Source of the DNA: a candidate division FCPU426 bacterium
GTDB lineage: Bacteria > Oederibacteriota > Muellerivitia > Muellerivitales > Muellerivitaceae
Direction: 5' to 3'
DNA: 64,000 nucleotides
Assembly (NCBI GenBank): GCA_963847625.1
Contig: CAWKAR010000019.1
Location: forward strand, 1-64,000
Under the pieces are notes generated by a model. That model searched no databases. It saw only the letters and a list, made by a program, of their open reading frames with translations, and was not told the origin of the DNA. This document shows positions 1-64,000 of this stretch, in pieces (the first letter of the stretch is position 1; each line of letters begins with the position of its first letter). Made by a program: the position numbers and the translations under genes.

Positions 1-103
1 TATGGGCCAGCAACCTACGTAGTAGCTTTGATCAATAGTAGCTGATCAAAATAACGCGGGTTGCTCCTGGTAAGGAGCCTATCCGCATACGGAGGGCTGA
101 CCC

Positions 104-1210
104 ATGGGAAATAATAGCACGGTGGTAGGGCTGGATGTTCATAAGGAAACGATCACGATTGCAGTTTTAAGGCCCGACAAGGATCGTCCTGATCCCTCGG
201 TTACGGTTGAAAATCAGCCATCAATCATTGAAAAGAAAGTACGGGAACTTAATCGCCGCCATGCCCCACTGGAATTCGTTTATGAGGCTGGGCCTGGGGG
301 ATTTGCTTTGTATAGGCAGATTACCCAATTGGGACACCCTTGTGCGGTGATTGCGCCCGCATGGATGCCGATGAAACCTGGGGACCGAGTCAAGACGGAC
401 CGAAAGGACGCAGAAAAGCTGTCTTGGTATTGGCGCATGAGGGATTTGAAAGAAGTCCGGGTACCCACGCCCGAAGAAGAATCCGTGAGGGATTTGCTGC
501 GTGTCCGGGAAGATGTTCTCGCAAACCAGTTGAGAGCCCGTCATCGGTTATTGAAATTCCTGCTTAGGCAAGGCCGGATTTATCGGGGTGGCAAACACTG
601 GACCCAAGCCCATAGGGAATGGTTGAGACACCAGAAGTTTGAGCTGCCAAATCTCGTAAAGACCTATGAAGCGAATTACCGAATTTTGGCTGAGATTGAC
701 GTGCACTTGGCTGATTTGAATTGTGAAGTTGAATTGCTGGCACAAGACGAGAAATATCGAATTGCTGTCAGCTATTTGAAATGCCTGAAAGGCGTTAACA
801 CACTCACGGCCATGACTTTATTAGCAGAAAGCGGAGATTTCAGGCGGTTTAAAAACGCCCGCAGTTATATGCGATATACGGGAATGGTCAGTTGGGAAGA
901 CAGCACCGGAAGCCATGTTTACCGGGGCGGGATTGTCAAATCCGGAAATGCCCATTTGAGGCGAGTGCTAGTCCAAGGGGCATGGACCTATCAGCTACGA
1001 AGCCTTGGGAGTCCAACACTCGCTAAACGGAGAAAAGGTTGTCCCCCGGAAGTTATACATTTAGCACGAAAAGCTGATGAACGTTTGCATTTGAAGTTTC
1101 GGCGGATGGTAAGCCGAAACAAACGGTCTCAGGTGGCGGTAGTGGCCATCGCACGGGAATTGGCTGGCTTTATCTGGGCGATTGGACAGATGATCCCATC
1201 CGATCAGTAA
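104..1210 (+). CDS. IS110 family transposase/recombinase
   Basis: N-terminal VGLDVHK, FVYEAG, KTDRKDA motifs (DEDD RuvC-like); C-terminal SWEDSTG...KSGNAHLRR..AIARELAGFIWA. Confidence 0.95.
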   Translation: MGNNSTVVGLDVHKETITIAVLRPDKDRPDPSVTVENQPSIIEKKVRELNRRHAPLEFVYEAGPGGFALYRQITQLGHPCAVIAPAWMPMKPGDRVKTDRKDAEKLSWYWRMRDLKEVRVPTPEEESVRDLLRVREDVLANQLRARHRLLKFLLRQGRIYRGGKHWTQAHREWLRHQKFELPNLVKTYEANYRILAEIDVHLADLNCEVELLAQDEKYRIAVSYLKCLKGVNTLTAMTLLAESGDFRRFKNARSYMRYTGMVSWEDSTGSHVYRGGIVKSGNAHLRRVLVQGAWTYQLRSLGSPTLAKRRKGCPPEVIHLARKADERLHLKFRRMVSRNKRSQVAVVAIARELAGFIWAIGQMIPSDQ

Positions 1211-1238
1211 TAGATCCGATGAGAAGAAAAAGAAGGAC

Positions 1239-1440
1239 GAGCTCTGATTTCAGGAGCGTGGCGCGGCACGGAGAACCCTCGACGACCCCTTGTGCAATGA
1301 AGTCTTATTTCATGACGCACGGACAAAGATCGAGGCAGCTCCCGACGACAGGTCATCATGCGTCCCTGCCCTTTGGGGTAATACGCGAATATCAGTTTGA
1401 TCAACCGTCGGAAATGGCTACGCTCTTGGAATCAGGGCTC
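1239..1440 (+). ncRNA. Putative bridge/seek RNA of the IS110-family element
   Basis: 24-bp enclosing stem (1239-1262 with 1417-1440) whose four non-Watson-Crick positions are all G-U on the + strand; it encloses two hairpins with internal loops; loop ATATCAG (1389-1395) equals the element's right end (1501-1507). Confidence 0.75.
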
Positions 1441-1641
1441 TGTCGTGCTGGTCCGTGAAAAGACCAACACCCTAGAATCTGAAGGTTGACTGGCCCATAC
1501 ATATCAGGGATCAGGTTTCCCGCGCTGCAGTATGGCGCAGGGCTTCGACAGGTTCGGGACAGGCCACCCATGTGGGCAGGACTTTCGGGCCTGCGGGCAG
1601 TGTTCCCGGGTTCCCGGCAAGGAGGAAAAAGAGAATGGATT

Positions 1642-2622
1642 TTAACCCTGCTTATCGAAATACTTCGCGGCTTCCTTGGCCCAGTAAGTGATGATCCGGT
1701 TTGCCCCGGCCCGCTTGATGGCCAAAAGGCTTTCGGCCATGGCGCCCTCCAAATCCAACCATTTCATTTTTCCGGCGGCCTGGATCATGGAATACTCGCC
1801 CGAAACGTGATAGGCCCATAAAGGGACCAGGAATTTCATCCGGGCCTTGGCGATAATATCCAGGGCCGTCAAAGCGGGCTTGACCATGACCACGTCCGCC
1901 CCCTCCTCGATATCCAGCTGAATTTCCCGGAGGGCCTCCCGCGCGTTGGAAACGGGCATCTGGTAGGTTTTACGATCGCCGAAAGCCGGAGTGGAATCCG
2001 CGGCTTCCCGGAACGGCCCGTAGAATTGGGATGAGAACTTGGCCGCGTAACTCAATAGGAGCGTGTTTTCCAACTTGTTCTTGTCGAGGACCCGCCGGAT
2101 GAAAGCCACTCGCCCATCCATCATGTCGGAGGGTGCCACGATATCCGCCCCGGCATGGGCATGGGATAGCGCGATTTTACCGAGCAGGGTCAGGGTCGAA
2201 TCGTTCTGGACGTCGCCCTTGGAGATAATCCCGCAATGGCCGTGGGAAGTGTATTCGCATGCGCAGACGTCGGTGATAACAACCAAGGTTGGCAATTCTT
2301 TTTTTAAAATCCGGACCGTTTTCTGGATGATGCCATTCGGATTATAGGCTTCCCGGGCCGCGGGATCTTTTTTCGATGGAATTCCGAATAAAAGAACCGC
2401 CTGGATTCCGAGAGTATGGGCCGAGGCCGCTTCCTTCACGGCGGATGAAAGCGAGTGCCGGTATATCCCGGGCATGGAAGGTATCGCTTCCGGGGTTTTC
2501 AACCCCTCCGCGACGAAAATCGGGAGAATGAAATCCCGGGCACTCAACCTTGTTTCCTCGAATAGGTTGCGCAGGCTTTTGGTTCTTCTCAATCGGCGCA
2601 TCCGGTGGATTGGGAAAGCCAT
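1642..2622 (-). CDS. hemB: Porphobilinogen synthase (delta-aminolevulinic acid dehydratase)
   Basis: RMRRLRR, DVCACEYTSHGHCG (Zn ligands), APSDMMDGRV, FYGPFREA, MVKPA motifs. Confidence 0.97.
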   Translation of the reverse strand: MAFPIHRMRRLRRTKSLRNLFEETRLSARDFILPIFVAEGLKTPEAIPSMPGIYRHSLSSAVKEAASAHTLGIQAVLLFGIPSKKDPAAREAYNPNGIIQKTVRILKKELPTLVVITDVCACEYTSHGHCGIISKGDVQNDSTLTLLGKIALSHAHAGADIVAPSDMMDGRVAFIRRVLDKNKLENTLLLSYAAKFSSQFYGPFREAADSTPAFGDRKTYQMPVSNAREALREIQLDIEEGADVVMVKPALTALDIIAKARMKFLVPLWAYHVSGEYSMIQAAGKMKWLDLEGAMAESLLAIKRAGANRIITYWAKEAAKYFDKQG

Positions 2623-2663
2623 GCTGATCCTTTCAAAATAAATTTTTCCCTAGGGAAGACGAA

Positions 2664-3482
2664 TTATATAACCCTTTGCCGGGATTTCCTTGCCCAAGCC
2701 GAAATGGCCATGGCAAAGGCGGGCATGGTGAAGGTTGTTGGTTGCACCGCTACTTTCATGCCCCATTTACGGACCGAGTTCGCGGTAACCGGGCCGATCA
2801 CTGCGACCGGAATGGCTTTTAACAACATCTTCCTTTGAACTGCGGTAAAGGATCCATAAAAATGATTCACGGCTGATGAAGAGGTGAATGTTAAAAGATC
2901 TACACTTCCTCCTTTAGTGAATAAATGCTGGAGTTTATTGCGGCTTCCGGCAGGAATCCGGTTTTTATATAAGGTTAATCGGGCAACCTTGACGTTCTTT
3001 TTCTTTAAGGACTTATAAAGAACATCCCTTCCCTCTTGGGCCCGGCAAAGTAAAATTCTCTTCCCTTTCAATGCCATTTTATTGAACGCCCTGGCCAAAC
3101 CTTCCTGGTGAAAATCCTTGGGCACCAAATCCGATTTCAAACCAAAAGACCTTAAAGTTTTTGCGGTGGCTTCCCCGGCACAAGCGATCTTAACTTTACT
3201 CAGACGCCGGATATTTTTTTTTAATTTTTTCCAATGACCCATGAAAAGTTGAACCCCATTTGAGCTGTTGAAAACCAACCAATCATATTCATCCGCTTTC
3301 GCGACGAGTTTTTGCCCTGCCTTGCCCAAAGGGAGAGGAACAATTTCCGATACCGGGATTTCAATAGCCTCAAACACCCGCTTATCCAGCAAACCCGTCA
3401 AATAACCCGCTTGGGATTTTGCGCGGGTCACGAGAACCCTCCATCTTCGCCGGTGTTGAAACTGGTTGTTTTTTCCTGGCAT
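2664..3482 (-). CDS. hemD: Uroporphyrinogen-III synthase
   Basis: VLVTR, YDWLVFNSSNGV, IACAGEATA, LTFTSSSAV, VAVIGPVTA motifs; immediately upstream of hemB. Confidence 0.9.
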   Translation of the reverse strand: MPGKNNQFQHRRRWRVLVTRAKSQAGYLTGLLDKRVFEAIEIPVSEIVPLPLGKAGQKLVAKADEYDWLVFNSSNGVQLFMGHWKKLKKNIRRLSKVKIACAGEATAKTLRSFGLKSDLVPKDFHQEGLARAFNKMALKGKRILLCRAQEGRDVLYKSLKKKNVKVARLTLYKNRIPAGSRNKLQHLFTKGGSVDLLTFTSSSAVNHFYGSFTAVQRKMLLKAIPVAVIGPVTANSVRKWGMKVAVQPTTFTMPAFAMAISAWARKSRQRVI

Positions 3483-4097
3483 CCGAATTTCCTTTAATTG
3501 TTGGTAAGTATCCCTTTACAACAAGTAAAAGCAAAAAGGCATGGAACCGCCGATCAAATCCAATGTCCCGCATCTCCATAAAGGAGTTAATGGATTGCGG
3601 GACAATACCACTTTCATTTGAAATCCTTTCAATAGTGAAGTGGCATGGACGCCGATAAGTTTGAGAAAGCCTTAAACTATAAGCCGTTATCGGCGTTTAT
3701 CGGTCGTTATCTGCGGTAAAAAAATTTCTTTACGTGTCGTGAAGGTATAGTCACCTTATTTATTTAGGTGAATCCACTAAGAATTATTGGATACGCCATT
3801 TTATGAGGTTAATATTGAAAAAAATAGATACGAAAACATTGTTGGAAATCCATGAATTACCGTCATTCCACAAGACGTTTTTCCGGCAAAAGACCCGAAT
3901 AGCTACGGTTTTATAGAGACCATCAGGAAGTAGCCCAATTTTCCATGTCGAATTGGAACCGCTTTCAATCTCGTTTTTAATTAACACGTGAAAGTTGAAA
4001 ATCATCCCGAAAAAAACCGGAACTATAATAAATCGGGTATATTCTTACTAAGAAAAAGCCATTTGAATAAAACAATATCTCAATATTAGGGAACCTC

Positions 4098-7000
4098 TTG
4101 AAAAGACCGGTCCTTCTCTTTTTCTCATACCTCTTTCACCATTTCTCCCCAACTGCTTTTAAAAATTTTATCCTTTACTGTTTTCGGATCGCAGCCCTCG
4201 GAATTTTTTTAATCTTCCTGCCCGAAAAATCCGTCTTTGCTGAATTGGCTACGCTTTACGTCTCTGGTAACCAGCTTACTACTTCCACCTCGGGCGGCTG
4301 TACGCTTAAATTAAAAGGTGTCAACATTGACGGGTTGGAGTTCTCGCCCTACGGGTATGGACCCGGAGGAAGCAGTTCCAATTGCGGGGGCTTTACCGGT
4401 AACAGCACCAACGGATGCGGTGGTAACACCCTGGCGGCGGCCCAGGAAGCGGTCACGGCCTGGCACGCCAATGTTATCCGGCTGCCCATGAACCAGGATT
4501 TTTGGTTTGGTTGCTCCAATTCGATCACCCAGATCGCCGCTTCACAATACCAGTCGGCCGTGTCCGCCATCGTCGGATATTGCGCCTCCAATAACGTTTA
4601 CATCATCCTGGATCTCCATTGGTCGGGCACCTCCAGCGGCACTACCTTTACCACTCCCTGCAGCGGGTCCGGCTGGGGTACGGCCACGGCGCAGGAAGCA
4701 ATGGCGGATGCCAACGCAGTTACCTTTTGGCAGTCCGTGGCCAGTATGTCCTGGACTAAGAATAACCCGGCAGTCATGTTCGACCTATACAACGAGCCCA
4801 CCAACATTACCGCGGCTTGCTGGGTGACCGGCGGTAGTACGGGCACGGGCAAGACACCCACCTGGACACCTGGAATGCAGGGACTTTTGGATGCCGTAAG
4901 GGGTGTGGGCGCCAATAATATCTGCCTGTTGGGCGGCTTGAACTGGTGTTCAAACCTGAAAAGTGTCCTCAGCGCCCCCGGACCCGTCACCAATACGGGC
5001 AATGGCGTCGTTTACTCGGCCCACTTTTATGGGCCCAATGACGGAACCACTCCCGTCAGTTGGAACGCGGACGTGCCATCAAGCGTCTTGTCCACCGCTC
5101 CTGTTTTCGTGGGCGAGTTTGGGGGAGCCACGACCTGCGGCACGGCACCGGATGACCCCACTTTCGATACCAATATGATCGGCACGTCGGGATGGGCAGT
5201 CACCACCACCGGGGTGGGGGGAGGCACCGGCTGGTCTTTCACCGATGATTCCTGCCCCAACATGCTTTCGGACTGGAGTTGGACTGCCAATGCCTGGGGT
5301 GCGGCCGTATCCACATGGCTGGCCACGCCTGTTCCCACCTGCCCCCCTGTCACCCCCGGCCCGACACTCACACCCACCCGGACTTATACCAATACCTACA
5401 CTTTTACAGTCACATCCACTTCCTCTTACACTTCTACCCAGACACGGACTCCCACCCTAACATCCACGAACACCGCAACCATTACACCTACTCCCACTTC
5501 GACCCGGACGAACACGCCTAACAATACACCGACTTATACGGTAACTAATACTTCCACGAACACTAGCACAAGCACCCCCACCCCGACCCGGACGAACACG
5601 CCCACGAATACCTCCACCCCGACGCCGACTTCGACTTTAACCAATACCCGGACCAATTCACCGACTAATACGGAATCCAGCACCTTCACAAATACTGCGA
5701 CTACAACGCCCACCCCAACCGCAACCCGGACAAACACGCCGACTTATTCAGTAACCAATACGCCTACGAATACCGCGACTGGAACAACTACCCCAACCCG
5801 GACGAACACGGCGACCAATACGTTCACGATTCTACCCACAAATACCCCAACCAACACTGCCACGAGCACGGCGACTTCCACCCCAACCGCAACCCGGACG
5901 AACACGGCGACTAATACTTTCACGATTGTACCCACGAATACCCCTACCAACACGGCCACGAGTACGGTGACAGCCACCTCCACTGCAACCCGGACGAACA
6001 CGCCGACCAATACGGTTACAACTACCTCCACGAATACCCCAGCCAACACGGCCACGAGTACGGTGACAGCCACCTCCACTGCAACCCGGACGAACACTCA
6101 AACGAATACACCTACGTCCACATTGACTAATACCCCAACGAATACAACCACAGCCACGCCGACGAATACTCCTTCCAGCACGAGGACGAACACGCCGGCC
6201 TCTACTCCCACCGCAACAGCTACCAACACTCCGACGCTGACCTCTACGGTCACTAGTACCAGCACAGGAACCACATCACCCACTTACACGAACACTCAAA
6301 CCCGTACGCAAACTCCAACGTCCACAAATACGGCAACTTCTACTCCTACTCCGACCCTTACGAACACATCCACCAACACGCCTACGGCGACACCGACTAG
6401 GACATTAAGCCCTACACCCACGAATACCCCACCCAACACTGCCACGAGCACAGCGACAGCTACTTCCACAGCGACTAGGACGAACACCCAAACAAATACA
6501 CCGACTTCTATACCCACAAATACTTCCACCTATACCAGAACGAACACTCCGACCTCTACTCCCACCCCAACAGCTACCAACACTTCGACGGTGACCTCTA
6601 CGGTCACTAGTACCACCACAGGAACCACATCACCCACACCCACTTACACAAATACCCCAACCCGGACCCAAACTCCAACCCCGTCGAATACGGGAACCTC
6701 TACCCCGACTCCGACGGTGACGAACACGTCCACCAGCACGCTTACTGCGACACCGACTAGGACATTGACTCCCACCTCCACGAATACCCCGTCAAATACG
6801 GCGACAGCCACGCCGACGAACACTTTAACCAGCACGAGGACAAACACTCCGACCTCTACTCCCACCCCAACAGCTACCAACACTCCGACGCTGACCTCTA
6901 CGGTCACTAGTACCACCACAGGAACCACATCACCCACACCCACTTACACAAATACCCCAACCCGGACCCAAACTCCAACCCCGACGAATACGGGAACCTC

Positions 7001-9353
7001 TACCCCGACTCCGACGGTGACGAACACGTCCACCAGCACGCTTACTGCGACACCGACTAGGACATTGACTCCCACCTCCACGAATACCCCGTCAAATACG
7101 GCGACAGCCACGCCGACGAACACTTTAACCAGCACGAGGACAAACACTCCGACCTCTACTCCCACCCCAACAGCTACCAACACTCCGACGCTGACCTCTA
7201 CGGTCACTAGTACCACCACGGGAACCACATCGCCCACACCCACTTACACGAATACCCTAACCCGGACCCAAACTCCAACCCCGTCGAATACGGCAACTTC
7301 TACTCCTACTCCGGCCGTTACGAACACATCCACCAACACGCCTACGGTGACACCGACTAGGACATTGACCTCCACATCCACGAATACCCCGTCGAATACG
7401 GCCACATCCACACCGACTGGCACTTTAACCAGCACGAGGACAAACACACCAACCTCTACTCCCACCCCAACAGTCACCAACACTCCGACGCTGACCTCTA
7501 CGGTCACTAGTACCACCACGGGAACCACATCACCCACACCGACTTACACGAACACCCTAACCCGGACCCAAACTCCAACATCCACAAATACGGCAACTTC
7601 TACTCCTACTCCGACCGTTACGAACACATCCACCAACACGCCTACGGTGACACCGACTAGGACATTGACCCTTACCTCCACGAATACCCCGTCGAATACG
7701 GCCACATCCACACCGACTAGCACTTTAACCAGCACGAGGACAAACACGCCAACCTCTACTCCCACCCCAACAACCACCAACACTCCGACGCTGACCTCTA
7801 CGGTCACTAGTACCACCACGGGAACCACATCGCCCACACCCACTTACACGAACACCCTAACCCGTACACAAACTCCAACCCCGTCGAATACGGCAACTTC
7901 TACTCCTACTCCGGCCGTTACGAACACATCCACCAACACGCCTACGGCGACACCGACTAGGACATTGACCCCCACATCCACGAATACGCCGTCGAATACG
8001 GCCACCATCACGCCGACCAATACCTTGACGGGAACCTCTACGCCCACCTTGACGAACACCTTAACCAGCACGAGGACGAATACGCCGACGGTGACGCCTA
8101 CGGTCACCAATACCAATACCGGGACTCAGTCGCCCACGCCCACTGGGACTAACACGTCCACCGTTACCAACACGCCGACCCGTACGCTGACCGGGACATC
8201 GACCCATACGCCGACAGGCACCCCAAGCGCGACAGCCTCCCAGACTCCAACAACTTCTTCGACATTAACTGGGACACTAACGCCTACGAATACCTCTACC
8301 CCGACCTATACGATGACAAATACACCGACGTCAGCCCCCACCAACAGCCCAACGAACACCCCTACTTCCACATTTACCAGCACTTCGACAAGTACCAGGA
8401 CCCTCACTCCCACGAGCACGCCTACCAGTACATTCACGAACACGTTATCTGATACGCCCACACACACGCCGACGAATACCTTAACGAGCACCCGGACGAA
8501 TACGCCGACGGCTTCGACTACAGCGACTCCAACGTCGTCGCCTACGCTCACCGCTTCGCCGACTCCAACTGTGACGCCTACAGTCACCAATACCAATACC
8601 GGGACTCAGTCGCCCACGCCTACTGCGACTAACACGCCTACGCTCACCAACACGCCGACCCGTACACTGACCGGAACATCGACCAATACGCCGACAGGCA
8701 CCCCGAGCGCGACAGCCTCCCAGACTCCAACAACTTCTTCGACATTAACTGGGACACCAACGCCTACGAACACATCTACCCCAACCCGTATGATGACAAA
8801 TACGCCGACATCAACCCCCACCAACAGCCAAACGGACACGCCCACTCCCACCTTTATCAGCACTTCGACAAGTACGGCCACACCCACGCCAACCCATACT
8901 GAGACGCCGGCGGTGACCGACACCCCAACGGCTACGTCCACAACCACTTTCACTTATACGAGGACATCCTCACCCACGGCGACTTTCACGGTCATCCCGG
9001 CTTCAACCCCAACGGCAACCTCAACAAACACTCTTATGGCCGCTTCGACGGGAACAGCGACTCCGGTTGGGAAAAATGGAGTGGTTGTATATCCAAACCC
9101 GGTAAGCGGCCCGGGCCCGGTGACGATCAGGATCACTTTGACCCGAAAGGAATCGCTTGTTCGGGTTGAGATATTCACGCTGGCCTTCCGGAAGGTGAAT
9201 GAGATCGATCTGACACAAGCGCCGGCGGGAATTACCAATGTGGCCTTACCCCTGACGGACAAGGGAGGAATCCCCCTGGCCGACGGCCTTTATTACGTGG
9301 TTGTCCAAACGTCCCAGAGCAGTATCGTCAATAAATTGCTTGTCTTGAGATAA
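4098..9353 (+). CDS. Secreted glycoside hydrolase family 5 (cellulase-like) with ~1250-aa Thr/Pro-rich stalk and T9SS type-A-like C-terminal domain
   Basis: Signal-like N-terminus; LKGVN, NVIRLP, ILDLHW, FDLYNEP (acid/base), [14 protein letters not shown] (nucleophile); (T-X)n region; C-terminal VVVYPNPV...[23 protein letters not shown] start uncertain. Confidence 0.85.
6541..8040 (+). repeat. Five in-frame ~300-bp (100-aa) tandem repeats within the Thr-rich stalk
   Basis: CGGTCACTAGTACCACCAC recurs at 6601, 6901, 7201, 7501, 7801; the first two periods are near-identical in DNA. Confidence 0.9.
8091..8880 (+). repeat. Second in-frame duplication in the stalk (480-bp offset)
   Basis: GTCACCAATACCAATACCGGGACTCAGTCGCCCACGCC at ~8103 and ~8583, with ~300 bp of similar downstream sequence. 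Confidence 0.8.
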
Positions 9354-9568
9354 AATTTAGCGCAGAGTGCTGACGATACAGTGATTGATCACATGAGGCA
9401 AAAGCACAAAACGGACCCGCAAAACAACGGGAGTACCCTGCCTCCATTGTTTTAGTGTTTCGGTTGTTCCTAACGAAGGTACTGGATTTTGTTTTACACA
9501 TCACTTGGTTGAGTAAACCGGTTTTCACGTTCAAGGGGTTTCCCATGAACGGGGGCCGTTAACATCAA

Positions 9569-12115
9569 GTGAAATCGCCGGGAAAAATAGAAATGGCATT
9601 GAAAAAAAATATGGCTGGTTTCAATCGTCGTGCCCTTCGCATACCGCCGAAGCACAAGCCACGCAGACTGCTGAAACGCAAGCTACGGCGGGATCTCATG
9701 ACGCCCTTCCGGTTCTTTCTGGCAACTGTGGCCGCGTGGGCGGCACTATCTGCTTGCCTGGCGACCTTTCCCAATTTCAAGTGGTTGTTTCCTGGCATCG
9801 GCTTCTTGCCCTTCCAGCAGTCCTATGCGGTATTGGTGGCCGCTTTTCTGGCCATCGTCGCAGGTATGAGGTTTATGCCGGAAGGTGGCGGCCCCGCGTC
9901 GCCAAATTTGTCGCCGGGGTGGGCGCGTTTCTGGTTATTTTCGTTCCTGGCGGCCACGGCCGCCATGCGGTTGTACCATGCCAACATGGCGGAAGGCGCA
10001 TATTGGTGTGATGGCGCCATTGAGATCAAGGATATTCTCAACATTGCCGATTTTAAGGAATACAGTTTTATTATGCCGTGGGGAGGCCGGGAGCCGTTTT
10101 TCTCTTATCTCGGGGCGGTGGTACGGCATTTGCTTCCGGATGCTTCCGCCTTGTTTATCCAAAGATTTTCCCTGACCCTCATCGACATGGCGACCGTGTG
10201 GATTTGCTACCTCTTGGGGAAGGAAGTAAAGGGGAGGAGAGTAGGCGTTTTGTTGGCGGCCCTCGTCTCGATCAGCAAACCCATGATCCTGATGGACTTG
10301 GTCGGGTCGCGCCCGACGTGCATGGGGCTGGGCGTTTCACTCGCGTTGCTGTTCTTTTTCCGTTTGTTGCGAAAACCGGATATGGCCCACTTCCTCCAAT
10401 GGAGCGTGGCGGTCAGTTTCGGGATATACGGTTATTCGGCCTACCGGCCCTTTGTGCCTTTTTTCATTTTCGCCGTTTTGGCATGGGTTTTATATAGCGA
10501 GAAGCCGCGGGATTTGGACGCCGGGGGTAAGGTGTTGGCCGGCGGAATGGCCGTTTCCTTTTTGGTTTATTTCCTGTTTTTCAACGGTTATTGGCCGCAG
10601 GACGGCTGGCTTGCCCGCACGATCGCCGTTTCGGGTTTGTGGTTTCCGGGGATTGTTTTGGCCGTCCTGTTGATCTTGCTGGGGCGGTTCATATCCAACC
10701 CGCATCATCAGCGGAATCATTCGAAACTTATGGGTTGGGCCGTCGGCAGTTTCACGTGTTTTTTCCTGACCATTGCAATCATGACGAATCCGCTCATCAT
10801 AAATCGCCTCCAAAATTTATCGGTTTCGAATGGGGTTTTCAACTGGCAATTCCTGGAATCGGTCTTCCAGAAGTTATGTGTCACCTTGAGATTCCTGTTC
10901 ATCGGCGGGAGGGATCGGAGTGATTTCGAAATAGGGGGCGACGCTTTTTATGATTACCCTTCGATCGTTGTTATTGCACTGGGCCTGGCCTCTATGGTCG
11001 CAAGGCCAGGGTGGAAAAAAGGGACGCTTGTTTTGGCGGCCTTGGTGGGGGTTTCCACCCACGTTTTGTCCAACGATCCCCACAGCGGGAAAACGCTCGG
11101 ATCGGTTGTTCCGCTGCTGTTGCTGGGGTCCTTGGGAGCCGACCGTGTTTGGAGCGCCGCGGAAGAGCTTCCGCGGGGGCGTTGGCTTGGAAAGGTGGTG
11201 TTGGTTTTTTCTCTGGCATTCTGGGGTTGGTCCGCGTCGGTTAATTTCAACCGGATCTATGACCAATGGGCCGAAAGATGTTTCAGACCGGACGTTGTCG
11301 TGGCGCAGCAAGCTATCAAGGACGCCAAGGACTACAGGATTTACTTGGCGAATTTCGGGGATTATAAATCGGATTTTTGCGCCGGGGATACCCAAGCGAT
11401 TCTATTGGAAAGGCAACCGGTGCGCGTGTTGTTTGGGAGCAATCCGATTGATATGAAGCCCGGGGCGCAGGCAAAAGATGTTGTGGTGCTTCTATCCGCG
11501 ACAAATCAGCAAGGCTTGGAGGATCTCATCCGGCGGCAATATCCTACGGCCCAATGGTCCGAAGTATACAACCCTCCCCAAGCGTCGGAACATACGCGCG
11601 TGGCGTTGCGTGTTCAAATACCATTCGATGCCATTTCCGGAAACCCTGAAAAAAAGGCCGCGGGGGCCAATGTCAAAGCGCTTTTTTACCGGCGGAACGC
11701 CCCGGAACAGTCCTGGACGAGGATATACATTTTCGGCCATGCAGGCGTAAGAAATAGTTTCATTTGGTGGGAGGATCAAGCCACCGATCTCAACGCTCCC
11801 CATCCGGGTGAGGAAGGGGCCCACATCGCGGATTATACCGGCGATTTATACGTCAATCATCCGGATAAATACCGGATATTATTTAAATCGAGCAGCTATG
11901 TCATCCTATCCATCGATGGGAAGAAAATATTCGATGTACGCCCCTCCGGCGTTCCGGCGAAGATGGGAGAGAAAGTCATATCCCTTGAAGCCGGAAACCA
12001 CCATGTGGAGTTGATCACATATATTAGAAATGACCAGAACGTTCCGGAAGTGAGTATTATCAAGAAAGGAGATTTAGGACCGGGGCGGGTCATTTGGCAG
12101 GCTTCGCCATTGTAA
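9569..12115 (+). CDS. GT-C superfamily (ArnT/PMT-like) membrane glycosyltransferase with C-terminal PA14-like domain; true start may be downstream (~9697)
   Basis: Multi-TM core with acidic motif after TM (MRLY...WCDGAIE), YLLGKEVKGRRVGVLLAAL; C-terminal YTGDLYV..YRI..LSIDGKK..ISLEAGNHHVEL. Confidence 0.7.
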   Translation: MKSPGKIEMALKKNMAGFNRRALRIPPKHKPRRLLKRKLRRDLMTPFRFFLATVAAWAALSACLATFPNFKWLFPGIGFLPFQQSYAVLVAAFLAIVAGMRFMPEGGGPASPNLSPGWARFWLFSFLAATAAMRLYHANMAEGAYWCDGAIEIKDILNIADFKEYSFIMPWGGREPFFSYLGAVVRHLLPDASALFIQRFSLTLIDMATVWICYLLGKEVKGRRVGVLLAALVSISKPMILMDLVGSRPTCMGLGVSLALLFFFRLLRKPDMAHFLQWSVAVSFGIYGYSAYRPFVPFFIFAVLAWVLYSEKPRDLDAGGKVLAGGMAVSFLVYFLFFNGYWPQDGWLARTIAVSGLWFPGIVLAVLLILLGRFISNPHHQRNHSKLMGWAVGSFTCFFLTIAIMTNPLIINRLQNLSVSNGVFNWQFLESVFQKLCVTLRFLFIGGRDRSDFEIGGDAFYDYPSIVVIALGLASMVARPGWKKGTLVLAALVGVSTHVLSNDPHSGKTLGSVVPLLLLGSLGADRVWSAAEELPRGRWLGKVVLVFSLAFWGWSASVNFNRIYDQWAERCFRPDVVVAQQAIKDAKDYRIYLANFGDYKSDFCAGDTQAILLERQPVRVLFGSNPIDMKPGAQAKDVVVLLSATNQQGLEDLIRRQYPTAQWSEVYNPPQASEHTRVALRVQIPFDAISGNPEKKAAGANVKALFYRRNAPEQSWTRIYIFGHAGVRNSFIWWEDQATDLNAPHPGEEGAHIADYTGDLYVNHPDKYRILFKSSSYVILSIDGKKIFDVRPSGVPAKMGEKVISLEAGNHHVELITYIRNDQNVPEVSIIKKGDLGPGRVIWQASPL

Positions 12116-12318
12116 TATTCCCGGAGATGGCCCACCGTTCTCTCTATTATGCGTATGCAGGCAAAGATGAGTTGGCTTCGCAACCCTTATCCTGCGATGG
12201 TTTCCCAGGTAGTGTTTTATCAGGCCCAAAAATCAGGTCATAGGCACCCCCTTTTTCGATAAACTTGTTTCGTGCTTGCCGGTGAAAATGGAGTAAATTT
12301 CGGCGGGAAAGGAATGAA

Positions 12319-14880
12319 ATGCCTCATCGCCACGGTGTCGCTCGCTTGAAGTCAATGAAATCCACGACTTCCGGTCCGGCCGCCGGTTCCGGTTTTATCT
12401 TTTTTTGTGTTCAAGCCGCCATCTTGGCTGCCGCAGGTGAATTGGGGCTTTCACGCAATGGGGATCCCCGGACGTTGTGGCCGGGACTCGTTATGTTCGT
12501 GGGAGCGTCGATTAGTTTTTGGTTTGCCGTCCGCCTGGGAAACGGACAAAAAACCGTCCGGCTTTCTGTCCGCCCGGCGTTGGAGTGGGTTTTCGCAGGC
12601 GCCATCCTTCTGGCGGCAGCTTTCCTGCGCACGTGGCGCATTACAGAGTTACCACCGGGGCTTTTTATTGACCAGGGATACCAGGCTTATTCGGCGCTTC
12701 GGGCCCTCCACGAGCACTTTCGCCCTTTTTACGATTCATGCACCTTTTGGCAGATGCCAGCCCAAACCTTTTACACCTTGGCCGGATGGTTCGCCTTTTT
12801 CGGTCCCTCAGAAGTTTCCTCGCGGCTTTATTTTGTATTCGTGGCGCTGGCCGCCATGCCGTTCATCTACTGGGTCTTCCGCCAACTGGCCGGGCCCCGC
12901 GCGGCCTTGATCGCGCTCTTTGTTTTGGCAGTCATGCGGTGGCACTTGAACTTCAGCCGAAACAGTTTTTTGGCCATCCAAATGCCCCTGTTTATGTTCT
13001 CCACCCTGGCTTTTTTCCTCTATGGGTTCCGCACGGCCAGGCGGTGGCCTTGGGTTGTCGCCGGAGTATGTTTGGCAGCCGGTATGTATCAATATTATTC
13101 TTATTACGTTTTTCCACTCCTGACTGCTGTCTACGGTGCCTATGAATACCTCCATGACCGGAAGAAATTCCGAAGCCGGGCACTTTCGATGGGAATCTTC
13201 GCCCTAGTGGCATTCGCGGGCGCCATGCCCCTGTTCAGGTATTGGATGGTCCAGGGAACGATCAGCCAGAGGTACGATCAGGTGAGCATCTTCCACAACC
13301 AAGGGTTCCGCGCGTCCCTTTCCGGCTTGGCCAAAAATGCCGCCTCCACCGCCTTGATGTTCAACCGCAGGGGCGACGATAACCCCAGGCACAATTGGGT
13401 GGGGGCACCTCAACTTGAACCCGTGGGAGGAGCCCTGTTTGCCCTGGGTTTTTTATACGCTTTGTCCCGGTGGCGTCAACGGGAGTATTTCTACGCGCTC
13501 TCGGGCTTGGGCATCATGTGTTTGCCCGGTTTGATCGGCACAGAGGCTCCGCATGCCTACCGCACCCTGGGCGCCGTTCCTTTCGCAGCGTTCCTCTGCG
13601 CGGTGCCATTGGCCGTTTTCTGGGACCAGATGGAGGAATGGGACTGGAAAAGCGCCCGGCGGACCGCCCTGGCCGTCTTGGCCGTGGCGCTTTCACTGAT
13701 GACGTGGAACAACCTTCAACAGTATTTCATCCTGCATCCCCGGGATAAGACCATGTGGAACGCCTACGACCCCGTCCCAACAGCCATCGGAAGGCGCATC
13801 GCGGCCGACGGCGACCGTTACGACCATTACGTCGCACCCTCCATCGTGAACCACTGCACCATCGCGTTCCTGGGTTACTTCCATAAAGCAGAACGCAGAA
13901 ACCTGGACATTCCCGAATGCCTCGCTCACTTACAAACCTCACAGGGCCGGGGCGCGGAATACGACATCGACTTCCGGAAGCAAGGCATCCGTGACCTCCT
14001 GAAAAGCCTGTATCCGAACGGCCAGGAAGAGATTTTGCGTGATTGGGACGGAAAGCCGTATTTAACTTTTTTCAGTGTGCCGCCGAATCTGGCGGACTCA
14101 ACGCGGGGGTTGAAAGCCGTTTTCCACCCGTCCGGACGAGAAACCACATTGTCCCGTTTCCCCGACGACCTGCCCGCCGGTCCTTGGACCGGAGATTTTC
14201 AAGGCTGTGTATTCGCCGACCGGGAGGGGTGGTGGGCTTTCGACGTCCAGTCCGACGGTGATCTTGATGCGTGGATCGCCGGGAAACGACTTATCCGGGG
14301 CAAAAAACTGAAGCTCGCCAGGGGTTTTTATTCGATGCGCCTGCACTGGACGGTCCGGCCCGGACCAGCGAAAATTCATTTGTCAGCCAGAAAACCCGGC
14401 GGTAGCCGGCAAACGTTGGATGCTAGCTGCCTGACCACCCTTCCGTTGAACCGCGGGCTCCAAGCGGTGTATGGAACGGCTTCGAGCCAAGAACACCTTT
14501 CCTATGCACGCGATTTCCGGACCCAAGTCCAATGGGAACCGGTCCTGGATTATGAGAGCAACTTCGATTTGTTGGTCCAGCACAACTGGGGGGCGGTAAG
14601 TTGGAAAGGGCGTCTCCTGGCGCCCGTTACGGGCGACTACCGGTTCCAACTCCAGTCCAAATCGCTGTTTCGTTTCAACCTGGATGGCGCCCCTCCCAAA
14701 TCGGAGGCTGCCATTAATACCTGGTTCGCGCACCTGACAGCGGGCGCCCACACCGTAAGGATCCAGGCGGATAAGTTCGAGGGGGAACAAGGCATCGTTT
14801 TTTCCTGGAAGCGGCCGGGCGATCACGATTTTCAGGTCATCCCTATCACCGCGTTCGGTGAAACCGAGACGGGCTATTAA
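12319..14880 (+). CDS. GT-C superfamily (ArnT/PMT-like) glycosyltransferase with tandem PA14-like domains
   Basis: FLRTWRITELPPGLFIDQG, RQLAGPRAALIALFVLAVMRWHLNFSR; C-terminal WKGRLLAPVTGDYRF..HLTAGAHTVRI..FSWKRPG. Confidence 0.8.
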   Translation: MPHRHGVARLKSMKSTTSGPAAGSGFIFFCVQAAILAAAGELGLSRNGDPRTLWPGLVMFVGASISFWFAVRLGNGQKTVRLSVRPALEWVFAGAILLAAAFLRTWRITELPPGLFIDQGYQAYSALRALHEHFRPFYDSCTFWQMPAQTFYTLAGWFAFFGPSEVSSRLYFVFVALAAMPFIYWVFRQLAGPRAALIALFVLAVMRWHLNFSRNSFLAIQMPLFMFSTLAFFLYGFRTARRWPWVVAGVCLAAGMYQYYSYYVFPLLTAVYGAYEYLHDRKKFRSRALSMGIFALVAFAGAMPLFRYWMVQGTISQRYDQVSIFHNQGFRASLSGLAKNAASTALMFNRRGDDNPRHNWVGAPQLEPVGGALFALGFLYALSRWRQREYFYALSGLGIMCLPGLIGTEAPHAYRTLGAVPFAAFLCAVPLAVFWDQMEEWDWKSARRTALAVLAVALSLMTWNNLQQYFILHPRDKTMWNAYDPVPTAIGRRIAADGDRYDHYVAPSIVNHCTIAFLGYFHKAERRNLDIPECLAHLQTSQGRGAEYDIDFRKQGIRDLLKSLYPNGQEEILRDWDGKPYLTFFSVPPNLADSTRGLKAVFHPSGRETTLSRFPDDLPAGPWTGDFQGCVFADREGWWAFDVQSDGDLDAWIAGKRLIRGKKLKLARGFYSMRLHWTVRPGPAKIHLSARKPGGSRQTLDASCLTTLPLNRGLQAVYGTASSQEHLSYARDFRTQVQWEPVLDYESNFDLLVQHNWGAVSWKGRLLAPVTGDYRFQLQSKSLFRFNLDGAPPKSEAAINTWFAHLTAGAHTVRIQADKFEGEQGIVFSWKRPGDHDFQVIPITAFGETETGY

Positions 14881-15193
14881 TGATATTCCCATAAGGGCGC
14901 ATCTAAAAATATTGACTTTGTCGTCTTTGTGCCGATTTTCCATATATAACCAATATTCGGAAATCGGTGCTATACCGGGTCGATTCCCCTATGGAACCGA
15001 CACATCCAAATTCACGTGCCTCGGCTGGAACCCTCGGCACAGGAGACCTCTTTAAATATTTTATGGAAGGGAACGGCTTTACCCCATTCCAGTGGGGGCC
15101 CTGCCCCTCGCTGCGGTGTGAGGCCCTGCTCCGAAGTGCGGCCGGTGGAGTTCGCGATAACATCTTAAAAGTCGAATTTTCAAAGGTACCCTT

Positions 15194-16123
15194 TTACTGC
15201 AGCCTGCAGGTTTCAAGAATTTCTCGGGCGCCGTTCCGCAAAAAATACCCGGCTAGTGATTCGCCTAATTCAAAGGGAGTTCGCGACGATCCTTTAACAC
15301 GATGGCGCAATATCGGCTCACCTTTGGGATGGGCGATAAGCCCCGAAAGAATCAGCGTTTCACCCTCGACTCGGGCCAGGGCCCCCACCGGGACGCGGCA
15401 TCCACCTTGGAGTTTTTTTAAAAAAGCCCTTTCCGCTTCAGCGCATACCCGGGTCGGTGGATCGTTCAATTTCCCCAATTTATCGAAAAGCTCCCTGTTT
15501 TCACGGAGCAGGGTCACGCATAGGATGCCTTGAGCCGGCGCTGGCAGGAATATTTCCGGATCCAACAATTCGGTGATTTCCGTTTGCCGGCCCAAACGTT
15601 GAAGGCCGGCGGCGGCTACAACGATGGCATCCACTTCCCCATCCCTGAGTTTTTTGATGCGGGTGTCCACGTTCCCCCGCAAGGCAGTAACTACCAGGTC
15701 GGGCCGTGCCGCGCGGATTTGGGCTTCCCGCCGGGGGGAGCTAGTGCCGATTCTTGACCCGGCGGGAAGTTCACGGAACATCCGGTTGCCGGCGGAGATG
15801 AGCGCATCCCGGGGTTCCCCCCTCCGAAGAATGGCTCCGTACACTATTCCTTCCGGAAGGGCGGTCGGCACGTCTTTCAGGCTATGAACGGCCGCCTGGA
15901 TCCGTCCCGAAAGAAGGGCTTCATCTAATTCCCGGGTGAAAACTCCCTGGGGGCTGATTTCCATGGATATTGCTTCTTGTGAAACACCGAGACGATCGTC
16001 CGAAGTTTTGATGATTTCAAGGCGAACCTCTTCCCCGGGCAATAGCCCTGCTATCTGCAAGCGGACTGTCTCCGCCTGGGCAATGGCTAAGGAGCTTCCC
16101 CGGGTACCGAGCAGAATATTCAT
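15194..16123 (-). CDS. hemC: Hydroxymethylbilane synthase (porphobilinogen deaminase)
   Basis: GTRGSSLA, AVHSLKDVP, IGTSSPRR, LRGNVDTR, GGCRVPVG (cofactor Cys). Confidence 0.97.
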   Translation of the reverse strand: MNILLGTRGSSLAIAQAETVRLQIAGLLPGEEVRLEIIKTSDDRLGVSQEAISMEISPQGVFTRELDEALLSGRIQAAVHSLKDVPTALPEGIVYGAILRRGEPRDALISAGNRMFRELPAGSRIGTSSPRREAQIRAARPDLVVTALRGNVDTRIKKLRDGEVDAIVVAAAGLQRLGRQTEITELLDPEIFLPAPAQGILCVTLLRENRELFDKLGKLNDPPTRVCAEAERAFLKKLQGGCRVPVGALARVEGETLILSGLIAHPKGEPILRHRVKGSSRTPFELGESLAGYFLRNGAREILETCRLQ

Positions 16124-16135
16124 AGGCTGGGAGCC

Positions 16136-17410
16136 TTATTCATTTTCGGGATTTTCGGTTAACGCGAAGATCTCATTGAGCATCCGGGCGTACTCGAGGC
16201 GGTTGCGCTCCGTTTTCACCTTTTTCAAATTGACCGATGGCTCGTGTAGCAAGCGCGCGGTCAGATCATGGGCGAGACGTTCCACCGCTTTTCTTACATT
16301 CTCCGGTAGGTTGGGATGTTTTTTCAGGAATTCTTTCAACTCCATCCGTCTCACTTCCTCAAAACGGTCCCTCAACCTCACCACGGTCGGTACCAATTCC
16401 AGCGAGTTGTACCAGGAGCAAAGCTTTTCCACTTCCTCGCGCAGGATGGCCTCGGCCGATTTCACGGCTTTCATCCGCCCGGCGCGGTTGGCTTCCGCGA
16501 GGCCCGCTAAATTGTCGATATTGTAAAGATAGACCGATTCGATTTTCCCCGCCCCGGGGTCCACGTTCCGGGGCACGGCGATATCGATGATTAAGAGGGG
16601 TTTCCCATTCCGGTTTTTCATGGCCGTTTCAACTTGTTCCCGGGCCAATTGGAATTTTCCGCCGCCCACCGAAGTCACCACGATGTCCATCCCATCCATC
16701 CGGTTCACCCCCCCCTCCAGGGTCAGGGCTTCACCGCCCAGCTTCGCGGCGAGGATTTTCGCCTTCTCCAGGGTCCTGTTGGCGATGAAAAGGCCCTGCA
16801 CGCCGGCGTCGGTGAGGTACTTGGCCGTCAGTTCCCCCATCTCACCCGCGCCCAAAAGCAGGACCCGGTGGCAGGACAAATCGCTGAAAATCTTGCCGGC
16901 TAGGTCCACCGCCACGCTGGAAACGTTGGTGGGCATCCGGGTGATCTCCGTCTGGGCGCGCACCCTCTTGGCGGCGGAAAAAGCCCTGTGGAAAACGCCG
17001 TGTAAAACGGCTCCGACCATGGAGCCGCAATAGGCTTGCCGGAAGGCATCCTTAACCTGTCCGAGGATTTGGGCTTCCCCCACCACCATGGAATCCAGGG
17101 AGCTCGCCACCCGGAAGAGATGGAGAAATGCGTCCGGGCCCTCGTAAAAGTAAAAATACTTTTGGATTTCAGGGGGTTTCAACCGGTGGATTCGTCCCAA
17201 AACCTTCCGAATCCTAGCCAGGCACTGCCTTTCGGCGTCCGTGGCAACGTAAAATTCCACCCGGTTGCAAGTGGAAAGGAATACCGCCTCGGCCGCCGAG
17301 GGCTTTAATTCCCCGAGAACTTTCAAAACCTTTTCGGGCGGCAAGGTGTACTTTTCCCGGGTTGGAAGCGGCGCTGTCCTATGATTCATTCCGTAGGCAA
17401 TGAACTTCAT
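16136..17410 (-). CDS. hemA: Glutamyl-tRNA reductase (start reassigned to MKFIAYG at 17410)
   Basis: GMNHRTAP, LSTCNRVE, SLDSMVVGEAQILGQVK, GAGEMG, IDIAVPRNV. Confidence 0.97.
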   Translation of the reverse strand: MKFIAYGMNHRTAPLPTREKYTLPPEKVLKVLGELKPSAAEAVFLSTCNRVEFYVATDAERQCLARIRKVLGRIHRLKPPEIQKYFYFYEGPDAFLHLFRVASSLDSMVVGEAQILGQVKDAFRQAYCGSMVGAVLHGVFHRAFSAAKRVRAQTEITRMPTNVSSVAVDLAGKIFSDLSCHRVLLLGAGEMGELTAKYLTDAGVQGLFIANRTLEKAKILAAKLGGEALTLEGGVNRMDGMDIVVTSVGGGKFQLAREQVETAMKNRNGKPLLIIDIAVPRNVDPGAGKIESVYLYNIDNLAGLAEANRAGRMKAVKSAEAILREEVEKLCSWYNSLELVPTVVRLRDRFEEVRRMELKEFLKKHPNLPENVRKAVERLAHDLTARLLHEPSVNLKKVKTERNRLEYARMLNEIFALTENPENE

Positions 17411-17586
17411 CCGATTTTCCTTAGGGGGCTGCTGATCTCCCCAAACCTTCCAAAATTCTATTAAAGAAGCCGGTATAGCGCCGATTTTCATATCAGTCTT
17501 ATCGAGAATCGACGCATGGCCTTTATCATTGCTTTTCAAAGAGGCACGGGAAAAAAGTTTGTTTTAGGGACTTTTTCAGCAACTTG

Positions 17587-19056
17587 TTAAAAAAGGGTTG
17601 AAGCCGCCCATCGGGCATAATCCATGACGGGTGCCGGCCAAAACCCCAATGTCACGGTCACCAAAATACAAATGACCAAAACAAGCTTTTCTAACAGCCC
17701 CATCTCGATTGGCGATGGGTCCTTCGCCTCGACAACCAACGCTTGGCGGACTACCTGGAGGTAATAATAAAGTGAAACAACGCTGAAAATCATGCCTACT
17801 AAGGCCAACCAAGTATAACCTTTGGAAATGGCCGCGCTGAAAAGATACCACTTACCCGCGAATCCGGCGAAGGGAGGAACCCCGGCCAATGATAGCAGGC
17901 AAACCAGCAGGGCCGCCCCGATCAAAGGGGACCTTTTCCACATGCCCGCGAAATCCTCTATTTTTTCGCTGCCCGTTTTTGCGGATACCACCGCGATGGC
18001 CAGGAAAACGCCCATATTGGCGAATAGGTAAATGAAAAGGTAGAAAAGGACCGCCGTTAAACCCAGGTTTCCTCCCGCTAAAAAACCGGCTGAAATATAA
18101 CCAGCCTGCGCGATAGAGGAATAGGCCATCAACCTTTTCAGGTTTGTTTGGGGAATGGCTTCTAAATTTCCTAAAACGATGCTGATGGCCGCCAGCACCG
18201 CGAAAAGCCCGGCCCAAACAACCTGGAGAGCAGGCGCTGGAAGCCCGACCCAGAAAAGTCTGATGAAGGCCGCGAAACCGGCGGTTTTTGACGCGGTGGA
18301 AAGGTAGGCGGTGATCGGAGTAGGCGCCCCCTCGTAAACGTCCGGGGTCCACATATGGAAGGGAGCCAACGAAATTTTGAAAGCCAACCCGCCGATCACG
18401 AGAATCAAAGCCAAGACCGCCAGGGAAGATGAGGGTTGGCCCAATAATTTATTTCCTATATCGGCAATGAGGGTCGTGCCGGTCAAACCATAAAGATACG
18501 AAAAGCCGAAAAGAAGCAGGGCGGATGAAAAGGCCCCGATCAGGAGGTATTTCATCCCCGCCTCATTGCTGAAGCTGTCTTTTTTCATGAAGGAAGCCAA
18601 GAGATAGCTGCTGATGGTCAGTGTCTCCAATGAAATATAGAGCGTGATGATTTCCTGCGCCGAAGCCAGGGCCGATGCGCCCGCGGCCGAGAAAAGCAGT
18701 ATGGCAAGGAATTCCGGGAGATAGGGGGTGGGTCTGGCCTTGAAATAGCGGGAAGCAATCAGGAGCGTGAAAAGGGCGGCCAATAGGATTAAAAGCTTGA
18801 AAAAAAAAGCCAACCGGTCGGTTTTTAAGAAACCGGCGAAAGTTTGGATGGAATCAGGCATAGCGCCATTTCCAACGCAATAACCGAAACCTCCCAGGCA
18901 TGGCAAGGCCCATATAGCGCCCAGTACGCCCAGGGTCGCGATCCAAAAAAATATTCTTTTCTTGGATTCCCCTTCCAAGAAAAGATCAGAAAGAAGGATG
19001 AGAACCGCCGCGCCGACCAGACATAGCTCGGGTAGAAAAACTTGATATTGGATCAC
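17587..19056 (-). CDS. nuoN: NADH-quinone oxidoreductase subunit N
   Basis: EAGMKYLL, FKISLAPFHMWTPDVYEGAP, KRLMAYSSIAQAGY; last gene of nuo operon. Confidence 0.95.
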   Translation of the reverse strand: MIQYQVFLPELCLVGAAVLILLSDLFLEGESKKRIFFWIATLGVLGAIWALPCLGGFGYCVGNGAMPDSIQTFAGFLKTDRLAFFFKLLILLAALFTLLIASRYFKARPTPYLPEFLAILLFSAAGASALASAQEIITLYISLETLTISSYLLASFMKKDSFSNEAGMKYLLIGAFSSALLLFGFSYLYGLTGTTLIADIGNKLLGQPSSSLAVLALILVIGGLAFKISLAPFHMWTPDVYEGAPTPITAYLSTASKTAGFAAFIRLFWVGLPAPALQVVWAGLFAVLAAISIVLGNLEAIPQTNLKRLMAYSSIAQAGYISAGFLAGGNLGLTAVLFYLFIYLFANMGVFLAIAVVSAKTGSEKIEDFAGMWKRSPLIGAALLVCLLSLAGVPPFAGFAGKWYLFSAAISKGYTWLALVGMIFSVVSLYYYLQVVRQALVVEAKDPSPIEMGLLEKLVLVICILVTVTLGFWPAPVMDYARWAASTLF

Positions 19057-20636
19057 TTGAACCCTCCGATATGTTCGATGAGGGGCGCGATGGTGGCGTT
19101 AGAAAGTGCCACGAAGGGCTTCGGATAAAGGCCCACCGCCAGCGATACGGCCAATAAATAAGCGATGGGAAGGATTTCGATGAATTTCCCATCCTTGATT
19201 TCCTCCTTGAAATGGGGGTCCTTGACCGGCCCGTAAAAAACCATTTGTACTAACCAGAGGTAATAAACGGCCGTGAAAACGATGGCCAGGATGACCACCC
19301 AGAACAGGGTTTGGAAAACGGGGAATCCCCCATGAAATCCGCTGCGATAGGCTCCCAGGAAGATCAAGAACTCCCCCACGAAGCCGCTCAATCCCGGAAG
19401 GCCCACATTGGCCATGGACGCCGCCACAAAAAGGCCGGCCAGGACCGGCATGCAGGCCGAAAGCCCCCCGAGTTTGGAAATTTCCCTTGTGTGGGCCTTT
19501 CCATAGATGGTTCCAACCAAGGCGAAAGACATGGCCGCTACGATTCCATGGGAAAAACCCTGGATGACGGCCCCGTTGAGGCCAGCGGCCTGAAAGGTGC
19601 AAATTCCGAAAAGAACCGCGCCGCAGTGGGACACGGAGGAATAGGCGATAACGTACTTGAAGTCCTTCTGTTTCAATGCCACCAGGGCCGCGTAAAGAAC
19701 GTTGATCAGGGTGAGGAAAACCAGGATCGGGAGCCATTGTTTCGCTCCCCCGGGCAGGCAGGGCAAAGCCACCCGGATGATGCTGTAGCCCCCGAGGGTC
19801 TTCAGGACTCCCGCGTGCAGCATGGAAGCCGCCGTGGGGGCCGCTCCGTACCCGTCCGGGGACCAGGTATGAAACGGGAAAAGGGCTGAAATAACCCCGA
19901 ATCCGATGAAAAGAAGGGGAAACCAAAGGCTTTGGAAATCCTGTCCGAAATTTGTCCGGGTGATGTCGCCGAGGATCCGGATGTCGAAGGTGTGGACGGA
20001 GGACGTGAAATACATAGCGAGAAACCCGACCAGCATGAAAGCCGAACCCGCGAGGATGTAGATCGTGAGTTTCATAGCGGCATATTCCTTCCGCCCGGTC
20101 CCCCAAATACTGACCAAGAGATACATGGGCAGCACCGCGAACTCATAAAACAGGAAGAAGAAGAAAAGGTCCAGGCTGATGTATGCGCCCGCTACGCCCC
20201 CAACCAAAAGCGAGAAATAAATGAAATATTCCTTTACCCGGAAGTTGATGTTCCAAGAAATGAGGGAACCAGCGAAATATACCGAGGCCACTAAAAGAAC
20301 CATGAGAACGCTCATGCCATCCACGCCCAGCAAGTAATTGATCCCCAGGTTGGAAAGCCAGGGGACCTCCTCCCGCAGTTGGAATCCGCCCAAGTTCGTC
20401 TGGTAAAGGAAAAAAATCCGGAAGGCGATGCCCAGTTCGAATGAGGACAGGACCAAGCTGATCCATCGGCTCCCTTTCTCGGGGGATGCCATGACTAACA
20501 AGGCGCCCAGGGACGGAACCACGATGAAAGTGCTCAGCAAGGGAAAGGGGTTGGAACCCTGTGCGGCCGGGTCATGGAAAAAGAAAAAAGCGGCCGCGAA
20601 GGGGGCCAGGATTGAGACAAGCACTGGAAGCATGAT
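19053..20636 (-). CDS. nuoM: NADH-quinone oxidoreductase subunit M
   Basis: LGVDGMS, FFFLFYE, PFHTWSPD, AYSSVSH, GLPGLSGFVGE. Confidence 0.93.
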   Translation of the reverse strand: MMLPVLVSILAPFAAAFFFFHDPAAQGSNPFPLLSTFIVVPSLGALLVMASPEKGSRWISLVLSSFELGIAFRIFFLYQTNLGGFQLREEVPWLSNLGINYLLGVDGMSVLMVLLVASVYFAGSLISWNINFRVKEYFIYFSLLVGGVAGAYISLDLFFFFLFYEFAVLPMYLLVSIWGTGRKEYAAMKLTIYILAGSAFMLVGFLAMYFTSSVHTFDIRILGDITRTNFGQDFQSLWFPLLFIGFGVISALFPFHTWSPDGYGAAPTAASMLHAGVLKTLGGYSIIRVALPCLPGGAKQWLPILVFLTLINVLYAALVALKQKDFKYVIAYSSVSHCGAVLFGICTFQAAGLNGAVIQGFSHGIVAAMSFALVGTIYGKAHTREISKLGGLSACMPVLAGLFVAASMANVGLPGLSGFVGEFLIFLGAYRSGFHGGFPVFQTLFWVVILAIVFTAVYYLWLVQMVFYGPVKDPHFKEEIKDGKFIEILPIAYLLAVSLAVGLYPKPFVALSNATIAPLIEHIGGFK

Positions 20637-20652
20637 GAAAATCCTCCGAAAA

Positions 20653-22530
20653 TTAAAAATTTACGATTAGGTAAATCAGGGCCACCGCCCCGAAAATGAC
20701 CAACGCGTAGTTTTGGACGTATCCGGTCTGGGTCAGGCGGAAAAAGCCTCCCAGTTTACGGACTGTCCAACCCGTTCCATCCACCATCCCATCGTCCACC
20801 ACATGGTCGTCGAACCATGTGAAAAGCGTCGCTATTCCGAAGTACACTTTCCTCACCCACCAACCATAAAATTCGTCAATGTAGTATTTATTTTTCAAGA
20901 GAGGATAGATGGGTCCAAAAGCCTTGGCGGCCTTTTCGGCCGAGAAAACTTTTTTCCAATAAAAAAGGGCCGCGGTTCCCATCCCCAATAGGACGACCAG
21001 GAGGGAGGTTCCGGCGATGGGCCAATTGAACACGGCCGGCTGGTAATCACCGTAATAAACGAACTTGTTATATGCGTCCAAGCCGGGCCAGTTAATCCAC
21101 CCAACCCCGACGGATAAGAGCGCGAGGATCATCAGGGGGATCGTCATGCTCAGAGGGGACTCATGGGCGTGGTCCCAAGAATGGGCATCACGCGGTTGGC
21201 CGGTAAAAACGATGAAAAAAAGCCGGAACATGTAAAGAGCGGTCAGGAATGCCGTAAAGACGGCTATGCCGTAAAGGATCCCATGGTAGGGCATGGAACT
21301 TGTATGAACCGCGTCGAGGATGGCATCCTTGGACCAAAACCCCGCGAAGGGCGGGACGCCCGCGATGGAAAAGTTGGCGATGAGGATGGTGGCGGCGGTG
21401 ATCTTCATTTTGGCACCCAATCCGCCCATTTTTTGGATATCGTTCGTGTGAAGGGAATGGATGACGCTTCCGGCCCCCAGGAAAAGAAGGGCTTTGAAAC
21501 ACGCGTGGGTGGTCAAATGGAACATTCCCGCGGTATAGCCCCCCGCCCCCATGGCCAGCATCATGTAACCCAGCTGGGATACGGTTGAATAGGCAAGGAT
21601 ACGCTTGATGTCGTCCTGGACCACCGCGATGGAAGCCGCGAAGATGGCCGTAAAACCTCCAACATAGGCCACCACTGTCATGGCGAGCGGGTCGGCCGAG
21701 AAAAGGAAATACGTCCTGGCCACCATGAAAACCCCAGCCGCCACCATGGTGGCGGCATGGATCAGGGCGGAAACCGGGGTGGGGCCCTCCATGGCGTCCG
21801 GCAGCCAGACATGCAGTGGAAACTGGGCGCTCTTCCCCACCGCACCGCAAAACAAAAGAATGGCGATCCCTCCGATAAAACCGCTCTGATAGGTATGCGC
21901 GGCCAACCCCTGGGCGACGATGGATTGGACCTGGTCAAAATCGAAAGTCCCGAACATCATGGCAATGGTCACCACACCCATGAGGAATCCCATGTCGCCG
22001 ATGCGGTTGACAATGAAGGCTTTTTTACAGGCGTCGGCCGCTTCCGGCTTGAAATACCAGAAGCCGATTAAAAGATAGGAACACAAACCCACGAGTTCCC
22101 AGCCTAAGAAAAGTTGGAGGAAGCTGTTCGCCAGGACCAGGATCAGCATCGAGGCGGTGAAAAGCGAAAGGTATGAATAATAAGTGGAAAAGCGCGGGTC
22201 TTCCTTCATATAGCCGAGGGAATAAACCTGGATCATCAATGAAATAAAGGTCACCACGAGCAGCATGTTGACGCTTAAGGGATCGATTAAAACCCCGACA
22301 TGGATTGACCAAGGAGGGATTTCTAGCCATGTCAACGGCAAGGTGATGGTCCTGGCGGAAGGTTCCAGGGCCAGGATATCCCGGAGAATCAACGCCGAGA
22401 GAACAAAACCAACAGCGACAGCCAGGATGGAGAGAAACGCCGAAACATACCGGTAACGCCGGGTGAATAGGATAATCACCGCGTAAGTCAAAACCGGTAA
22501 AATCGGGATGAGCCATGAATATTGGATCAT
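20653..22530 (-). CDS. nuoL: NADH-quinone oxidoreductase subunit L (start at MIQYSW)
   Basis: GWELVGLCSYLLIGFW, GKSAQFPLHVWLPDAMEGPTPVSALIHAATMV, QTGYVQNYA. Confidence 0.96.
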   Translation of the reverse strand: MIQYSWLIPILPVLTYAVIILFTRRYRYVSAFLSILAVAVGFVLSALILRDILALEPSARTITLPLTWLEIPPWSIHVGVLIDPLSVNMLLVVTFISLMIQVYSLGYMKEDPRFSTYYSYLSLFTASMLILVLANSFLQLFLGWELVGLCSYLLIGFWYFKPEAADACKKAFIVNRIGDMGFLMGVVTIAMMFGTFDFDQVQSIVAQGLAAHTYQSGFIGGIAILLFCGAVGKSAQFPLHVWLPDAMEGPTPVSALIHAATMVAAGVFMVARTYFLFSADPLAMTVVAYVGGFTAIFAASIAVVQDDIKRILAYSTVSQLGYMMLAMGAGGYTAGMFHLTTHACFKALLFLGAGSVIHSLHTNDIQKMGGLGAKMKITAATILIANFSIAGVPPFAGFWSKDAILDAVHTSSMPYHGILYGIAVFTAFLTALYMFRLFFIVFTGQPRDAHSWDHAHESPLSMTIPLMILALLSVGVGWINWPGLDAYNKFVYYGDYQPAVFNWPIAGTSLLVVLLGMGTAALFYWKKVFSAEKAAKAFGPIYPLLKNKYYIDEFYGWWVRKVYFGIATLFTWFDDHVVDDGMVDGTGWTVRKLGGFFRLTQTGYVQNYALVIFGAVALIYLIVNF

Positions 22531-22620
22531 TATTATTACCTTATTAATAACAGCGCATGAAACCAAAAACACTTCTTTACCACTGCCGGCATAACCAAAC
22601 CATTAATGGTCAAATCCTGT

Positions 22621-22935
22621 TTATCCCCGCATGGCGTGCGCATCATCCACGTTAACGCTTTTCAATTGTCTGCGTATGGAAATGACAATGGCCAGGGCGA
22701 CGGCAGCCTCCGCCGCGGCGATGGTAATGACGAAAACCACGAAAACCGGCCCGGAAGCGTTGTACCAGTTCCAGTATTTAGCGAAAGCAAGATAATTGAT
22801 GTTCACCGCGTTGAGCATCAATTCGATACCCATCAGGATTGAGATGGCGTTTCTGCGGGATAAAATCCCGAACAAGCCGATCCCAAATAACACTGCGGCT
22901 AGGTATAAAAAATGTGAAATGGGAATAGAATTCAC
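22621..22935 (-). CDS. nuoK: NADH-quinone oxidoreductase subunit K
   Basis: RRNAISILMGIELMLNA, IAAAEAAVALA. Confidence 0.95.
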   Translation of the reverse strand: MNSIPISHFLYLAAVLFGIGLFGILSRRNAISILMGIELMLNAVNINYLAFAKYWNWYNASGPVFVVFVITIAAAEAAVALAIVISIRRQLKSVNVDDAHAMRG

Positions 22936-23513
22936 GTGGCATCCTTTCGGGCGATCACGATGGCCCCTACCAGGGCGGACAATAAGAGGACCGAAACCAA
23001 CTCGAAAGCGAACGCGAACCCCTTATCGGGCCGAATCAACTCCAAACCCAGGGAATAAACGTCGTATCCTTGGCGGATAACTGGGGGATTCCCGGAGAAA
23101 TCGGCCGGAATCTGGTTAGAAGAGACGGTTTGGGCAGGTTTTTCTAGAGCCGGGGTGGAATGATTGGACCATTGGAAAACCGAGCTTTCGACAGCCAAGA
23201 GAACGATTCCGGTCAGGATCCCGGCAACAACAAGGGAAAGGGGCGCTTGGCGGTTCAGGACTTTGGCCTGGTCGTTCATGACATCTCGGGTCAACATGAT
23301 CCCGAAAATGATCAACACGGTGACTGCGCCGACGTAAATCAACACCTGGACTACCGCCAGGAATTCCGAATTAAGGTAAAGGAAAATTCCGGCCGCACAA
23401 AACATAGTAACCGCCAGAAACAATGCGCAATGAAAAAGATTCCGGAGGGTGACTACCATCAAGGCAGAAACAACCAAAACCCCCGCGATGACATAAAAAA
23501 TGGTGGTTTCCAT
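22932..23513 (-). CDS. nuoJ: NADH-quinone oxidoreductase subunit J (start at METTIF)
   Basis: AVVQVLIYVGAVTVL, FELVSVLLLSALVGAI. Confidence 0.93.
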   Translation of the reverse strand: METTIFYVIAGVLVVSALMVVTLRNLFHCALFLAVTMFCAAGIFLYLNSEFLAVVQVLIYVGAVTVLIIFGIMLTRDVMNDQAKVLNRQAPLSLVVAGILTGIVLLAVESSVFQWSNHSTPALEKPAQTVSSNQIPADFSGNPPVIRQGYDVYSLGLELIRPDKGFAFAFELVSVLLLSALVGAIVIARKDAT

Positions 23514-23515
23514 GT

Positions 23516-24034
23516 TCACGCTTCCGTGACCGGCGCCGGTGGATTCGCGGTTTGTGCCGTTTCCAAGGGCTTGGGAGCCATTTGAGGAGGCCGTACCCAC
23601 TTCATGGCCTGTTCGTCCTGCAATAGACTTCCCCGCTGGTAAACCGCATTCTCATATTCCTCAGCCACGAACGTCAAAGCGTCAAAGCCGCAGGCTTCCA
23701 CGCAATAACCGCAGAATATGCAGGTGGAAAAATCCAGTTTGAAAGTGGTCATACGTCTCTTCCCGTCGGGCATCCGCACACCCTCGAGCTTGATGCAGCT
23801 GTTGGGGCAGGCCTTGGCGCACATCATGCAGGCGACGCAGTTGAACTGGTCCTTTTCCCCGTCATAGATAAGTTTAATCATGCTACGGCTGCGCACGGGC
23901 AACGGCATCCTTTCATCCGGATACTGGTAAGTATTGGTTTCCTTGAAGAAATAGCGAATAGTCACCGACAAACCCAAAAGAAGATTCCAAAATCCCTTGA
24001 TAATGCTTTGAAAATAACCAAGTTTAGGGACCAT
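23516..24034 (-). CDS. nuoI: NADH-quinone oxidoreductase subunit I (2x[4Fe-4S])
   Basis: TYQYP, CVACMMCAKACP and CIFCGYCVEAC. Confidence 0.93.
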   Translation of the reverse strand: MVPKLGYFQSIIKGFWNLLLGLSVTIRYFFKETNTYQYPDERMPLPVRSRSMIKLIYDGEKDQFNCVACMMCAKACPNSCIKLEGVRMPDGKRRMTTFKLDFSTCIFCGYCVEACGFDALTFVAEEYENAVYQRGSLLQDEQAMKWVRPPQMAPKPLETAQTANPPAPVTEA

Positions 24035-24037
24035 TTT

Positions 24038-25117
24038 TTACGCCCCCCCAACGCAATATAGGATTAAAAACCCCGTTAACAGGATGTTGAGGATGGCGAG
24101 GGGAATCAAAACTTTCCATCCAAAATCCATGAGTTGATCCACTCTCAACCGGGGAAAAGTCCATCGGAAGGACATGATCAAGAAAATGACCAAAAGCAGT
24201 TTCAAAATGAACCATACGAATCCGGGCAAATGCAAGAAACCAAGGAATGGAAAAGACAGCCACCCGCCCAGGAAAAGAGAAACCGCTACCGAGGAAGAGA
24301 TGATGATCGCGACATACTCCCCCAGGAAAAACATGGCGAACTTAACCCCCGAATATTCGGTATGGTAACCCCCGATTAATTCCGATTCCGCCTCGGGTAT
24401 GTCAAAGGGAGCCCGGTTGGCTTCGGCCGTTGACGCGGTGATGAATATGAGAAAAGAAGCCAGTATGGGGATAAGGTATAGGCCGCTTAAAAACCAATAT
24501 CCGTGGGCCGCCTGGTATTCGACGATCTTTTGCAAACTGAGGGTTCCAGTGACCAGAATGACCGGAATCACCGAAAGCACCAAGGGCACCTCATAGCTGA
24601 CAATTTGTGCCGCCGACCGGAATCCGCCTAAAAGGGCAAATTTGCTATTCGAGCTCCAACCCGCCGACAGGATCGCAATGACGGTGAAACTCGAAATGGC
24701 GATCACATAGAGGATTCCGACGTTCAAGTCCTGAACCACTACCCCTTTATCAAATGGGATAACGACCAAACCCATGAAGGTAGCGACAAAAGCAACAATG
24801 GGAGCGATGAAATAGGGGATCCGGTCCCTATGAACCGGTTGGACATTTTCCTTGATGGTGAGTTTAAGGGCGTCAGCCAAGGTCTGGAGCAGGCCAAAAG
24901 GGCCCACCCTTTTGGGCCCGATCCGGCTTTGCATGTGGGCAGAAACCTTGCGCTCCATCCAAACGAGAAACATTACGAATACGGCCACTAAAGCGAACAT
25001 GACCACCACGAGTACGGCGGTATCCAAAAATTCCTCCCAAGTTGATATACCCAGTACGGTATAGATGGACTGGAGATAACCTATGACGAATTGAAGTGTT
25101 TTTTCCGAGAGATTCAA
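24038..25117 (-). CDS. nuoH: NADH-quinone oxidoreductase subunit H
   Basis: ERKVSAHMQSRIGP, GLLQTLADALKL, AEANRAPFDIPEAESELIGGY. Confidence 0.96.
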   Translation of the reverse strand: MNLSEKTLQFVIGYLQSIYTVLGISTWEEFLDTAVLVVVMFALVAVFVMFLVWMERKVSAHMQSRIGPKRVGPFGLLQTLADALKLTIKENVQPVHRDRIPYFIAPIVAFVATFMGLVVIPFDKGVVVQDLNVGILYVIAISSFTVIAILSAGWSSNSKFALLGGFRSAAQIVSYEVPLVLSVIPVILVTGTLSLQKIVEYQAAHGYWFLSGLYLIPILASFLIFITASTAEANRAPFDIPEAESELIGGYHTEYSGVKFAMFFLGEYVAIIISSSVAVSLFLGGWLSFPFLGFLHLPGFVWFILKLLLVIFLIMSFRWTFPRLRVDQLMDFGWKVLIPLAILNILLTGFLILYCVGGA

Positions 25118-25140
25118 AGTTTATTTGTCCTTTTCGCTGT

Positions 25141-26286
25141 TCAGCGGTCCACCTCGGGAACGATCAAGTCGAAACTTCCCAGGACCGCCATGATGTCCGC
25201 CACTTTCCAGCCGCGTGTCAGGGTATCCAGCAGGTAAAGGTTGCTGAAGGAGGCGCAACGGAACTTGGCCTTCCAGGGTTTCGCGGTTCCATCCCCCACC
25301 AGATAAATCCCCATTTCCCCACGGGAGGATTCAGTGCGGAAATAAACCTCGCTAGAGGGCGGAGCCTTCAGGATGGGAGGCAGTTTGGCCTCCACCGGCC
25401 CGGGTTCCAACCGGTCCAAGCATTGGCGGACGATGGATACGCTTTCACGCATTTCATTCATCCTCACTTTGTAACGGCTCCAACAGTCCCCTCCGCCATC
25501 CAGGCATTCCTTGAATTGAACCCGGTCATAAAAAAGGTAGGGTTGTTGCTTGCGAACGTCACAAGATACCCCGGAACCCCTCAACGTCGGTCCGGATACA
25601 CCCGCGTTGATCCCTAATTCGGGAGTGATGACGCCGACGCCTTTGGTCCTACCCAGGAAAATCGGATTGTTAGTCAGGAGATCCTCATATTCATCCACTT
25701 TAGGCTCGAAATACTGCAGGAAGGCCCTGCACATGGGTATAAATTCAGACAATACGTCGATCATCACACCACCGATTCGGATGTAATTATAAGTGAGCCT
25801 CTGTCCGCAGGTCATTTCGAACAAGTCCAGTATCCGCTCCCTTTCCCGCAAACCGTAAAGGAAGGGAGTCAGGGCCCCGATATCTCCTGAAAAGGCCCCC
25901 ATCCACAATAAATGGCTGGCGATTCGCTGTAATTCCGCGAAGATCATTCTCAGCCATTGGGCCCGGGCTGGAACTTCAATGACCATGAGCCTTTCCGCCG
26001 CCAACGCGAAGGCCAGGTTTACACTCATGGCCGAGACGTAATCCACCCGGTCCGTATAAGTGATGCATTGGGGATAGGTCCTGTTCTCGCAAATTTTCTC
26101 GATGGAACGGTGAAGATACCCCATGATGGGGGTCGTTTTTTGGATGGTTTCGCCGTCCAATTTTACGATCAACCTTAAAACGCCGTGGGTGGCAGGATGC
26201 TGGGGTCCCAGGTTGATGACATAAGAGTCGGAATCAACCGCAGAGTCTCCGGTGCCTTTATGAAGGCTTAACAATAAATCCGTCAT
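25141..26286 (-). CDS. nuoD: NADH-quinone oxidoreductase subunit D
   Basis: [25 protein letters not shown]-terminal EVDR; no NiFe CxxC motifs. Confidence 0.95.
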
Positions 26287-26731
26287 CCGTGAAATCCTTC
26301 CTCAATGGATGCTTCTGGTAATCGTCCGGCATCATGATTCGGCGCAAGTCGGAATGCCCCTCAAAAACGACGCCATAAAGATCGTACACTTCCCTTTCGA
26401 ACCAATTCGCGCTTTTCCATACTTGTTCCAGGGTGGGAGCCTTGGGGTTATCGCGTGGCGTGTCGAGTTTGACCGTCATTTGTTGTTGATGCCGGTAGGA
26501 CCATAGGTGGGACACCAAGGTGATCTTGTTTTCTTTAGGGTAATCCACCGCGGTCAAATTCGAAAGGTGTTCGAAGGAGTATTCGGGCAGATCCCTTAAA
26601 TCTTGGCAGAGGGTGACATAGGACTCTATTTTTGAAACGGCAATAACTTCTTTCTGGGCTGAAAGGGTTACCGTCAGGACTTTATTTTTAAAATCCGTTT
26701 CTATTTTTATTTTCAACTCTTCTATCGTCAT
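26258..26731 (-). CDS. nuoC: NADH-quinone oxidoreductase subunit C (start uncertain, 26731-26776)
   Basis: [39 protein letters not shown]. Confidence 0.93.
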
Positions 26732-26838
26732 GGAAATTTCAAACTCCCCTTTATCATTTCCACCTTTATATTCCACTTCGTACTTTAAAAGACCATGCCT
26801 TCTCGAATGGCTTCCATGAGTCTGTCATGACATTAATA

Positions 26839-27381
26839 TTAAATTTCCTTCCGGCGTCGAAAAATCGGCTCATCTTCAATCTTTTTTTGGATGGCCATGA
26901 GTCCGTAAATCAAGGACTCAGGTCTTGGGGGGCAGCCGGGAACATAGACATCCACAGGCACGAAGGAATCTATTCCCTTGACCACGGTATAAGAATCGTA
27001 GTAATAGGGACCGCCGGCGATGGTACAGCTTCCCATGGCAATCACCCAACTGGGTTTTGGCATCTGTTCATACAATTTTTTCAAAGCATAACCCATTTTC
27101 TCGGTGATGGTCCCGGCCGCAATTAAAAGGTCGGCTTGCCGGGGGGAAGGGCGAAAAACCTCGGAGCCGAAACGCGCCAAATCGTACCTGCCCCCGGCCG
27201 TCGCCATCATTTCGATGGCGCAGCAGGCGGTACCGAACTGGAGAGGCCAAAGGGAATTTTTTCTGGCCCATTTGAAAATAAAACCAACCGCTTTATCCAG
27301 GGTCCATAGGCCAGGTATTTGGCTTTGATCCTCCAAGAGCTCTATCTCTGGCTTGGAAATTCCTTTGAGTGCTATTCCCAT
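26839..27381 (-). CDS. nuoB: NADH-quinone oxidoreductase subunit B
   Basis: [35 protein letters not shown]. Confidence 0.96.
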
Positions 27382-27752
27382 TTCAATGCCTTCTTCTTCC
27401 AGGCATAGGCCAGACCAACAAGCAAAATGGCGATAAATAAGGTCATTTCGACAAACCCAGCCACACCCAATCCCCGAAATGAGACGGCCCAGGGATAAAG
27501 GAAAACTGTTTCAATATCAAAAATCACGAACAGAAGCGCATAAAGGTAGAAACTGACATTAAACCTGATCCAGGAATTGCCATAGGTTTCTACTCCGCAT
27601 TCATAGGTATCTTCCAGGATATCACGTCTATATTTATACTTTAGTCCCAACAGTCCGTTCGGGCTTAATACCCATCCGGTTAAAAAGGCCAGGAGAATAA
27701 AAAAAACACCGGCAATCAGGAAAAACAAAACGTAGCCGTATTGTTCAAGCAT
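27372..27752 (-). CDS. nuoA: NADH-quinone oxidoreductase subunit A
   Basis: [28 protein letters not shown]. Confidence 0.96.
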
Positions 27753-27964
27753 TTCTTCCTCTTCGAAAAAAGTTTATCGACTTTTCCAATTCTTATTTTC
27801 CGTTTCGCACTTCTTCGTAGTTATTGTTTCCCTTAGTAAAAAAGAAATTAAATCATCGGTATATTTTTTGGTCAGCTTTTAAGTATAAACACGATAATTT
27901 AATCTATACACGGGCCGAGTTTGGATTTCAAGATCTACAACCCATACGGGTAAAGGAAGGCAGG

Positions 27965-28939
27965 CTAAAAATCCCTATTGGTGAGAAAATCCGCAAACCT
28001 CAATAATTCAGTCTTATCTCGGTTCCCGTTCAAGATCAACAATTCGTTTTTGGCTTCACTCGCAAACTTTCTGGCAATTTCAACAGAATGCCGGAGGACA
28101 TCGTACTTATCCAATAAACAGCGCAAGACCTTGAAATCGAGGGCGGTCTTGACTTTTTTATGGACGATTGTTTTGAGTTTTTTCTTTTCCGAAGCGGACG
28201 CCCGGCGCATGCAACAAATCACTGGGAGAGTTAATTTACCCTCGCGCAAATCGCTCATGACAGGTTTACCCACTTTTGTTTGTTGGCCGACAAAATCCAA
28301 TGTGTCATCGATAATTTGGAAAGCCATACCGACCCCCAGGCCGAAATGGTAAAGCTGTTCCACTGTTCTTTCATCGGCCCCCGCTAGCATCGCCCCGGTT
28401 TGGCAGCTGGCGGCGAATAGAGTCGCGGTTTTTTCCCTGACAACATCGAAATACTGTTCTTCCGTCAACTCGGCATTGAACCGGTGGAAGGTCTCGGATA
28501 TCTCCCCGCGGCAGATAATATTCGTGGTATCCGCCAGGGTATTTAAAACGGTTTTCGGGAGGTTCTTGGCCATTAAGTAAAAAGAAGACGCGAAAACATA
28601 ATCACCCATCAATACGGATATCTCATTGCCCCATTTGAAATTCAGCGTTTTTTGCCGCCGCCGTACTGCGGAATTGTCGATGATATCGTCATGAACCAGG
28701 GTGGCGACATGCAGCATTTCCAAGGCCGCCCCTAAAATAACGGTTTCCCCGGGCACATACCCGCAATATTTAGCCGAAAGGATCGCGAGGGTAGGCCTGG
28801 CTCGTTTTCCAGCAGATCGGGAAAGATAATCCACCATCTGTTGGACAAAAATATTCTCGGTTTTTAAAGCGTGGGCAATTGTTTGATCAACGCGGTTTAA
28901 ATCTTTCTGAATGGAAGTTTTTAATTCCTTGAGTAACAC
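27965..28939 (-). CDS. Long-chain trans-polyprenyl diphosphate synthase (IspB/HepT-like)
   Basis: GKRARP, ATLVHDDIID (first DDxxD), KTA, AFQIIDDTLD (second DDxxD), DLREGKLTLP. Confidence 0.93.
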   Translation of the reverse strand: MLLKELKTSIQKDLNRVDQTIAHALKTENIFVQQMVDYLSRSAGKRARPTLAILSAKYCGYVPGETVILGAALEMLHVATLVHDDIIDNSAVRRRQKTLNFKWGNEISVLMGDYVFASSFYLMAKNLPKTVLNTLADTTNIICRGEISETFHRFNAELTEEQYFDVVREKTATLFAASCQTGAMLAGADERTVEQLYHFGLGVGMAFQIIDDTLDFVGQQTKVGKPVMSDLREGKLTLPVICCMRRASASEKKKLKTIVHKKVKTALDFKVLRCLLDKYDVLRHSVEIARKFASEAKNELLILNGNRDKTELLRFADFLTNRDF

Positions 28940-29042
28940 AAAAGCTCCCCTTTAAAAATATGTATCAATTAATCATTCGGTCCAATTTCGCGATAGGAAT
29001 CGTATTTTAATTCAAGTGCCAGGCTATAAAGCAATGAAAAGC

Positions 29043-29071
29043 AAAAAAAAAGCCCCACAAAGTGGGGCTCT
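29043..29071 (-). terminator. Intrinsic terminator downstream of the Crp/Fnr gene
   Basis: AGCCCCAC-AAA-GTGGGGCT hairpin with a 9-nt A run (T run on the minus strand). Confidence 0.8.
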
Positions 29072-29084
29072 TATACATTCGGGA

Positions 29085-29741
29085 TTATTCGCCGAACTGC
29101 TCTTTCATTTCCAGGAATTTAATAAACTTTTCAAGATTTTCGAGGCTGGTTACCACAATAGCGCCCGCCGATAGGCTGATCACGCGAGCTTTGATGAGGC
29201 GATCCACGACTTCTTGGGTTTTGGGCAAATCCAAACCGCACATCTTGCTCAGTTCGGACACGGTGAAATTCATATCCATCGTAATGCCGTTGGGTCCCTC
29301 TTCCCCGTGTTTATGGACTACCAACAAAATGGTGTTTGCCACAAGGCGGTTTGCATCCTTGATGAGAAGCGTCGCGATTTGCTGATTGGATTCCCTTAAT
29401 CTGGAAGTGAGGTTCTTCAATATTTTCTTGACGATTTTTGGGTTTGTCTGCATATGCATCTCAAAAACTTCCTCATCCAGGGCTATCAACCGGGAAGCCT
29501 CCATAGCCATGGCGTTCGCCGAACGGACATCTTTGTCAATGACCGCCATTTCCCCGAAAAAATCACCCGCCCCGAGGATTACAAGAGTTTTTTCCACACC
29601 GTCTTTCAATTGTTTCGAGATTTTGACTTTCCCGGATTGGATAATGAACATTTCATTTCCAACGTCGCCCTCCCGGAAAATGATATCCCCGGAATTATAG
29701 GTGCGACCACATTTCTCGAATATCTCTTGTTCGGTACTCAT
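29085..29741 (-). CDS. Crp/Fnr-family regulator (cNMP-binding domain plus winged HTH)
   Basis: IIFREGD, IQSGKVKI, GDFFGEMA..RSANA; C-terminal TVSELSKMCG; no Fnr-type Cys cluster. Confidence 0.85.
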   Translation of the reverse strand: MSTEQEIFEKCGRTYNSGDIIFREGDVGNEMFIIQSGKVKISKQLKDGVEKTLVILGAGDFFGEMAVIDKDVRSANAMAMEASRLIALDEEVFEMHMQTNPKIVKKILKNLTSRLRESNQQIATLLIKDANRLVANTILLVVHKHGEEGPNGITMDMNFTVSELSKMCGLDLPKTQEVVDRLIKARVISLSAGAIVVTSLENLEKFIKFLEMKEQFGE

Positions 29742-29851
29742 ATTTTATAAACCCTTTCAATTAGAACTCTCAACCCACTCAAGATATTCGGTAAACCCAA
29801 AGTTGATGATCTGCAACAAACAAATGGATTAAAGAGAAGGCAGGTAATGGT

Positions 29852-30808
29852 TTAGAAATAAAAATCGAGAGCGAAATGATGGTTTGCACCCAAAATGCCA
29901 TCATTTGTCCAGGCGTAATCCAAACCCACGTAATTTTTAAAAGCAGGAATTTTTACTCCAGCTCCTAGAAATAAACCGGCTACCGCTCCAATCCCGACTT
30001 GATTTTGGTCGAAGGAACCCTGGAAAATATATCCAAAACGGCCCACCAAGGTGTCTTTATACCAATACTCTCCCCCCAAATTCGCGGAAATGGCGTTATC
30101 GTTCGGAAAGTTCATGTCATAGGCCACGGTAAAATTATTCTCAAACATCTTATATGCGACGCCGATCTTAAAATTAAAAGGCAATGGATCAGCCTGTTGG
30201 TCGAACTTCAAAGCGGGAGCCATGTTTTGAATATTAAATCCAGCCGTTAAGTTTTTAACGGGCGTACGGTATAAAAGCCCAAGATCCACCGCGAAATCTG
30301 TGCCGGTTTTCAAAGATACAAGCTGTTCCGAAATATACTTTGCCGTAAGGCCAATATCCACGTTGTAACTAACCCGATAGGCCCCAGCGATATCAATATC
30401 CATGTAATTTTCCCCGACGCTTTGACCGGTAGGGTCTCCTAAATAGTTGTAAGCCGGATCAGTACCGGTTCCAATGAATTTACCCCCAATACCAAAAGCG
30501 GCGTCATTGCCCAACTTTGTTCCCAAGGCAACAAATTCATAACGAACGGTGTCAATGTAAACGTCATATTCAGCGGTTATATGTGTCCCTCCGAGTTGAT
30601 TCAAGCCTGCCGGGTTCCAATAAATGGCGTTTGCGTCATCCGCAACGGCTACGAAGGCCTGACCCATGGCAATTGCCCTGGCGCCCACCGGTATCTTGAG
30701 AGCGACCGCGCCTGTTGTTCCTGGCCCTCCTGCAAAAAGGGTTTGAAAACCAGCAATTATGATAAAAAACAATGAAAAACTTAAAGTTCTGAGATATAGG
30801 CTTTTCAC
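29852..30808 (-). CDS. PorV/PorQ-like (UPF0164-type) outer-membrane beta-barrel
   Basis: Signal peptide; LKIPVGARAIAMGQAFVAVADDANAIYWNPAGL; alternating beta-strands; terminal Phe. Confidence 0.8.
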   Translation of the reverse strand: MKSLYLRTLSFSLFFIIIAGFQTLFAGGPGTTGAVALKIPVGARAIAMGQAFVAVADDANAIYWNPAGLNQLGGTHITAEYDVYIDTVRYEFVALGTKLGNDAAFGIGGKFIGTGTDPAYNYLGDPTGQSVGENYMDIDIAGAYRVSYNVDIGLTAKYISEQLVSLKTGTDFAVDLGLLYRTPVKNLTAGFNIQNMAPALKFDQQADPLPFNFKIGVAYKMFENNFTVAYDMNFPNDNAISANLGGEYWYKDTLVGRFGYIFQGSFDQNQVGIGAVAGLFLGAGVKIPAFKNYVGLDYAWTNDGILGANHHFALDFYF

Positions 30809-30861
30809 CTGGAGAACTCCTTGATATTTTTAAAAATTATATCTCTTATTCTCATTGAACG

Positions 30862-33741
30862 TCAACGTGGATTTCCTGAAGGGATAACCATTCTTTCACT
30901 GGTTCGCAAGCGGTTTTGGTCCTTTTTAATCTTTTTAGTGAGGACTAAACCGGTTTGGGATCTGAGGTTTTCCATCACTTGGTTTACCGTGCCTGAAGCT
31001 ACTACCATTCCGCCTTCATCCCCACCTTCAGGACCCAGATCAAGGATGTAATCGGCTGTTTTAATTACATCCAGATTGTGTTCAATGATTAAAACCGTGT
31101 TTCCAGCCTCAACTAAACGTTTCAAGATTGAAATAAGATGGTGAACATCCGCAAAGTGAAGACCCGTGGTCGGTTCATCCAATATATATAAAGTTCGACC
31201 TGTACTGCGTTTTCCAAGCTCAGTGGAAAGTTTGACTCTTTGGGCTTCTCCTCCGGATAGAGTGGTTGCAGGCTGGCCTAGTTTGATATAACCCAAGCCG
31301 ACATCTCTCAATGTTTCCAAAATCCTCCTAATTTTTGGTATGGGCGCAAAAAAACTTAAGGATTCTTCAACACTAAGTTCGAGAATTTCTGAAATATTTT
31401 TCCCTTTATAAAGGATTTCCAGAGTCTCTCGGTCATACCGTTTTCCCTTGCACACTTCGCAAGGAACGAAAACATCGGGTAAAAAATGCATTTCAATCTT
31501 TATGACTCCATCCCCTTCGCAAGCCTCGCAGCGGCCGCCCTTCACATTGAAGCTGAAGCGGCCTTCCTTATATCCCCTGGCCTTGGATTCCGGCAAATGG
31601 GCAAATAAGTCTCGAACATGTGTGAATAAACCGGTATAAGTTGCGGAATTGGACCGAGGCGTGCGTCCAATTGGGGTTTGATCTATTACCACAACTTTAT
31701 CGAGTTTTTCAAACCCCTCCAAAGTTTCATAACCTTCCGGCTTGACCCGAAGATGGTAAAGCTTATGCATTAATGCCGGATAGAGTGTTTCCATTACTAA
31801 GGTACTCTTGCCGGAGCCGGAAACACCCGTTACCGCGTTTAAGCCTCCGAGAGGAAATTTAATTGTAATATTTTTAAGGTTGTTTTTCGTGGCGCCCTTT
31901 AAAGTCAAATAATGCTCGAACTTTTTTTCAGGTCCCAGATTGGGAATAATGAATTTTTGCCCTGAAAGATATTGGGCTGTGATGGAATTCTTACAGCTGA
32001 GAATGTGTTCCAAATTCCCAGAAGCTACCACCTCTCCGCCTGCCAAACCGGCTCCCAAACCCATATCGATGAGATAATCAGCTGATTCAATGGTATCCTC
32101 ATCGTGTTCAACCACAATCACTGAATTTCCGATGTCTTTTAAATGTCGTAATGCGGAAAGTAAACGCTCGTTATCCCTTTGATGGAGTCCGATGGAGGGT
32201 TCGTCTAGGATATAAAGCACCCCCACAAGAGCGCTCCCAATTTGAGTGGCCAAATGGATTCTTTGGGCCTCCCCACCGGAAAGGGAGGAAGTCATCCTTT
32301 CCAATGTCAGGTAATCCAAACCAACATTTTTCAAAAATCTTAATCGGGCAAGGATTTCCTTAAGAATTTGTCCGCCGACCATCCTGGATTTTTCGTCCAA
32401 TTTCAATTTCTCAAAAAACTCCAGGCATTTTTTAACCGAAAATCGGGTGATCTCGATAATATTTTTATTTTGAATTGTGACAGCCAGGCTTTCCGGTTTT
32501 AAACGAGTCCCCTGACAGGCGCGGCAGGGTTTACTGATTAAGTATTTTTCAATATCGTCTTGGATGGATTCAGAATCCGTTTCACGATACCGTCTTTCCA
32601 AGCTCGGGATAACCCCCTCGAAAGTGCCCCAATATCTTTGACGGTAATTTCCTTTTTGTATTTTAAATTCTATTTCCTCTTCTGTACCATACAGGATAGC
32701 TTCCTGTACTTTTCGTGTCATCTTTTTGAACGGGACTGTCATACTGACGCCAAAGTGATTGCAGACTCCTTCAAGAAGATTTTGGTAGTAAACCGCTTTG
32801 GGTGAATGATAGGGATCCACAGCCCCTTCGTTGATGGACTTTTCCGGATCGATGACCAATGACTCATCCGCTTCCATTTTGAAACCCATCCCCGTGCAGG
32901 CAGGACAGGCTCCATGGGGATTATTAAAGGAAAAATTTCTTGGAGCCGGTTCCTCAACGCTAAGACCACAATGGACACATGCGTAATGTTCGGAAAAAAG
33001 GTGTTCCTCTCTTTCGGAAGATGTTCCTTGAATGATCTTGACTACACCCCCTCCATACTTCAATGCCGTCTCAAGGGAATCAGCAAGTCGTTTTTTGACT
33101 TCGGGTTTCAATACCAAGCGATCAATGACTACTTCAATATCATGTTTTTTATTTTTTTCTAAAGGGATGTCTTCTTCCAGTTCAAAAATTCGACCGTCCA
33201 CGCGGACTCTGACAAAACCGTCTTTCCGGATTTGGTCAAAGTTCTTTTTGTATTCACCCTTCCGGCTTGAAACAATGGGAGCTAGGATGCTTAATTTAAC
33301 GCCTGGTGGAAGTGAAAATACTTGATCCACGATCTGTTGAACCGTCTGACGGCTGATCGGCCGTCCACAATGCGTGCAATGAGGAATACCAATACTGGCA
33401 AACAATAATCGAAGATAGTCATATATTTCCGTGGTCGTCCCGACAGTTGAACGTGGATTTTTACCTCCGGATTTTTGTTGGATAGCCACTGCGGGTGAAA
33501 GTCCTTCAATTAAATCCACATCCGGTTTTTCCATTATGCCCAGGAATTGCCTGGCGTAAGAGGATAGTGATTCGACATAACGTCTTTGGCCTTCAGCGTA
33601 AAGGGTATCGAAAGCCAGGGAAGATTTTCCGGAACCCGAAACCCCGGTTATGACCACCAATTCATCCCGGGGAATATCTACCGAAATGTTTTTAAGGTTA
33701 TGTTCTCTTGCGCCGCGAACAATGATTGTATTTTTTTTCAT
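30862..33741 (-). CDS. uvrA: Excinuclease ABC subunit A
   Basis: [10 protein letters not shown], two Walker A (GVSGSGKS), LSGGEAQR twice, zinc fingers. Confidence 0.98.
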
Positions 33742-33979
33742 GGATCATCCGAGAGCTGATTAAAAAGCAAAGGAATATTATGATCTTATCCCGGCCGTTT
33801 TTTCCACCCATCAGCATCTTTTTAAATACAATGGTCACTGAAAAGAAGAAAGGTTGCATTCCCGACTTCGTTTTTACACCCACAAAACCTTTGTTTTAAG
33901 CCTTTTCCTGGGGGGAAATTCTCATGCCAGCTGAATAATTTACCAAGTTTATTAAACTCTCGCCGAAAGGTTACAAGAA

Positions 33980-36079
33980 TTATTGGAATTGGCTTGCAGC
34001 TCCAGTTAAACCTTGATTCCGCATGCTGTTTATTTGTTGGATTTGTTGGGCTGAAACTGAAATGGGTCTTCCCGGGAAGGCTTTCAAGTTGAGGGTAAAA
34101 TACAATTGTTTTCCAGCATTGGGGTCCTCGGTATAGCTGAGTTGAGCCTCCCAATCATGCAAATCCCTATATATGCTTAAGGAGCGGGTTATGTATTTTG
34201 CATTGGTAAGGTCATAATTTTCTATCAATGCAAGCCGGTAGTTCGTGAAAAAAGCAAAATCCACTTCTCCACCGACTTGGAATGTTGGAAGAGCTCCGGA
34301 AGAAACATAACCGGTATTGCTAACGTTGGGATCCACGTAATTACCGTTAATTGTAAATCGCCACATATCACGGGGGCTCCTTAAGTTCAATACCGAGTTC
34401 ACGTCTTTCACAGCGTTGTCACGAACTGAATAATCCATAATGGCGAGATAATCGTAAAGTGTTGAAGGGGTTAAATAGATTTCCTGGCGCAGATAAGAAA
34501 GGCGGGAGGCTTCGGTAGCCACCTGGATGTTAAAATCATAGGACGAACTAGAGCGTATGCGAAACAGGCTTCCACCAGTAAATTCCAATGAACCCGTCAA
34601 GAGATTGGATGTGATCCCATGGGGCGGGTCGGTTGAACGCACATTATCGAGTTTCTGCGCAAAGGTATACCCTAAAGTTGAGGTGGCATATTCCGTCCAC
34701 CTTCCCGTCCATGTATTAGTAGCGTTTACTGTATGAGTTTCGCCCGAATTGGTTCCTGACACATCGGGCCGATCCTGGAAATTTTCATTCATCGCCACTC
34801 GTGAGAATAGGGTTTGGGTTTTATATAGTTGGACGCTTTGCCCCACGCCCAACTCTCCTGTCAAGTGGTCCACATAATAACCATCATTTAATGTATAGGT
34901 ATGGTCCCCCGCCAAGCTCAAATCCCATTTCAACCAATTACTCCCGATCAGGCGCTGTGGAAAAAGATTAAAATTGAATTGCGGAAGATTCTGCAGACTA
35001 CGAGTAAAATTGGTTTCGTTGGGGTCGTTAATCGTAAAATCGGGGTTTTCCTGGCGTCTGATCAGAAAACTAAACGTGTATTGGAGGCGGGTTAAAGTCG
35101 CCGAAAGGTCATATTCACGATACGTTGAAACCAAGCTCGGATCCCGCCGGGCAACTGAATAATCTTCGCTGAACAGCCCATCCTCCGGGTAGTCCACTTC
35201 CAACCGGCCTTGAAAGTTGGAAGAAAATGCCCATAGTCCCCTGGCCCTTGATTCCCAACGGAATCGGTGTGTGTCTTTTTCCTCTATTCCATATCCGTAA
35301 AGCGACAAGGCGGAATAATCATTTAAACCCAGTTCATGTCTTACGCCCAAGCCGAGTCCTTTTTTAAAAAAATAATCCGCATAGAGGGCGCCATAGCTGG
35401 TTGGATTAAAAAGATAACTTGCCGTATAAAGAAGGTAATTACCGAGGTAGTCCGTTTGACCAGTAGAAATGGAAAAAGGGGTCTTCAAATCATGGATGGT
35501 TCTCACAAAAAACGGAAAATAAAAAACGGGTACTTTCCCGATATAAAGCACCACATTTTCCGCCACTAAATAATCACCCGAATATATGGTGATCTTTCCC
35601 GCTTTCATGTAAAAGTGTTGATAACCTTCCGGGTAATCACAAGTGGTGGTCACCGCATCCTTGATAATTATTTTTTGGTCCTTAATATCGATTTCCGATC
35701 CTGTGCTGATCCAAGGTGGTGAAGTGGTTTTAATGTTAAAGGCCTTTCCTTCCTTGGTCTTCAGGTTGTAACTTAAACTTTTGGCCTCGATTTCATCGCT
35801 TACATTCTGCCAAACTACATGACCCGTAGCTTCCACCTCTTGTGCGGTCACGTCATAACGAATACTGTCAGCATATAAATTTACAGTGTCCTGCTGGATA
35901 TGGACCTGTCCTTTTGCCATAACGATATTCTGATCCCTCAGATACTCAATAGTATCCGCTTGCAAACGCACTTGGCCATTGAGGGAAAAAGTTAATTCAG
36001 CGTTAAGAACATAAGGATAGGTTATCCAAACCCATAATAATAAACCCGACCTGAAAAATATTTTTTTAAGGAAATTCAT
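33980..36079 (-). CDS. lptD: LptD-like LPS-assembly outer-membrane protein (start reassigned to MNFLKK, overlapping the lptF stop)
   Basis: N-terminal OstA-like jellyroll (LQADTIEY..AKGQVHI..LYADSI), TTC, LYIGKVPVFYFP, C-terminal RDLHDWE; adjacent to LptF/G. Confidence 0.7.
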   Translation of the reverse strand: MNFLKKIFFRSGLLLWVWITYPYVLNAELTFSLNGQVRLQADTIEYLRDQNIVMAKGQVHIQQDTVNLYADSIRYDVTAQEVEATGHVVWQNVSDEIEAKSLSYNLKTKEGKAFNIKTTSPPWISTGSEIDIKDQKIIIKDAVTTTCDYPEGYQHFYMKAGKITIYSGDYLVAENVVLYIGKVPVFYFPFFVRTIHDLKTPFSISTGQTDYLGNYLLYTASYLFNPTSYGALYADYFFKKGLGLGVRHELGLNDYSALSLYGYGIEEKDTHRFRWESRARGLWAFSSNFQGRLEVDYPEDGLFSEDYSVARRDPSLVSTYREYDLSATLTRLQYTFSFLIRRQENPDFTINDPNETNFTRSLQNLPQFNFNLFPQRLIGSNWLKWDLSLAGDHTYTLNDGYYVDHLTGELGVGQSVQLYKTQTLFSRVAMNENFQDRPDVSGTNSGETHTVNATNTWTGRWTEYATSTLGYTFAQKLDNVRSTDPPHGITSNLLTGSLEFTGGSLFRIRSSSSYDFNIQVATEASRLSYLRQEIYLTPSTLYDYLAIMDYSVRDNAVKDVNSVLNLRSPRDMWRFTINGNYVDPNVSNTGYVSSGALPTFQVGGEVDFAFFTNYRLALIENYDLTNAKYITRSLSIYRDLHDWEAQLSYTEDPNAGKQLYFTLNLKAFPGRPISVSAQQIQQINSMRNQGLTGAASQFQ

Positions 36080-37269
36080 TTGTTTGGAATAAATCCCTTG
36101 GGAATGGAGTCGTTTCTGTTTAGACGTAGGGTAATCCGTAACCAGTTCCAAAAATCATGTTTATGGTTCAACCAATAAGCCATCCCGAAACCGACCAAGA
36201 TTAAGAAAAAATTAGGCATCCACATAGCCATAAAGGGGGAAATGATACCCATAGGCCCCCCGGTATCTCCATAAATAATGAAACAGTCATAAAGCGCTGC
36301 CAACAAAACCGCCAAAACAGGCCCAAGAAATGACCCGGCCCTGGTCATGAGTCCCAAAGGTATTCCGATAAACGCAAACGCTAGTGTCGAAAAGGGCAGG
36401 GAAAATTTTTTATGAAATTCCGTTTCATCGTACCGTGTGTCTTGTTTATCCTTTTTTTCTTGTTTTATTTTAATGGCTAATTCCTTTAAGGAAATATTAC
36501 GAGAATTACTTAAATCCATGGGCCCTGGATTAATTTTCTTAGAGCTCAAATCTAAAGAGCAGTTATTAAATTCCAATTGAAACAAATTGTTTAAGGTCAG
36601 GTCCCGTTTGGTGCCCAATTGCTGAATAATTCCGTTCTGGAGTTCCAATATGACATGGTAATTTTGAGGATCTTGCCTGAGAAAACCTTGTTTTCCAAGG
36701 ATCAAACGGTAAGGATAGCCTTTTTCATCCATTATATAGACGATGATGTTTTTTAAAATATCATGGGAAGTATCCTTTTGGTCCACGAATAGAATATAAC
36801 CGTCAAAATCTTTTATAAAAACCCTCTCCCGAACCAATATAGATGATCTTTCCGTGAGAATCTTAGCTTGAAGTTTCACGAAAGAAATGTTTCCCCAAGG
36901 CAAAACGGTATCCATAAAAACCACCATAAAAAAACTCATGAGAAAAGATAAGACAATTATGGGCCAAATCACAATCCACAGGGAAAATCCGCAAGATTCG
37001 ATCGCCAATGATTCCCTATCTGCACTTAATCGTCCATAAACAACCAAAAGTGCCGTTAAAAAACCAATAGGAATGGCAAGAACCAGAAAACTAGGTTGTA
37101 TGTAAATAAGAAGTAAAAAAGAATTCAAAATCCCAGCATGGTAAATCAGTAGATAACCTAAAAATTCCCTTAAATAATAAAGCAGGTTAAATATGAAAAG
37201 TGCGCATCCTGTCGAAAGGAAAAAAGGAGGCCCAAGAGACCCTAAACAGTATCGAAGTAATATAGGCAC
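36076..37269 (-). CDS. LptF/LptG family LPS export permease
   Basis: LLRY, LAIPIGFL..YGRLSADRE, EFHKKFSLPF..IGIPLG, AMWMPN. Confidence 0.9.
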   Translation of the reverse strand: MPILLRYCLGSLGPPFFLSTGCALFIFNLLYYLREFLGYLLIYHAGILNSFLLLIYIQPSFLVLAIPIGFLTALLVVYGRLSADRESLAIESCGFSLWIVIWPIIVLSFLMSFFMVVFMDTVLPWGNISFVKLQAKILTERSSILVRERVFIKDFDGYILFVDQKDTSHDILKNIIVYIMDEKGYPYRLILGKQGFLRQDPQNYHVILELQNGIIQQLGTKRDLTLNNLFQLEFNNCSLDLSSKKINPGPMDLSNSRNISLKELAIKIKQEKKDKQDTRYDETEFHKKFSLPFSTLAFAFIGIPLGLMTRAGSFLGPVLAVLLAALYDCFIIYGDTGGPMGIISPFMAMWMPNFFLILVGFGMAYWLNHKHDFWNWLRITLRLNRNDSIPKGFIPNK

Positions 37270-37459
37270 TGAACCTGTCCTTAAGGGTTAATAAAACTAA
37301 ACTGGGGGGAAATGGTTTGGATTCAACCAATCCTCCAAGATTGAACGGATTATTATAACCTAACCCTTTGTCAGAGTTGGATTAGCCTTCCATTTGAGGC
37401 AATTTTTGGGGGTGAGTTTCAAGGAATAATTTTAGGGAGCTGAAACAGAATTGAGTATG

Positions 37460-38899
37460 TTATTTACTTCCCGTGGCAGGAAGGGCTGGTAAATCCAAAT
37501 CTGAGGAACCAGTAACAGCTGAAGATCCATTATTGGGAATAGAAGGTGGATTCATCTCCTCCAATGGAGGAATCCCTTGGGAAGAGGTTGAGTTTAAAGG
37601 TGGCAATAAAGGAGTGTTGTTGTCCGAAGGCAAAACAACGTTGTTATTTTTGGAAATCGGCTGCGCTGGCAAAGGCGTGTTTGATTGGGGCAATGGAATG
37701 TTGGAAGGTTGAGAATTATTAGAACCAGTCGAGTTATTGGTTGAATTCGGCAATTCAGGGAGAAGAAGGGGAGTTGAATTGGGTGGTACGTTGTTTGCCG
37801 TCCCCGGAAGGGGTGGAATATTATTATCATTTCCTTGCGGTAAGGGCTCTCCCACAGGTGAAGAAACTTTTTCAGTTGGCAGGGGAGGAATATCAAGTGA
37901 ACTGCCTTTCGCGGATGAAGTGTTGTTTTGTTCGGGCAGGGGAGGAATTCCTCCGTTATTTTCGTTCGTCGTAGTCGGCAGAGCCGGAATTTCATCGCCA
38001 TTTGATGGTGGAGGTCCGACAGGTTGTAATCCTGAATTATTACTTTCAGGAAAAGCTGGAAGTCCTTGGTTGTTTTCAGTTGAAGAATTAAGGGTAGGAA
38101 ATTCATTATTGCCAGCTGACGCGGGGCCAACAGGTTGCAACGATGAACTATTATCCATAGGAAGAGGCGGCAACCCGCTGTTGTTGGAGCCATTTTCCAA
38201 AGGAACCGGATTGCCGGTTGAGGCGACTCCGTTTTCAGGCAATGCCGGCAACTCGTTGGCGGATACGGTTGAGCTTGTCCCGGGCAAGGGAGGAAGATTA
38301 TTAGATGAAGCAGCAGTGGTATTACCAGGCAAGGGAGGCATGGAAGAAGGACTTACCATTGAAGCTGGCGCTGAAGTGGCAATAGCGGGAGGTGCAGGCT
38401 TCTTTTTCGCAGCAAAGTTTTTATGAAAACGCGCCATATCAGGTTCAAATAAAAGATTAGCCGGAAGGCTTCTTTTTATTTCATCCGTAACTTTTTCCGC
38501 AATCAAGTTATCAGAAGGATCTACGGTTAACTCCATAAATTCAAAAGTTGAAGTGTAACGCTGAACTTCACTCACTTTCATAAAACCAATAGGATCTCCC
38601 TTGGGAGTAAAGAGGGCAAAGACATCGCCCTTATTGACGCCGGCCAAGCTACCTTTGTCGATATAGTTCCCACTATATTGTTTTCCGGGAGTGCCTCTCA
38701 GGGCGATTACTTGCGCCCCAAGAAAAGGACGATTGAGATGGTGACTAAACAGATTTCGTAATAATTTTTTAGTTTTTTGTGAATAGGGTAAATCTCCACC
38801 AGTGGAAGGCCCAAGCCCGTATATGGCATCTGAAACCGATGGATATAAACTGATTCCGAAAAACAAAACCAGAAACCAAGGGAGTGAACGGAATTTCAT
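37460..38899 (-). CDS. Exported protein with a small FlgT-C-like beta domain and a long Pro/Asn/Ser-rich tail carrying repeated [LIM]P[PA]LP motifs
   Basis: Signal peptide MKFRSL...; YIDKGSLAGVNKGDVF..IGFMKVSEV; low-complexity C-terminal ~300 aa. Confidence 0.6.
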   Translation of the reverse strand: MKFRSLPWFLVLFFGISLYPSVSDAIYGLGPSTGGDLPYSQKTKKLLRNLFSHHLNRPFLGAQVIALRGTPGKQYSGNYIDKGSLAGVNKGDVFALFTPKGDPIGFMKVSEVQRYTSTFEFMELTVDPSDNLIAEKVTDEIKRSLPANLLFEPDMARFHKNFAAKKKPAPPAIATSAPASMVSPSSMPPLPGNTTAASSNNLPPLPGTSSTVSANELPALPENGVASTGNPVPLENGSNNSGLPPLPMDNSSSLQPVGPASAGNNEFPTLNSSTENNQGLPAFPESNNSGLQPVGPPPSNGDEIPALPTTTNENNGGIPPLPEQNNTSSAKGSSLDIPPLPTEKVSSPVGEPLPQGNDNNIPPLPGTANNVPPNSTPLLLPELPNSTNNSTGSNNSQPSNIPLPQSNTPLPAQPISKNNNVVLPSDNNTPLLPPLNSTSSQGIPPLEEMNPPSIPNNGSSAVTGSSDLDLPALPATGSK

Positions 38900-38963
38900 G
38901 AAGACCTCGGAAAAGGTTAGATTAAATTCTGAAAACTCAACATGCTTATAATAATCAAAAAAC

Positions 38964-39004
38964 AAAAAAAGAGGGGATTTTTTTATGAAAAATCCCCTCT
39001 TTTG
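38964..39004. terminator. Intrinsic terminator (potentially bidirectional) after the PorV-like gene
   Basis: AAAAGAGGGGATTTTT / AAAAATCCCCTCTTTT inverted repeat with A/T tails. Confidence 0.8.
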
Positions 39005-39024
39005 CTTAACGGTTTTAATAAACT

Positions 39025-40023
39025 TTACAGGCGGGTGATAAGGGAAATGTAGTTAAGACTGCCTATTGAATTACTCACAAAAGCATAATCTACTTCGAAC
39101 AGATAAGCCCAAATGCCAACTCCTGCGGAAGGGGTAAAGGAATCATTGTCAAACTGTAATCCTTTTGTTTCAAACCCTCCCCGAATAGCCACAAATTGGC
39201 GATACCAGTATTCCACGCCAAAATGGTAATTATTAAGAGCTGGGGTGCCCTTCGGTGCGCTGCCCGGAACAAACATGTAAAGTGAATCGACATCCAAGTC
39301 CACAGACAAAGTACTCATCGGGACTGCTGTATTGTTTGATTGTTGGCGTTTGCCTAATTCTTGGATATAGGAAAGGCCCAAAGTCAAGGAAGGTTGCAAA
39401 ACCTGAGTGGGATTCGTAGTGGTTCCCTGCCAAGTAACATAAGACCCACCTGTTATATCCCGCCCTACTAAAGCAATGGTAAATTCTTTTACGGGTTTGT
39501 ACATTAATCCCAAGTCGGATCCTATACCGAAAGCGGAAGCTGTATAGGCATCCGTTTTCAAAAATTTAATGGTTCCACCTAAAACAAACTGTTTGCCGAT
39601 CTTCCAACCCCCGGATAAAAAACCGAACTGGTCAACGTAAGAAGTGGTTCCCGTGATATCCCCTTGGCCGTTCGTAATATCAATCTTATCCACACCCAAC
39701 CTTCCATAACTGAGGGCGTAAGAACCTGCTGATTGGGTTTTAAAAGCCAAATTGATGAAATCATAACTTTGAAGATTATTTTCCGGGGAATGCATCGTGG
39801 TTATTTCAATATCATCAATCAGTGCCAACCCTGACGGATTATAAAAAGCGGCTGTCGCATCGTTGGCTATAGCAGCAAATGCTCCACCCATTGCCAGAGG
39901 CCTTGCGCCAGCACCCTTGGTTAATACTTCAGCAGTGTAATTAACCGAATCTGCAAGGACGCCCAGAGGGACTAAAAACATCAAAAATAAAAAAAAGAAA
40001 ACCACATTAAGTTTTGAAATCAC
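39025..40023 (-). CDS. Second PorV/PorQ-like (UPF0164-type) outer-membrane beta-barrel
   Basis: Signal peptide; GAGARPLAMGGAFAAIANDATAAFYNPSGLA; GVEYWY..AIRGG; VDYAF. Confidence 0.78.
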   Translation of the reverse strand: MISKLNVVFFFLFLMFLVPLGVLADSVNYTAEVLTKGAGARPLAMGGAFAAIANDATAAFYNPSGLALIDDIEITTMHSPENNLQSYDFINLAFKTQSAGSYALSYGRLGVDKIDITNGQGDITGTTSYVDQFGFLSGGWKIGKQFVLGGTIKFLKTDAYTASAFGIGSDLGLMYKPVKEFTIALVGRDITGGSYVTWQGTTTNPTQVLQPSLTLGLSYIQELGKRQQSNNTAVPMSTLSVDLDVDSLYMFVPGSAPKGTPALNNYHFGVEYWYRQFVAIRGGFETKGLQFDNDSFTPSAGVGIWAYLFEVDYAFVSNSIGSLNYISLITRL

Positions 40024-40688
40024 AGCTTTTCTCCTCTCACAAATACAAATTATTGGGACATCGCTAGCGAAAGTTTAACAATCCAAAATGAAAATTTCAA
40101 CTTTAATAGCTTCCAAAACTTTTTAAAACCTCTTGATAACTTTACGATTTGCCGTTAAATAAAAAAACCTCATTAGCCGGCAAAATTTTTTAAAAAAACT
40201 AAACCCGTTTCTCAATTATCTAGTCAGGCATATCTTAGGTGCATTCTATTCCATCCGTCTTAAATATATTGCCAAAAGGCCTATTTCGGGCCCTAGCCAG
40301 CCTGTTTTTACCCCCAAAATCGCCTACCAGTTTAACCGACCATGTCTCATGTGCCGCATCAAGATCCAGTATCCGACCCACTGTTTTTAAGAAACTCACT
40401 AGCGCCAGTATCATTGGGCTCAGTGGTGGTTGATCATCCTTGATACTTCTAAAAATAGCGTAGCTAACCATCCCTTTCCCCAAAAATTTCTCGGTGATTT
40501 TCGCGATATAAGCCCATCTGAGAAAAATGACTTTCCCTATTTTCACTACCAGATCCATTTCGGAAATCGGGTGAGAAACGTGGAGTTTTATCAAAAAATG
40601 TCGCCATTTTAAAAAAACCCGATTCAAGGATTTTTTCAGCAGTTTCGAATGACTATGTTCTCTATGCGGTTTATGATCGGTCGATTTG

Positions 40689-40718
40689 TTGACAAAAGGT
40701 TTGCCCGGTAGGTATAGT
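40689..40718 (+). promoter_or_regulatory. Candidate sigma70 promoter for the downstream TIGR03663-like gene
   Basis: TTGACA-N18-TATAGT. Confidence 0.5.
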
Positions 40719-40971
40719 TACCTTCGTGTTTTAAACATTTTTAATAATTTCTGGATTATTTATAATTTCTTAAAAACTTATCAATTGCAATGAATTGAGC
40801 CTTTCGTTAATAACTATTTTTCCATGCCCTTATAAACTTTTGTTTTTCGCAAGAATTCAAGTGGTGTATTTTTTATGTACAAATATTGAGAATATAATTT
40901 TGAAAATGTTTTTAGCTTCCGAATGGCGTAGATTTAATCACGAAATTACCTTTTTACTGAAGGAGCGTTGA

Positions 40972-43359
40972 ATGTCTGAATCAAAGATATGCAGTAAATG
41001 TGGATTCAAAAATACTTCTTCTAATAATTTTTGCGAACAATGCGGCGTTAAACTCTCAAGTCCTGGGGAAATATCTGCAGTCCAAGAAAAAAGCCAAAAA
41101 GTTAATGCTACACCTTCAAAAGCAAGTAAAACTTCAACTGTGATTGAAACCAAAACTGATGATAAGTTGATTGTTTCTAACCAATTGGCTTCAGGTTTTT
41201 CCATATCCTGGCTGCAAATTTTATATGCCATCTTGCTTTTAATTACAGTTTTTACGCGATTTGATCACCTTGGTTTAAAACCCCACCACCACGATGAAAG
41301 CATGCATTCGTTTTACTCATATCAGTTATTTAAAGACGGGGATTACGAATATAACCCCATGATGCATGGTCCGTTTCAATTCCACGGAAATGCTTTTATG
41401 TATTATCTGTTCGGTGTTTCCGACGCCACTTCCCGTTACTTAGCAGCTTTTTTTGGATTGATGACGGTCATTCTCGCAATGTTTCTCGGTCCATTCCTGG
41501 GAAGGACGGCAACCTTCATTGCTACGGCGATGATTGTTTTTTCACCCAGCTTTATGTACTTCGATCGATTTTGCCGGGAAGATGCATATATTGCCGGGGG
41601 CACCTTCGCAATGGTGGTTTTTCTTTTCCGGTATTATCGTTTCCGAAAACCCCTTGACCTTTGGTTGGCTTCCCTGGGTTTCATTGTGGCCTTTAGTACG
41701 AAAGAGTCCATGTTTATAACCATTGCCGTTATCGGGACCTACCTTTTTATTCGCTTGCTTCCATGGATAGATGTATTAATTGCTGGAGGAATAACCGCAT
41801 TAGGAGTTTTATCTCAAATTGTCATTCTCAAAGTGGATGCCCAAATGCCCCAGCAACAACGATTGTTATTTTTGCTATTTCCGGCGATGCTTGCGTTCTT
41901 ATTCACCCTCTACCAGCTATTTAACCGTTGGAAAATTAACCAAAAACAAACACCGGAAAGTAAACTTTGGGCGATCATTCGCGGACTTGAATTTGAAAAA
42001 GTAAAATTCGACCTATTGTATCTTTTGGTTTGGTGGGTTATTTGTCTAATCATTCTAAAAGCATCTTTCCTTCGCTTGAATCAACCAACCCTCTTTTCAT
42101 TTATCATGCTAATCGCATATTTTTTAATATTGTTTCGCTTTTGTTGGTTATGGCTAAAAAATATTGCTCCAGCCCTAACAGGTTCAATTTCCATTGTCAG
42201 TATTGTCTTTACCCTTCTATTTACTACTTTTTTTACAGTCGGAGCTAACGAACCTGACTTTTTAAGCAGAATTCACCACCTTTTAAACGATCTATATCAA
42301 GGTGCTTTTGGAGGATTGGAATATTGGTGGGGTCAGCATGATGTACACCGGGGAGATGAACCTGGTTATTATTATTTTCTACAACTTCCAGCCAATGAAA
42401 CAGTTTCTTTCCTATTTTCAATCGTGGCTATGATTTATTACGGAATATTCAAAAACAAGAATATGCCCCTCTTTTTAAGTTATTGGTACGTTGGTTCCCT
42501 GGGGCTCTTTTCCTGGGCCGGAGAAAAAATGCCATGGTTGATTCTCCATCCATTACTTCCTTCATTATTATTAACCGCTTTCTTTGTCGGGGAAATATGG
42601 GATTCCAAACCATTGGAACAGGCCTGGCGTACCGCTCGGTCGGCTGCACTTTTGGTTTTCGCCTTGTTGCTTTCATATTCCCTCCATTCGGCTGTTCTTT
42701 TGAGTTTCTATCATGAAAGCAACCCAGTAGAGCCCTTGGTTTATGTTCAATCCGGCCCAGACTGCAAGGACGTGGAGAGGATTATACGGGATATATCCTA
42801 TGGAGAAACCGGTGGCCCAGACTTAGCCTTGACCATAGAGGACAAATGTTCCTGGCCTTTCGCTTGGCAACTTAGAGATTTCTCCAAGCGCAACCACCCT
42901 TCTACTATCACCATGGCGGATAATCCTATCGTACTGACTGGCACGGAGTCAGATGCCCAAGCCTACCCAATTTTAAGCCAAGCTGGCTATGTGAACCGAA
43001 AATACAAACTCCGGATTTGGTGGGTTCCCTCATGGTTCAAAAAAGGGTTCCCCGGCACCGAGATGAATTCAAGTCTATTTAGGGAATGGTTTTTCAGTAA
43101 TTTTATCCCATTGCCCTGGTACAGTCCTCGTCCGGATATGGTGGATTGGAGCGATTTGAAAAAATGGATTCTTTACAGGGAAGTTTGGTCGGACATGGGG
43201 AGTTATAACATGAGAATGTGGGTGCGGTCAGATCTGGCGCAAAAATATGGGTTTACAGATACTAATCGGTCCGATATTCCAACTGATTATCCTAAAGCTG
43301 AACCAACACCCGTTCCCGCGCCTACGAATCCTGCCTCAAATCACCATCACGGTCATTGA
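40972..43359 (+). CDS. TIGR03663/Agl23-like GT-C membrane protein with N-terminal zinc ribbon
   Basis: CSKC..NFCEQCG; TRFDHLGLKPHHHDESMH, YNPMMHGP, RFCRED, EKMPWL, EPLVYVQS, WPFAWQLR. Confidence 0.8.
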   Translation: MSESKICSKCGFKNTSSNNFCEQCGVKLSSPGEISAVQEKSQKVNATPSKASKTSTVIETKTDDKLIVSNQLASGFSISWLQILYAILLLITVFTRFDHLGLKPHHHDESMHSFYSYQLFKDGDYEYNPMMHGPFQFHGNAFMYYLFGVSDATSRYLAAFFGLMTVILAMFLGPFLGRTATFIATAMIVFSPSFMYFDRFCREDAYIAGGTFAMVVFLFRYYRFRKPLDLWLASLGFIVAFSTKESMFITIAVIGTYLFIRLLPWIDVLIAGGITALGVLSQIVILKVDAQMPQQQRLLFLLFPAMLAFLFTLYQLFNRWKINQKQTPESKLWAIIRGLEFEKVKFDLLYLLVWWVICLIILKASFLRLNQPTLFSFIMLIAYFLILFRFCWLWLKNIAPALTGSISIVSIVFTLLFTTFFTVGANEPDFLSRIHHLLNDLYQGAFGGLEYWWGQHDVHRGDEPGYYYFLQLPANETVSFLFSIVAMIYYGIFKNKNMPLFLSYWYVGSLGLFSWAGEKMPWLILHPLLPSLLLTAFFVGEIWDSKPLEQAWRTARSAALLVFALLLSYSLHSAVLLSFYHESNPVEPLVYVQSGPDCKDVERIIRDISYGETGGPDLALTIEDKCSWPFAWQLRDFSKRNHPSTITMADNPIVLTGTESDAQAYPILSQAGYVNRKYKLRIWWVPSWFKKGFPGTEMNSSLFREWFFSNFIPLPWYSPRPDMVDWSDLKKWILYREVWSDMGSYNMRMWVRSDLAQKYGFTDTNRSDIPTDYPKAEPTPVPAPTNPASNHHHGH

Positions 43360-43476
43360 AATTGATGGTTGTAGGGTTGATTTAGAAGGAAAATCTATTC
43401 AGGGTTTAGGCCTTATCGAATTGTCAGTTGCTTAAATCCGACCGGCTGATTCCCTGAAAATTCTTTTCTTAATACT

Positions 43477-45012
43477 TTATTGTTCTTTGGTCAGTCTATC
43501 GAGATATGCAGTTGTTTGGTTTTCTGAAACAAGTAACTTGCAAGCCACGCCCTGAATGTCCTTTGGACTTAGCGATCGAACCATCTCAATATACTTCAAT
43601 AAATAGCGCCAATCCCCGTGCACTGCTTGGTTGTATGCAAGATCCTGCGCCAACCCAGAAGTTGAAATCTTTCCCCAAAGGAATGCGGATTCCGCTTCCC
43701 GCCTGGCCCTTTCCATTTCATCCTTCGTAACCCCGTTTTTTTTGATATTGGTAACCTCATTTTCAATTTCATCGATTACGGCATTCATTTTAACTGTTGG
43801 TGCTGGGGTAAATTGTATTATGAACAAATTCGGATTACGATCCCCGGGAAAACCAGTAGAGGAAGAAATGGAAGATACCATTTTTTTTCCAAAAACCATA
43901 TTTTTTATCAGCCGGGAGCTGTTCCCGGTGGTCAGAATGGTGGAAAGAACGTCCAAGGCCACAGACTCGGGATGGGGAAAATTAGGGCAATGCCAGGCCA
44001 GCATAGCCATGGGATCCGCATCGAACTCCACATGAACGGTCTTTTGCCCCACTTGCGGCGGCTCTTGGGTCCATTCATGCTTTGAGGAAGCGACAGGTGG
44101 GTTCGGAACGGTTCCTAATGTCTTTTCTAGTAATGGAAGAATTTCTTCATGCCGAACACCGCCAACTATAGCCAAAACCCCCCGGTCGGGACGATAAGTG
44201 CGTTTATAAAATTCCTCTGCATCAGGTCTTAAAAGTTTTTGTATATCCGCCATCCAACCAATGGTGGGATCCTTATATGGGCTGGCTGAAAACGCAGTGG
44301 ATTCCAGGGCCTCATATAATTTCCCCTCCGGATTGGATTCGCTTCGCCAGCGGCGCTCCTGGGCCACCACATTCCTTTCAGAATAAAACTCGCGGAACAC
44401 TGGGTGGCTCAGACGGTCTTTTTCAATTTTTGCGTAAAGTCCGACCCGGTTGGCGGGCAGGGTAATGGTGTAGTTCGTGACATCCTGGCTGGTCCAAGCG
44501 TTCAGGCTTTGCCCGCCATAACGGGTATAGATAGCGTCCAATTCATCCTTGACCACCCATTTTTGGTGCTCGTCTTGGAGTTTTTTCATCTCCAAAGCCA
44601 GGCTCTTCAACCGCGCCTGGGACGGTTCGATTTTCTCCCTTTCTTTGTTCATTTCCTCCGCGACCAGATCCATGCGGTTAAGAATGGGTTTTTCCTTCTT
44701 GTAATTCCGGGTCCCGATTGTCTCAGTGCCCTTGAACATCATATGTTCCAGCATATGGGGCAACCCCGTCTTGCCTTTGGGAGCGTCCTGCGCCCCGACT
44801 GGTTGCATATAGGAGAAAGAAACAACCGGAACGCCCGGCCTCTCGACAATGAGCACTCGAAGTTTATTCGGAAGGACTTTTTCAAATACCGGCAGGGTCA
44901 GGCTATCCCCCTCCATATTTTCCCCGGGCCAAAGTTCAGTGGGGTTACAAAACCCGGCAAGGGAACAAACGGTTAAAGCCATCAGGAATTTTTGCGCCCG
45001 GAACATTTTCAT
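43477..45012 (-). CDS. Exported M16 (pitrilysin/insulinase) family zinc peptidase
   Basis: GLPHMLEHMMFKGT (HxxEH), LNAWTS, ERNVVAQER, SSRL. Confidence 0.92.
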   Translation of the reverse strand: MKMFRAQKFLMALTVCSLAGFCNPTELWPGENMEGDSLTLPVFEKVLPNKLRVLIVERPGVPVVSFSYMQPVGAQDAPKGKTGLPHMLEHMMFKGTETIGTRNYKKEKPILNRMDLVAEEMNKEREKIEPSQARLKSLALEMKKLQDEHQKWVVKDELDAIYTRYGGQSLNAWTSQDVTNYTITLPANRVGLYAKIEKDRLSHPVFREFYSERNVVAQERRWRSESNPEGKLYEALESTAFSASPYKDPTIGWMADIQKLLRPDAEEFYKRTYRPDRGVLAIVGGVRHEEILPLLEKTLGTVPNPPVASSKHEWTQEPPQVGQKTVHVEFDADPMAMLAWHCPNFPHPESVALDVLSTILTTGNSSRLIKNMVFGKKMVSSISSSTGFPGDRNPNLFIIQFTPAPTVKMNAVIDEIENEVTNIKKNGVTKDEMERARREAESAFLWGKISTSGLAQDLAYNQAVHGDWRYLLKYIEMVRSLSPKDIQGVACKLLVSENQTTAYLDRLTKEQ

Positions 45013-45103
45013 ATCTCCTTAAAAGGAATGAATTGGAATTATAACCCCGCGTCAATTTCAGGGTATAGATATCATCGCGAAATGGAACTGAACCGGTATA
45101 GGT

Positions 45104-46231
45104 TCAACTTCCGAGGCCGAGACCCAAAATTCTCCCCAAACTGAAGGTAATACCGGCCGCCAGGAGGCCCAGAATCAATTGCCGCAAACCGGCGTACCAA
45201 ACCGGTTTTCCGGTAAACAGTGTGCCCAAGGCCCCGAAGCCGAATAATCCTAGCGATCCCATGATGATACTGATGACCACGGGGGATTTTCCTCCCACGA
45301 GCAAAAAGGGAAACACCGGTATGAACGCTCCAAGCGCGAATAAAAGGAACGAGAATATGGCCGCCTTGGCCGGAGATCCCCCTTTATCATGGATGTCAAT
45401 CCCAAGCTCCTCCCGGACAAGGGTTTCCACCGCCCGGTTCTTGTCCGAAAGCATGTGTTGCGCCAGTTCCGCAGCTTGCCGGGTGGACATTCCTTTCGAC
45501 TCATAGATTAACTTGAGTTCCTCCATTTCCCCCTCGGGGTTCCCCTGAAATTCCTCCTCCTCGATTTTGATTTCCCTCTCAGCCAACTCCCTCGAACTTG
45601 TGACCGACAGCCATTCCCCCAGGGCCATGGAACAAGCACCCGCAAGGAGACCCGCCATGCCGGTTAGCAAAAGAACATGGTTGTTGATGGTCGCGCCGGC
45701 CACACCCATCACCAGGCTCAGGTTGGAACAGAGGCCGTCATTTGCGCCCATCACCGAGGCTCTCAGGGTATTTCCCTCCACGTTCTTATGGCGGCTTTCC
45801 AAATCCGCGGTGGAATCCGCCTTGGAGGGTGTATTTGGATCGTTTAAAATTTCACCCAGCAACAGGTCATGGCCGTGCTCTTCCAGCACCATAGGGGTTC
45901 CGTTCGTTTCAGGCTGGGGCGCGTACAAATTCCGATCCGCCTTTTCGCCTTCGGCGATGGTGCTTAGAGCCATTCGCGGTCCAAAAATCCTGGCAATCCC
46001 TATAAGAAACCTCGCCCTCCAGGAGGGCTTTCTGGCCGGAACCTTTCCCCCAGCTTTGATGATCTGCGCTTCCCAAAAATCCCTGTGTTTTTCCTCGACT
46101 CGCGCAAGATCCATGTAAACCTTGGAAAGTTTTTGGTTTTTTTCCGCTTTGGCAAGAGCCTGATATTGGATGGCGCTGTCGACTTCGCCCTGCCAGTTAG
46201 CCAGATAACGCTTGATATCGGATGACGCCAT
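45104..46231 (-). CDS. VIT1/CCC1 iron/manganese exporter with N-terminal ferritin/rubrerythrin-like domain
   Basis: N-terminal E..EEKH..EEHGH; LRASVMGANDGL, AGACSMALGEWLSV, REELG. Confidence 0.9.
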   Translation of the reverse strand: MASSDIKRYLANWQGEVDSAIQYQALAKAEKNQKLSKVYMDLARVEEKHRDFWEAQIIKAGGKVPARKPSWRARFLIGIARIFGPRMALSTIAEGEKADRNLYAPQPETNGTPMVLEEHGHDLLLGEILNDPNTPSKADSTADLESRHKNVEGNTLRASVMGANDGLCSNLSLVMGVAGATINNHVLLLTGMAGLLAGACSMALGEWLSVTSSRELAEREIKIEEEEFQGNPEGEMEELKLIYESKGMSTRQAAELAQHMLSDKNRAVETLVREELGIDIHDKGGSPAKAAIFSFLLFALGAFIPVFPFLLVGGKSPVVISIIMGSLGLFGFGALGTLFTGKPVWYAGLRQLILGLLAAGITFSLGRILGLGLGS

Positions 46232-46620
46232 TCCAAACACCTCCAATTATTATCGACTAATTTTATTTCAATAATTTCCATTCTCTAACACAACTTACAA
46301 TTTCGTGAAAAACAAAGGGTTAAAACCAGTCCGTCAGTTTTGGGGCAGCCTTAAATTCTCAAAAATATTATACTTAAATCCCAAAAAACAAAGTGTGGGT
46401 GTTTTTTTATTGAAGGAGTTTATTACTAAACTGACACGGCAAACCAATTACTGGATTTAATCTGATATATAATCTTTTAGAAAAAAACATTTAAATTCAA
46501 ATTTAAGCCAACTATCACGATTTTTGGAATTTTCTAGCCCCAATACATCTTAGGATTCGATTACACCCAAAGCCTCGATACAGCCTGATTTACGCCGGTC
46601 ATCGTATCCATTGGATTTTC

Positions 46621-49600
46621 TTACCTGATAAAAATAACCCTCTTAGTTTTGCGATCCATGGGTTCCGTCAGATAGAAAAGGTAAACCCCGCTCGCACAGA
46701 TATCCCCGTACTTGTTCCTCCCGTCCCAATAGAAACTCCCTTGGAACGGCGCTTGCAGGTACCGGCTGTCCAACGTTTTGATGTGCTCCCCCGCCGAGTT
46801 GTACACGCTCAACTCGAACGGCCCCGGGTATTGACTCGTTCCCACATAGATAGATACCGACTCCCCGCCCTTGAACACGTTCTTCGTCACAGTGAAGTAA
46901 TCCACTGTCGGCGTCCAGGTCGGCACCTGCGTAACCGAGGAGGTCACCGTGGGCGTAGAAGTCGGCGTGGGGGTGGAGGTCCAAAGGGGCGTGTTAGTCC
47001 TTGTCGGAGTTGGGGTGCGTGTGGCTGTCGGTGTGCGGGTAGGCGTGGGGGTGGAAGTGGAGGTTCGGCTGCTGGTAATGGTTGGGGTCGAGGTCGAGGT
47101 TCGGGTGAAGGTTGGGGTACGCGTATTCGTGGGAGTAAAGGTGGCAGTCGGGGTGAATGTGGCCGTGGCGGTGTTGGTGGGGGTTTTCGTGGATGTCGAA
47201 GTGCCCGTATTAGTCGGGGTGCTGGTTGTGGTCGGCGTGTTGGTCGACGTCCTCGTATTCGTAGCGGTAAATGTGGAGGTTGGGGTCGAGGTGTCCGTAG
47301 GGCTATAGGTGGCCGTCGGGGTCGGCGTAGCCGTGGCGGTGTTCGTGGGGGTTTTCGTGAATGTCGGAGTGCTCGTATCAGTTGGGGTGTTGGTTATGGT
47401 CGGTGTAGAGGTTGAGGTCAATGTATCCGTGGCGGTGAAGGTGGAGGTGGGGGTCAACGTAGCCGTGGGACTATAGGTGGCCGTCGGGGTTGGCGTGACA
47501 GTGGCGGTGTTCGTGGGGGTTTTCGTAGATGTCGACGTGAACGTGTCAGTTGGAGTATTCGTCTGGGTGGCCGTAAAAGTATCGGTTGGTGTGTTGGTCG
47601 AAGTGTAAGTATTCGTGGCCGTATAAGTGTCCGTCGGGGTGTTGCTCGGCGTCGGGGTATTGGTATAGGTCGACGTGTTTGTGGGAGTGCTGGTATTCGT
47701 GGGCGAGAAGGTGTTCGTCGGGGTGTCGGTGGAGGTCGGCGTGAATTTGGGGGTTTCGGTCGGCGTGGGTGTGGCGGTGGAAGTGCTGCTTGGAGTCGGG
47801 GTTGGCGTCGATGTGTTCGTGGGTGTGTTCGTCGACGTCGGGGTAGGAGTGTTGGTCGGGGTGTTCGTGGATGTGGGGGTGTTCGTCGGCGTATTGGTGA
47901 ATGTTAGCGTGAAGATGGGCGTGTTGGTCGGAGTCGGGGTAGGAGTCGAAGTCGACGTGCTAGTCGACGTCGAAATCGGCGTATTCGTCGGGGTGTTCGT
48001 CGGCGTGTTGGTCGGAGTCGGGGTAGGTGTCGAAGTGGACGTGGTGGTCGGAGTCGCAGTCGGTGTCAAGGTCGGCGTGGGGGTGGGTGTTGAGGTCGGT
48101 GTTTTCGTCGGGGTGTTCGTGGACGTGGGAGTGGGCGTAGTCGTTGGCGTAATCGTGGGCGTATTCGTGGGTGATGTCGTCCCGGTCGGGCTGGGGGTCG
48201 GAGAAGACGTGATGGTGGGTGTAGGGGTGGACGTGGAAGTCGGTGTGTTCGTGGGGGTATTGGTCGGGGTCGGCGTGGGTGTCGTCGTCGGAGTCGGGGT
48301 GGGCGTGTTTGTGGGTGTGTTGGTTGGGGTATTCGTGGGCGTGGGCGAGGATGTGGTTGTCGGGGTGGGTGTCGGGGTGGGTGTGGGCGTACGAGTCGGC
48401 GTGTTGGTCGGGGTGAATGTGGGTGTCGTCGTCGGAGTCGGTGTGGGAGTGTTCGTGGGGGTGTTGGTCGGGGTATTGGTCGGCGTGGGCAAGGGTGTGA
48501 TCGTGGGTGTGGAAGTCGAAGTAGGTGTGGACGTACGAGTCGGCGTATTGGTCGGGGTGTTCGTGGGTGAGGTGGTCCCGGTCGGGCTGGGGGTCGGAGT
48601 GAGTGTGATCGTAGGCGTGTTGGTTGGTGTGGGCGTGGGCGTGATCGTCGGGGTGGGAGTGGGTGTCCGGGTCGACGTGTTCGTAGGCGTGTTGGTCGGA
48701 GTGGGTGAGGGTGTGGTTGTCGGAGTCGGCGTGGGAGTGTTTGTGGGTGTGTTGGTCGGGGTATTCGTGGGCGTATTGGTCGGGGTAGGAGTGGGTGTGG
48801 TCGTCGGAGTCGGGGTGGGAGTGTTGGTGGGTGTGTTGGTTGGGGTATTGGTTGGCGTGGGAGAGGGCGTTGTTGTCGGGGTGGGTGTCGGGGTACGTGT
48901 GGGCGTATTAGTCGGGGTATTGGTTGGCGTAGGCGTGGGTGTGATCGTGGGTGTGGAAGTCGACGTGGGGGTGGACGTTCTCGTGGGCGTATTGGTTGGG
49001 GTATTCGTGGGTGAGGTGGTCCCGGTCGGGCTGGGGGTCGGCGAGAGCGTATTCGTCGGCGTGTTCGTGGGTGTTGGGGTGGGGGTGATGGTCGGCGTGG
49101 GGGTTGGGGTCCTCGTCGGGGTATTCGTGGCCGTATTGGTCGGGGTGGGTGTGGGTGTAGTCGTCGGAGTTGGGGTCGGGGTCCTCGTCGGTGTATTCGT
49201 GGGCGTGTTCGTCGGGGTGGGTGTAGGTGTGGTCGTCGGGGTCGGGGTGGGTGTGTTGGTCGGGGTATTGGTTGGCGTAGGAGTAGGAGTCGTCGTGGGA
49301 GTGGGAGTAGGTGTGCGCGTCGGGGTGTTGATCGAGGTATTGGTTGGCGTGGGTGTGGGTGTCGTCGTGAGGGTGGGAGTAGGTGTGGATGTGGGTGTTC
49401 TCGTGGGCGTGTTCGTTGGGGTGGGTGTGGGTGTGGTCGTTGGGGTCGGAGTGGGTGTGTTCGTGGGTGTGTTGGTTGGGGTATTCGTCGGCGTGGGAGA
49501 GGGCGTCGTTGTCGGGGTGGGTGTCGGGGTACGTGTGGGCGTATTAGTCGGGGTATTGGTCGGGGTGGGTGTGGGGGTAATGGTGGGTGTGGGAGTCGGG

Positions 49601-52158
49601 GTAGGTGTATTCGTGCGAGTCGGCGTGTTGGTCGGGGTGTTCGTGGGCGATGTGGTGCCGGTCGGGCTGGGGGTCGGCGAAGGTGTATTCGTGGGCGTGT
49701 TGGTCGGGGTGGGCGTGGGGGTGATGGTAGGCGTGGGAGTCGGCGTGCGCGTGGGTGTGTTCGTCGGCGTATTGGTCGGGGTAGGAGTGGGTGTGGTCGT
49801 CGGGGTCGGCGTGGGTGTCCTTGTCGGTGTATTCGTAGGCGTGTTCGTCGGGGTGGGTGTGGGTGTGGTCGTTGGGGTCGGCGTGGGGGTGTTCGTAGGT
49901 GTGTTCGTAGGGGTATTGGTCGGGGTGGGAGTCGGGGTCGTGGTGGGAGTAGGAGTCGGTGTCCGAGTCGGTGTGTTCGTGGGAGTATTCGTCGGGGTAG
50001 GAGTGGGGCTTGTGGTAGGAGTTGGGGTCGGGGTGGGAGTAGGGGTTCTCGTGGGCGTGTTAGTAGGGGTCGGGGTTGGGGTCGTCGTCGGAGTCGGTGT
50101 TGGCGTGTTCGTGGGAGTCAGGGTAGGGGTATTCGTAGGCGTAGGGGTGGGCGTACGGGTCGGAGTGGGTGTAGGAGTATTCGTGGGTGTGTTCGTGGGG
50201 GTGTTTGTGGGTGTAGGCGTGGGGCTTGTTGTGGGGGTGGGTGTTGGCGTCCGGGTCGGGGTGTTTGTGGGGGTATTGGTTGGCGTGGGAGTGGGCGAGA
50301 CGGTCGGGGTCGGAGTTGGGGTATTAGTCGGGGTGGGTGTCGGCGTCCGAGTCGGGGTATTCGTGGGGGTATTGGTCGGCGTGGGAGTGGGCGAGACTGT
50401 CGGGGTCGGGGTGGGCGAATTCGTCCTCGTCGGCGTGTTCGTGGGGGTATTGGTCGGCGTGGGGGTGGGTGTGGCCGTCGGGGTCGACGTCCGGGTCGGG
50501 GTATTCGTGGGGGTATTGGTCGGCGTGGGGGTGGGTGAGACGGTCGGGGTAGGGGTCGGCGTCCTGGTCGGGGTATTCGTAGGGGTATTGGTCGGTGTGG
50601 GGGTGGGCGAGACAGTCGGGGTCGGAGTGGGCGTATTCGTCCGGGTCGGCGTGTTCGTTGGTGAATTCGTCGGGGTAGGGGTTAGCGAGGGGGTCGGTGA
50701 TGGTGTGTTAGTCGGAGTATTGGTGCGGGTTGGGGTGTTGGTAGGAGTGGGAGTATTGGTATAGGTATAGGTGTAAGTGTGGGTGAAGGTGGGAGTGACG
50801 GCTGGGGTCGGAGTATAGGTATTGGTGTTAGTGGGAGTGGGAGTATAGGTATAGGTATAAGTGTTGGTATGGGTGAAGGTTGGCGTGACGGCGATCGTCG
50901 GAGTGTAGGTGAAAGTATGTGTAAAGGTGGCCGTAAAGGTATTGGTGAAAGTGTTGGTGTGGGTGAAGGTGGGAGTCATGGCGACCGTCGGGGTATAGGT
51001 GTGAGTAAGCGTATAGGTGGGTGTTGGGGTATAGGTAAAGGTATGGGTGGGTGTGAAAGTATTGGTGTAGCAAGGGATGTTGAAGGTCACCGTGTTGGAG
51101 GTCTTCCCCCCCATGGTAAAGTTGTTGGTGGCCGTCGTGCATTGGTTGTTGACCAACCCGTTGTTGTCATAAGCGTCTTCCGTAAAGGTGACGCAGGAGT
51201 TTCCCGCAAACCCCTCCCCCCAGATGACGGAAATCTGGTTCCCCCCAACGCCGTTGACATAGGGCTCGGTGGCGATGTAATTCCCGTTTTGCACCGAAGC
51301 CCCGCCGCTCAGAAGCGACGTGGATTGCCAATAGCCCTGGCTGATCGTGTCTACCAGGGTGACTGAGGTCGTGGCAGGACCCCCTGTGTTGCAAACGGTC
51401 AGGCAGAACCCGATTGAGATGTTGTTGCTTCCGGACTGGGTGCTCGCCGCGCTGCAGATGGCTTTTCCGACCGTGAATGCCGGAGGGCCCAGGGTCGTTC
51501 CTGACGCCGGGATCGCGACGCCTTGGGAGAAAAACAGGGCCCCGTTGCAGTTGCTGGTGCTGTAATCCCCATTGGCGTCCGTCGATAAATAAGGAACTCT
51601 TGCGCCGCTCACGGGGTTCCAGATGCCCTGGCCCCAACAGCAATCCGCCGAAGTGGCACTGACCTGGGTCGGGCTGCCCCAGCCGCTGGTGCTGTAGTCG
51701 GTCGCGTACCAGTTGGTGGCGGGGGGAGTGGTGGGGTTCCCCGAGCTGATGTAATCCATATGGACGCCGCCGCTTCCGCTGGTGATCTCGGAATGCTGGC
51801 CGTTGGAACAGGTGATGTCCAGATCCCAGGAAGCGTAAAGGTTGTTGCAGGCGGTGTTTTGGGTGTAAACGCTGATGTAAACCTCGGACCCTGTCAAAAG
51901 GGATGTGGCAACAGTAAGACAACCCGGGGGACAACTGCCGCTACCATCCCAGTTGCAATAAGCCACTTGCCCCAGGTAAACGCCGCCAACATAGACCTGC
52001 GACCAGTCGTCGCTGGAAACGCAAATCTTGGCGGAACTCGGCGTGCATTGGGCCCAGGACTGAACTGGTATGCCCACAAGGAAGAAAAACCCAAGAACGC
52101 TTAAAACCAAACTTGACCGAGTTGAAGGCGAAGAAAGTTTGAATAACGAAATTTTCAT
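46621..52158 (-). CDS. Giant secreted protein: Cys-rich beta-sandwich head, DUF11-like domain, ~1400-aa Thr/Pro stalk, FlgD-Ig/T9SS-type-B-like C-terminal domain (start 52158 or 52200)
   Basis: Signal peptide ending [30 protein letters not shown]; (TP/TN)n; [34 protein letters not shown]. Confidence 0.8.
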
Positions 52159-52766
52159 TCTAAGTTTTTCACCATATTCCAATATGCAAAGGCTCTTCAA
52201 AGCCTCCGTTGCGTCGATGAGACCTGACTTTAGAATTCAAAACAATATCAGTAGTAAAAACGTTTTTAATTCTAAAAACTTTAACAAATTATCGCACAAA
52301 ACAATTCTTTTAGCGAATAGGACTATTATTCCGAGAAAGAATAAACCTATGACCTTCTCCCTTAACCTGACTACCAGGTTGTGCCATTCGATATTGCCAA
52401 AACCCCGGAGTTCAAAGCTTCCGCCGAAGAGTCTAAACCCCTTATGAAAGCGTTTTTCTCCTTGATGCGCATAAGTGCATATTGTGATAGTTTCCAATCA
52501 ACCCGTGGGAATAGCTTTTGCTTCGATTCTTGACTTAGGCCCCAAATAGCACGCTAAAACCATAATAAATCCTTTAAAAAGAGGGGTTAACAAAGATTTA
52601 ACAATGAAAAGAAAAAAACCTTATAAAGTCCTATTAACATGAAATAAATTAATGGTTTTTAACTAATCAAATAAATCTTGTTCTTCGAGAACCGTTTTAA
52701 CCGGTGAAACAAACGATTAATATGTTTTCTTCCGAATAAACCTTAAACAATCAACCAAGGAGTTCC

Positions 52767-54278
52767 ATGCCAACCCTTTGTGCCCTCGACGTGGGTTCCA
52801 ACGCCATGCGTCTGGCCATCGGCTTCCTGGGCCACGACCGAAAGCTCCATATCGTGGAGGATTTCCGCGAACCAATCCGCCTGGGCCAGGACGTTTTCAC
52901 TCGGGGTTCCATCTCCCGTGAAAACACCCAGCGGACCATCGAAACTTTTCAAAGGTTCAAGGAAATCATTAGACAGCACCAAGTGGTTAAAACTCGGGCA
53001 GTGGCCACGAGTGCGGTTCGGGAGGCTAAAAACCGAGATGTTTTCATTAAAAAAATTTTCCAAGCCACCGGGATAGAACTCAAGCCTATTACACCGGAAG
53101 AAGAAACACTGCTGGTCTATCTCGCCGTTTCCAAAAAAATTCCCTTGGAAGGCAAGACCTCCATGTTGGTGGATATCGGCGGAGGTAGCGTGGAAGTCAC
53201 CCTAGCCAGGGACGGTAAGATTCTCGCTTCAGAAAGCTTTCAAATGGGAGCCGTCCGCCTTCTGCAAGTACTGGAACAAAGTAAATACGGTGAAAAAAAG
53301 TTCAACCGGATGGTCCAGGAATACTTGGAAGCGGCCCGCAACCGGTTCAATCAAAAACTGACGGGGCAAAAGGTTGACGTCTGTGTGGGAACCGGTGGAA
53401 ACCTAGATACCCTTCTATATTTGAAAGAGCGGTTGTTACGAGTAAAAGAACCGTCCTATGTTACGCGTGTTGAGTTGGATTCCCTATTGGGCCGGCTGAG
53501 AAAACTGACTTATGACGAGCGCGTCACACGGTTTGGACTTCGTCCGGATAGGGCGGACGTCATCCTTCCGGCTATCACGGTCCTTCAAAAAATTATGGAA
53601 GTAGGACGAATTAATCGTATTCATATTCCCAATGTGGGCGTAAAGGAAGGCCTTCTGATTGATATGGTTTCAGAACTCCTAACTGGCCGGCCGACTCAGC
53701 GCAGGGATGAAATATTGGGTACCGTCAAGCAGACCGGCATAAAATATTCCCTCGACCAACCCCATGCGGACACCGTCACCCGGTTCGCCCTGGAACTTTT
53801 CGATAGGACACGGAAACTTCACCGTTTGGGAGAGGATAATCGCCTTCTGCTAGAGGTGGCCGCCCAGCTCCACGACATCGGTCAATTTATCAGCTATGGT
53901 TCCCACCACAAGCATTCCTATTATTTAATCCGCTCTTCCCAGTTGATGGGCCTTACCCCCTATCAGGTTGAACTGGTTGCCAACATTGCCCGGTACCACC
54001 GCAAAGCCCTCCCCAAGTCAAGCCACGACAATTACCGTCTGCTCCCGGCCCGAGAGAAGCTTTTAGTGTCAAAACTGGCGGCCATTCTCAGAATCGCCGA
54101 TGCGCTGGATCACGATCACGCTTCTAAAGTCTATAGTTTCACGGTCCAATACAAAAAACCCCATTTTTCCTTAAAATTGCAGGGGCAGGGGGATATGCTC
54201 TTGGAGCGGTGGGCCCTCCTGAAAAAATCTGATTTATTCGAAAAGGTATTCAAAGTTAAATTTTCCGTTAAAAGCTAA
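52767..54278 (+). CDS. ppx: Ppx/GppA exopolyphosphatase with C-terminal HD domain
   Basis: LDVGSNAMR, ATSAVREA, DIGGGSVE, RADVI, LHDIG, IARYHRK. Confidence 0.93.
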   Translation: MPTLCALDVGSNAMRLAIGFLGHDRKLHIVEDFREPIRLGQDVFTRGSISRENTQRTIETFQRFKEIIRQHQVVKTRAVATSAVREAKNRDVFIKKIFQATGIELKPITPEEETLLVYLAVSKKIPLEGKTSMLVDIGGGSVEVTLARDGKILASESFQMGAVRLLQVLEQSKYGEKKFNRMVQEYLEAARNRFNQKLTGQKVDVCVGTGGNLDTLLYLKERLLRVKEPSYVTRVELDSLLGRLRKLTYDERVTRFGLRPDRADVILPAITVLQKIMEVGRINRIHIPNVGVKEGLLIDMVSELLTGRPTQRRDEILGTVKQTGIKYSLDQPHADTVTRFALELFDRTRKLHRLGEDNRLLLEVAAQLHDIGQFISYGSHHKHSYYLIRSSQLMGLTPYQVELVANIARYHRKALPKSSHDNYRLLPAREKLLVSKLAAILRIADALDHDHASKVYSFTVQYKKPHFSLKLQGQGDMLLERWALLKKSDLFEKVFKVKFSVKS

Positions 54279-54358
54279 AACGAAGACATTGGGACATGGA
54301 TAAAAGCGTCTAAACGGGGATAATCTTCATTGTTTTGAATGTTAAGGAGAAAAAGTTT

Positions 54359-55054
54359 ATGGCCAGGTTTAAACCCAAGGAAATCGAGGGAAGACTGATT
54401 GCGGTGGAGGGGTTGGATGGTTCCGGAAAATCCACCCAAATCCGCCTTCTCAAGCGCTGGCTGGAACTGGAAGGCTATAAGGTTTTCTTCACGGAGTGGA
54501 ACTCCTCCGAATTGGTCAAGAAGGCCACCCGAAAGGGTAAAAAGAAAAAGCTCCTTACTCCCACAACCTTTTCTCTTATCCATGCTACGGACTTCGCCGA
54601 CCGTTACGAGCGGCAAATTCTTCCCCTTCTAAAAGGCGGATATATCGTCCTTGCGGACCGTTATTGTTACACAGCCTTCGCCCGGGACGCGGTCCGGGGT
54701 TGCGACCGGGACTGGATAAGAAAACTTTACCGTTTCGCTCGTAAACCTGATATCACCTTTTTCTTCGAACTTCCCCTGGAAGTGGCCCTGGGACGTATCC
54801 TGGAGGGACGGCCTATGTTGAAATACCATGAAGCCGGGATGGACCTGGGATTCTCCAAGGATCCTTACGAATCCTTCAGGATCTTCCAAGGGAAAATTTA
54901 CGAGGAATACGGCCGCATTGCCAAGGAATTTCCCTTTGAGCGCGTGGATGCCACCATTCCCGTGGAGAGCCAGCAGGCCTTCATGCGCGATGTCGTCAGG
55001 AAACGCATTGACCTCAAGAAATTCAAGTTTAAAGTCTCGGGAGTAAAATCATGA
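54359..55054 (+). CDS. Thymidylate-kinase-like P-loop kinase, subunit 1 (candidate family-3 polyphosphate kinase)
   Basis: IAVEGLDGSGKST, TEWNSS, ATDFADR, LADRY; AAGGAG SD before ATG at 54359. Confidence 0.8.
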   Translation: MARFKPKEIEGRLIAVEGLDGSGKSTQIRLLKRWLELEGYKVFFTEWNSSELVKKATRKGKKKKLLTPTTFSLIHATDFADRYERQILPLLKGGYIVLADRYCYTAFARDAVRGCDRDWIRKLYRFARKPDITFFFELPLEVALGRILEGRPMLKYHEAGMDLGFSKDPYESFRIFQGKIYEEYGRIAKEFPFERVDATIPVESQQAFMRDVVRKRIDLKKFKFKVSGVKS

Positions 55055-55923
55055 AACCCAAACGCTTTTATGGAAAAGGCCTTCCCAACATAGATCCCGG
55101 CCTTCTCAAAGGAACCCTTATCGTCATTGAGGGTTCCGATGGTGCTGGCCGATCCACCCAGATAGGCTTCCTCCAAAACTGGCTGGAGCGCAGGGGCATC
55201 CCCGTCGTCCTGGTGGGGCTGAAACGCTCCGAACTGGTGGGAGAAGCCCTGGCCGAGGCCATGCAAGGCAATACCCTCAACGCCATCACCTTGAACCTCT
55301 TTTACGCCACCGATTTTGCCGACCAGTTGGAGCGGGTAATCGTGCCGGCGCTGAAGGCGGGTTTCTTGGTCCTGGCCGACCGTTATATCTATACCCTCAT
55401 GGCCCGCGATATTGTCCGGGGTTCCTCCATGGAATGGCTTCGGGAGATTTATGGTTTCGCGGTGGTGCCCGACGCGGTCTTCTACCTGAACGTGAGCCCT
55501 AAAATCCTAGCCGAACGTAATTTCAGCAAACGGGGATTCCTGGACTATTGGGAATCAGGGATGGACATCCAGAGGGTTGGAGGAATGTACGACAATTTCG
55601 TCAAGTACCAGGGCCGGCTGCACAAGGTTTTCCAAAATTTTCAAAGGGAATACGGTTTTTATACCATCCAGGGAAGCCGATCCATGGTTTCCATCGCAAG
55701 AGAAATCCGGAGTCGTGTTGAAAAGATCCTGATGGTCAAGGACCTTGCCGATAAGCCGGTTCCCCAAGCCAAAGAGCCAACACCTAACCCAGTTGAAAAG
55801 GCGGAGAAAACACCTGAAAAAATCCCGGAAAAGACCGCAGAGAAATCTTCCGAAAAACCCGCAACTAAGGTTCTGGAACTCCCGGGAGAAAAAGCCTCCA
55901 CTTCGGAAAAACAAAAAATTTAA
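55051..55923 (+). CDS. Thymidylate-kinase-like P-loop kinase, subunit 2 (P-loop K-to-R), with Glu/Lys/Pro-rich tail
   Basis: IVIEGSDGAGRST, ATDFADQLE, LADRY, DYWESGMD; ATGA overlap with the upstream paralog. Confidence 0.8.
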   Translation: MKPKRFYGKGLPNIDPGLLKGTLIVIEGSDGAGRSTQIGFLQNWLERRGIPVVLVGLKRSELVGEALAEAMQGNTLNAITLNLFYATDFADQLERVIVPALKAGFLVLADRYIYTLMARDIVRGSSMEWLREIYGFAVVPDAVFYLNVSPKILAERNFSKRGFLDYWESGMDIQRVGGMYDNFVKYQGRLHKVFQNFQREYGFYTIQGSRSMVSIAREIRSRVEKILMVKDLADKPVPQAKEPTPNPVEKAEKTPEKIPEKTAEKSSEKPATKVLELPGEKASTSEKQKI

Positions 55924-55925
55924 CT

Positions 55926-56980
55926 CCCGAGTTCCATAAGTAAGTGCAACACTTAGTGTCTGAAGAAGGCCGCATGAATAGGATATGCGGCTATGAAAAA
56001 GAAATACAAGCATTTAAGCGTTGAAGAAAGAGATCATTTATCCGTCTTGAAAGGAAAGGGTCTTAGCCTTCGAGCAATTTCACGCGCCTTGAAGAGGTCT
56101 CCTTCCACCCTCTCCAGGGAACTCAAGCGCAATGCTCCCCCTATCCGTTCTGGTTATTATCTTTCTCATCGAGCCCATCAACGGTATGTTGACCGCAACC
56201 AACAACGAGCACGCCGTTTACGCCTGAAAACAAAACGAATTCGTGCCTACGTCCGTCGTCAATTGAAACGAGGCTGGTCTCCAGAACTCATTTCAGGTCG
56301 ATTAGGTCACCTACGGCCTAAGCAAACCATTGGTCCTGAAGCTATCTATCAGTGGGTTTATGCTGAAGCCACTGAGCTGATTCCTTGCCTAGTTCGACAC
56401 CACCGGCGACGATTCTCATTTGGCCATAGCCGTAAGCACGCCAAAAACCATATCCCAGGCCGTGTTTCCATCGATAAGCGCTCCGAGATCGCCAATCAAC
56501 GCAAGCAATTCGGCCATTGGGAAACCGACACCATGGTCTCTCGTCAGAGTAAAGTTGCTATGCGGGCTCTCGTCGAGCGTCAAAGCCGTTTTTCCAAGTT
56601 GGGAAAGCTCAAACGAAAGACCGCTCGCCAAATGAGTCATAGCCTCAACCGCGCTTTATGCCGCTTCCCTCAAGACGCCCGCCTGAGTCTGACCTATGAC
56701 AACGGAACCGAAAACACCAACCACTTGGAAACCAACCACGTGCTTGGTACAAAATCCTTTTTCTGCGCCCCTTTCCACAGTTGGGAAAAAGGTACGGTGG
56801 AAAATACTATCGGTCTTGTCCGCCGCCATTTGCCTAAAAAGACTGATCTTGCTAAAGTGTCCTTCAAAGAATTCAGGACCATAGAAAGATGGCTCAATAA
56901 CAGGCCCAGGAAATGTTTGGGCTTTAAAACTCCGGCGGAAGTCTTCCGGCGAAGTGTTGCACTTACTCCGTGAATTCGGC
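55926..56980 (+). mobile_element. Complete IS30-family insertion sequence
   Basis: 29-bp imperfect terminal IRs (55926-55954 / 56952-56980, sharing AGTAAGTGCAACACTT); ACT direct repeat at 55923-55925 and 56981-56983. Confidence 0.9.
55993..56973 (+). CDS. IS30 family transposase
   Basis: N-terminal HTH (RSPSTLSRELKRN), WSPELIS, GHWETDT, LTYDNGTE, WEKGTVEN, LNNRPRKCLGFKTP. Confidence 0.95.
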   Translation: MKKKYKHLSVEERDHLSVLKGKGLSLRAISRALKRSPSTLSRELKRNAPPIRSGYYLSHRAHQRYVDRNQQRARRLRLKTKRIRAYVRRQLKRGWSPELISGRLGHLRPKQTIGPEAIYQWVYAEATELIPCLVRHHRRRFSFGHSRKHAKNHIPGRVSIDKRSEIANQRKQFGHWETDTMVSRQSKVAMRALVERQSRFSKLGKLKRKTARQMSHSLNRALCRFPQDARLSLTYDNGTENTNHLETNHVLGTKSFFCAPFHSWEKGTVENTIGLVRRHLPKKTDLAKVSFKEFRTIERWLNNRPRKCLGFKTPAEVFRRSVALTP

Positions 56981-57087
56981 ACTCAATTAAGTCCGGTGAT
57001 CGCCTCATGGCGTAATATTGGGTAATTTCCGGGAATCGGTCTTGCCATACTTAACTTTTTAATCCATTCCATTCGTTAGAACCCATT

Positions 57088-57612
57088 TTATTTATCCTTT
57101 TCAGAAACGAAACGCACTGAAACTGAGTTGATGCAATACCTCAAACCAGAGGGCTTGGGGCCGTCCTCGAAAACGTGGCCCAAGTGGCCGCCGCACCGGG
57201 GACAATAGATCTCTATCCGTTCCATTCCAAAGGAATGGTCGGGCCGGCTTGCCACATTTTCAGGATAAATGGGTCCGAAAAAGCTGGGCCATCCGGTACC
57301 GGAATCGAATTTGGTGCCCGACACAAAAAGCTCCAACCCGCATCCGGCGCAAACATACAAACCCTTCTCGTGATTGTTCCAATAAAGGCCTGAGCAAGCT
57401 CGTTCGGTCTCATGGCCCCGCAAGACCTTGCACTGCTCGGGTGTCAGGATTTTTTTCCATTCCGAGTCGGTCTTGACCACTTTATCTCCCCTGTACTTGC
57501 CCATATAGCACTCCTTTTCTTTCACAACCAGTTTTTCCTGGGCGATAACAAAAGACAAGGCCGTTACTTGCGCCACGATTAGAACAGCAATCCATCCGAT
57601 CTTCCTCCCCAT
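57088..57612 (-). CDS. msrB: Peptide-methionine (R)-S-oxide reductase with N-terminal signal-like segment
   Basis: EWKKILTP, TER, YVCAGC, KFDSGTGWPSF, CPRCGGHLGHVFEDGP, RYCINS. Confidence 0.95.
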   Translation of the reverse strand: MGRKIGWIAVLIVAQVTALSFVIAQEKLVVKEKECYMGKYRGDKVVKTDSEWKKILTPEQCKVLRGHETERACSGLYWNNHEKGLYVCAGCGLELFVSGTKFDSGTGWPSFFGPIYPENVASRPDHSFGMERIEIYCPRCGGHLGHVFEDGPKPSGLRYCINSVSVRFVSEKDK

Positions 57613-57807
57613 TTCTATTCCCCTTTTCGCGAAATGACGTCCGGTTAAGGCGATTCTGCCCATTCCACGTAGCACTTAAAACCTTACGAAATGCGGGAGG
57701 GGATTTCCAAGGGTGCGGGAAAAAAATCACGGTTGGATGCTGAAAGATTTGTTAAAAAGACCGAAATAACGCATGATCCAGGGTAATCGGACCAAAATTT
57801 AATAAAA

Positions 57808-59118
57808 TCATTCCCTTCGGCGCACGCCCAGGATTTGGTAGTCGTGCTTCTCAATGGCCTGGGTCATTTTGTCCCGGGTCATCAGGTATAAGGACTTATC
57901 CTTGGGAAGCTCGATGAAAATATAAGCCGTTTGAAAAACCAAACCGCAGAGCAATAGAAATACAAGGATCGGTTTGCCCCACTGGATTTCCCAACCCCGC
58001 TCCCAAATGTATAAGGAATAAAGCATAACTACGGGCATCATTTCACAGTAGGTATTGACGTCCGGACTCTTGGCCGTGCAACAAAGGGAGCCATAAACCA
58101 AAAGGAAAACCGAGGCCAGGAAAAGCCGCATTCCCGCCCAATCACGATGGCTCGACTTTCGGACAATAAGGGACGCGGCCAAAAGGAACATTTGGACGTA
58201 ACCGAAAATCCAAAGTAAAAAACCCGGCCATAGAAAGACGTTTTGGACCAGGTACTGGACCCGATCCATTGTGTTTTCGCCGATGAAACGCGCCGTTTCA
58301 AAGCAGGCCAGGGCCAGAAATTGGGCCAAGAGGGCGAAGAACATGAGGAAGTTGTGGATATTCAAGCTGAAGGAAAGCCCCCAGGCCTCCCGAACCAAAT
58401 GATAATCGGGTTGGAACAAGGTCGGAAGAACCAGGAGCGATAAGGGAAGGGCACCCACTAAGAAGTAAACTATCGCCGGCCATAGACGGTTGGTCTTGCT
58501 TTGCAAGAAGAAAGAAAACAGTACCAAGGGTGCGACCAAAACCCAAGTACGGTGGATCTGAACCCAACCGGAAAGGGAGAAACCCATGAGGGCGTTGGCC
58601 CAGGGCAGGGATATCCACCCCAGGCTCAAGGCCGGCAGGGTTTCCAGGAAAGCCACGAAGAATACGTCAGCCGCCGCGATGGAATAGGACATGTTGTTCA
58701 TGGTGGTGGAATAGTGGAGGAACCAGGGAGCGGTCAGAACCCAAGTAAAAATGAACCAGGGTGGGAGTTTCGGGAGCCGCTTGCAGGCGTACCAGGCCAA
58801 GAAGGCGTGGCCCGCGAGCGCGATTAGGTTTAAAAGGACATAGGGCGATAGGGGCGACGGCCAAATCTTCAGCGGGAGGCCCACCAGCAGGGCTTCTAAG
58901 GCGCCCGGGTCTTGCATCAAAAGTTTCCTGCCCTCGTGCCACATGGAAAATTCATTCCCGTAATAGGGCCAGAGGCCGGTCGCGAAATACTTCAAGCCCA
59001 AAAGATAGGTCTGGATCTCATCGTAGCGGGGTTGGACCGGCTCGACCCAGAGGCCGAAAGCCAGGCGCAGAAAAAAGAGGGGGATGAATAAAAGGGAAAG
59101 CTTCCACCACTTAATCAT
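57808..59118 (-). CDS. Multi-TM membrane protein, probable GT-C-fold glycosyltransferase; paralog of the adjacent gene
   Basis: FLRL..RYDEIQTYLLGLKY..WPYYG; ~11 hydrophobic segments. Confidence 0.55.
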   Translation of the reverse strand: MIKWWKLSLLFIPLFFLRLAFGLWVEPVQPRYDEIQTYLLGLKYFATGLWPYYGNEFSMWHEGRKLLMQDPGALEALLVGLPLKIWPSPLSPYVLLNLIALAGHAFLAWYACKRLPKLPPWFIFTWVLTAPWFLHYSTTMNNMSYSIAAADVFFVAFLETLPALSLGWISLPWANALMGFSLSGWVQIHRTWVLVAPLVLFSFFLQSKTNRLWPAIVYFLVGALPLSLLVLPTLFQPDYHLVREAWGLSFSLNIHNFLMFFALLAQFLALACFETARFIGENTMDRVQYLVQNVFLWPGFLLWIFGYVQMFLLAASLIVRKSSHRDWAGMRLFLASVFLLVYGSLCCTAKSPDVNTYCEMMPVVMLYSLYIWERGWEIQWGKPILVFLLLCGLVFQTAYIFIELPKDKSLYLMTRDKMTQAIEKHDYQILGVRRRE

Positions 59119-59142
59119 AAAACTCCAATCGAAATAGACATG

Positions 59143-60486
59143 TCAATAAAGGGCATAGGGCCGGCGTTCCGCCAAAAAACGGTAATCCTTCCCTTCGATC
59201 GCCTTCTGCATCCGAAGGCGGTACTGGGAATAAACCGAAATACCCCTCTCACTCGTCTTGATGGCATATCCGATCTGGAAATATATACTGGCGATCAGGA
59301 AAACCGCCCCCAGGATCCGCCAGAAACGTTTGCTGGCCAGGAACTCCCAACAGTAGAAAGAATAAATCATGATGACCGGCAGGGCTTCGTAGTATCGGTG
59401 CGAGGATGGCGGCTTCACGGAAAACCAGAAGAGGAAATAAACCCCTAAAATCAAAACCAGGGTCAGGTATTTCACCCTCCCCCAATCAGGCCTTGGATGC
59501 TTCCGCAAAAACCAAAGGAAAAACAAGACTCCCGCCTGGAGAATACCCGCCCCCCAAAGGAAAAATCCGGGTCCGGCCAGCCAGGGGGATTTCAATAAAA
59601 AATCCAGGCGTTCAGGAGTATGTTCGCCCAGGAAGCGCGGCAGTTCAAAACTCGCGAAGGATAACATACGAAAGATTACTATGATCAACGCCAATATGTT
59701 CCCGGTATTTAACGGCGCGGAATAACCATGGAGGTTGCCGACCATCCCAAAGCCATAGACGAAATAAGTCGGCGCCAACAGGGACAGTAAGGGCAAAGCC
59801 CCCAGGCTCCCGAATAGGAGGGCTGACCGGACAGTCCCCGATTTCCATTGAGAATAAAAGGAGTATGCAGTGAACGGCACGAACATCACCCAGGACATAT
59901 GCAATTGCGCGACCCATAAAAAACCGAATCCCATTAAGGCATTGGACAAGGAAAGGGGCAGGATTTTGCGGCTTAATATGGGAACAGACTCCATAAAACC
60001 GATGAAAAACAAGACAGCTCCGACGATGGAATAGGATTGGTTCATGACCTGGGTGGAAAAATGCGTGGTCCAGGGAGCGATGTAAATCCAGGTGAATATG
60101 AACCAGGGCGGGATGCCTGGCGTTCGCCTGCGGCAATACCAGGCGAGGAAGCTCCAGGCGGCGAGGGTCAGGAGGTTGAGAAACAAATAAGGGGATTCTG
60201 CAACCGGCCATATCTTTAAGGGAACGGAAACCAGCAATCCTTGCAGGGCCCCGGCCATTTGGCCTTTGTAAACGGCCCCCCCGCCCTGCATATCCGTCCC
60301 GTAATAGGGCCAGGTTTGAGTGGTGTAGGATTTCAACCCGACCAGGTATGTCTGGACCTCGTCCTCATCCGTGGTAATTGAGGGACAATTGAGGCCGAAG
60401 TAAAAACGGAAAAGGAAAGCGCAAGCGAGGAACATGAAAAACACGAATTTGTTGTTTTTGGAAAAAGAAATTTCTTTAGACTTCAC
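59143..60486 (-). CDS. Multi-TM membrane protein, probable GT-C-fold glycosyltransferase
   Basis: LFRF..DEDEVQTYLVGLKSY..WPYYG; GALQGLLVSVPLKIWP shared with the 57808-59118 paralog. Confidence 0.55.
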   Translation of the reverse strand: MKSKEISFSKNNKFVFFMFLACAFLFRFYFGLNCPSITTDEDEVQTYLVGLKSYTTQTWPYYGTDMQGGGAVYKGQMAGALQGLLVSVPLKIWPVAESPYLFLNLLTLAAWSFLAWYCRRRTPGIPPWFIFTWIYIAPWTTHFSTQVMNQSYSIVGAVLFFIGFMESVPILSRKILPLSLSNALMGFGFLWVAQLHMSWVMFVPFTAYSFYSQWKSGTVRSALLFGSLGALPLLSLLAPTYFVYGFGMVGNLHGYSAPLNTGNILALIIVIFRMLSFASFELPRFLGEHTPERLDFLLKSPWLAGPGFFLWGAGILQAGVLFFLWFLRKHPRPDWGRVKYLTLVLILGVYFLFWFSVKPPSSHRYYEALPVIMIYSFYCWEFLASKRFWRILGAVFLIASIYFQIGYAIKTSERGISVYSQYRLRMQKAIEGKDYRFLAERRPYALY

Positions 60487-62036
60487 TTCGGCTCCCCTCT
60501 CGCCCTTTTATCGGCCAAATCATACAGGTACACACTCGCACCTTGGGCGTGAAACTCATCCCTTTTCCTCCCAATCCCGTCCAAATAATTTAAATAAATG
60601 TTTTCCTCGTTCCCGAAGCAATGCGAGAATAAAAACCAGATCGGATGGTAATCGCGTAACCCCCCGACCTGGGATAGGTATTGCCCGGGATCATCTCTGC
60701 TGTGAATACCTTCGATCACCTGACTACCCTGGAGGCCATAAGAAGGCGCGTAATATTTAAAGGCCGGCAATGAGGCATAGTAAACATAGGTCCAGTCCTC
60801 ATAGGATTTATGCTGACTCAGGTATGACATCACCGGCTTTATTTCCTCCATAAGGATGGGGGGCTGAAAAAGATGGTGGATCGGGCCGTAAAGAAGAAGT
60901 CCCGAAAGCAGAAAAAACATGCTAAAAGCCAACCATTTTCTCAAGCGGACCCGGATCAGGCCGGTATGTAAAGCCTCGATCCCCTCGGCGGCCAAAAGGT
61001 ACACCATCGGAGCCGTGAATAGAAGTAAGCGACCGCTCACCGGATATTTTTTTAGCGCCGACGCCGATAAAACGGCTAGGAACGAAAAAACGAAGCATAA
61101 AAAAAGCCCCCGGTTTTTATGGGAAAAGGACACGCATCCCATCAGTAATAAAACTAGAACCAACGGGCGAAACGCGAAACCCATAGGATCCTGCAGCATT
61201 TGTATGAACGATAAATAAAACCAGCCCAAATCCCGCCAAGGTGGCATGGGCATGAAACCCGACCCCCAATAATCGAGCAAGTTGTTGTTTGCCGCTTCCG
61301 TGCTCAGCAAAGTCCGGAAAAGAATATAAAAATTAACCGCCTGGGCTGACACGATACCGCCAACCAGCAACAACTTCCGCCAATTTTTTTCGGCGAACGC
61401 GTCCATGGCAAAAGCGAGACATATTCCAAAAAATATAAAAAGCGAAGGATGTGACAGCCAAAATAAAACAAGACCGGCCGCTCCAAAATACATCCATTGC
61501 CTGGCTGTCGCATTCGCACCCAGGTATTTCAGCGCCAAGACCGTTAAGGAAACAGTCGCGAGAACATCGCAAGAATATTGTTTGACCTCGGATGAGTAAT
61601 AGATCAATTGTTCCGAAAAAGCGAAAAAACACAAAGCCAACAGGCCGCCGAATCCTCCGGATTCCCCATTAATGACCCGGGTTAAGCTGCGCATCAATAA
61701 AAGCGCCGCGATACCCGCCAATAACGGAAGAAGCCGAAGGATAAAATCCTTGTTTCCAAATAAACCAATGAGGGCTTTTTGAACCAATAAAAATCCGATG
61801 GGCGCGGCTTGGTTGCCGTCCAATGGTCTGAAAAGGCCGGAGAAGGAGCGGACTGTAATATTATTGGAAAGCAAAGCCTCATCCAGCCACAAGGATCGGT
61901 TGACCGCGAATTGCCGGACCCGCAGAAATATTCCAATAAGCACTATGAATAACGACAGGTTATTCACCAGGCGTGAATTCCGTTCGGGGGTTGTGGCTGT
62001 GGGCTCATTCATGACAGTACTAATTAAAAAACCCAT
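60483..62036 (-). CDS. GT39/ArnT-like membrane glycosyltransferase (start may be 62012)
   Basis: FLRVRQFAVNRSLWLDEA, QAAPIGF, LRLLPLLAG, YYSSEVKQYS, YPVSGRLLLF. Confidence 0.75.
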   Translation of the reverse strand: MGFLISTVMNEPTATTPERNSRLVNNLSLFIVLIGIFLRVRQFAVNRSLWLDEALLSNNITVRSFSGLFRPLDGNQAAPIGFLLVQKALIGLFGNKDFILRLLPLLAGIAALLLMRSLTRVINGESGGFGGLLALCFFAFSEQLIYYSSEVKQYSCDVLATVSLTVLALKYLGANATARQWMYFGAAGLVLFWLSHPSLFIFFGICLAFAMDAFAEKNWRKLLLVGGIVSAQAVNFYILFRTLLSTEAANNNLLDYWGSGFMPMPPWRDLGWFYLSFIQMLQDPMGFAFRPLVLVLLLMGCVSFSHKNRGLFLCFVFSFLAVLSASALKKYPVSGRLLLFTAPMVYLLAAEGIEALHTGLIRVRLRKWLAFSMFFLLSGLLLYGPIHHLFQPPILMEEIKPVMSYLSQHKSYEDWTYVYYASLPAFKYYAPSYGLQGSQVIEGIHSRDDPGQYLSQVGGLRDYHPIWFLFSHCFGNEENIYLNYLDGIGRKRDEFHAQGASVYLYDLADKRARGEPK

Positions 62037-62297
62037 TAAAATTCATTCATTTTATCTTCAGGATTAATTTTTGACGTGCATAACCGAAAAATTCAGGTCT
62101 CAAGAAACGCCTTTATGATCGTGAAACCAGCTTGGCCCCGTAGTTGGGGCGCATTAACCCGATGCGGGCATCAACCAATTCCATTGGGAAAATTAAATTT
62201 GTGACTCGTGGAGTTTACTCCAAGGAAATCGTCAGCACCACCGTAAAGGTGCTTCCCTTCTCTTCTTTCCTAAAATCCCGTATTCATATTCCCGCCA

Positions 62298-63029
62298 TTA
62301 CCAGTCGCTGCAGCTTCCCCTCAACTCCGAGTAGCTTTCAGGCGTATCGATCTTGGCCTGCTCGTCCGCTAGCGCCTGTCTGAACTGGTCGAATACTGGG
62401 TCAATTACCCCGGAAATAATCTTCCCGATTCTTTCCTTCCCCTCGGCCCAAGAGGCCGTTACCAGCGGATGGGCAGGCGTAGGGATCACGGTGGACCGGG
62501 TCAGGGTATCCCGGAGAATTTTTTGGTACTGGGTGTAAACGTCCCGGTGGATTTCCACGTGCTGTTTCTCGTGCCCCAGGGTTTTTTCGTAGGGACAGCT
62601 TCCCACCTCATAGCCCGAGTTGACATAAACCTTGATGCTGTTGTAGGAGAAATCCACCCTTAAGTTTTCCACCCACATCTTGAATTCATCCTTGAACCAT
62701 TTCTTGGAGCCGCTGAACTCGTAAAGCGCTTCCGTTTTGAAATCCGCGACGGTCAATCCGTAAATATGGTAACGTCCGTCGCTCGCGCCAGTCCCGCTTT
62801 CCAGGCTCTCGATCTGCTGGGTATTCAACTCGTGGGATAGGACCGGCTCCGGGAAACCGAAGAGATATTGGACCGTGGGGCCGGATTCCCCGGCACCGCC
62901 TGTAATCATGTCCCGTGTGACATTTTGGCCCCGGATGGCGCTAGTATCCTTTTGGTAATCGTAATAAAGCCAGCCAAAAAATGATCCCAGGAGAAATATG
63001 ATGAAGAGGATGAATTGCTTGTTGCCCAT
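62298..63029 (-). CDS. Membrane-anchored putative zinc metalloprotease (HExxH; DUF922-like)
   Basis: N-terminal TM; GLT motif; TLGHEKQHV; EQAKID. Confidence 0.55.
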   Translation of the reverse strand: MGNKQFILFIIFLLGSFFGWLYYDYQKDTSAIRGQNVTRDMITGGAGESGPTVQYLFGFPEPVLSHELNTQQIESLESGTGASDGRYHIYGLTVADFKTEALYEFSGSKKWFKDEFKMWVENLRVDFSYNSIKVYVNSGYEVGSCPYEKTLGHEKQHVEIHRDVYTQYQKILRDTLTRSTVIPTPAHPLVTASWAEGKERIGKIISGVIDPVFDQFRQALADEQAKIDTPESYSELRGSCSDW

Positions 63030-63196
63030 AAGTTAAGCTTACATCAAAATAATTCCTCAACCAAGCTACAGGGACTCGAATATTTCGTTGTCAAGCTTCG
63101 GACTTTGTTGAAAGTTGATCATCCAACGAGGCTGATCCAACCCGATGGAATGATCGGGGATGACGGCTGAAGAACTATACTCCAACGGAAAAAATT

Positions 63197-64000
63197 ATGA
63201 CCGACGAAACCACCCTCAAATCCAAGGTGCCGGCCTCCCACTCCGGCGAGTTACTTTTGGATTATCTCTCCGGCCGCTTTCGCTACAGGACGGTGGAAGA
63301 CTGGCGTGGATCGATCGAATCGGGAAAGGTCACCGTCAACGGGAAAAAAACCGTGCCGGATTGGATCCTCCAAAGCGGGGATTGGGTGGCTTATTGCGTG
63401 GTCCTCCGGGAGCCCCCGGTGGACAAGAACATACCCATCCTCCATGAGGAAGAAACTTTTTTGGTTGTGGATAAGCCGGGCCAGCTACCTTCCCATGCCG
63501 ATGGGAACTTTATCAAAAACACCCTTATTTTTTTGATGCGGGAAAGACTAAAGGCCACGGGGCGGAAGGACAATGTCCATTTGGTCCACCGCTTGGACCG
63601 GGAAACCAGCGGCTTGATGGTGTTGGCCACGGAAAAGGCCTCCCATCTCAATTTGGTGCGCCAATTTGAGAACGGCCAGGTCGAAAAGGAATACCTGGCG
63701 GTGGCGAAAGGGCAGGTGGGCAAGGATAGCTTCCGGGTGGAGGGCGCCATCGCGAGGGATCCAAAAAGCCTGATTTCCATCCGCTATAAGGTGGTTCCTG
63801 AGGGCGACCCCCATTCGAAAACCTCGGCCACGCTTTTCGAAAAAATCAGGGTATACAAGACCGCCACCCTTCTTCGTTGTATTCCAAAATCCGGAAGGAC
63901 CAACCAAATCAGGATCCACCTGGATTCCATCGGCCACACCCTAGTCGGGGACAAACTCTATGGAAGAACGGATGAGGAGTACCTGGCTTTTATCCGCCAT
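63197..64000 (+). CDS. RluA/RluD-family pseudouridine synthase (runs off the window end; absent from the ORF track)
   Basis: Manual translation from ATG 63197: MTDETTL..., VVDKPGQLPSH, LVHRLDRETSGL, GRTNQIRIHL, HTLVGDKLYG. Confidence 0.93.
   Translation, partial: MTDETTLKSKVPASHSGELLLDYLSGRFRYRTVEDWRGSIESGKVTVNGKKTVPDWILQSGDWVAYCVVLREPPVDKNIPILHEEETFLVVDKPGQLPSHADGNFIKNTLIFLMRERLKATGRKDNVHLVHRLDRETSGLMVLATEKASHLNLVRQFENGQVEKEYLAVAKGQVGKDSFRVEGAIARDPKSLISIRYKVVPEGDPHSKTSATLFEKIRVYKTATLLRCIPKSGRTNQIRIHLDSIGHTLVGDKLYGRTDEEYLAFIRH

Follow-up and report, generated by a model that had tools for sequence, protein, structure and literature searches.

The insertion sequence and its recombinase

The window, i.e. 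the entire 64,000-nt stretch that was analyzed, is the start of contig C19 of the genome (G000). This contig begins 8 nt inside an insertion sequence, and the left flank of this copy is therefore invisible. Nine full-length copies of the element with an intact gene are present in the genome. They are 99.7-100% identical, which points to recent movement. The features of the element outside its predicted RNA are as follows.

8 nt before position 1: first base of the element, the left end being taken from other copies
1-10, plus strand: portion of the left subterminal inverted repeat that lies in the window; the full repeat has 13 bp, starts 3 nt before position 1 and was read from other copies
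104-1210, plus strand: intact IS110-family DEDD recombinase, 368 aa (D11, E61, D99, D102)
1486-1491, plus strand: -35-like hexamer TTGACT, half of a predicted junction promoter
1490-1502, minus strand: right subterminal inverted repeat, 13 bp and perfect, followed by the 3-nt extension ATC (1503-1505)
1506-1507, plus strand: AG core of the right junction
1508-1515, plus strand: right target flank GGATCAGG, deviating once from the guide (at +3) and once from the consensus of the TIRtron repeat

The recombinase matches the profiles PF01548, PF02371 and NF033542 (the last with 204.6 bits at a cut-off of 140) and combines a DEDD RuvC-like domain and a Tnp domain in a single protein, as is diagnostic for the IS110 family. 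At least 7,565 homologous proteins were found; the only structurally solved relatives matched were ISCro4 (E = 1e-10) and IS621 (E = 6e-7). In the finger motif EDSTG (residues 265-269, window 896-910), T268 aligns to the position of the catalytic serine of IS621. This site reads SG in 82 and TG in 20 of 120 homologues, and TG has been described for IS1111 proteins (Siddiquee 2024, PMC11187229).

Insertion is sequence-specific and oriented at a 2-nt core, with AG and one consensus at nine left and nine right junctions. Beyond the subterminal repeats, the left side has AG and 5 nt, and the right side has 3 nt (ATC) and AG. Noncoding DNA extends for about 295 nt downstream of the gene versus 111 nt upstream. 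Joining of the ends in a circle would give TTGACT-17-TAGCAT, with TAGCAT contributed by the left end, as a predicted junction promoter; no promoter-like site was found in the linear positions 1-1700. Based on this sequence and on knowledge of the family, the element may form a circle whose junction creates a promoter, and this promoter would transcribe the recombinase gene together with the RNA behind it. An end-to-end joint was not found in the contigs of four DNA runs aligned to one copy, a type of data that cannot show absence. The sequencing runs listed as carrying the element include none of RNA.

The stop of a hemB gene directly adjoins the element (window 1642-3482, minus strand, hemD upstream). 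The window also contains, at 4098-9353, an ORF of 1,751 aa with a very long Thr/Pro-rich repeat, whose N-terminal region, judged by eye, may be that of a glycoside hydrolase. An isolated, diverged left-end fragment (94% over 66 bp) without a gene behind it lies at G000:C39:about 50395-50470.

A predicted guide RNA in the right end

The region behind the recombinase gene is predicted to encode a bridge/seek RNA with the following parts, all on the plus strand.

1236-1444: entire predicted RNA, in which a long closing helix encloses two guide domains; the same in 9/9 copies
1270-1342: target-binding domain (hairpin 1)
1284-1290: 5' arm of the target loop, GACCCCT, pairing with the core and the right target (+1 to +5) on the top strand
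1321-1328: 3' arm of the target loop, GGACAAAG, pairing with the left target and the core on the bottom strand; covariation in the family is confined to -1 and -2
1329-1330: putative handshake AT, a dinucleotide with which the left end also begins, assigned by analogy to IS621
1343-1410: donor-binding domain (hairpin 2)
1355-1358: short 5' arm of the donor loop, in which ATC pairs with the core G and left-end positions +1 and +2, and A1358 mismatches the core A
1389-1395: 3' arm of the donor loop (ATATCAG), which has the sequence of the right end plus core; the following TT (1396-1397) mismatches the G at target +1

The initial annotation had described a 24-bp stem of 1239-1262 with 1417-1440. 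This stem consists of 20 Watson-Crick and 4 G-U pairs, and the predicted helix extends further to 1236/1444. The elements assigned to hairpin 1 (CCTCGA at 1277-1282, TCGAGG at 1330-1335 and the loops CGACCCCTT at 1283-1291 and GGACAAAGA at 1321-1329) and to hairpin 2 (CGACG at 1343-1347, CGTCG at 1406-1410) are all present. The same holds for ATATCAG, which occurs in the hairpin 2 loop (1389-1395) and at the right end (1501-1507), and for the right junction AGGGATC at 1506-1512. The six-base stem proposed for hairpin 1 has to be shortened, as the stem of the family is CCTCG/CGAGG and A1329-T1330 behave as guide ('handshake') bases.

The G-U pairs of the long stem had been taken to favour a plus-strand RNA. 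In the window this is the case, with z = -4.5 (0/200 shuffles as good) for the plus strand versus z = -1.5 (14/200 as good) for the minus strand, but the tendency does not extend to the family. Of 102 RNAs (98 from metagenomes, four from genomes), only 52 were more stable by folding energy when read as the plus strand, so that this energy by itself does not assign the strand across the family. When 37 RNAs were aligned, 94.6% of the cells paired, with a covariation score of 0.177 compared to 0.072 after shuffling. Compensatory changes occur in the inner stems; the invariance of the outer stems is partly due to the search pattern, which fixed them. The minimum-energy fold of the window sequence contains an extra helix in the donor loop (1351-1355 with 1398-1402), and weak pairs partly close the target loop. 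Comparison with the Rfam families gave only a chance-level hit (E = 4.6), and the RNA pattern had no match in viral contigs. A predicted non-coding RNA with target- and donor-matching loops, another hallmark of the IS110 family, is present at the level of the sequence, as judged by covariation.

Covariation of the target loop with the insertion site

According to the initial annotation, hairpin 1 is the target loop, hairpin 2 the donor loop and AG the core. All three assignments are backed by covariation. The annotation also predicted that the left flank should end in ACAA-AG. Nine left junctions were readable, seven belonging to full copies, one to a left-end fragment and one to a copy at a contig end. 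Six of them end in this way and all nine in A-AG. Compared with the guide, the core AG matches in 9/9, A at -1 in nine, A at -2 in eight, C at -3 in seven, A at -4 in seven, G at -5 in three and G at -6 in four junctions. The nine right junctions match at +1 to +5 in 9, 9, 8, 9 and 8 cases. Across the family, covariation of the proposed left guide GGACAA is restricted to -1 and -2. The C at -3 was more frequent at occupied (7/9) than at empty repeat-like sites (2/10; p = 0.023), in target-repeat flanks that are A-rich anyway.

A pattern scan of metagenomes yielded at least 120 loci, of which 113 were parsed and seven dropped. Among the matches listed, complementarity between the 5' arm and the right flank was seen in 52, 52, 52, 47 and 35 of 55 distinct guides at +1 to +5 (shuffled: 15-20) and was at chance level at +6 (18/55). 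In register, 203 of 220 positions agree, versus 58-73 when the arm is slid. Agreement between the 3' arm and the left flank is seen at -1 in 23 and at -2 in 24 of 25 cases and falls to chance at -3 to -5 (8, 6 and 3 of 25), again among the matches listed. No consistent second register appeared in the off-diagonal cells of this set of listed matches. Since related loci are not independent, all covariation figures are counts and not probabilities. The initial annotation had considered that loops and flanks might not covary in homologues; in fact the loops covary with the target and with the ends. This covariation supports a model in which the first loop would pair with both target strands around the AG core.

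Natural retargeting, i.e. other guides accompanied by matching flanks, was found in a 92%-identical relative (G051), in the six-copy element of G067 and in a second element of the present genome (50%). All six G067 copies (L037-L048) are located in one long repeated intergenic sequence that is unrelated to TIRtron ends. The linker from the core complement to the inner stem has two bases in most relatives and one base in the element studied here. Arms ending in CCTT fit a correspondingly shifted register in 7/8 cases, ordinary arms in 0/50. The shift occurs in two places on the recombinase tree and is absent from the 92%-identical relative. Together with the mismatched donor handshake described below, it suggests that the element was retargeted recently. 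Two further pairings were rejected. An extension of the guide via a bulge gave 11 matches of arm +6 to flank +7 compared to 13 after shuffling, and pairing of the stem CCU with an AGG flank was dropped as CCU, unlike AGG, is nearly invariant in the family.

Putative handshake bases and predicted order of strand exchange

In IS621, the guides comprise 9 nt in the 5' arm and 4 nt in the 3' arm, and after the first exchange the 3' arm takes up the incoming donor core and two further donor bases (Hiraizumi 2024, PMC11208158). A putative equivalent of this handshake was found here. Among the matches listed, the two RNA bases following AG are those with which the left end begins in 35/35 and 34/35 RNAs, the dinucleotides (RNA/left end) being TC/TC in 25, AT/AT in eight and AC/AC in one of the 35, with one miss. 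Among genome and plasmid loci, agreement extends to both bases in 11/22 and to the first base in 19/22. On a tree of 55 recombinases (three of 58 were dropped), the left-end dinucleotide changes six times, the RNA dinucleotide nine times and both jointly ten times. About five changes thus coincide, which is modest support for a handshake whose signal is clade-confounded. For the counterpart in the donor loop, identity with target +1 was found in 29/55 (shuffled 20.5) and identity with left-end position +1 in no more than 2/35 (shuffled 9.4), both among the matches listed. In the element studied here this counterpart is TT and mismatches its own target GG.

The left core is AG in 26/26 elements. 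The right core is AA in 7/26, with TT in the 5' arm wherever the arm was found. Counter-cases are L094 and L187, which have a TT arm and an AG junction, and L062 with a CT arm and a GG junction. Invariant left and varied right cores fit a donor-derived left core, a target-derived right core and exchange of the bottom strand first.

Like IS621 (Durrant 2024; Hiraizumi 2024, PMC11208158; PDB 8wt6), the RNA has the target loop first and the donor loop second, a CT core (on the bottom strand here) whose first base is variable, a long 5' guide, a 4-nt 3' guide and an AT handshake. In contrast to IS621, it is located in the right instead of the left end, its guides are set to the other strand with respect to the gene, long subterminal repeats take the place of those of 2-3 bp, and the protein is distant (E = 6e-7). 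A left-end RNA, a bottom-strand guide in first position and subterminal repeats of 2-3 bp, which characterize IS621-type elements, were all absent; the element would work like IS621 in mirror image and is not a member of that type. The sequence data support the view that the guide layout is that of IS621 on the opposite strand, with a long 5' guide, a short 3' guide with two handshake bases and the bottom-strand core CT. Such a mirrored layout implies that the bottom strand would be cut and exchanged first. Single-strand integration has been reported for another IS110 element (preprint 10.1101/2025.10.25.684509).

The guides might also be real without the chemistry being a mirror of IS621, if the top strand is exchanged first or if the mechanics of IS1111-type elements differ, which the text of Siddiquee 2024 (PMC11187229) leaves open. 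The solved relatives ISCro4 and IS621 are both distant and the handshake signal follows clades, which leaves room for this explanation. Four features nevertheless fit the mirror, namely the order of the arms, their lengths, the position and partner of the handshake, and the asymmetry between left and right cores. In addition, the 5-versus-3 terminal extensions around the core are the 7-versus-5 donor asymmetry of IS621 (Hiraizumi 2024, PMC11208158) in flipped form. A different chemistry is considered unlikely. No statement on a handshake or a mirrored layout in IS1111-type RNAs was found in published text, to which the search was confined; Extended Data Fig. 10c of Durrant 2024 may show the layout. 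The seekRNA paper contains an open remark on the reversed order of the guides (Siddiquee 2024, PMC11187229), to which the family data give a testable answer, namely an identical geometry that is read from the opposite strand and includes a handshake.

TIRtron terminal repeats as the target

When the count starts at the core G, seven of the nine right junctions are an exact fit to GGGGWSAS. This is the consensus of the terminal repeats of TIRtrons (Di Nocera 2013, PMC3733652; Quentin 2018, PMC6006769), which together with TIRYT correspond to TnpA-Y1 subclass 2.1 in Quentin 2018 (PMC6006769). Three copies of the element adjoin Y1/RAYT genes: two inverted copies are located at both tips of a TIRYT gene, and the third directly before a homologue.

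G000:C24:100257-101201: TIRYT gene, 315 aa (PF01797, E = 4e-13; NF047646 above cut-off)

This locus combines a Y1 gene, a C-terminal DnaA-like helix-turn-helix, for which the Bac_DnaA_C score of 26.2 bits is below the cut-off of 31.5, and flanking inverted repeats that fit GGGGWSAS. From these sequence features, the target is the terminal repeat of TIRtrons and related repeats, an identity that the initial annotation had missed. The guide would accordingly address the outer tip of these TIRtron repeats, as well as that of related repeats that lack a TIRYT gene. L063, an independent relative from a metagenome (89%), likewise adjoins a Y1/RAYT gene, and the same repeat type follows a diverged right end in a contig of another run. 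No statement on TIRtron targeting by IS110 or IS1111 elements was found in a literature search that covered the text of freely accessible papers. The text of Di Nocera 2013 (PMC3733652) has no mention of IS110 or IS1111, and the single mention of IS110 in the text of Quentin 2018 (PMC6006769) is unrelated.

The inverted pair brackets the TIRYT gene as a composite unit (G000:C24:98553-102728, L174), and a 125-bp left-end fragment, whose own left flank matches the guide, directly precedes its first copy. A close relative in G049 (L038, 84% over 135 aa) is cut off beside a reverse-oriented TIR-like repeat, which suggests that TIRtron ends also rearrange the insertion sequence. A third, distant IS110-family element (29%) is present at G000:C21:17653-18522, C30:41099-41968 and C14:19772-20641; a TIR-like repeat lies about 250 bp before its C21 copy.

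Insertion into the terminal repeats of another mobile element is shared with the IS1111-type elements IS4321 and IS5075, which reportedly target Tn21's terminal inverted repeats. Their repeat belongs to the Tn3 family, whereas the TIRtron repeat is that of an HUH (Y1) enzyme gene.

Site preference beyond the guide

All nine right junctions have AG at +6/+7, where the guide predicts GT (found in 0/9). Among exact A-AG-GGGTC sites outside ORFs of at least 150 aa, AG follows at these positions in 7/7 occupied versus 10/47 empty sites (Fisher p = 1e-4). Fourteen sites without AG that have one mismatch to the 13-nt guide target are all empty, two of them being tRNA-gene-like by eye, while poorly matching left flanks were used at two sites (C39 and C55). 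The preference for AG therefore exceeds what the guide or an intergenic position accounts for. A motif at +6/+7 that is fixed in the family was rejected, as AG occurs in only 5/55 cases among the matches listed.

These findings would be explained if the RNA is necessary and not sufficient and the element lands only where the TIRYT protein or the structure of the repeat opens the DNA. Such assistance would add to the two-loop mechanism and not replace it. The AG at every occupied site, the fourteen empty sites alongside used sites with poor left flanks, and a family devoid of both a fixed motif and bulged pairing are in its favour. The copies, however, are not independent, as two of them lie on either side of a single TIRYT gene and a number of them have their repeat type in common. 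The pattern could be mimicked by selection against insertions into promoters, tRNA genes and short genes, which the ORF mask counts as intergenic, relative L107 has AAG instead of AG, and a protein contact specific to the clade may be involved. Assisted landing is rated as decidedly unlikely, and the AG preference may reflect selection, the lack of independence between copies, such a protein contact or help by TIRYT. The joint case, in which a second mobile element gates site choice by opening the DNA (through TIRYT or repeat structure) and exchange follows the bottom-strand-first mirror of IS621, is more doubtful still. If it were true, the element would represent helper-dependent homing, and the 'reversed' order of seekRNAs would be unified with that of bridge RNAs. 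Besides the answer on the order of the guides, specialists may find interest in an element that parasitizes TIRtron ends with a preference beyond its guide.

The donor loop

Covariation of the donor loop was assessed in genome and plasmid loci because the search pattern had fixed this loop in the metagenome set. From 45 loci, 26 were parsed by end geometry alone and 19 were dropped, as they had no subterminal repeat, a partial gene or no match. The mis-parsed rows L175 and L183 (wrong right end) and L022, L179, L184 and L187 (wrong loop register) were retained. With these six rows included, 3' arm and right end agree at -3, -2 and -1 in 20, 19 and 20 of 24 loci (shuffled: 15.3, 10.6 and 12.2). 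Arm and right end vary together in five variants (ATATC, ATAAG, ATGAG, ATCGG and ATAAC), and the 5' arm tracks three left-end types. The 5' arm of the element studied here is the weakest guide, because it has only three Watson-Crick pairs and is partly located inside a predicted helix (three to four bases pair). The covariation supports pairing of the second loop with the joined ends of the element, after which the recombinase would join target and donor at the core.

It is conceivable that hairpin 1 is the sole guide, that the protein reads the ends via the subterminal repeats and that ATATCAG in hairpin 2 is conserved but dispensable. An 82-nt RNA of ISEc11 with target matches is enough for movement (Siddiquee 2024, PMC11187229), the donor 5' arm pairs over merely three to four bases, and the subterminal repeats are long and perfect. 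A dispensable hairpin 2 is difficult to reconcile with the joint changes of the 3' arm and the right end in five variants or with the 5' arm tracking three left-end types, and in another IS110 element the full RNA is reported to be needed for circle formation (preprint 10.1101/2025.10.25.684509). This makes a single guide very improbable. That the fold is just a terminator or chance structure and the flank matches are coincidence is hardly credible: the lack of an Rfam match and a folding energy that does not favour the plus strand in the family would allow it, but the flanks covary position by position with dozens of distinct guides, the stems show compensatory changes, and the slid controls argue against mis-parsing as the source of the match.

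A short inverted repeat (TTTGATCA ... TGATCAAA) is located at window 27-51 in the left end, and its arm recurs in the donor loop at 1396-1404. This match is probably due to chance because the second element of the genome and that of G067 have unrelated hairpins there.

Relationship to known elements

It is very likely that the locus is an RNA-guided insertion sequence that has been active recently, belongs to the ISSso6/ISEc45/ISCARN28 branch of the IS110 family and has IS1111-type ends and a two-loop mechanism. The recombinases of ISSso6 and ISEc45 are 36-37% identical over 98-99% of its length, and their loci show the same end geometry and a right-end RNA. ISCARN28, compared by eye only, has the YEAGP and K-T-D-R-x-D motifs in common with the recombinase. 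Compared to this branch, the guides and the target differ, and the linker after the core complement has one base here instead of two. The RNA of ISCARN28 was already predicted in 2024, among six published bridge-RNA examples (Durrant 2024, PMC11208160). The element itself is thus unsurprising, as the mechanism has been known since 2024 and the RNA of its branch was already predicted. It is of value as a clean test case, being intact, present in nine copies and readable in its guides, with a 92%-identical retargeted relative and thousands of homologous proteins.

The IS1111 seekRNA elements ISEc11, ISPa11, ISKpn4 and ISPst6 resemble it in the RNA region behind the gene, natural retargeting among relatives, a junction promoter (predicted here) and a top-strand guide before the bottom-strand guide. 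Differences are the length of the recombinase (330-350 aa there, 368 aa here), the clear donor-loop covariation found here and the RNA, which is a prediction here. IS1111 elements are described by subterminal repeats of 11-13 bp, extensions of 7 and 3 bp and a transposase of 330-350 aa (Siddiquee 2024, PMC11187229). The element has perfect 13-bp repeats, extensions of 7 bp on the left (AG and 5 nt) and 3 bp on the right (ATC), a long downstream non-coding region and a top-strand guide (1284-1290) 5' of the bottom-strand guide (1321-1328); its transposase of 368 aa is outside the range. The recombinase is 24-26% identical to those of IS4321 and IS5075, over residues 4-296 only, and ISSso6, ISCARN28 and ISEc45 are located outside the IS1111 block in an identity table, which is a hint only (Siddiquee 2024, PMC11187229). 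As the protein length deviates and the placement of the clade is tentative, the element is filed as IS1111-like and strict membership is not claimed. Judged from its sequence, it is a member of the broad IS110 family that works like an IS1111 seekRNA element.

The second element of the genome belongs to the same branch (50% protein identity) and has two copies, at G000:C13:about 3588-5105 and G000:C3:about 32588-34105 (minus strand). Its donor-side RNA is the same, and its target guides differ and match its own flanks.
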